A stretch of DNA of 31,232 nt, taken from positions 1-31,232 of the forward strand of contig NW_021832336.1 in the NCBI RefSeq assembly GCF_006345805.1. Reading direction: 5' to 3'. Under the pieces are notes generated by a model. That model did not search any database and had not been told where the DNA came from. It saw nothing but the letters and a program-made list of their open reading frames with translations. Source of the DNA: Octopus sinensis. Lineage: Eukaryota. A program made the position numbers and the translations under genes. How positions within the stretch are numbered: position 1 is the first letter of the stretch; each line of letters opens with the position of its first letter. Positions 1 to 31,232 of the stretch are shown in pieces.

Positions 1-408
1 AATTTGTGGATATATATTTTTTGTGAAAAGTGCTTCTTTGTTTCCCTGTCTCACAAAGAATTGTTTTTGCAAGTTACGGGCAACTCACATAATTAAAAAA
101 AGTATACCATTCGATGTAATTAAAAATTCTTTGGGATATTTTTCACAAATATTTCTAGCTTTTTTTGAAATCAAAAGGTATATTTTTAGGAATATGTACT
201 CTATAATTCCGTTAAAGATTTGATGCAATAAGACTTGGATGTCACGCCGATTATTTTAAATTATATGGATTACAACATGACGGAAGGCTATAAGGCTCGC
301 AAAAATCCTCTGTGCCCAACATCCAGATGGTCCTAAGAAAAGTTGTGTTGGGTAATTATAATTTGGGTTAACATGGATGTTTACGATGTCTTGTTTTTAT
401 CTCCTCGT

Positions 409-790
409 AATTATTATTATTTAAACCAAACAAAATCACCGTCTTAACCATTAACTATCACGTTCAGGTGATTCCGACACTTCTCAACAGTCGAGCCATC
501 TTTTTACGATGTTCCGACCGTGACCCCACACACTTTCTGTATGTACGGTGAATGGTTTGTGGTCCATTTCCACGATCCCCCCATTTGCCTCTACGAGAGA
601 CTCCAGTGTTCTATGGACAATTTCCCTATCGGTATGGTCCTTCAGTAGGTTGATAGATCTTTCTTGAATTTTTTCGATTTTTAGCCGATTCGTTGCCGCC
701 AGGTTACAGCCCCAAGCAGCACATGCATAGCCTATTGTTGGCTCGATATACTGCTTGTAAAGGGTCTCTACCCCTGGCGGATAAGTTCTC
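409..790 (-). mobile_element. 5'-truncated non-LTR retrotransposon (APE-RT LINE) 3' fragment with (TAA)n tail
   Basis: Minus strand reads (T)LYKQYIEPTIGYACAAWGCNLAATNRLKIEKIQER, the typical post-RT C-terminal region of LINE ORF2. It ends in a 3' UTR followed by TAATAATAAT, and the 3' end resembles the copy at 17233-17900. Confidence 0.75.
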
Positions 791-939
791 CCACAGTTCC
801 AAAGGAAGGCTTTTACAAAATTGATCTTCTTTGAAAAACAGAGGAAAATGATTCTTCTTTGTTAATTTTTTGGTTTTTCTTAACAATAAAAACAATTCAA
901 TTTTTAAAAAATAAGTCAAAACTATTAAAAAATATTTTT

Positions 940-1290
940 AAATCAAGTCTTCTTCCTAACGTTGTTTGCCAAGTATATAAAGCAGAGATTTTATGTTACG
1001 AGTTTTCAAGCTTATGATAAAATATACTATTAATTGGGAAAGTAGGTGTTCACATCATATATTTAGCATTTCCATATCTAAATGGATGTCGTAGGAAAAT
1101 TATTGCAATAACAGTAATGAATAAGTTTAGTAAAGATGTTTTGAAAAATAAAATGCTTAGATATTTGTGACTTTTATAAGCATAAAATACTCACATCAAA
1201 CACAATATTTACATATCGAGAACCACCAAAAGCAGGTTGCAAAGCTGAGCGATTTATAGTTAACAGATTCTCTTCAGTTGAATATAAATA
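940..1290 (-). CDS. Possible small spliced gene (unidentified, hydrophobic segment)
   Basis: Open stretches such as ...QPAFGGSRY and LFITVIAIIFLRHPFRYG are separated by candidate GT-AG mini-introns. No recognisable motif and the start is not resolved. Confidence 0.25.
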
Positions 1291-1358
1291 AATTAATTTA
1301 TTTATTCAAAAATATTAATTTATTTAAATTATCATAATCGTTCTTTGTTGTTGACATC

Positions 1359-1813
1359 ATGAATTTAAAGAAAAGGATTTATGACTTAATTCGATACCAT
1401 TTAGGATTGGTAGAACCAATAAAATCTCTTAGTCGTGTAGAAGTTTACCCTCCTGACGTAATAACACATACCGGACAAGTATAAATGAATATTTTATTAC
1501 AGCAATACGGAACCAAAGACTACAGAATGTCAAGATTTGTAAACAGAACTAAATTAGTTTATTACTATTAAATATAATTGCCAAGGTAAATAAAAATCCA
1601 GCCTCTGAAATGATATCACAAGTCCCTACAATTTATTGTCAGAGTCGAGTTGTCAGCTGTGATGGAGGCGGTGGGTCTTTAGGCCATCCGAGGATCTTCA
1701 TTAACCTTGTTTATATTTTTAAATAATGTCTACTTAAGGATTCTGGTAAGGAATGTGTTTGTGGGTATTGTGGACTTCGTTATTATTATTCAACTAGCTC
1801 AACTAAAAACTAA
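1359..1813 (+). CDS. NDUFS6: NADH dehydrogenase (complex I) iron-sulfur protein 6, zf-CHCC; 4 exons
   Basis: Spliced translation: MNLKKRIYD...VITHTGQ|QYGTKDYRMSRFVNRTKL|VNKNPASEMISQVPTIYCQSRVVSCDGGGGSLGHPRIFINL|DSGKECVCGYCGLRYYYSTSSTKN*. Three phase-0 GT-AG introns of 24, 29 and 30 nt. Confidence 0.95.
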
Positions 1814-1960
1814 TTTTACTTAAATTAATTTTTCTGACTCTTTTTTTGTGTTTTTATTATTGTTAAGATAACGGGGATTTCATTAGTCGCTATTCCGTTG
1901 GAGGGTAACCATTGAAATGAGATTAAAGTAATCATAAAATTATGATTAATTAAATTTAAA

Positions 1961-2642
1961 TTAATCATTTATTATTAAATGAGATTGTATTAATCTTACT
2001 AAAGAATCAATGTCAGGACTTTCGGTATCATTTGAAATCACAAAGTCCCAATCTACACCTTCGTCCAATCCACACTCAGATTCTGAATCATCGACACCAA
2101 AAAATATTTTTTAATTAATTTACCTGCGACAAAATTCCATCCACGAAGACGACGGGTGATTAAAGAAGCTTCAATACGGATTTTTTTAATTTTCATTTTA
2201 CCAAAATATGTATCAAAAAACTCAATATCTGATTTCCTACGCGAATCGCAAATAACCCAAACAAAACAACAAGATTGTGGATCTATGGAAATGAGATTTT
2301 TTAAGTCAAACAGTTAAATAATTGTCGGGCAAAATATCCCGGGTCAGTCATTCTTTTATTTTCGCCCCAGCTGATCATAGCCTTTCTGTAGTTTTCTTTA
2401 TACTCCGAACAAGTCAATAATTCTGAAAAATTAAGATTGTGAATCTATTTTAAAATGGTAAAAGTTTTTACTTTTGCATATTCTTTTTTTAATGGGCCAG
2501 ATAATCTCATTATTGCAATTTTTGTTGGAAATCTAAATTTTAAGTTTATTTTTGTTTACCTTTGCTCTAGCAATGATGCAATGTAGTCCTTTCCAGATTT
2601 TCTTTTTCCACTTAAAATTATTATCAGTTTAACATGGTCCAT
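1961..2642 (-). CDS. PMVK: Phosphomevalonate kinase, animal type; 5 exons
   Basis: MDHVKLIIILSGKRKSGKDYIASLLEQR|...MRLSGPLKKEYAK|IHNLNF...YKENYRKAMISWGENKRMTDPGYFARQ...WVICDSRRKSDIEFF...RRLRGWNFVA|GVDDSESECGLD. P-loop GKRKSGKD and GVDDxESECGLD motifs are present. Introns are 26-29 nt. Confidence 0.93.
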
Positions 2643-2729
2643 TTTTATTTTTTAAAAGTGACTAGTAACACATTTAAAATTAAATTCAACAAATTAAATA
2701 AAATTTAATATTATAAAATTCAATAAAAA

Positions 2730-3500
2730 TGGTTCAGAAAATAATTTGTTAACGAGATAATTCGCTGGTTCCTTCAAACAGTTCATCACTAATCACAAAA
2801 AGAGGCCTAATAAGATGACTACTTTAGATCTGGACACAACGTCCACAAATACTTATTTGACCATAAACCTGCAATCATTTTATTCTGAACTCATAACTTT
2901 TTAAAAGTAGAAAAAATTAGAATCAAGAAGTATACTGATGTTGTTGATACCAAAACATTTATCGCTTTGGAATGTTTTGCATTCGGGGAACTTATGTGCG
3001 GAACTTAATCAAAAGGATTTAAAAATGAATGGGAAAATCTCCAGAAACACACTGGAACACTAGGGTCTGATCGTAGAATACAAATACGGTTATCAAATAT
3101 ACCTCACTCGACAAACGCATTTACCAAGAATGGAAATTCACCTACGAGATGACGAGATTCTATAATATATGGACATTAAATGGTTGATAAAAATAATTCC
3201 ACCTAAATCTAAATTTCGAAAACTCCAGATCGTTTAAAAATAGGACGTACTTTTTTTGCATTCTAATAATTATGTTCAAGAACGGGAATATTCGTCTCCA
3301 AGACCCGTGTTTCGTTATTTTTGTCACTTCCAGCAACAGATAAACACCTGTTGTTTTTCTAGATCTCTTACGAGTTTAAGTTTTCTGTACATTGGATTAA
3401 GTCTTCTAACGTTTAGGGTGCCAATGGGCTGCCGGATACCAAGCTTGAGAAAGACATTTGTGCAAGAGAATATTTTTACTGTTCGACTAATCTTACATTT
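2730..3500. other. Unassigned, probably coding/spliced region between PMVK and CENPJ
   Basis: The minus strand has candidate mini-introns joining ...FLKLEDLIQCTENLNSCLSVAGSDKNNETRVLETNIPVLEH. The plus strand has a weak LSLPAT (hAT dimerisation-like) hint. Neither reading is decisive. Confidence 0.25.
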
Positions 3501-3665
3501 ACAAAAAAATTTTAATATTTTTTTAATTAATTTTAAATTAATAGTTTTTATTTGAATTTTGGAAATTTCTAAGGAAACAAATCGCGATTGGTTTACTTAT
3601 TATTATAATAAAAAAACTATTGTAAATAAATCTATAATTGAAAACTTGTTTATTCAAAATTATTT

Positions 3666-5963
3666 ATGAATGATAGAATGGAAACTGAGAATAAATCAAA
3701 TTTATTCAATCATATGAAACAAATGGAAAAAGACAACATTGTAGAACAACAAGATCTTATTTCAGAACAAAAAAACCAATTAAATATTTTACAAAATGTC
3801 CGACAAAAATACTTTTTTAAAGGTTTATATTTATTTAGAAAATTTAAGAAATTATTACCCAGGAAGATTTAAGCCATAGTGATGACTCGTCTGGAGTCAA
3901 AAAATCGGAAATTATTGCAGATAATTCTAACGTAGAAAACAAAATAGACGACATTGCAGTGGGTAAAAACTAACATGATTCAATTCTTAAGGCTCGTCAA
4001 AAACATTCGAAGAGATGATTGAACAAGAACTGAAAGTTATTTATTAAAATTTTAAATAATAAAGAAAGAACAAAATAAACAAGAACAATTTCCGAAAACC
4101 AAAAAATATCCATTTCTAAAAAAAGGCGAAGGTCTCAAACGATTTGAGGGAAAAAAGAGCTCTCCCATCAAAATTAAAAAACCTTCGTCTAAAAGTGATT
4201 ACTCAACATGTTCTTCTAATAATTTTACCGAATCCAAAAATGAAATCTCGAGTATTAACGGTTGATATAATAAATTTCTAAATTTGTTTTCAGAAACTGA
4301 TAAAGATGAAATACAAAAGGTAAATATTATATTTTTAATATAAGGATCTAAAAGAATTTGAAGCAATGGAAGATATATTGGATAGTGTATCATTCGTATC
4401 ATTGACTCCATCCGTAGCTTCAAAAATTCATAAAATGACTCAAGACAGAGTTATTTGTATCTAATTTGATTTTTTTAGATTTCTAGAGAAATATCAGTCA
4501 AAAATTACAATAGTTCGAACTACAGTGATCACAAAAAGGCAGTTTCAATAAAGAACGAAGAGCCATCAAGCGATTGCAACAGTTTTGAAAGCCAAAGTGA
4601 TCAGGATACTACGCTGACTGATATGAGAAAAATTCAGAAGCCAAAATCTTCTTCCGCTATTGTGAAACGTTTTTTTCCACAAATTGACGACGACGAAAAA
4701 TCTATAAAACATCGGCATGATAAGCCTGAATCCAAAAAAATAGTTGCAAACGATACGAAATTAATCGAACAAATGGAACTGCTGGAAACCGAGCAGCAAA
4801 AACTAAATAAGACAAATGACGAACTTCAATCAATTAAAAGAAGTAAACAGCAAGTTTGTGGAACAAATTATTTATTTAACAGGAGCTGAGTCGTTTAAAA
4901 CGGGAAATCGCAATGTTTGAAAAAGAGAGAGACGCAGAGTTGCTTCGATTAAAAAATTACAAAGAAACTGAAATGAATAAAATCAAGTAATCACAAAATC
5001 ATATTATTTCAAATAGAAAGGAAAGAAAACAATTTGATTCTTGGATTAAAACACAGCGAGATACCCCAATTAGATCAGAACGTCAAAAAATTGAAGACCT
5101 TGAACACCAAGTATTTAATTAAATTAAGATTTAAAAGATTAAAGAAAATCAAAACATTTATCAAAAGAAGAAAAAAGATGGGAATTTTAGTTTGATAAGA
5201 CAAAAGGACAAATGATTTTCTAGAGCAACAAAATGACGAACTGAAACAGGAAATAAAAATTTGTAAAAGATTTCGCTGTCAAAAAGGTAAATTTTTTACT
5301 TTATTTTTAGAAGATTTAACATAAGAAAAGAATATAATTAAGCAAACCGAATTATGTGATAAAGCAAATAAATCTATTGATCACACTTACAACCAGCTTC
5401 AAACGAAATCTAACGCAATCACCTTTTCTAACGGAACTAAAAAAATATCAAGGACAATGGGAGCTCATGCTCAATTCATTACTTTAATGGTGATGAAAAG
5501 CACAAATTTAAAGAAAAATAAGTGGTTAATATCACAATTTATATCTATTCTGAAGGTTTATTATTACTCCGAAACAGGATCAATTCAAATTACTTTACCA
5601 AATGGTGTGGAGATAACCTCATTTGCAAAGTAATGCTTCGCTATACATATGTTCAAAGTGGACAGGTAGAACGGAGATGGAAAGATGGAGGAACAGACAT
5701 ATTATTTCCTGATAGAAGCTCGAAATTTATATACAAAGACAGAAAACAGATAATGATACAAAATGATGATACTTTTATTCGGGATCTCTCTGGGGGTACA
5801 AGAATTGTTCATTTTCCTAGCGGCCGTACTGAAATTAACTGTGATAATGTAAAAGTAAGTTATTTTAAATATTAATAATAAATAGAAGAGAATCGATCCC
5901 GATGGTAAAATAAAAATTATTAAACCAGAAAAATACGCTGAAAAATCTGAAATTTCAAAATAA
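3666..5963 (+). CDS. CENPJ: Centromere protein J / SAS-4 / CPAP (centriole protein), multi-exon
   Basis: Conserved motifs IDDIAVG..KTFEEMIEQEL and YPFLKKGEGLKRF; coiled coil ELSRLKREIAMFEKE...KERKQFD; C-terminal TCP (Tcp10_C) repeats FSNGTKK...YFNGDEK, VYYYSETG, FANGQVERRWKDG, FPSGRTE, KRIDPDGKIK. About ten introns of 23-34 nt. At least one homopolymer frameshift near 5440. Confidence 0.9.
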
Positions 5964-6117
5964 AATGTTTAAACTGATCTACTTTTGTTCTTAAATGAGA
6001 TTTTTCAAATTTTTTAGTTTATCTAAAATACAAGACTAACTTATTATATTTCTATGCATTGATAGCTGTTAACCATTTTCATCAAAAAATAAACCCAATC
6101 TAAATTGGCTGTTATAA

Positions 6118-6309
6118 TTAAAAAACGTAGAAAGACATTGAATAGAATGCCAATATTTAAAAATTTGGTTCACGATAAAATCAAGATTCAAAAAATATTA
6201 TTTATGGTCTATAATAAATTTAGAAATATGTCGAAGAGTCATAATTTTATATTTCATATTTTAAAAAACGTAGAAAGACATTGAATAGAATGGCAATATT
6301 TCAAAATTT
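6118..6309 (+). repeat. 49-bp direct repeat, two copies (6118-6166 and 6261-6309)
   Basis: TTAAAAAACGTAGAAAGACATTGAATAGAATG(C/G)CAATATTT(A/C)AAAATTT occurs twice with 2 mismatches, between the convergent 3' ends of CENPJ and the SPG11-like gene. Confidence 0.9.
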
Positions 6310-9300
6310 TAAAAATAATTAAATAATCCAGACAATTAATATTACGTATCTTATCCTTAGTATTGGCCTTGGGAACAAGCAAACAAGAAAAAAACTCATT
6401 CAAAAAAGTTTTTCTTTGAAGAGTGAAGTGTATTCGTTAGGAGCTCCAAACGAAACCCTTGTAAAATTAAAAATAAAATTGAAAAAAATATTTTAATATT
6501 AAATAATTTTTAAAGAAATTCAGGAAATAAATTATTAATTGAAGGATAGATAAAATGATATTCTTTGAGATTTTGTTGATGAACGTAGCGAACATAATCT
6601 TCAAGGCACATCCTTTAACGTCAATAGACACGAAAACCTGGTCAAACCACGAACATGTTCCATATTCGAATTAATTTGCACAAAATTTAAATAATCTTCA
6701 GCATTCATCATCGATATCTATTGTTTACAAATATAATTATTACTTTATAGGGAGTATTCATTTCTTCTGGACCAAATGTAATCAGATAAGAAATTATTTT
6801 AGCATTTTCAACATCAATGCCATCAAAATCCACTTTAATTACTGTTTCCTCGACGATTTGATTTGTAATCAAACTTAATAACTCTAAAAATACAAATAAA
6901 ACCGAAAAAGATTGAATTCCTTCATTTTTGAACACGTGTTGATACTGAAATTCAAAATGAGCGAGTTTAAGATCAATTCTAATCGAGAAAAATCTATTTG
7001 AATTTTTTGCAATCCGAAAGATTGGATAGGACGAGAACACATGGTTATTTTCCAATAAACAAGTCTACTAAGGAGGAAATAAAAAATTCAAGTCTAAAAT
7101 AAAAAATATAATTTATACTGTTTGCTTATAATTTGCCCACATTTATACATTGAAAGTGTTCCTGAAATAGTTTCTTCAAAATAGTCCTCTAGTTGATTTA
7201 TAAAACCTGATTTCTGAACGACGGGATCAATTTTTCCATTAAAACTAAAAAACAGTTCAGAACAAGTCAAAAACCTCGAATAATTAGACAATTTCATTCC
7301 CATAAATATAATTCTTACTTTACTGGCAAAAATTGACATTAAAATACTTATCTCCTCTTCAACGTGTAAATACAGTGTCTAAATAATAAATATTATAATA
7401 CTTTATTAGCGGCTAGTATAATCGAGATAACCTCACTCGAAATATCATCTTTAAAACTTTCAATAGTCTAAAGATAAAATAATCCGAATTAAAATCTGAC
7501 CTTATTTATAAGACAGTATAAATCATAAACAAAGTTTAGAGTGGCTATATGTAGATTCTGTAATTTAGAAGACCGAGGCGAAGAAACATCACCAATCATA
7601 TCAATACACTTTAAAATAAATTAATATATAAACATATTTATCCATTTTAGAACGAATGAAATTAATATTTTTGGATATTACGTTTTCTGCAATGAGCTTA
7701 GACAACCTGGTCGACCCCAAATACTCATTTTTGCAATCTCTTATTTGTCTATATTTAATTTATTTTATAAATATAAAATCAGCAAAAAAGCAAAAATTAC
7801 TTTTTTAATTCCCCAAAAATGCTGTTGATATCATCAGTAGTATAACATGAACCAAAACGTTTGTCAATAAACGTAGTATTTATAAGATTATTCAATTTTT
7901 TAAATTTTCTTGATAAATATGACCCCTCTACTAATTTGAAAACACCAAAGACCGGTTCTTCCAACCTATAATGTTTTAAATATACAGAAAATACATCGAT
8001 AATAAAAACGACTCCTTAAATTCATTTTCTTTAATAACTAATGAAAAACCAATTTCTTTTGTCGATTTCATTTTTGCCAAATTATTACAATTCATATGAA
8101 TCAAAGTTTTTTCAACAAACTCAAATATGCATTTATGGATCATTGCATATTGTTTCTCAATGTAATCCTTTAAAAGTGGATCTTTTAAAATATTTAATAA
8201 AAAACGACCTTTAAAAGCCTTTTTTAAGATCAGAGACAAATCTACGCACAGTTTTTGTACAACTTTAAACTTGAGACTCAGATCATAAGATTGCAGGACC
8301 TCAACAGCCTGACAAATATTTTACGTAACATGAAACTTGAAAATATGTCAAGGAATCACCTGAAATGCTCTCAAAGTATAAAATTAAGCATTTCTCAAGT
8401 AAATCAGCCTAAAATATATTTTATTGACACAAAACAATTTTCCAGACAGTCAAAGCTTCTTTGAATATTTTTTCAAATTCAATTAAACAATTATTCCGAT
8501 TTACTTTACTATTAAAACAAATTAAAAACCTTTTTCTGGATTTTCAACCAAAAATGTTGTATTAGTTGAAAACTTTGTGAATAAATCTTGTATAAAAGAA
8601 GGCAAAACATGCCCCAGTTTGACCATCAGTGTTTTTATTCCGAAAAGAACCAAAGATTGGTCCTTTTTAATAGAAACTTAACTCAAACCTCTTTCAAAAC
8701 CCCATTTGTAATGATATCAAGGGCACTTTGTATTATAAACTCGCGGGTATCAGATAAGTGTTGTTTTAGTTCAGAAACTAATAATATATTCTCCAATTTT
8801 ATATCCTCCAAAAGCACATCTAAATCATTTTTCAATCAAAAAAACACAACCTGTTTTTGACAATTCGGAAACTGCGGATAAAAGAGAGGATGAATCTCCT
8901 GAACGAAATTGTGCGATGAACCCATCAATGATCACAATATTTGTAACCAGTGCATTAATTCTGCGTAAAATAGAGCAATATTCCTAAAATTTTTTAAATA
9001 GTACAACATGTGCTCGGGAAAGAACGAGGTTTGAATGGCTCAAAAGTCCATATAGATCATTACTTCTTTGGTAAGAACTAAAATGTCAGAATATAATAAC
9101 TGAAAAAACGAAGATTTTAAAGTTTCGGAGCAATTTTTTAATGTTATCAACTCGTCTAAAAATATTTTTATATTTATTACCTTCAATGTTTTCAAGTTTT
9201 AGTGCGTGTGCTATTAATTCTGATTCGTTGTTTTGTATCTTTAATTTTATGACGGATTATTTACTTCTTTGTGAATTTCCTTGTCGATTATATTTATTGT

Positions 9301-12300
9301 GCTTGCCAGGTCTGACAAATAGATAGAAATTTTTCCCGACTTTATTGCTTCTTCGATAAATTGATCTTTGTTAAATTTTTCATCAGTTAAGTCATTTAAA
9401 ATTTCTAGACTTTTATATATAACAAGATTTACTTTTTGCATTAAGACTCATTGAGAACGTCACAAGAATATTATTAAAAAATTCAAAAAATTATATCTTA
9501 TTTTAAAATTATTTAAATCTTTAAGTATATTGCCTAAAAATTCATTTCAAACCTGCAAATCAAAATTTGATAAAAACACCAGCGTTTTATGCCCCAATAT
9601 CTCCGATGCCTTCGGTCATTTCTGTGTAACAATTAATTTTAACATCGCTATATAAAAACTATTACAGGTTTTAGACTTTCGAACCCGTAGAAAAATATAT
9701 ATTTCAGATCGATTGTATTGTTTCCAAAATAAAAGATAAACCAATTTTCAATGATTCGATAAATTGTGAAAGACTAAATTTTGGCAATAATTATAGAATT
9801 GTCACTGTAATTATCTATTTTGAAATTGGTAGTTGAACTTATTGAAGATGCTTTTTATCAACACAATCAAGTGGCCAACTTGCAAGACCAGGAAAGAAGT
9901 AAATGACAGAAAACCTAGACTTATCAGTGAAACTACAAGCAGATCATTATAACTGTGCATCAAATTTATCAGAAAAATAGGAATCAAACCCAATAAAAGT
10001 GATAATCAATTGGATATAAACTTTGGAAAGATCAAATAATGCTCAAACATACGATTCATTTTACTTTTTGAGCGAAAATAAAGTCAACGGTTCATTTGAA
10101 AAATATAATACCATTATCAGTCACCTTATTTTTGAATTGGAAAAACGTTCCAAGGTTTATTAAAATTAAGTTCACTTTAAGAATTTTGATGAAATTTTGA
10201 CCTCAATTAAAATTTTTGCAGCGCCATACAATATAGATCCTAAGAATGCTCCCTCATCACTCTAATTAGAATTAATAGACCTTCAATCAGATGTGGAATT
10301 TACTTAAATTGTAAAGATTGAAAATATGATGGAATTTATAGTTCACTTCCAAAAAAATATCCGAATATACTTATAAATGCTTATAAATATGCTTCAATGT
10401 TTGGATAAACTTATTTATATGAGTTAATTTTCAGTAAAATGATTCACATGAAAAATAAATAACGCAATAAATTGACTGATCACTTATGTCAACTGTTGCA
10501 TGTGCCTCCTATATTCCGTGTTATGACAAATTAGTTACCAATTGGTTAAAAATTAATGAAAGTTTCCAATTAATTTATTTTGCTGTCCGGAAGAGAATGG
10601 TTAATTGTCGATTTGGCCCGGCGTTAAAAAACTTGAGAAACTCTTGATTAGATGATTTCGCAGTCTGCTAGACTGCGTACGCAGACAGGTTAGTTCCGAT
10701 ACATATATGAATTCAGTTGAACTTTAAATTAAGTTTATTCTGTAGATAAAGTTAACTTTTCTGTTTCAAACAGAAAGCCAGTTATAACAGTCAAATTAAA
10801 GACAAGAAAAGATTACAGAATGATTTCTCTACGACAATTCCCAATTTAAATAATTTCAAATTCGGATGCCAACAGGTTATATAATATGCATTTTCTCCGC
10901 TTTTGTAAATTTCAAATAACTCTACTAGATTATCACAATGTCGATGACAGCATCGTATTTCTCTTTTTGGAAAACCTTCTCAAAAATCTATATAGTTACC
11001 GCAGGAATCAGATCCAGATATTTAAAAAAAATTTACAAAATACAAAATATTTTTACAATAGTTATCTCTATTTTCTTTGACTTTGTAAATAACCTTTATC
11101 AAAAATTATGCTTGAAGTCTGAACATGTGAAAAGAACATGACATTTCAAAAGTGGAGCTACCAAAAATGATGTGACAATGGCTTCGTTGAAAATATGTCA
11201 TTTTATTGCATCACACATGAAGCCGTATACTGATGGAGAATTATTCAAAAAGGCAATACAGATATTTGCCAATGAATGTTGTTCTACCACAATACATGAC
11301 GTTGCCAGAAAATTAACACTAAGCAATGATACTGTTACGAGAAAAATTCAATTAATATCAGAAAATATTAATTATCCAAAAACTCATTACGCATCAGCAG
11401 TGGCTGCACTTCGGATTGCAAGCGAGTTACCGGCTTGGAAAATATAAAAATATATAAAATATTTTTTGTGCGGCCCGCGAAGCTAATCTTAATTATCGAT
11501 TTGGCCCTTGAGCTAAAAAGGTTGAGAACCCCTGGTTTAGATTGTATTGTCTACTTTGAGGAAATTTTGATAGTAAAACTTGCTGACAATTTTGTCCCAA
11601 TACCATAACAAAAGTAAATATTTTTGAGAATGTCCTACATTTTCATTGTTAATACACAATTTCTTTCAAGCATTGGTAGAGAGATTTTAGCTTAATGCCC
11701 AGAGCTTTCTCAAAAATCTATTTTCTGGAAAAGATTGCAGAGTCTAGAAACTTTAAATATTCATTATTTTTATTAATCTTAATATTAAATGGATCTTTTT
11801 TATTATAACAACCTGAATTGTTTTCTGTTGCCAATTATAGTAGTATTGCCTTCACCTTCAATCTAGAAACTGTAGGCATCTTCTGAGAACTTTAAGAGGT
11901 CTTACTTTATTGTAATGAGATTTCTATCAAAAACGTGGCTATATAAAGAAAAGGTCGGTTTCCCGTCATGCCGTCATTATTTATATTAATCAAATTAAAG
12001 AGTTCTTAAAATATTTGTGATTTTAAATTTTTTTTCATGAGATTGTGAATTACAGTTGTACTGACGATTTTATTAACATATATTAAGAAATCTGATTTTT
12101 CTATATTTTATGGCTAACTTTAAGATCATTATTGAAGAAGCATTAGTATCTATTTGAAACACGACTATTTAATCTTCTATATACGCAAAACAGTTAAAAA
12201 TTGATATCAAAAAGTATATGATTCTAAAAGTAGCTGATAGACTGGAATGAAATAATTATTTTCCTTTGAGAATAACTTTAGAAATGTTGATCCCGGATTT

Positions 12301-12830
12301 AATTTTAAAAGAATAATCTTATAAAACTTACACTGAAATAATCGTCCACTGTAGAATCATAAATTTAATTAAAAAACTATATTTAATGAAATTCTCGCTC
12401 TATTTTTAAAATAATCTATGCTGACTGTCATCCTAATTTATCTCATATACTGTTCTACTTATAATCTTAGAATATTTCCCATTAAAAATTTGCACAGTTT
12501 ATAATTATGATTTGATATCTAGATATTGAGTTTAATGGAAATATCCTTGAAACATGCGTTTCTATAACGAGAGTGTCTTAAATAAAATTTAATAAATTTT
12601 TGATCAATTTGTAATTTATTCACTTTGAGATATTTACACAAACGTATGTTGCTAGTAATAATGACTTATCTCCATTCATTCAACTGAGAACTTTGTCAGT
12701 TGAGAACTGCGACTATCAATTTTACAGGAAACTAAAATCCTTAAAAATTAGGATTTCTGTCAGGCTTGGACTGATCAGCTGACCTTCTATAAATCTATCT
12801 ATGTGACCAAACGGTCTTTTAATAGGATTA
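6310..12830 (-). CDS. SPG11: Large multi-exon gene, probably spatacsin-like; 5' extent uncertain; interrupted by two hAT remnants
   Basis: Exon translations resemble, in the right order, spatacsin segments recalled from memory: YQRSNDLYGLLSHSNL (~AKANDWLQFIIHSQL), SSLLSAVSELSKTGCVFLI (~ILSVLASCL..CVWII), IILAANK|TLYLHVEEEISIL (~LILAHHCFTLTCHMEGIIRVL), SWFDQVFVSIDVKG (~DWAEILYQQVILKG). Many mini-introns. That 10650-12830 belongs to the same gene is inference. Confidence 0.5.
10005..10646 (+). mobile_element. hAT (Buster/EPM2AIP1-like) transposon, degraded 3' part with terminal repeat
   Basis: LWKDQ...FELEKRFQG, LELIDLQSD, ASMFG*TYLYELIFSKMIHMKNK*RNKLTD match the hAT C-terminal dimerisation region. 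It ends in GGCCCGG...AAAAACTTGAGAAACTCTTG, resembling the TIR at 11515-11534. Confidence 0.8.
11130..11534 (+). mobile_element. Internally deleted hAT (ZBED5/SCAND3-like) remnant with right TIR
   Basis: ASLKICHFIASHMKPYTDGELFKKAI...LSNDTVTRKIQLISENI is a typical Buster-type hAT N-terminal segment. It is fused to TGCGGCCCGCG...AAAAAGGTTGAGAACCCCTG (reverse complement CAGGGGTTCTCAAC), followed by GTTTAGAT (nnnTAnnn). Confidence 0.85.
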
Positions 12831-12874
12831 AAAACAAGAATTTTTAATTTATTAACCAAAAAACCGAAAATAAG

Positions 12875-15510
12875 TTAATAAATAATAAGCGTCCCTGGAA
12901 TGTATTCTCCAATTAAATATTCCTCAATAAACAACGAAAAGGCTTCCTTTACAGCCAAAATCGACTTCTTATCAGATGTTTTAGTTATGACACACAGCCG
13001 ATGTTCAGTTAAACTATCCGGCAACATTTTATTGATCTAAAATAAAAAATCACAAAATACTTCTGCCGAAGCTTTAAATGGCACAGAATCACATTTCCGA
13101 AACAAAAACACACAATCAAACGGATTTCTCTCAATTCCATAACCAAACGAAGAAATCTAAATTAATCTAAGCAGTCAATCAAAACATGGAAAGTCAACAA
13201 ATCTGATTGATAAAGCCCACGCACGTGGTCAAAGTCATGAAACAAATCCCTGGAAATAAAATCAGCAAATTTAGATCTAAATTCAACCAGAAAATAATTG
13301 CAAAATAAATTTACTTTCGAGGATCGGCAAATTTCTACACTCGCCACAATTTTGTAGAGTTCTCTTTTTGTAATCTACTCAGAATAGCACGTGCCCGTTT
13401 GTAAGGAGGTGGTTCTTGGATTGACTGTTCATTTGGGTATAATGATTGGGCATATTGGAGAAAGTAAGGGGAGAATATTTCGTCAGTCATGGCTGATAGG
13501 GCGGCCATGTCGTCAAAGCACTCCAATATTGGTCGATATAAACTTTAAATGTTAGTTTAAAAAGAACCCATCGCAACAACGAAATTTGTAAATTTGACAT
13601 ATTTCAGTAAAAACATCAAAAAACCTAAAAAATTAATATTATTAAATTAAATAATATTTCCTAAATATATTTTTTAAATATTAAAAATAGAAAAAACATT
13701 TGACTGATTGCTGTAACAGCAGGATGTTGGTACACAACTCGATGCATCAAAATCCTGTGATTAAAAACAGTAGCAATATCCACAAGTGACTAAAAATATC
13801 TCAAAACACCCCACTTTATCCCTAAAACAAATCATCATCATATTCTTCTCAGGAACAATCAATACACGTGCAGTAATAATCAGTCTTAGTGGGTTCACAT
13901 TGAAAGGTAAATTAAGATGGAATGTATCACGTGCCAAATAATCCAATTTATCAACATCAATTCCGTTATTTTGGTCAGCGACAATCTTAATTAATCAATG
14001 GCATTTACCTGGTAGAGAAATTGCTTATTGGCTCTGATTTTTAAACTTTGGGAAGAGAAAGGGCATATTAGGAGTTTTATGAACTCAATGTCCTCAGAGA
14101 CCAGCCCGTGTGTTAGTAATACTTGGCCAAGATTATTTTGTGAGATTAAATATTCGAACATTTTTATAGAATTATTTTCATGCTAATTTGATTATTTTCT
14201 TATTATATATATTAATATGTCGCGACCCACGCTGGCGACCATACCACGCTGGCGACCAGAGCGACCTTCATTGTTGACAAGATTGACAGGTGGAATTTAT
14301 TCACCACTTCTTCAATTAAATTTCAAGTCTTACCAGAAGCAGTTTTATTTTTTAAAGATTTGCAGACAACAAATTTGCTGTAGATGTCAATAATTGTCAG
14401 TATCCAATTAGATCCATCGTTAAAATCTTTATATCTTCTAACAACAATAAGATCCGCCTGGAATCTTTCATTGGGTTTTCCTGCAGTTACATGGTAATTA
14501 GAATCCGACACCTAGGTATTTTTTTTAAATACTTTCAATGGTAGGGCAAATTTACAAATTTCGCAGTCTTTTATAATTTGTTCGATGATTGGACGTTTTA
14601 CAGTGAAATAGAATTCACTGCACTTTTTCTGAAGCTTTCGTATTCCCCATTGGGATTCTTGGTTAATGGCGAATGCTAGTGTCCTCATCTCCATTTCATT
14701 GTCCAGACAAATGACCATTTGTGTTTTGGTTATTCTCGTCCTTTAGATAAAGACTATGAGTTAGGAGTCGCAAATATACCGATCATTAATAATGATTAAT
14801 TGAGTCGCTTTTTTCATGCTAACATCTTTTGAGAGAAACCATATTTTTTTTGTAAAATGACGCTAAACCATTTCTTAAAATGAATTTTTTCCGGTTTGAA
14901 TCACCTGTCAAACTGAAGGTCATAACCTGTCAAACTGATGGTCGCCAGCGTGGGATGGTCGCCAGCGTGGGATGGTCGCCAGCGTGGGTCGCGACATAAT
15001 AAATAATGTATTTTTAAATTAAAAAATACATTGAATTTTTTCCTGTTGAGGTCATGAAACGTTCAAAGCAATGACTGTGGGGTCCGTGGCCTATATTAGC
15101 CATAAAAATAACCCAAATCATGGCATAACCCAGCAATCTCTATACAGGTGACATCTGAGGGAGTAATATTCAGTTCAGGTTGTACATCCCGGAGATGTCG
15201 AATGAACTGTCCTGCCAAATAGCACACTCTTGACATAAATTAAAGGCAATCCCAACCCGATGCTGTGCTCGAATCTAGTGTGAGTGGCCGAGGGGAATAC
15301 CAAGTGGCTGGGACCTAGTTGTTTAAGCCAGCGAAGTCTTTGAACTCTGGTGTGTCCATTATGGCTACACATAGTGGGGAAAGCTCAATATGTCCATAAA
15401 TGCAGTCTTGGAATACCTATTCTTTTTAATTTATTTCTTTTTATTCGTTTTGATATAATTTTAATTAATAACAAAAAGCAAAATTAATAAAGACAGACTT
15501 TATTGTACAT
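12875..15510 (-). CDS. SAMHD1: dNTP triphosphohydrolase SAMHD1 homolog (HD domain only, no SAM domain)
   Basis: MYNK|[54 protein letters not shown]|VCYLAG...IAGLCHDLG|HGPHSH...|HENNSIKMF...[20 protein letters not shown]...[12 protein letters not shown]...RNPFDCVF...|[16 protein letters not shown]...*. The H..HD..D metal ligands are intact. One intron carries the 14218-14996 transposon. Confidence 0.93.
14218..14996 (-). mobile_element. Internally deleted Ginger2/TDD-like integrase DNA transposon inside a SAMHD1 intron
   Basis: Termini TGTCGCGACCCACGCTGGCGACCA...TGGTCGCCAGCGTGGGTCGCGACA; exact 5-bp TSD TAATA (14213-14217 and 14997-15001). Internal spliced integrase N-terminus ...KDCEICK..PLK|[40 protein letters not shown]|EVVNKF, cut off before the second catalytic Asp. 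Confidence 0.88.
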
Positions 15511-15589
15511 CAACAAACAATAAAATATTTTATTAGTAGCTCAGCTTTATATCTTTTATATTAAATTTATATAATATTTTGATTAAAAA

Positions 15590-15860
15590 ATAAAGAAAAC
15601 ACATTCGACGACAGTCCCAACAGAAAAAAACGATTTAGGCTAAAGCAGCTTGCGAAAAACATATGTTTTGAAAATGGAAATGTATTCTTTATTAAGAATT
15701 CAACCAAATTGCGATTTTTCGCAGAGGATGACATTGAGTTGAAGCTTAAATGCATTGCCAGGTAAATATTAATTCTATAATGTTAGGCTAAGAAATTAAT
15801 GGCGACTAAGCCACAACTAAGCCAGGAGAAGATAGAAATATGATGAAGATTCCATAAAAG
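15590..15860 (+). mobile_element. Degraded fragment of another Ginger-like integrase gene (N-terminal part)
   Basis: RKKRFRLKQLAKNICFENGNVFFIK...DDIELKLKCIAR parallels KRFRFLKKTRNFVNSGGVLYYK of the 25180-26809 element. It is followed by a 25-nt GT-AG segment and a PGEDR..MKI stretch. No TIRs found. Confidence 0.45.
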
Positions 15861-15890
15861 TCGGAGTTCTCGATAATCAATAAAAACCGA

Positions 15891-15985
15891 TTAACCGATT
15901 TATTTACAATTTTAAATCATTATTTTTTAATGGTTAACCAAAAATCAAATAGAGTTCTCGATAATCAATAAAAATTGTTGATGTC
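15891..15985 (+). repeat. 95-bp dispersed repeat, copy 1 (copy 2 at 23302-23396); likely MITE internal sequence
   Basis: TTAACCGATTTATTTACAATTTTAAATCATTATTTTTT...AGAGTTCTCGATAATCAATAAAAATTGTTGATGTC is nearly identical to 23302-23396. It abuts the 5'-truncated LINE. Confidence 0.9.
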
Positions 15986-17185
15986 TCCCGAGGAAAGTCT
16001 ATTCTCGAGTAATTGAACAACCTTGTAATCCTGAACAACCCCTCACTGCACACAAGAACTCCATACAACACCAAGGACAAGCCTACTTCCCCCGATCTGA
16101 CCCTTTGTTCTTCAACCTCGCACCTCTGGTCAAATGGGGCGTTACCTACGATCTACGGAGCGATCACAATCCGTTAATTATAAAAGTCCAAGTCAAATCG
16201 CCCATTAGAAAGGGGTTCCGCAACCTGAAATACGACTACAAGCACGCAGATTGGGTCAATTTTGCCAATTCCATTGACAAAGCACTGGTTAACTTTGATG
16301 TACATGATTTCGACTCGGTCGACAACGCCTTCAAGCACTTCAACCGAACAATTTTGATTGGAAGAAAATCATTCTTAAGAATGAGGAAAATTTATCCAAA
16401 ACCAGTAAGAAAATTTCCGTCGGGGATTCTACCTCTAATCGAGGAACGGAACTCATTGAAAGGTCGCTCTCATTTTACAAAAGATAACCGGCATCGGATC
16501 AGACTACTGAATAAAGTCATAGAACAATCTGCAAAAGACAAACGGTACGGGAAGGCCGAAAAGTTCGCCAGAGGATTAAATGCGGAGGTCCCACTAACAA
16601 AAGTATGGGCATCCCTAAGAAGAATCACAAACCCTGAGAGATTTAAATCGGGTGAGGATAATGCGGTTCATTTCACCAACAAACTGATAAAGTTCTACGC
16701 TGGGATCAGCAACATCCCCCACAGGAAATATGATGGACCATGCTTGAAGTCGTTGTAACCTCGAAGATGTCGGGACATGATTATTCTCACTCAAGAGGAG
16801 GTGTCTCAGACCATCAGAAATTTAAGAAGCACTGGCTCTTGTGGACCTGACGGAATTCCTACTATTCTGGTGACAAACCTAGGACAGGTGGCAATATCAG
16901 CTCTTTGTCAAATTTACAACTTTTCTATAAACAACAACGCAATACCCACACTATGGAAAATGGCACACATTCGCCTTATTCTGAAACCAGGGAGACCAAA
17001 AGACAACCCGGCGTCCTACAGGCCAATATCTCTCCTCTGCGTCCTTTCCAAAGTTCTGGAAAAACTTATACTCAACCACATCAAACAATATCTCCCGGAT
17101 TTGGACTTTCAACATGGATTTAAATGTGGTAAATCAACTACCTCGCACCTTGTCACTTTGACGAACTTCATCTCAGATGGAGCAA
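15986..17185 (+). mobile_element. APE-RT LINE ORF2 fragment (end of endonuclease to RT domain ~2-3), truncated both sides
   Basis: SPDLTL...DLRSDHNPLII (APE SDH motif), then GPDGIP, WKMAHIRLILKPG, SYRPISLLCVLSKVLEKLI, QHGFKCGKSTT. No introns. Confidence 0.93.
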
Positions 17186-17232
17186 AGCACGGTCTTTTGG
17201 TGCCTCGGTTAGCTTGCAAAACCGATATTGCG

Positions 17233-17900
17233 ATTATTATTATTAAAACCAAGATCACCGTCCAAAACATAGAACTAATTAATCAGGTGATCCCGGCTTC
17301 TCTGAGGAGGGTCCTCATCTTTGCCCGGTGCCTCTCCCTAGTCCCGACACAATTTCTATGAGGGCATGGTGGTGGAGTTTTAGGACCTGTAGGCCCATGG
17401 TTCCGTCCCAAGATTTATTTAAATAAGGCGATCGATAGATTTTCATTTGGTCCTTGTAGTGCTTTCCAAAATCTTTCTTGAGTTTTTTCGATTTTGCACG
17501 GTTTGTTTCACTGACAAACCCACTCCACGCCCCACAAGCATAAGTAATGGAGGGTTCGATGTATTGCCGGTAGATTGATTGGCGTGTGGGGAAGCTGATT
17601 CATTGTTTGCATTTTCGGAGGAACACTTTTAAGATGTTCAGTTTTTTCATGCAGCTAGTTGTAACATATTCAACTTGATGGTAGAAACACATATGACTAT
17701 CGTAAGTCACGCCGAGGATTTTCTGGGATTTTTTTAAGAGGATTTCCGTGTTGTTTAGACTTTTTCAACTTTAAGTGAATTTCACTAAGGTATATTTTCC
17801 TGGAAACGGGGTCAAAAGCCTTATGGATATACACTGAGCACATAACCGTAATGCGATCACTAATAAAGCTTCAATTTAGTCAGGTAATTAATCGGGTCCC
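17233..17900 (-). mobile_element. Second LINE copy (RT C-terminal half with internal deletion, 3' UTR and (TAA)n tail), tail-to-tail with the previous one
   Basis: Minus strand FISDRITVMCSVYIHKAFDPVS (~DISKAFD), KILGVTYDSH, IYRQYIEPSITYACGAW, then a 3' end like that at 409-475 and a TAATAATAATAAT tail. Confidence 0.82.
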
Positions 17901-18142
17901 GCATGTCTGCTATCACAGGCGACGCCCGCGAATCAAGATGGTTTTTCGAGCGGATATCCCTTGCTATAGTACGCTCTAATTCTTTCTCGATCGCGTCGGC
18001 TTCCCGTCCATGAAGCTTTCGAAAACTTGACCGAATTCTTTTTTTTGCGTAACCACAATAATATAATTTGTTAATTAATTCGTTTATATAATAAATAAAT
18101 TACGCGGTATAAAATTTCATTCAATTTACTCTCTTTGTTGTT

Positions 18143-19345
18143 ATGTCGCATGGTAAATTAGCATTGCATAGTTTACAGATTATTCTCAAAATTGTGATAA
18201 TGATAAAAATGATTCTTTTTCAGAACCATTGGGGTAAATAATTTGGAATGTGCTGTGTACATGCCCGTAATCTCATCAGTAAGCGACTACTCATATTCTC
18301 CTAACCAGGAATATTTTAATTTGAATAATGGTGACTTTGAATAATATATTTTTAGACGATTTAATAATAAAGATAATCTCTTGTTACAATATATTTTCTA
18401 AAAATGAAGATGAACGTGTTAATTTTTTGGCGAATGACTTAATATTTAAACCAGTTATAAATACGTATTAAATATTTTTAAATAGAATCCTGATCATCTT
18501 TTGGACAATTTTATATTTGCTTATGAAATCTTTTTACAAAAAGTTTTATCATACTTGTTTCAAGTTTCGGAATTCATTGAGTTTTATCAAAGTGATCCAA
18601 AAATTTTGTTAAAAAATGGTTGATTGTATTTATTTTATTTTTAAGGACATTTTGAAATGTTTTTTTACTATATGTATCAATCTTTTGATCCACATCTTCA
18701 AATTATTCAGTTTGATAATCTTATTCTTGGAATAGGAAAATTTAAAAATAACCGTTTTTTAATAAGAATAATTTATCTAATTTTAGATAATATGGAGAGA
18801 TTTATAAATCAAATAATTACTTTCTTTAACGAATTGTATGTTACTTTTCCTCCAATAATGATTGAAGAATATTCTTTTCTAAATTTGTTGACCTAGTTAT
18901 CAATCGTAAGTATATTGTATTTTTAATAGCAGAATCGGGATTTGTAATTCAATGAAAGCTTCAATTGCTTCACATAGGGTGTGGAATCCAATGAAGATAT
19001 TTATCCAAAAAAATTGGGGAGATAAATATTATCACAGATTGGAAATGATTATTGATTTTGCAAATCGGATAAAAAATAGATGTAAATTATTACATTCAAC
19101 GTTTATTTCACTTTCAAATTGCTGTAAAATACTTCCTGAACTTTTCAATGAATACTGCACGTCAAATATAATTACAAAAGAATGTTCGATTCATCCTTAA
19201 TATTAGTTAAAAAATTTTCCTGATCATTTTTTAATACAATTCTTATTACTTAAAAAATAGTGCTATAGAAACCCAAATGTTAGAGTTTTCGAATGAAAAA
19301 GACATTACAACAAATCAAACAGATAAATCAAGTAAGAATAGTTAA
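18143..19345 (+). CDS. Unidentified multi-exon protein-coding gene (about 300-350 aa)
   Basis: ATG at 18143 followed by successive mini-introns (e.g. GTAAATTAGCATTGCATAGTTTACAG, GTTGATTGTATTTATTTTATTTTTAAG) joining ORF pieces 18657-18896 and 18952-19200; probable stop TAA at 19343-19345. No motif recognised. Confidence 0.55.
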
Positions 19346-19406
19346 ATAAACACAAAAATCATAATAATTAGAATAATTATAACTAGAATTTGACGAATTC
19401 TATCGA

Positions 19407-19879
19407 ATGAATGTGATACAAATTACCCAGGATTTGCTAAATTCAGAAAAGAGTAACAAAGTGCCACCTGAAGCTCGGAACAAATAAGCGCAGATAAATG
19501 GATACATAAATATGGGTTAGTCAACAATAAGCTGTCATGGGACTTTATTCTTAAAAAATTTGGATTCAAAAAAAGCGAGGAATATGTTTACTCTTTGAAA
19601 AAACCAGTCTGTTCTCGATACAATATAGACTTGTTTGTAGAAGTTTTTTGTTCAATCGACGGTAGAACATATAACGGGAGAAGAGATAACAAAAAAATGT
19701 TAAATAAATTGAAAAAAATTCAAGAACTATATCAAAAACGTATCGAATGGCTATATTCCGGTAGTCGAAGAGTTTTTGGCTTAATTGTCGAAAATTTTGT
19801 GATTATTGTCTTTGAAGTGAAAACTCAATCTTATGAAAAATTTAACCTATATAAAGCCGTAGCCACAGATATAATAGAA
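19407..19879 (+). pseudogene. VWA3B: VWA3B/VWA3A-like N-terminal exon, apparently cut off by the hAT element
   Basis: SADKWIHKYGLVNNKL...KKPVCSRYNIDLFVEVFCSIDGRTYN...YQKRIEWLYSGSRRVFGLIVENFVIIV closely parallels recalled VWA3B (GRPVASRYADGLF...DGRVYN...YKQRMDWLTSKSRQIFGVILEQCVTIV). A donor GT follows at 19880; no continuation was found in the window. Confidence 0.7.
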
Positions 19880-19942
19880 GTCAACTAATAAATATAAATA
19901 AATTTAATCTAATCTGGTAAAATTTTTGGAATTAATTTAAGG

Positions 19943-22225
19943 CAATGATTCTCAACTCACCTTTTTTTGGTGTCCCAAAAAAAAAGTCAATGTACCAAAC
20001 CAAGTTATTTCGTGTACCAAAAAAACAAAAACTTATTTATTTCTTTTAATTAAATTTAGAGACTTAAAGTATTTTTCTAACTATTTAATGAGAGCCTTGG
20101 TTTTCATGCATTTTAATTAATTTCTGAATATCAGGGTCCAAACGTGTTAAAATTAATCTCTCGAACAGATATCAAGCTTGTTACGTTTATATCGCTCAAT
20201 ATTCTGTTTATTACGCTGAATCCTGATTCCACAAGATATGTTGTTGAAAACATAATAAAATTTTTTATTTGTTCCCAAATCTTTGGAAATTTGTCTTTAA
20301 ATTCCTTTTTTCGCCAAAAGGTAGACAAATCCTGGCTTTCAAACAAAATCTTGTAAGAATAATTATATTTAATTTCTATAAAAAATAATATGATAAAAAA
20401 TACCAATAAATTCATCTTGCAAATCCATTTGCACCTCTTCAGTGCTAGTAAAAAAAGGATTTATCATCCATTTTGGTATTTTCATATTAATCACGTCTTC
20501 AAATCTGATTGTCATTTCCTTTTCCAAATTAATTAGATGGTCAACAAAAATTTTTATATCAAATTGATTAAATGCTTCACATACTGGATATAGAAAATCT
20601 TATTTGCCTGATTCAAAGTTATGTCTAATTCTTTAACTTTTCACAGAATGTAATTGTAACTCTGACGTCAAACATAGTTACAAAATCTCTCTGCAATTTC
20701 AAGGAAATTTCATTCAATTTAGCAAAAATCCAATTTAAATAATAGATAGTATTAAACTGAAATAAGTGACAAATAGTTATTAACTAACTAAATTCCCGGC
20801 CTCGTAAATGGAAACGTACTATAGCCAAGGAATAGATATATTTTTCATTTTCGAAAATCGATCTTGCTAATTCATCTTCATTTTCCGATTCAAGAAATGG
20901 TAAAAGGTTTACAAATCTTTGTAAAGCAGTGCCTTTGGACAACCAGCGAACCTATAGACTATAAAAAACAAAAATAAACTTCAGTATGATACAAGAGTCT
21001 TAAATAATCTTCATTCCTATCTATACAAAATTTCCTAAAGATCATATCAGATTTTGGACTTGTTTTAATTCGATTGATCGTTTTTATGACAAGATCCAGA
21101 ACTTGATTTAAAAAAGCGAAAATTTTTTTTCGAAACAAGATGATGCCGGTGTAATACGCAATGAATATGAATTAAATTCGGACATTTTTGTTTCAAAAAA
21201 GACGCAAATCCTTTGTACTTCCCAACCATGGCCATTGCACCGTCCGTAGCACATGCAATTAAATTGGAAAATGGAATTTGTTTTTCTTCAAAATAGGTTT
21301 TCAATACATTAAAAATTGACTCTCCGGTAGATTCTGTTATCAAAGGTCTGATAAACAAAATCTCTTCACAAAAAACTACGTGTTCGTTAAAAAATCTTAA
21401 CAAAATATTATTTAAAGTACCTACCTAACATAGGCCATTAATATAGATTTATTATCACATACCAGACATTCGTCAATCTGCAACGAAAAAACAGTTTTTC
21501 TAAGTATATTTTTTAAGGAATCTTCGACGCTTTCAGCCATTTCGTCAATTCGGCGACGAATCGTATCATTACTCAAAGGTAAATTCTAGCCACATCAAAA
21601 TGGTCGCACTACTTTTAAAATTTCAGATGGATTATGTCCCAACATATCTTGTAAAACAACTGCGAGAGAAGGTATTATTAACGATTCACCCGAAACATGG
21701 GTAGCATTATTTTTAGCAACAATATGGGCAATTTTGTAGGATGCAAGTAACCCATCTATGAAATAGCTTAAAGGAATACTTTTTCGCGCAAGAGCATGAT
21801 GAGTGATTAACTTTTGAAGAGTGGTAGGTTCATCAATCTTGTTTTTTATATTTTGAAAATATTCAAGCTAAGATCCGACTAGATTTGGATGTCTAGTCCT
21901 CAAATGGTGTTTAATCTTGATAATTCATTGAACTATTGGCCAAAGAAATTTAGCAGATTATGCAAAAAGGCCTAGATTTATCTCCACTGGAAAGGATAAA
22001 TCCATATTTCAGATATTCTTTACGATAAATCCGAGGCGTACATGAATTACCACCAGGCATGTGATTGACACGAGTATTTATAGGTATCGAATGATAATGG
22101 TTAACCATCGTAATGTACTAATTACTGATAATAAAAAAATATTTTAAAAAATAATACCATGTACCAATTCGAGTATTTTCCATGTACCAAAAATGGTGCA
22201 CATGCACCACGGTTGAGAATCACTG
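19943..22225 (-). mobile_element. Near full-length hAT (Buster/ZBED5-type) transposon with intron-containing transposase
   Basis: TIRs CA(A/G)TGATTCTCAAC at both ends. Spliced protein EYLKYGF..RPFCIIC..KHHLRTRH, EILK|NLPLSNDTIRRRIDEM, FSLQIDE, AYVR|FFNE, IACATDGAMAMVG, HCVLHRHHL, YHTE|VRWLSKG, FSTTYLVESGFS. Confidence 0.9.
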
Positions 22226-22394
22226 GCATAGATTATGCAATTTGATACATCAAAATTGCCCTGAATTTTATAACCCAATTATTGCTGTTTTGGGAGAATA
22301 TGACTTAGCATGTTACTACATAACAAAGATAAAAGAATAATATTAATATTTAACAAATAATTCAATAAACAATTTATTTGATGAGTGATTTAGA

Positions 22395-23060
22395 GCTGGC
22401 TTCACTAAACTGCGCTTGTCACCCGCATACCGGAGGCTGGCTCGAAGCACTCCCTATCCCAGCACTGGATTACTATTAGACAATTAATCCTTACGGATCG
22501 GTATCTGTTTACGCTTGAGCTTGGACATCTGCTGGCGCCACCTCTCCCGGTGCGGGTTCACAATTTCTTCGATTGGCTTGTACGCCTTGTCGTGTAGCTA
22601 CTCAACTCAATGACGTTTTCAGGAGGGCTCTAGAGTCGATTTGTTTTCTTTCTACTCTAGAAACAGTCGGCCTTTTTTATGGCGACGGTAATGGTTGATT
22701 TCGTCTGTCAAGATCGGAACTCACTGGAAAATTGATTAAAACAAATCCCACATTGGCTGAAGTACAGGTCTCTGGAAGTAAACCCAGACAACACGGAAAG
22801 AACTACCATATTTCGCCTCGCGACGAGAAATTAAGAAAAATGCAAGAAAGTTGGATCTATCCTTGGGGATTTGGAGGAGGTTATTCAAAGGAAAGTGCTG
22901 TTGTCTTTTTTAAAAAAATTGAATGAGCCACACTTGCATATGAACGCGCCTTCGAATTCGACTGTACAACTCATTTGTCGAGCCAATTCTGCTCTACAAC
23001 GCGGGGACCAAGGGTCTAACCGCCAAAGAACCAGAACACCTCAATTCTTTCCATAGAAAA
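22395..23060 (+). mobile_element. CRE/SLACS-like non-LTR retrotransposon, 3' fragment (Zn-finger plus restriction-like endonuclease region), degraded
   Basis: GGWLEALPIPALG...LRIGICLRLSLDIC..H..RCG, NDVFRRAL, ET.GL..GDG, FLKKL and SALQRGDQGS follow the CRE-clade C-terminal pattern WLxAxPxxxLG..RLG..C..H.C.CG...QRGNA (recalled consensus). Confidence 0.7.
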
Positions 23061-23184
23061 CAATTAATACTATTCTTAGGTATTCGCTGGCTGAAAAAGA
23101 TGAGCAACGAAGAACTCTACAAAAATTGACTAACGATTTTGTTTAAAATTTTCATCTAATTTTTTTAAGAATTGGAAGCTCGCA

Positions 23185-23565
23185 TAGGGTTAGGGTTAGT
23201 TGTTTAAGATTTGAGTTAGGGTTAGGAGCAGACGAAGCTTTTATATGGAAACTAGAATTTTTTTCTATTTTCTAATGTAAATTTTAATTGTTATCTCAAT
23301 TTTAACCGATTTATTTACAATTTTAAATCATTATTTTTTGATGGTTAACCAAAAATCAATTAGAGTTCTCGATACTCAATAAAAATTGTTGATGTCAGTG
23401 GGATGTTGGTTTTTTCGAGATCCTGCTTTTTTCCAAAATTATTAAAAATGTGTTTAAAGTGAGACTTTGAAAAAATTAACATGTATTTTGTATGGTAATA
23501 TTGCTCAAAAATGAAATTTTGAAAGTGTCCATTTATTCGCGTGTCCATTTATCCGACCGACTGTG
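23185..23565. mobile_element. Non-autonomous DNA-transposon-like remnant with telomere-like TTAGGG units, the 95-bp repeat and a GC-richer end
   Basis: TAGGGTTAGGGTTAG and TTAGGGTTAGG at 23185-23226; the 95-bp repeat at 23302-23396; a doubled GTGTCCATTTAT (23525-23552) next to CCGACCGACTGTG, as expected of a subterminal region. The partner end was not found. Confidence 0.45.
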
Positions 23566-23629
23566 ACATCCTATATTTATTTATAAATAAAAATTTATAA
23601 ATCTTAATAAGAAATATATTAGTCGTAGG

Positions 23630-24340
23630 ATGAGCTGAAAAGTGCGTGAACACTTGTTCTGATAACTGCAAAATGGTAAAAATGTCACCTGCCTATCAAA
23701 TATATAAGTTTATTATTGTTTTTATAGTCTACAACTGAAATAAAACTACACACCAAAAGAGTTACAGTCAAGCCTTAATTTATTGCTACCAACGGGACCG
23801 ACCAAAATAGAGGCAAAAAAGATGGTTTTAAGGGTGAATGTAATCTTATAATGTTTTTTTAATTAATTTTTGTTTTCAACGGATTAGTAGAAATAATGAA
23901 AAATAAGTTTATAAAAAATTAAAACAGAATTTCAATTTTTTTTCGGTAAAAAAGCAGTGTGGAAAATCATAGAGGTTGTAAATTAGGAAATGAAATTTTT
24001 CGGCTTTATATAACTTTATTCTAAGTCTTTACTTATATTGTACATACAAGCAAGATTATTGATAAAGCAAACTGAAATATTATTCTGGAAAAATAACTAT
24101 CTAAAAGGTCATATTTAACTTAAAGAAGCATATTTATGTTTTATTTTTTTGACAACAGTTATTTGTAATCAAACAGGTCTATGGCGAATATTAACCGATT
24201 CTTGTAATGTTGAGAACGAGTATCTACAGTCATAACATATCTGCTTTCAGTTGTCTCAACATCTCCCTTGGTGTTTGAGATCTTTTAACAGGCCTGACCT
24301 TCCGACGCTGGAATCGACAGTCCAACTAAGTTACCTTCGA
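23630..24340 (+). CDS. Possible unidentified spliced gene
   Basis: Two clean mini-introns near the 3' end (GTAATGTTGAGAACGAGTATCTACAG, GTGTTTGAGATCTTTTAACAG) join open frames. The upstream frame is unresolved. Confidence 0.3.
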
Positions 24341-24469
24341 ACAGTCCCAACTTGTTTAATAATTAATTTATGATAATTTTTATTTTTAATTAAAATTGAA
24401 TTCTATATAAAATAAATATTGTTGATTACGAGACTATATAGTTGTTGTTGTGGGTTGTTTGTTAATTTG

Positions 24470-27400
24470 ATGGACACTTTTTCGAACAAAAAATACAAAA
24501 AGTACCTTAAATGCATAAAAAACACCAAAATTCCTTCAAAAATCAAGCTTTGTTATTTAAAACGTCTTGAACTATATTCCAGAGATTCTAACTCGAAAAA
24601 ATCCTTCCTAATCAATCAAGGTCCCGATTTATTTCTCCAATTCCTTTCCAACTCGTCAGACGATCAAAACATTTACGTTCTGGAACTTTAAAAGCATTCA
24701 AAATATTTTCCCAATCCTACCAAATGTACTTTTTTATAATATTTTTATAGAATTTTCTTGTACAGTTAATTTCAAAATAGGTAATTTATATACATAAATA
24801 TTACTTTTAGCTCAATTTATAACCGAATGGAATGGCGAGGAAAACTTGATTTTGTTGATAAAATTTATATCGGTTTTTATAAAATCTACAAAAAATAAAT
24901 TTATTTTTTACCCAAATAACTTCTTGTTTTAATTTTATACTCAAATTATGCATCTCAGTTGATTCTTCCTCTAATTTACTCAGGCACTCCCTATCGGTCT
25001 TAAGGTAAAATTATTAAAATAAACATCAAATAGTAAATTAATTAAATTTAAAAAACTTGCTCGTCATATTATAGAAACTTGTCCTGATTTAACACCTTTG
25101 TTTGTCCGTAGTGATTCAATTAAGATTAGATTGGTCAAAATTATTAATGAACTTATTAAAAGGTAATAAAAATAATGATTGTCGCGCGCAATGGATGAAA
25201 CGCGTGCCTAAAGTGAAACGCTGTGAACCTTGAGAAAACCACAAAAAACCTCGAAAATAAAATTAACAATCCTTTGATGAAAACAGGAATAAAACCGAGA
25301 AATCAATTTTTTATTATTATCGTTTGAAAGATTAACAATTTATTTAAATAATGGTTAGCCATTTTAAAATTACCAAAAAATTAAAAATATTTTAACCTGA
25401 AAATTTACCTGTCTAAATTTTTTTAACTTGTGATTTAAATACTATTTTTTCATTTCCATCTTGATCTTTTATTTTAACTCTATTATTTGAAATTAAATCT
25501 TCAACAGTAAAGATTTGTTGATAATAAAAAGATTCTAATTTTCGCTTCTTCGTCCTTTGATTTGTATCAAAATCTTTTTTCAGCAAAACATTATTTCCAA
25601 TTGCAATTTCTTTCAATGTTTTTGAAAAATTTCGTTCCATTCTTTCAAGATATTTGTCATTTATGATAGTTTGATTTTCATGTTCTTCAATTAATTCATC
25701 ATCATTATAATAAGAAATGTTATATCCTCTTATTCGGAAAAAAGCCATAAATGGTGACATATTTATAGAAGAATGAATTGAAATATTGTACTGATATACA
25801 ATTTTTTCTAACACATCCACCCATTTTTTCTGTTTGTCTGTGAGTTCTTTTTGAATCCATCTGCAAATGGTTTGATTGCAACGCTCCACTTGTCCCTGTG
25901 ATTCTGGATGTCTTGGACGTCCCCTTTTATGAATTATTTTAAATTCTTCACATAATGACGTTATTTCTGAATTAACAAATTCTGTTCCGTTGTCAGACTG
26001 CAGAATTTTTGGTGGACCATAGGAAAGAAATATAGTTTTCAATGATTCCGAAACTGTAACTGCTTCTTTATTTTCTATTTTTTAGCAAAGCAAAATTTTG
26101 AATAAATATCTATGACATTCATAAGATATTTATAGGAATCATTTATATCTGCATAAAACGAAAGATCGACTAAATCAACTTGATAGCTAAAAATAAGCTA
26201 TTGAATGAACCGTTCTCGAGGTTCTTTGGCTACTATGTTGACTAGTGGATATTTTGTCTTTAAGGGCTGACTTCGCTGACATTTGTGGCATGATGATATT
26301 ACATCCCTAATTATGTTTCGATTGATTATGCAAAAATTATTTTTGCAATACTCTTCCATTTTATTAAATCCATAGTGATAAATTGAATGAATCCTTTCAC
26401 AATGCAGTTTCATGGATTCGAAATCATTTGAGGCAATTACCAATATTTTGTTTCCATCAAATTGTTTATAATATAGCACACCTATCATTAGATTTAATAG
26501 TACCTCCAGAATTTACGAAATTTCTAGTTTTTTTGAGAAAACGAAATCTTTTTAGTCTTGAAAATTTTCTGGTATAAATCTTCAACAGTAAAGATTGTAT
26601 TATTTATTAAAAAATCAAGAATATTCTTATACTCCTGATCATCCTTTACAATGTTGGCAAATCTCATTTCGATAATATTATCTCAAAGTGCGCAATCATC
26701 TTTAATATCTTTAATATTGACTTGATAATTGTCAAGAGCTTAATTGAAGGTTAAATTCAAGGTCACAGCGTTTCACTTTAGGCACGCGTTTCATTTATGG
26801 CGCGTGACAATGATAAATATAGATATTATGGTTTAAATTGGGAACATAATGATTATGGCTCTGATTGCCGTGGAGTGACACAAAGTTGAACAGATTTCCT
26901 GACTGATGGGGTCGTTGGGAGTATTTATAATGCCCTTCAAGAGTCTGAAAATGTTTTTTTAGTTAGAATATGTTTTATGTTTTTTCTTTTGCTTGCATTT
27001 AAAGGAGAATATAGTTGTAATCTATTTAGATCACTAATACTATTGATTTGTGTTTTTTTGATGAGAAGGATGACGTTCCTTCCATTAATTGTGTCAATTT
27101 TATTTATAATTTTTACGATCAATTGATTGGTTATATTTTAAAAATATATTGGGGCACTTCTATGAGTATTTGTAGTTGTTGGTCGGCTCTTGTCTATCTT
27201 TTTGAGGCCCACGATAAAAAAATTTTACCAAAGTTTCATTTTGTTGTATTACTCTCGAGATTTTATGATAAAAATGCTGACTCTAAAGTTTTTTTGACTC
27301 AAGAATTTGTAAATAAATTAATTTTAATTTTCAGCGAGTCTTTTGAGTTCCCCGATGATATGAAATGCTCATTTTCTTATATATATCCTTCTAATAAACC

Positions 27401-28390
27401 AAAATCGTCACTTTTTGTTTGTCCGAAAAAAATCGAAGGCTGTTTATGTTGTTTTGCAATTCGTTATGATCACGATCAAGTTCCAATAGCTATCAGAGTG
27501 CTCAATATACTAAAGAAAATTGTTATTTCGAATCCGCCTTGCCTTCCATTTGGACTTTGTAATTTTTTTCTAAATTTGTTTCTCTGTTGTGCCGAACGTT
27601 CGGAGTTTTCTGACATTTTTACAGCCCAATATTTTTACCAGTTCACTAATTTGTGCATCATTTATCGACATGTTATGAAATCTTTTCGAATTAACGTTTC
27701 TGGAATCGAACATTTTCATTATTCACCAAGAAAGAGTACTCTGGCATTTCAAAATCCAATTATTCACATGAAATTAATCTATGGAGATATTGTCACTAGT
27801 CGTCTACAAATTCAAAAAAGTCATATTATGTTTGGAAATTGTCGCTACAGTTGTCACGTGGATGATCCAATAGAATTAGAATCTGAGAATGGAACTGTAA
27901 CGTGCTCTCTTAGTGATTTATCCAAAATAAGTTTATTTTTCCAAAGATTGTTTAATTCTGGAATGCAAGAAATGCAATTTAGGAAGTGCTATTTGGCAGA
28001 AGAGCATCAAGTGATTGTGGCTTTGGCTCATATTTCAACTGGATGTTTATCGTCCAATGTTTTTTGGGAGGAATGGAGAGTATTGATCGCTTAAGATTGT
28101 ATAAAGTGTTTGTGGCTGCTGATAAATATTGCTTAAATAATGATATAGTAAGTCAATTGGGACAATTTATTTTTGAAAATATCGAAAATGATCTCGAAAA
28201 TTTGGTTGAATTGGTTGGACTTTCTTTTTCATCTCCTCGCTTTTTGGAATCAATTTGCGTTTTTGTTTTGACTTCGAGCGCTCTTGTTTCCATGTCGTTT
28301 GAACGCTTGATTGCAAAATATGGGTTTGCAACACAATTTTATGAATTTTTATCTTCTTTTATTATTCAAAACTTTGGTGATTCAAATTGA
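24470..28390 (+). CDS. ARMC5: Armadillo-repeat plus C-terminal BTB protein, ARMC5-like; one intron holds the 25180-26809 transposon
   Basis: MDTFSNKK...FLINQGPDLFLQFL; mini-introns near 24726, 24781 and 25007; open exon KLIKFKKLARHIIE...KIINELIKR up to GT at 25163, resuming after AG at 26822. Long exon 27048-28390 with BTB-like ELESENGTVTCSLSDLSKISLFFQRLFNSGMQE...LAHISTGC and VFVAADKYCL. The ARMC5 orthology is inferred from architecture. Confidence 0.6.
25180..26809 (-). mobile_element. Near full-length Ginger2/TDD-like integrase DNA transposon (1630 bp)
   Basis: About 50-bp imperfect TIRs TGTC(G/A)CGCGC....ATGAAACGCGTGCCTAAAGTGAAACGCTGTGA; exact 5-bp TSD ATGAT (25175-25179 and 26810-26814). 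No RT or gag. Confidence 0.92.
25413..26667 (-). CDS. Retroviral-like DDE integrase/transposase (H2C2 Zn finger, rve core, C-terminal domain) with two mini-introns
   Basis: MRFANIV...KRFRFLKKTRNFVNSG|GVLYYK...HCERIHSIYH...SCHKCQ...EPRER|YQVDLVD...IDIYSKF...PKILQSDNGTEF...HPESQGQVERCNQTI...YNISIHSSINMSPF. Introns at 26482-26503 (22 nt) and 26187-26210 (24 nt). Residual frameshifts lie near homopolymer runs (~26080, ~26550). Confidence 0.88.
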
Positions 28391-28539
28391 ATTTATTATG
28401 AAATTATTTTTTGACTTTACTTAAAAATCTATGATGATTGATAACATCAAGATCTAATTCACATTTTAGGGCTACGAATTATTATAATCGAATAGGGCTT
28501 ATATTTTTCAACGTAAATTATTTTTGAAAAATGCCTATA

Positions 28540-28645
28540 TACAGGGTATTTCATTAATATATCCTCTAATTTCATAAATATATCCTCTAATTTCATAAAT
28601 AAATCCTCTTATTCCATAAATATATCCTCTTATTTCATAAATATA
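28540..28645 (+). repeat. Four-unit 21-bp tandem repeat preceded by a TA|TACAGGGT mariner/Tc1-like terminus
   Basis: ATATCCTCTAATTTCATAAAT x4 (with substitutions) from ~28558; TATACAGGGT at 28538-28547. No matching opposite end found. Confidence 0.7.
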
Positions 28646-28878
28646 TCGTATATTATAAATAATTATATAATGTAGTAATTCTTGTAGAAATGTTCGTATG
28701 TCGTATACGTATATTTCAAGTTACATTAACAAAGACCAACTTTTAATTTAAAAAAACAAATGTTAATTAATTCTGTTAATAATCGCATTCACTCTATTCC
28801 AAAATGACCGGTAGTACTCGGTAAACATTGAATTAGAAGAAAGCGATTGTATAACATCTTTTAAGTTTTCTTTTAAAG

Positions 28879-31232
28879 CAGGGCTGGCCAACCCAAGGCC
28901 CGCGGGCCGCATGCGGCCCGCGATGGAGTTTGGTGCGGCCCGCGAGAGAAATTTTGTATGTAGTTAACCTATAAATACATTCAAGATAAATTTTTCTTAA
29001 GTTTAATAAATAAAGATAAATTTTATAAGTTTAATAAATTTTAAAGTTTATCTATTTTTGTAACTGTTATCAATATGAAGAAAAGGAAAATTTTTGAAGA
29101 AAACAGGCAATTCAGCAATCATTGGGAAAAAGATTACTTTTTTATAATGCATAATTCCAAGCCAACATGTTTAATTTGCAAGGAGAAAGTATCGGTGGTG
29201 AAAGAGTACAATGTAAGAAGACATTATGAAACAAAGCATTCCGAATACGCGAAATTTAGTAAGGAATTGAAAACAAGGAAACTGGATTCGCTTAAATCTG
29301 AATTGAGAAATCAGCAAAGACTATTAAATTCATCGATACACTCTTCTTCTGATACTGTTAAAGCAAGCTACTCTGTTGCAATGATAATTTCAAAGAGAAT
29401 GAAATCATTTTCGGATGGAGAATTCGTAAAAGAGTGTTTGAATGCTGTCGTGAAAGACATTTTGCCAGATAAAACTAAAAAGTTTTCAAACATCAGCTTG
29501 TCACGTCAAACCATATGTCGCAGGGTTAATGACATTTCAAATGAAATTGTGGTGACTTTGTGTGATCAAATAAAATATTTCAAAAGTTATTTTTTGGCCT
29601 TTGACGAATGCACGGATATATCAGACACGTCTCAACTTGTAGCTCGTCAAAAAAAATTGCTCAGCCATTTTTTCATGCTTTTATTGACAAATTAATAAAA
29701 AATTTAATCTTACACTTCATTTTTTATTCTAATTCTTAAGTATATTAATTTATTTATGCGATTTTATTTCAATATAAGGAATTTAAAGCATAAAAATTTA
29801 AATCTCGTGACAAAAAACATTGCTCACTTTTCTTGTTATTGCATATGCCACGTTCTCCCAAGAAACAGTTAACTGAATTAAAAAGGGATGATTATTGCGT
29901 ACTTTAAAGAGGGTAAATCAATCAGAGAAATCTCAAAAATACTTAATTTGCCGTATTCCACAATTTCATTTAATATTCGAAAATTTCGAGAATTTGGAAC
30001 ACTGCATTGGAGACCGGGCTCAGGACGTCTTCCGAAACCAAGTTCCCCCCAAATACAATTTTTATCTAATGAAACCGAATCACATCCTACATTGTTGGCA
30101 GTGGATTTGTCCAACAAAACTAAAGAAACTTTCAATATTGATGTTCCCCTAGGACAATTCTGAGAACTTTGAATAAAAATGGGGTATATTGTCGTGTAGC
30201 AAAAAGAAAGCCATTGCTTTCTCAAAAAATATTATTTCGAGATGGTCTGCGTCACTACGATTTTTATCGATATCTGATAGTACATGGAAATCGGTGATAT
30301 TCTCAGATGAGTCAATGTTCGATGTTTTTAACAACAGAAAACATCAGGTTGTTTACAGAAAAAATAAAACGGAGTTAAAAAATGCACATTTGCTGCCGAC
30401 TGTTAAGTTCGGAGTAGGGAGAGTTATGATTTGGGGCTGCATATCGTATAGTGGTGTAGGCAATTTGGTTTTTATCGAAGAAACTATGAACTCTGGATAT
30501 TATATAAATTTACTGTCTAATAATCTGGACCAATCAGCTGAAAAAATGGGCTTATCCTCGTTTATTTTTCAACAGGATAATGCTCCATGCCATACATCTC
30601 GTATGGTTAAGGCATATTTCGAAACCAAAAAATATATTATTCTTGATTGGCCATCGCAATCACCGGATCTTAACCCAATAGAGCATGTATGGTGCTTTAT
30701 GAAAAGAGAATTAGCTAAAAATCCCCCGAAAAGTAAAGAGGATCTAAAGACAAATATTATGAAAATTTGGCAGTCAATTCCTAAAAGTTTTTTACAAAAC
30801 TTAGTAAATTCAATGAGAAAAAGGAGTTATTCTTTATATTTAGCAAGGGGAGGACATATTAATTACTGATAATGAGATTCCAAATTTGTGCTAATGTTTT
30901 TTGTCTTGCAATTTGTTGTTTTGTTTAAGTTTGTAAATAAAAAAGAAAAATTGTATTATAAAAATTAAGGTATAATAATAAAATACTACTTAAAGATGTT
31001 TACAAAAAAAATAAATCAGAATAATGCTATATAAAGACATAAACATTGGTGAGCAATTTTTTTTGACGACCACTGTATATTCGTGGAGTTACCGAATCTT
31101 TTCAAGTGAAACAAGAAATGCTTAACCTTGTCAGTTTGAAAGATACTACAAAGGGCGAAGATATTTTCCAAGCTGTTATGAATTGTTTATCCGACAATGA
31201 AGCGAATTTAGAGACCCTTGCTGGATTGACAA
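28879..31232 (+). mobile_element. hAT transposon (GTF2IRD2/EPM2AIP1-like), interrupted by Tc1, running off the window end
   Basis: Left end CAGGGCTGGCCAACCCAAGGCCCGCGGGCCGCATGCGGCCCGCG after TTTTAAAG. ORF 29075: MKKRKIFEENRQF..WEKDYFF..CLICKE..YNVRRHYETKH...LAFDECTDISDTSQL; it resumes after the Tc1 at 31078 as IRGVTESFQVKQEMLNLVSLKDTTKGEDIF. Confidence 0.93.
29642..31075 (+). mobile_element. Tc1-family transposon (DD34E), full length, inserted at TA in the hAT transposase
   Basis: Right end TGAGCAATTTTTTTTGACGACCACTG|TA; left end TA|GCTCGTCAAAAAAAATTGCTCA (terminal CAGT missing). Transposase ~29845-30869 with HTH, GRLPK, FSDES, FQQDNAPCH and WPSQSPDLNPIEH; 34 residues between the second D and E. 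Confidence 0.95.

Follow-up and report, generated by a model that had tools for sequence, protein, structure and literature searches.

A Ginger2/TDD-like transposon in an intron of a SAMHD1-like gene, with probable ultrashort introns of host type in its integrase remnant

Ginger2/TDD elements such as TDD-4 and TDD-5 are cut-and-paste DNA transposons with a Gypsy-type integrase that combines an H2C2 finger and a DDE core; their termini are of the TGTNR type, their inverted repeats extend over tens of bp, and 4-5 bp of an AT-rich target are duplicated (Bao et al. 2010, PMC2836005). They are described as having neither the GPY/F (C-terminal SH3-like) nor the YPYY motif (PMC2836005). The transposase genes of Ginger1 contain one to four GT-AG introns, a case of an integrase-type DNA transposon whose transposase gene is broken by canonical introns (PMC2836005). 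Introns shorter than 30 nt are, among animals, reported in a 2026 paper to be limited to myxobolid myxozoans and Dicyema japonicum; in these animals the median intron lengths are 22-27 nt, just GTa...AG is left of the splice signal, and the GC content of Henneguya is 29% (PMC13644364). The elements described here share the listed properties of Ginger2/TDD, but they are very small (1.6 kb) with integrase as the sole product, and they seemingly keep a Ty3-like C-terminal SH3/GPY-F-type region. They resemble Ginger1 in the interrupted transposase gene and differ from it in their 5-bp AT-rich duplications and 21-26-nt introns, whereas Ginger1 has CCGG 4-bp duplications, extra OTU/Ulp1/PHD domains, and introns of normal size. 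The introns are similar to those of the ultrashort-intron animals in length (20-30 nt there, 22-28 nt for host introns here) and in the GTa...AG signal, but the published introns are located in host genes, whereas the ones reported here are located in transposon genes with intron-free relatives elsewhere.

The window, by which we mean the whole 31,232-nt stretch of contig NW_021832336.1 that was analysed, contains a SAMHD1-like host gene with an HD domain. The focal transposon is located in one of the introns of this gene, on the same strand and in sense orientation with respect to it. The intron (14183-15029, minus strand) lies between two exons identified by homology, one at 15030-15090 and the other at 14009-14182 (both minus strand), the latter ending in ...FLYQ. 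It is 847 nt long as found, and when the flanks are joined to recreate the empty site, a 63-nt GT...AG intron is obtained. The focal element occupies 779 bp (14218-14996, minus strand), as defined by its termini (TGTCG...CGACA), inverted repeats, and flanking direct repeats, and is an internally deleted, non-autonomous Ginger2/TDD-like DNA transposon. The target-site duplication TATTA is found at 14997-15001 on the 5′ side (...TTTATTA/TGTCGCG) and at 14213-14217 on the 3′ side (GCGACA/TATTAA). The outer 41 nt of the 5′ terminal inverted repeat (14956-14996, minus strand) match the 3′ arm (14218-14258, plus strand) at 40 of 41 positions. Weaker pairing runs on to ~14900 in the 5′ arm, which includes a TTGACAGGTG motif, and to ~14292 in the 3′ arm. 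Repeat comparison in the window revealed three tandem 17-nt subterminal repeats (CCACGCTGGCGACCAT+1) at 14937-14988 and two further copies at 14227-14258, at the opposite end of the element; no further copies were found elsewhere in the window. These repeats are putative transposase-binding sites.

A second element, referred to as copy 2, belongs to another lineage and is a near-full-length integrase element of 1630 bp (25180-26809, minus strand). It has termini of TGTCA...CGACA and is flanked by the target-site duplication ATCAT at 26810-26814 and 25175-25179. The ends, inverted repeats, and 5-bp AT-rich duplications of both elements would place them with the Ginger2/TDD-like transposons. Both sets of termini fit the pattern TGTNR...YNACA. 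The inverted repeats, 41 nt near-perfect with an imperfect extension to ~75-95 nt in the focal element and ~47-52 nt in copy 2, are in keeping with the ~50-180 bp of such elements, and the duplications (TATTA and ATCAT) agree in their length of 5 bp with those of TDD-4/5. At the protein level, H2C2 and DDE (rve) are both found, with matches to Pfam rve in 14 of 14 members and to Integrase_H2C2 in 9 of 14. The best solved-structure relative of the family profile is the Ty3 integrase (1e-27), with which the profile aligns through the C-terminal part, and one relative matches SH3_Tf2-1.

Integrase homology in the focal element spans positions 14299-14832 (4.5e-34, family profile against the window). 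The coding remnant (14293-14817, minus strand) runs from the ATG of MKKATQL to EVVNKF, with an alternative upstream ATG possible at 14842, and covers the protein from the N-terminal region through the H2C2 zinc finger as far as the first catalytic Asp; its residues 144-203 match Pfam rve. The reading frame ends at EVVNKF (14293), flush with the 3′ inverted repeat on its inner side. This is the internal-deletion junction (14292-14293, minus strand), where integrase codon ~150 abuts the repeat; of ~400 codons, ~150 are left and ~250 are deleted. Both histidines of the zinc finger are substituted (by N and Q) in the alignment with relatives, and the A-runs at 14717-14731 (minus strand), downstream of the first mini-intron, contain a 1-nt shift, which may be a real mutation or an assembly indel. 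What had been called the integrase gene of the transposon in the preliminary description is thus a remnant. As read from its sequence, the focal copy is a dead non-autonomous relic unable to make a working protein, and it would be mobile only with integrase supplied by a full-length relative.

This remnant is interrupted by three short GT-AG segments on the minus strand, the positions and lengths of which are exactly as in the preliminary description. Mini-intron 1 (14754-14779, 26 nt, GTATATTTGCGACTCCTAACTCATAG) reads GTATAT...CATAG, is in phase 2, and contains an in-frame TAA. Mini-intron 2 (14512-14532, 21 nt, GTATTTAAAAAAAATACCTAG) reads GTATTT...CCTAG, is in phase 0, and contains an in-frame TAG. 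Mini-intron 3 (14310-14333, 24 nt, GTAAGACTTGAAATTTAATTGAAG) reads GTAAGA...TGAAG, is in phase 1, and contains an in-frame TGA. Retention of any one of the three leaves a stop codon in frame. The family profile, built from 12 intron-free relatives and searched against the six-frame translation of the window, was given no splice information, and it puts insertions at all three segments. The closest relative of the focal copy, P0133 (44% identity), is uninterrupted across all three junctions, with NLYLKD, PLKISD, and KSGNEVE (also KSGNEVERE) where the focal copy has INDR/LYLK, PLK/VSDS, and KTAS/EVVNKF, junction peptides that had been reported correctly. Since the profile places insertions at these points and P0133 reads through them, the three segments are very probably real introns, namely spliceosomal mini-introns of the host type. 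An alignment with family members had been proposed as a check on them, and removal of the segments does give colinearity with P0133 and with the 12-relative profile, both of which represent database relatives. The sequence shows how the element is built, what it is related to, and how its splice sites are arranged, and we infer that splicing takes place; the host spliceosome would excise the three introns from a transposase transcript of the active parent element.

Profile scores were compared for different readings of the focal copy. With nothing removed, the score is 115.1 bits; it increases to 126.5 bits (+11.4) upon removal of the 21-nt segment, to 121.3 bits (+6.2) upon removal of the 24-nt segment, and to 132.7 bits when both are removed. 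The earlier statement that stops and frameshifts vanish on removal therefore holds for these two segments, the in-frame TAG and TGA of which are gone, but not for the 26-nt one. When all three are removed, the score is 11.6 bits: the frame breaks, INDR/ is followed by 18 residues and then TGA, and the zinc finger is out of frame. Excision of mini-intron 1 restores the LYLKDE motif locally, and the frame needs an additional 1-nt fix. With all three segments removed and one base skipped anywhere in 14717-14731, the score is ~159 bits (158-160 bits depending on the base).

We considered whether mini-intron 1 instead uses an acceptor further downstream, giving an intron of 39 nt (14741-14779) or 45 nt (14735-14779) and no frameshift. 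Both versions are stop-free from the ATG at 14817 with the sequence as it is, and together with removal of the 21-nt and 24-nt segments they score 135.8 and 134.6 bits, respectively. However, both lose the conserved LYLKDE block, which is present in every relative, the 26-nt intron with the 1-nt fix scores higher, and 39 nt is outside the 22-28-nt range of the host introns seen here. A downstream acceptor is therefore quite unlikely, and we prefer the 26-nt mini-intron 1 with the 1-nt shift. The pattern goes well beyond chance: of the 22 segments of 15-40 nt that are bounded by GT..AG within the coding remnant, just four improve the profile score, namely the 21-nt and 24-nt ones plus an alternative acceptor for each of introns 1 and 3.

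The degenerate state of the focal copy, which is shortened, frameshifted, and without its zinc-finger histidines, is also what would be expected if the segments were plain decay insertions in a dead transposon that were never spliced. Against this, all three segments, as well as two comparable ones in copy 2 (see below), are bounded exactly by GT...AG, as are just 0.2% of arbitrary intervals of 20-30 nt here. With 21-26 nt, all five are similar in length to host introns, and each removal brings back gap-free colinearity with relatives. Decay insertions are thus very unlikely. The preferred reading, that a transposon inside an intron of the host gene has an integrase remnant with three mini-introns of the host type, is likely on present evidence, consistent with the earlier proposal of introns inside a transposon inside an intron: the insertion is an element with terminal inverted repeats and a Gypsy-type integrase, it has enlarged a 63-nt host intron to 847 nt, and against intron-free relatives its segments look like introns of the host style. 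The statement of the preliminary description that Tdd-4/Ginger elements can carry introns is itself documented, for Ginger transposase genes (PMC2836005).

Homology places four further introns in the SAMHD1-like gene, of 28, 22, 23, and 25 nt, which have nothing in common beyond GT...AG. The transposon introns (21-26 nt) are within the distribution of the host introns (22-28 nt) of the same gene. The GC content of the window is ~30%, and the top SAMHD1 matches come exclusively from animals, with at most 49% identity. We predict that the host is one of the ultrashort-intron animals, a myxobolid myxozoan or else a dicyemid. An AT-rich window with tiny introns may also bring to mind a ciliate in which TAA and TAG encode glutamine, so that no removal would be needed to open the frame, except that of the third segment with its TGA; under table 6, the frame is indeed open from ~14907 to the TGA in segment 3. 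Several observations contradict this. Glutamine is encoded exclusively by CAA or CAG throughout the conserved exons and the copy 2 coding sequence, copy 2 stops on a TAG at the normal C-terminus of the family, and the 21-nt and 24-nt segments whose sole stop is TAG still stand out as insertions against the relatives. We rejected the ciliate code, which is hardly credible, on the basis of the codons in use, the point at which copy 2 stops, and the animal-like host gene. The predicted coding sequences fit the standard genetic code.

We note that eight 1-nt frame problems were counted in the window, two each in the host gene, the focal copy, copy 2, and a Tc1-like element described below. In the host gene, a conserved exon contains a 1-nt frame break (DTPEF/QRLR, 15331-15350, minus strand), and a 1-nt phase mismatch is found across the transposon-bearing intron at the donor exon (15030-15045, minus strand); lengthening an A6 run by one A would resolve this mismatch. 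The SAMHD1-like gene is either a pseudogene or part of an assembly with indel errors. As the eight problems are mostly located at homopolymer runs, long-read assembly indels are suspected; this distribution suggests such errors, and some of the problems may be real decay.

Copy 2 contains two mini-introns of its own. J1 (26482-26503, minus strand, 22 nt, phase 1) is offset by 4 nt from the site that corresponds by homology to focal intron 1. J2 (26187-26210, minus strand, 24 nt), within RER/Y, contains an in-frame TAG and occupies a site without an intron in the focal copy. Removal of J1 and J2, together with bridging of two 1-nt frame breaks in homopolymer runs, yields a 400-residue integrase that scores 437 bits, compared with 2.9 bits for the raw sequence. 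The five transposon introns are thus 21-26 nt long, and all five have GT...AG ends. The focal copy and copy 2 are 30% identical over their common region; in a crude bootstrap analysis, they were sisters in 0 of 200 replicates, and each has an intron-free relative that is nearer to it than the other copy. The comparison covers one copy per transposon family.

A database search with the copy 2 integrase returned ~20 relatives of 400-450 residues, each encoded by one ORF on a contig of 1.5-2.6 kb. They include two from microsporidia, Pseudoloma neurophilia and Nosema granulosis, and this occurrence hints at horizontal spread among parasites. The same small integrase-only family is seen as intron-free ORFs in other organisms (L002, P0130, P0153), the two microsporidia among them, and L002 (927-2613 in Logan SRR30230062), which is from another organism, has TGTCG...CGACA ends. 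These database ORFs were called without intron models, so intron-bearing relatives would go unseen. Exact-protein look-ups of the ORFs of the window returned no sister copies on record. A search of metagenomes with the 18-nt terminus gave 35 single hits in GC-rich DNA; none of them has the longer 25-nt terminus, and they were therefore regarded as chance matches.

With regard to the origin of the introns, the preliminary description suggested that intron sizes had been driven to the host norm during long residence, i.e. that the introns are ancient in the family and were shortened. That Ginger1 transposase genes contain one to four introns and that focal intron 1 and J1 are just 4 nt apart would be consistent with this scenario. 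In contrast, none of the ~20 close relatives has an interrupted ORF, both elements are nearer to intron-free relatives than to each other, and the remaining introns are at different sites. Ancient introns followed by shrinkage are thus rather unlikely, and neither shrinkage nor long residence is supported by these data. Because the closest relatives are without introns and the introns of copy 2 are at other positions, the evidence leans towards mini-introns that were gained at the host size rather than shrunk to it; the failure of the two copies to group as sisters in any of the 200 bootstraps also favours gain over inheritance. We infer the timing of the gains from these comparisons: the introns would most likely have been gained by the transposon lineage while it was resident in an ultrashort-intron host. 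Possibly, and we propose this only tentatively, two lineages of an otherwise intron-free, integrase-only family, with relatives in microsporidia and environmental samples, independently gained five ultrashort introns after entering an ultrashort-intron animal and thereby reached the intron density of host genes.

Two sources of intron sequence were considered. Comparison of the introns with the flanking exon sequence by eye gave no support for an origin by tandem duplication. Derivation of intron 2 from a host intron was suggested by an 86% match over 21 nt; the full intron 2 segment has no match at three or fewer mismatches, and we therefore regarded this lead as a chance match of low complexity and rejected it.

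The basic finding is expected, as introns in transposase genes and ultrashort introns in myxozoans and dicyemids are both already published. Only one part is worth pursuing, namely that five introns may have been gained independently in two lineages. The valuable contrast is that the relatives elsewhere are single ORFs and the two resident lineages have two to three host-sized introns each, at different sites. If the gain is true, such transposon copies would record, in a form that can be dated, how introns were recently gained in animals, and if sister copies agree, they would provide a dated multi-copy system for intron gain under splice signals consisting of GT...AG only. For annotation, transposon genes in such genomes look riddled with stops unless introns of 20-30 nt are modelled.

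In Drosophila, the third intron of the P element is spliced specifically in the germline, and its retention blocks production of active transposase. This is the model behind the suggestion in the preliminary description that the introns act as a germline/soma expression switch. Unlike the P element, the focal copy is predicted to encode no functional protein, whether spliced or not, and nothing in our analysis bears on such a switch.

Other features were noted in the window. A Tc1/mariner-like element, which matches Pfam DDE_3 and has inverted repeats of 29 nt, is located at ~29644-31069 (plus strand), seemingly within a hAT-like gene that contains a Spin-doc zinc finger (29045-29692). In the N-terminal part of the Tc1-like element, no mini-introns were seen, and the two frame breaks there are 1-nt shifts at homopolymers. 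Further ORF fragments that look hAT-like by eye (e.g. ...ACATDGAMAMVGKYKGF...) are located at 20616-21867 (minus strand) and 11142-11444 (plus strand); two of the fragments were compared with Pfam and have no hit at E ≤ 0.001. An Rfam scan of the window gave no matches. A 21-nt tandem array (ATTTCATAAATATATCCTCTA) at 28547-28661 contains ~5 copies with 87-92% identity. Two fragments resembling reverse-transcriptase tails, at 487-861 and 17318-17599 (both minus strand), have a common YIEPxIxYACxAW motif. Finally, a block with 43% GC at ~15980-18000, compared with ~30% in the rest of the window, holds a fragment of a non-LTR reverse transcriptase (RVT_1), which is located immediately upstream of the first recognisable exon of the host gene.

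Follow-up and report, generated by a model that had tools for sequence, protein, structure and literature searches.

The closest described relatives of the element studied here are the Ginger2/Tdd transposons, which, as characterized by Bao, Kapitonov and Jurka (2010, PMC2836005), have 5'-TGTNR termini, TIRs of ~50-180 bp (45-297 in the table), an integrase with H2C2 and DDE motifs and an AT-rich target, are described there with neither RT nor RNase H, and have autonomous sizes of 2.7-6.7 kb. The metazoan Ginger2 elements in that account make 4-bp target-site duplications (TSDs) and TDD-4/5 make 5-bp ones, while PMC10045372 gives the TSD of Ginger2/Tdd as 4 or 5 bp; KRBA2 is traced to a Ginger2 ancestor by PMC3575427. 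Ginger1 shares with our element an integrase-type transposase, TGT ends and transposase-gene introns (predicted in our element), and differs in its 4-bp CCGG/CCGT targets, its YPYY and GPY/F motifs and its OTU/Ulp1 tails. In ciliates, IESs are lost from all somatic copies and reside in essential genes present once in the genome. The introns described for Dicyema and for myxobolids are ultra-short, at 22-30 nt, with signals amounting to a bare GTa..AG (PMC13644364, PMC6736024, PMC6543705), and how such introns are recognised needs study according to PMC13644364.

The window, that is, the whole 31,232-nt stretch analysed (contig NW_021832336.1 of the 2.72-Gb Octopus sinensis assembly), carries a five-exon, putative ARM-BTB (ARMC5-like) gene at 24470..28390 on the plus strand, whose intron 4 holds a Ginger2/Tdd-like TIR DNA transposon of 1,630 nt (25180..26809, minus strand; family A), a non-functional copy. 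The TIRs are 47 nt each and match at 43 of 47 positions, the left one (25180..25226, plus strand) beginning TGTCG and the other lying at 26763..26809 on the minus strand; the ends of the element read TGTCG on one side and TGTCA on the other (a TGTC..GACA element). A 5-bp TSD, ATGAT, flanks the element at 25175..25179 and 26810..26814 (both plus strand) and is single in empty copies. Excising the element with one ATGAT leaves GTAATAAAAATAATGATAAATATAG, a 25-nt GT-AG intron across which the exons join as K-R|Y-Y-G. The earlier note had placed a 1.63-kb transposon exactly within a 25-nt intron inflated ~65-fold, and coordinates, TIRs, ATGAT, restored intron and exon join were all confirmed: host intron 4 (25163..26822, plus strand) measures 25 nt empty and 1,660 nt filled, 66-fold (1,660/25).

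The 25-nt intron is real and not a chance reading, because the site is empty in 4/4 other assembly copies of the gene, one of these copies has an open frame, and one read-set contig is spliced there. The empty-site letters are identical in L032 and L033, differ by one substitution in L034 and lack 2 nt in L035, a copy rich in indels; removing introns of 26, 30, 29 and 25 nt from L034 gives a single open frame of 727 aa. In the window, introns 1-3 lie at 24726-24750, 24781-24810 and 25005-25033 (plus strand). In run X3, one contig joins 25162 to 26823, leaving out 25163-26822 at GT..AG, and shows 85 gap letters across the three upstream introns; it is taken as spliced from the contig alone, the run record naming no RNA, and run X4 had no useful coverage of the gene. 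The ARM-BTB label of the earlier note is backed by ESM-Atlas features of the host protein (BTB and ARM/ARMC5 clusters at 0.90-0.94) and not by Pfam or sequence search, both of which were blank; for the last exon, Pfam was likewise blank and a homologue search gave 0 matches among 6,275 candidates.

The transposase of the element runs antisense to the host gene, in a frame with the H2C2 zinc-finger part (26198..26512) and a frame with the integrase core and C-terminus (25413..26081; second D in SDNG, E in QGQVER), both on the minus strand; a 1-nt deletion near 26084 separates the core frame from the upstream part. Pfam matched rve (3e-9) and Integrase_H2C2 (2e-5), the accessions being PF17921, PF09337 and PF00665. 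The D-D-E residues align with those of 420-aa homologues at 38-42% identity, the best named homologue is a KRBA2-like protein (P0012; 39%, E 1e-19), and the frame stops ~115 aa past the catalytic E. Within the transposase gene, a predicted 24-nt GT-AG intron (26187..26210, minus strand) contains an in-frame stop and is kept in 11/11 near-full family A copies; its removal gives PRERYQVDLVD, as homologues have. The transposase gene thus seems to carry an intron of its own that matches the host intron size. A patch private to the window's element (26565..26596), 22 nt of which are identical to 25494-25515, is a templated repair that breaks the 5' part of the transposase. At least 10 further near-full family A copies were found at 97-98% (best 40 of 91 scored candidates), and 12 of the 16 copies having both ends show identical 5-bp duplications. 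In 9 of 11 copies only 0-9 sites in 1.6 kb deviate from the column majority, so the substitution noise of the contigs appears low. The element in intron 4, with ~3 private point changes over 1.6 kb, is young.

By its features and its KRBA2-like homologue the element fits Ginger2/Tdd, the label given in the earlier note, with which termini, TIRs, 5-bp TSD, AT-rich target and H2C2 plus DDE core all agree. Its termini, TGTCG and TGTCA, conform to TGTNR, its TIRs lie at the low end of the published range, and the AT preference of the target is present in a motif unlike the RTATAY of Nematostella. No GPY/F, YPYY, RT/RNase H or LTR was seen in the element from its translations and an alignment read by eye (1.6 kb leaves no room), no Pfam match to an OTU or Ulp1 C-terminal domain was found in it, and the 4-bp CCGG/CCGT duplication of Ginger1 is absent, the target being AT-rich and 5 bp long (family A copies, 45 sites). 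The element departs from published Ginger2/Tdd descriptions (PMC2836005): its 5-bp TSD is like that of TDD-4/5 and unlike the 4-bp TSD of metazoan Ginger2, its length is just 1.6 kb, and its transposase has the predicted 24-nt intron.

The contigs carrying these elements are most likely those of a co-assembled dicyemid parasite. The earlier note had guessed at a dicyemid, and this is indirectly supported by a UAP56 exon beside another family A copy, on contig C6614 and not on the window contig, that is 94% identical to the Dicyema japonicum protein and 68-83% identical to the other 119 proteins listed, and by a separate UAP56 with kb-spaced exons on large scaffolds. Two whole Dicyema-like UAP56 genes (L127, C8740:44800-46300; L129, C8853:213300-214700) match the D. 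japonicum protein at 90% and 86% and are 81-83% alike in DNA, so that two dicyemid species may possibly be present in the assembly; if element families are common to both, transfer between co-infecting species would be conceivable. A further copy, L015, was considered as inflating a UAP56 intron and set aside: its 5-kb contig has only a rearranged 3' fragment of the gene, and whole genes lie elsewhere.

A segmental duplication of about 5-6-fold includes the window as one of its units. This 30-55-kb unit, with CENPJ-like, SAMHD1-like, ARM-BTB and other genes, occurs in about six copies at 96-98% with different transposons in each (window 1-28900; C12602:103000-220000; C10741; C6094). On C12602 three units stand in tandem at ~97%, their insertions differing from unit to unit. 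The first half of the window also has a counterpart at 97-98% on C10741, which ends before the ARM-BTB gene. Cyclin and other genes are likewise multi-copy. In the window, hAT-like (zf-C2H2_12) and Tc1-like (DDE_3) elements follow the ARM-BTB gene at 28880-31000, and LINE RT pieces and further hAT fragments lie at 15600-17900 and 19950-23100.

The empty ARM-BTB sequences differ from the window copy by 2.3-2.8%; letters private to the window copy include T25154, C27578 and A26889. At 26889 a G stands in the spliced X3 contig and likewise in those of X1 and X2 that have the empty site, and all of them agree with the empty copies at further letters (among 40 of 266 letter rows). The source sample is possibly X1, and two studies supplied the DNA contigs with an empty site. 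Because these contigs carry the letters of other copies, their empty sites are best read as those copies and not as excised forms of the window copy. Two checks proposed in the earlier note are answered in part. The RNA junction from 25162 to 26823 does occur, in the X3 contig, but with the letters of the empty copies and not those of the window copy; since empty copies give a positive join, this test cannot decide without copy-specific letters. Empty-site contigs do exist as well, but all belong to other copies of the gene.

That the allele might be broken was one option of the earlier note, and it is favored by a private stop and six private exonic deletions, some of them possibly read errors. 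A TGA at 26887..26889 (plus strand; W227*), in frame and 22 codons past the intron 4 join, results from a TGG>TGA change at 26889; 4/4 other copies and the contigs of runs X1, X2 and X3 have TGG. Neither this stop nor the upstream frameshifts had been picked up in the earlier note. Seven bases are deleted from the exons of the window copy and from no other, at 27035..27035 (plus strand) and near 24665, 24695, 24773, 24894 and 28055, and frameshifts lie upstream. Five of the six deletions sit in runs or short repeats, and some may be long-read errors. Indel columns number 12 in L035, which is as indel-rich as the window copy, and one each in L032 and L033; the rate in the window copy (9 events in 3.1 kb) is nonetheless above that of the CENPJ-like part of the window (3 in 4.8 kb). 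Of the private substitutions of the window copy, 15 are synonymous, 10 missense and one nonsense (439/1,742 sites), giving an omega of ~0.19 that points to purifying selection until recently and to no long decay. The letters particular to the window copy appear in no contig of runs X1-X4 among the matches listed, so the premature stop rests on one contig. Separately, L033 (C12602:142000-145000) is probably a second dead copy of the gene: its private changes are missense in 12 cases and synonymous in none, it carries a frameshift, and a base ahead of the donor site has changed.

The filled intron contains 53 AGs, the first 51 nt after a weak GTA donor; use of any of the six nearest AGs leads to a stop within 4-16 codons, retention brings an immediate stop, and the sense strand contains four AATAAA. 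Given the weak donor, the early AG and the stops that follow the near AGs, the intron would mostly be retained or mis-spliced, and disruption appears the simplest outcome for the window copy. A point against this is that annotated introns of D. japonicum (gene models; median 24, 90th percentile 32, SD 94.5) reach 2,855 nt with a long tail, so that 1,660 nt falls within the annotated range. The host introns share the 22-30 nt and the bare GTa..AG signals described for Dicyema and myxobolids; what sets intron 4 apart from those descriptions is that a transposon has inflated it, the gene copy being redundant, and nothing on transposons in ultra-short introns was found in the literature searched.

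The survey of insertion sites took in copies of family A and of two sister families, B and C. Of 90 loci, 45 distinct sites (A, 12; B, 24; C, 9) were complete at either end and flanked by identical duplications, the remaining loci being partial, unmatched or duplicates. Target positions -3..+7 (11 nt) are 86-98% A/T over these sites in all three families. The earlier note had proposed testing whether TGTC..GACA elements are enriched in introns, and the survey shows no such enrichment: 4 of the 45 sites were intron-like, against 4.1+-1.6 expected (30 draws of AT-matched nearby positions). Similarly, an open frame ran across 8 of the 45, against 8.3+-1.9 in AT-matched controls. The tiny-intron rule is a heuristic that missed one known case (L059), and a Markov coding score for sites was dropped, having failed to recognise two known intron cases. 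A fourth family, D, added 5 sites. Three insertions lie in host introns confirmed by paralogues, all of them query copies in the duplicated unit of the window, and a confirmed host intron was hit at 0 of 46 non-query sites. Introns occupy 1.14 of the 67.5 Mb of D. japonicum, so that about one hit would be expected by chance, and many from an intron-resident system. These 46 include three unconfirmed intron candidates and one site in a probable intron of another transposon. The majority of sites fall within other mobile elements or between genes. In a cyclin gene, a coding exon is interrupted by a family A copy and is empty in 5/5 other copies of that gene, and the in-gene insertions checked were all in multi-copy genes with 4-5 empty copies each. 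Two results run against an ordinary insertion guided by target preference: on the pooled target matrix the window site scores low, at -1.1 bits (77th percentile in its gene), and the Ginger-like insertions in the duplicated unit comprise three in introns vs. only one in a likely exon.

A deleted family B element of 779 nt (window 14218-14996, TSD TAATA) sits in a 64-nt AT-rich intron of the SAMHD1-like gene, so named from protein motifs, at a site empty in four other units. In another unit an independent insertion of family C, 2.24 kb with a 461-codon open integrase frame (L089, C12602:200511-202754), lies in the same intron ~5 nt from the family B site. This intron contains the best target site of its gene and 29% of the target weight, and the two independent insertions thus fit target preference. 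A family D element with TGTCACGG ends and a 5-bp TSD (L140, C12602:154880-155922), corresponding to window position ~8605, looks like an insertion into an exon of the minus-strand gene at window 6700-9300. Four other loci were examined as candidate host introns and none was confirmed: L019 adjoins a hAT-like end and L002 an RT fragment, L115 appears to lie in an intron belonging to a pogo-like element (all three labels from translations), and at L159 the stretch is unidentifiable. At L115:1178-2335, family C occupies a probable 31-40-nt intron of the pogo-like element, a stretch that is unfilled beside L019. Family B copies L083, L085, L086 and L081 (C10523:12400-25600) have inserted at corresponding points within an array of tandem repeats.

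We consider it probable that this locus records an ordinary insertion of a young Ginger2/Tdd-like element in one of several ARM-BTB gene copies, a redundant and most likely dead one that is tolerated because the others remain. An integrase-type transposase would have made a 5-nt staggered cut in the AT-rich intron, and repair would then have made the ATGAT duplication; the insertion would owe its persistence to the redundancy of the gene, or to segregating as a haplotype, and not to removal. A different and rather unlikely account is that the dicyemid spliceosome correctly removes the 1,660-nt intron, that the copy is or was expressed, and that the stop and the deletions either arose later or reflect errors of assembly. 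Pairing of the 47-nt TIRs could draw the two splice sites, both intact, close together, and the low omega on this branch, the annotated D. japonicum introns of up to 2,855 nt and the three independent intronic insertions in the duplicated unit all suit such splicing. Nonetheless the stop arises by substitution in contigs whose substitution noise looks low, the inflated intron has dozens of internal AGs, no non-query insertion lies in a confirmed host intron, and target weight explains both insertions in the SAMHD1-like intron. That the filled site is an assembly artefact from a chimeric long read is extremely improbable. The contig is small and indel-rich, and no contig of X1-X4 bridges the filled junction among the matches listed (29 of 254 pieces; contigs drop rare variants); yet the duplication of empty-site letters is perfect, both TIR ends are intact, and most both-ended family A copies look alike, and chimeras make no TSDs.

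The earlier note had further raised an IES-like system. On this reading Ginger-type elements would be germ-line sequences precisely removed with one TSD copy from somatic DNA, perhaps as circles; if so, filled germ-line copies would give clean somatic genes, and excised elements would be among the circles reported. Chromatin diminution and extrachromosomal circles are indeed reported for dicyemids by PMC6543705, citing Noto et al. 2003, the contigs look dicyemid, and empty-site DNA contigs came from two studies. The circles described in that source are, however, mostly 600-800 nt, largely unrelated to each other and tied by its authors to mitochondrial minicircles. Each empty site that was seen has the letters of a different gene copy (rare variants are collapsed in contigs), and the intact copy elsewhere that the earlier note had counted against its idea exists, since four copies are empty and L034 gives the 727-aa frame. 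The elements show no intron preference, and a TIR-TIR (GACA-TGTC) junction had 0 matches in the assembly and was not among the 5 joints listed for X1-X4, both being sources that keep circles poorly. Like ciliate IESs, the window elements are transposon-like inserts in genes with a short duplicated target; unlike them, they show no removal, and the genes struck are multi-copy. We therefore regard an intron-resident IES-like system as very unlikely here.

The preferred reading, a transposon in a spare gene copy, describes an ordinary event. At least four recently active Ginger2/Tdd-like families are present in a likely dicyemid; no description of these families in dicyemids was found in the open-access literature searched. 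Junction reads over the inflated intron may derive from an empty paralogue, a trap for any such test of splicing. With their private letters, the filled and empty copies offer a natural test of whether a spliceosome used to introns of 20-30 nt is able to splice out one of 1.7 kb.
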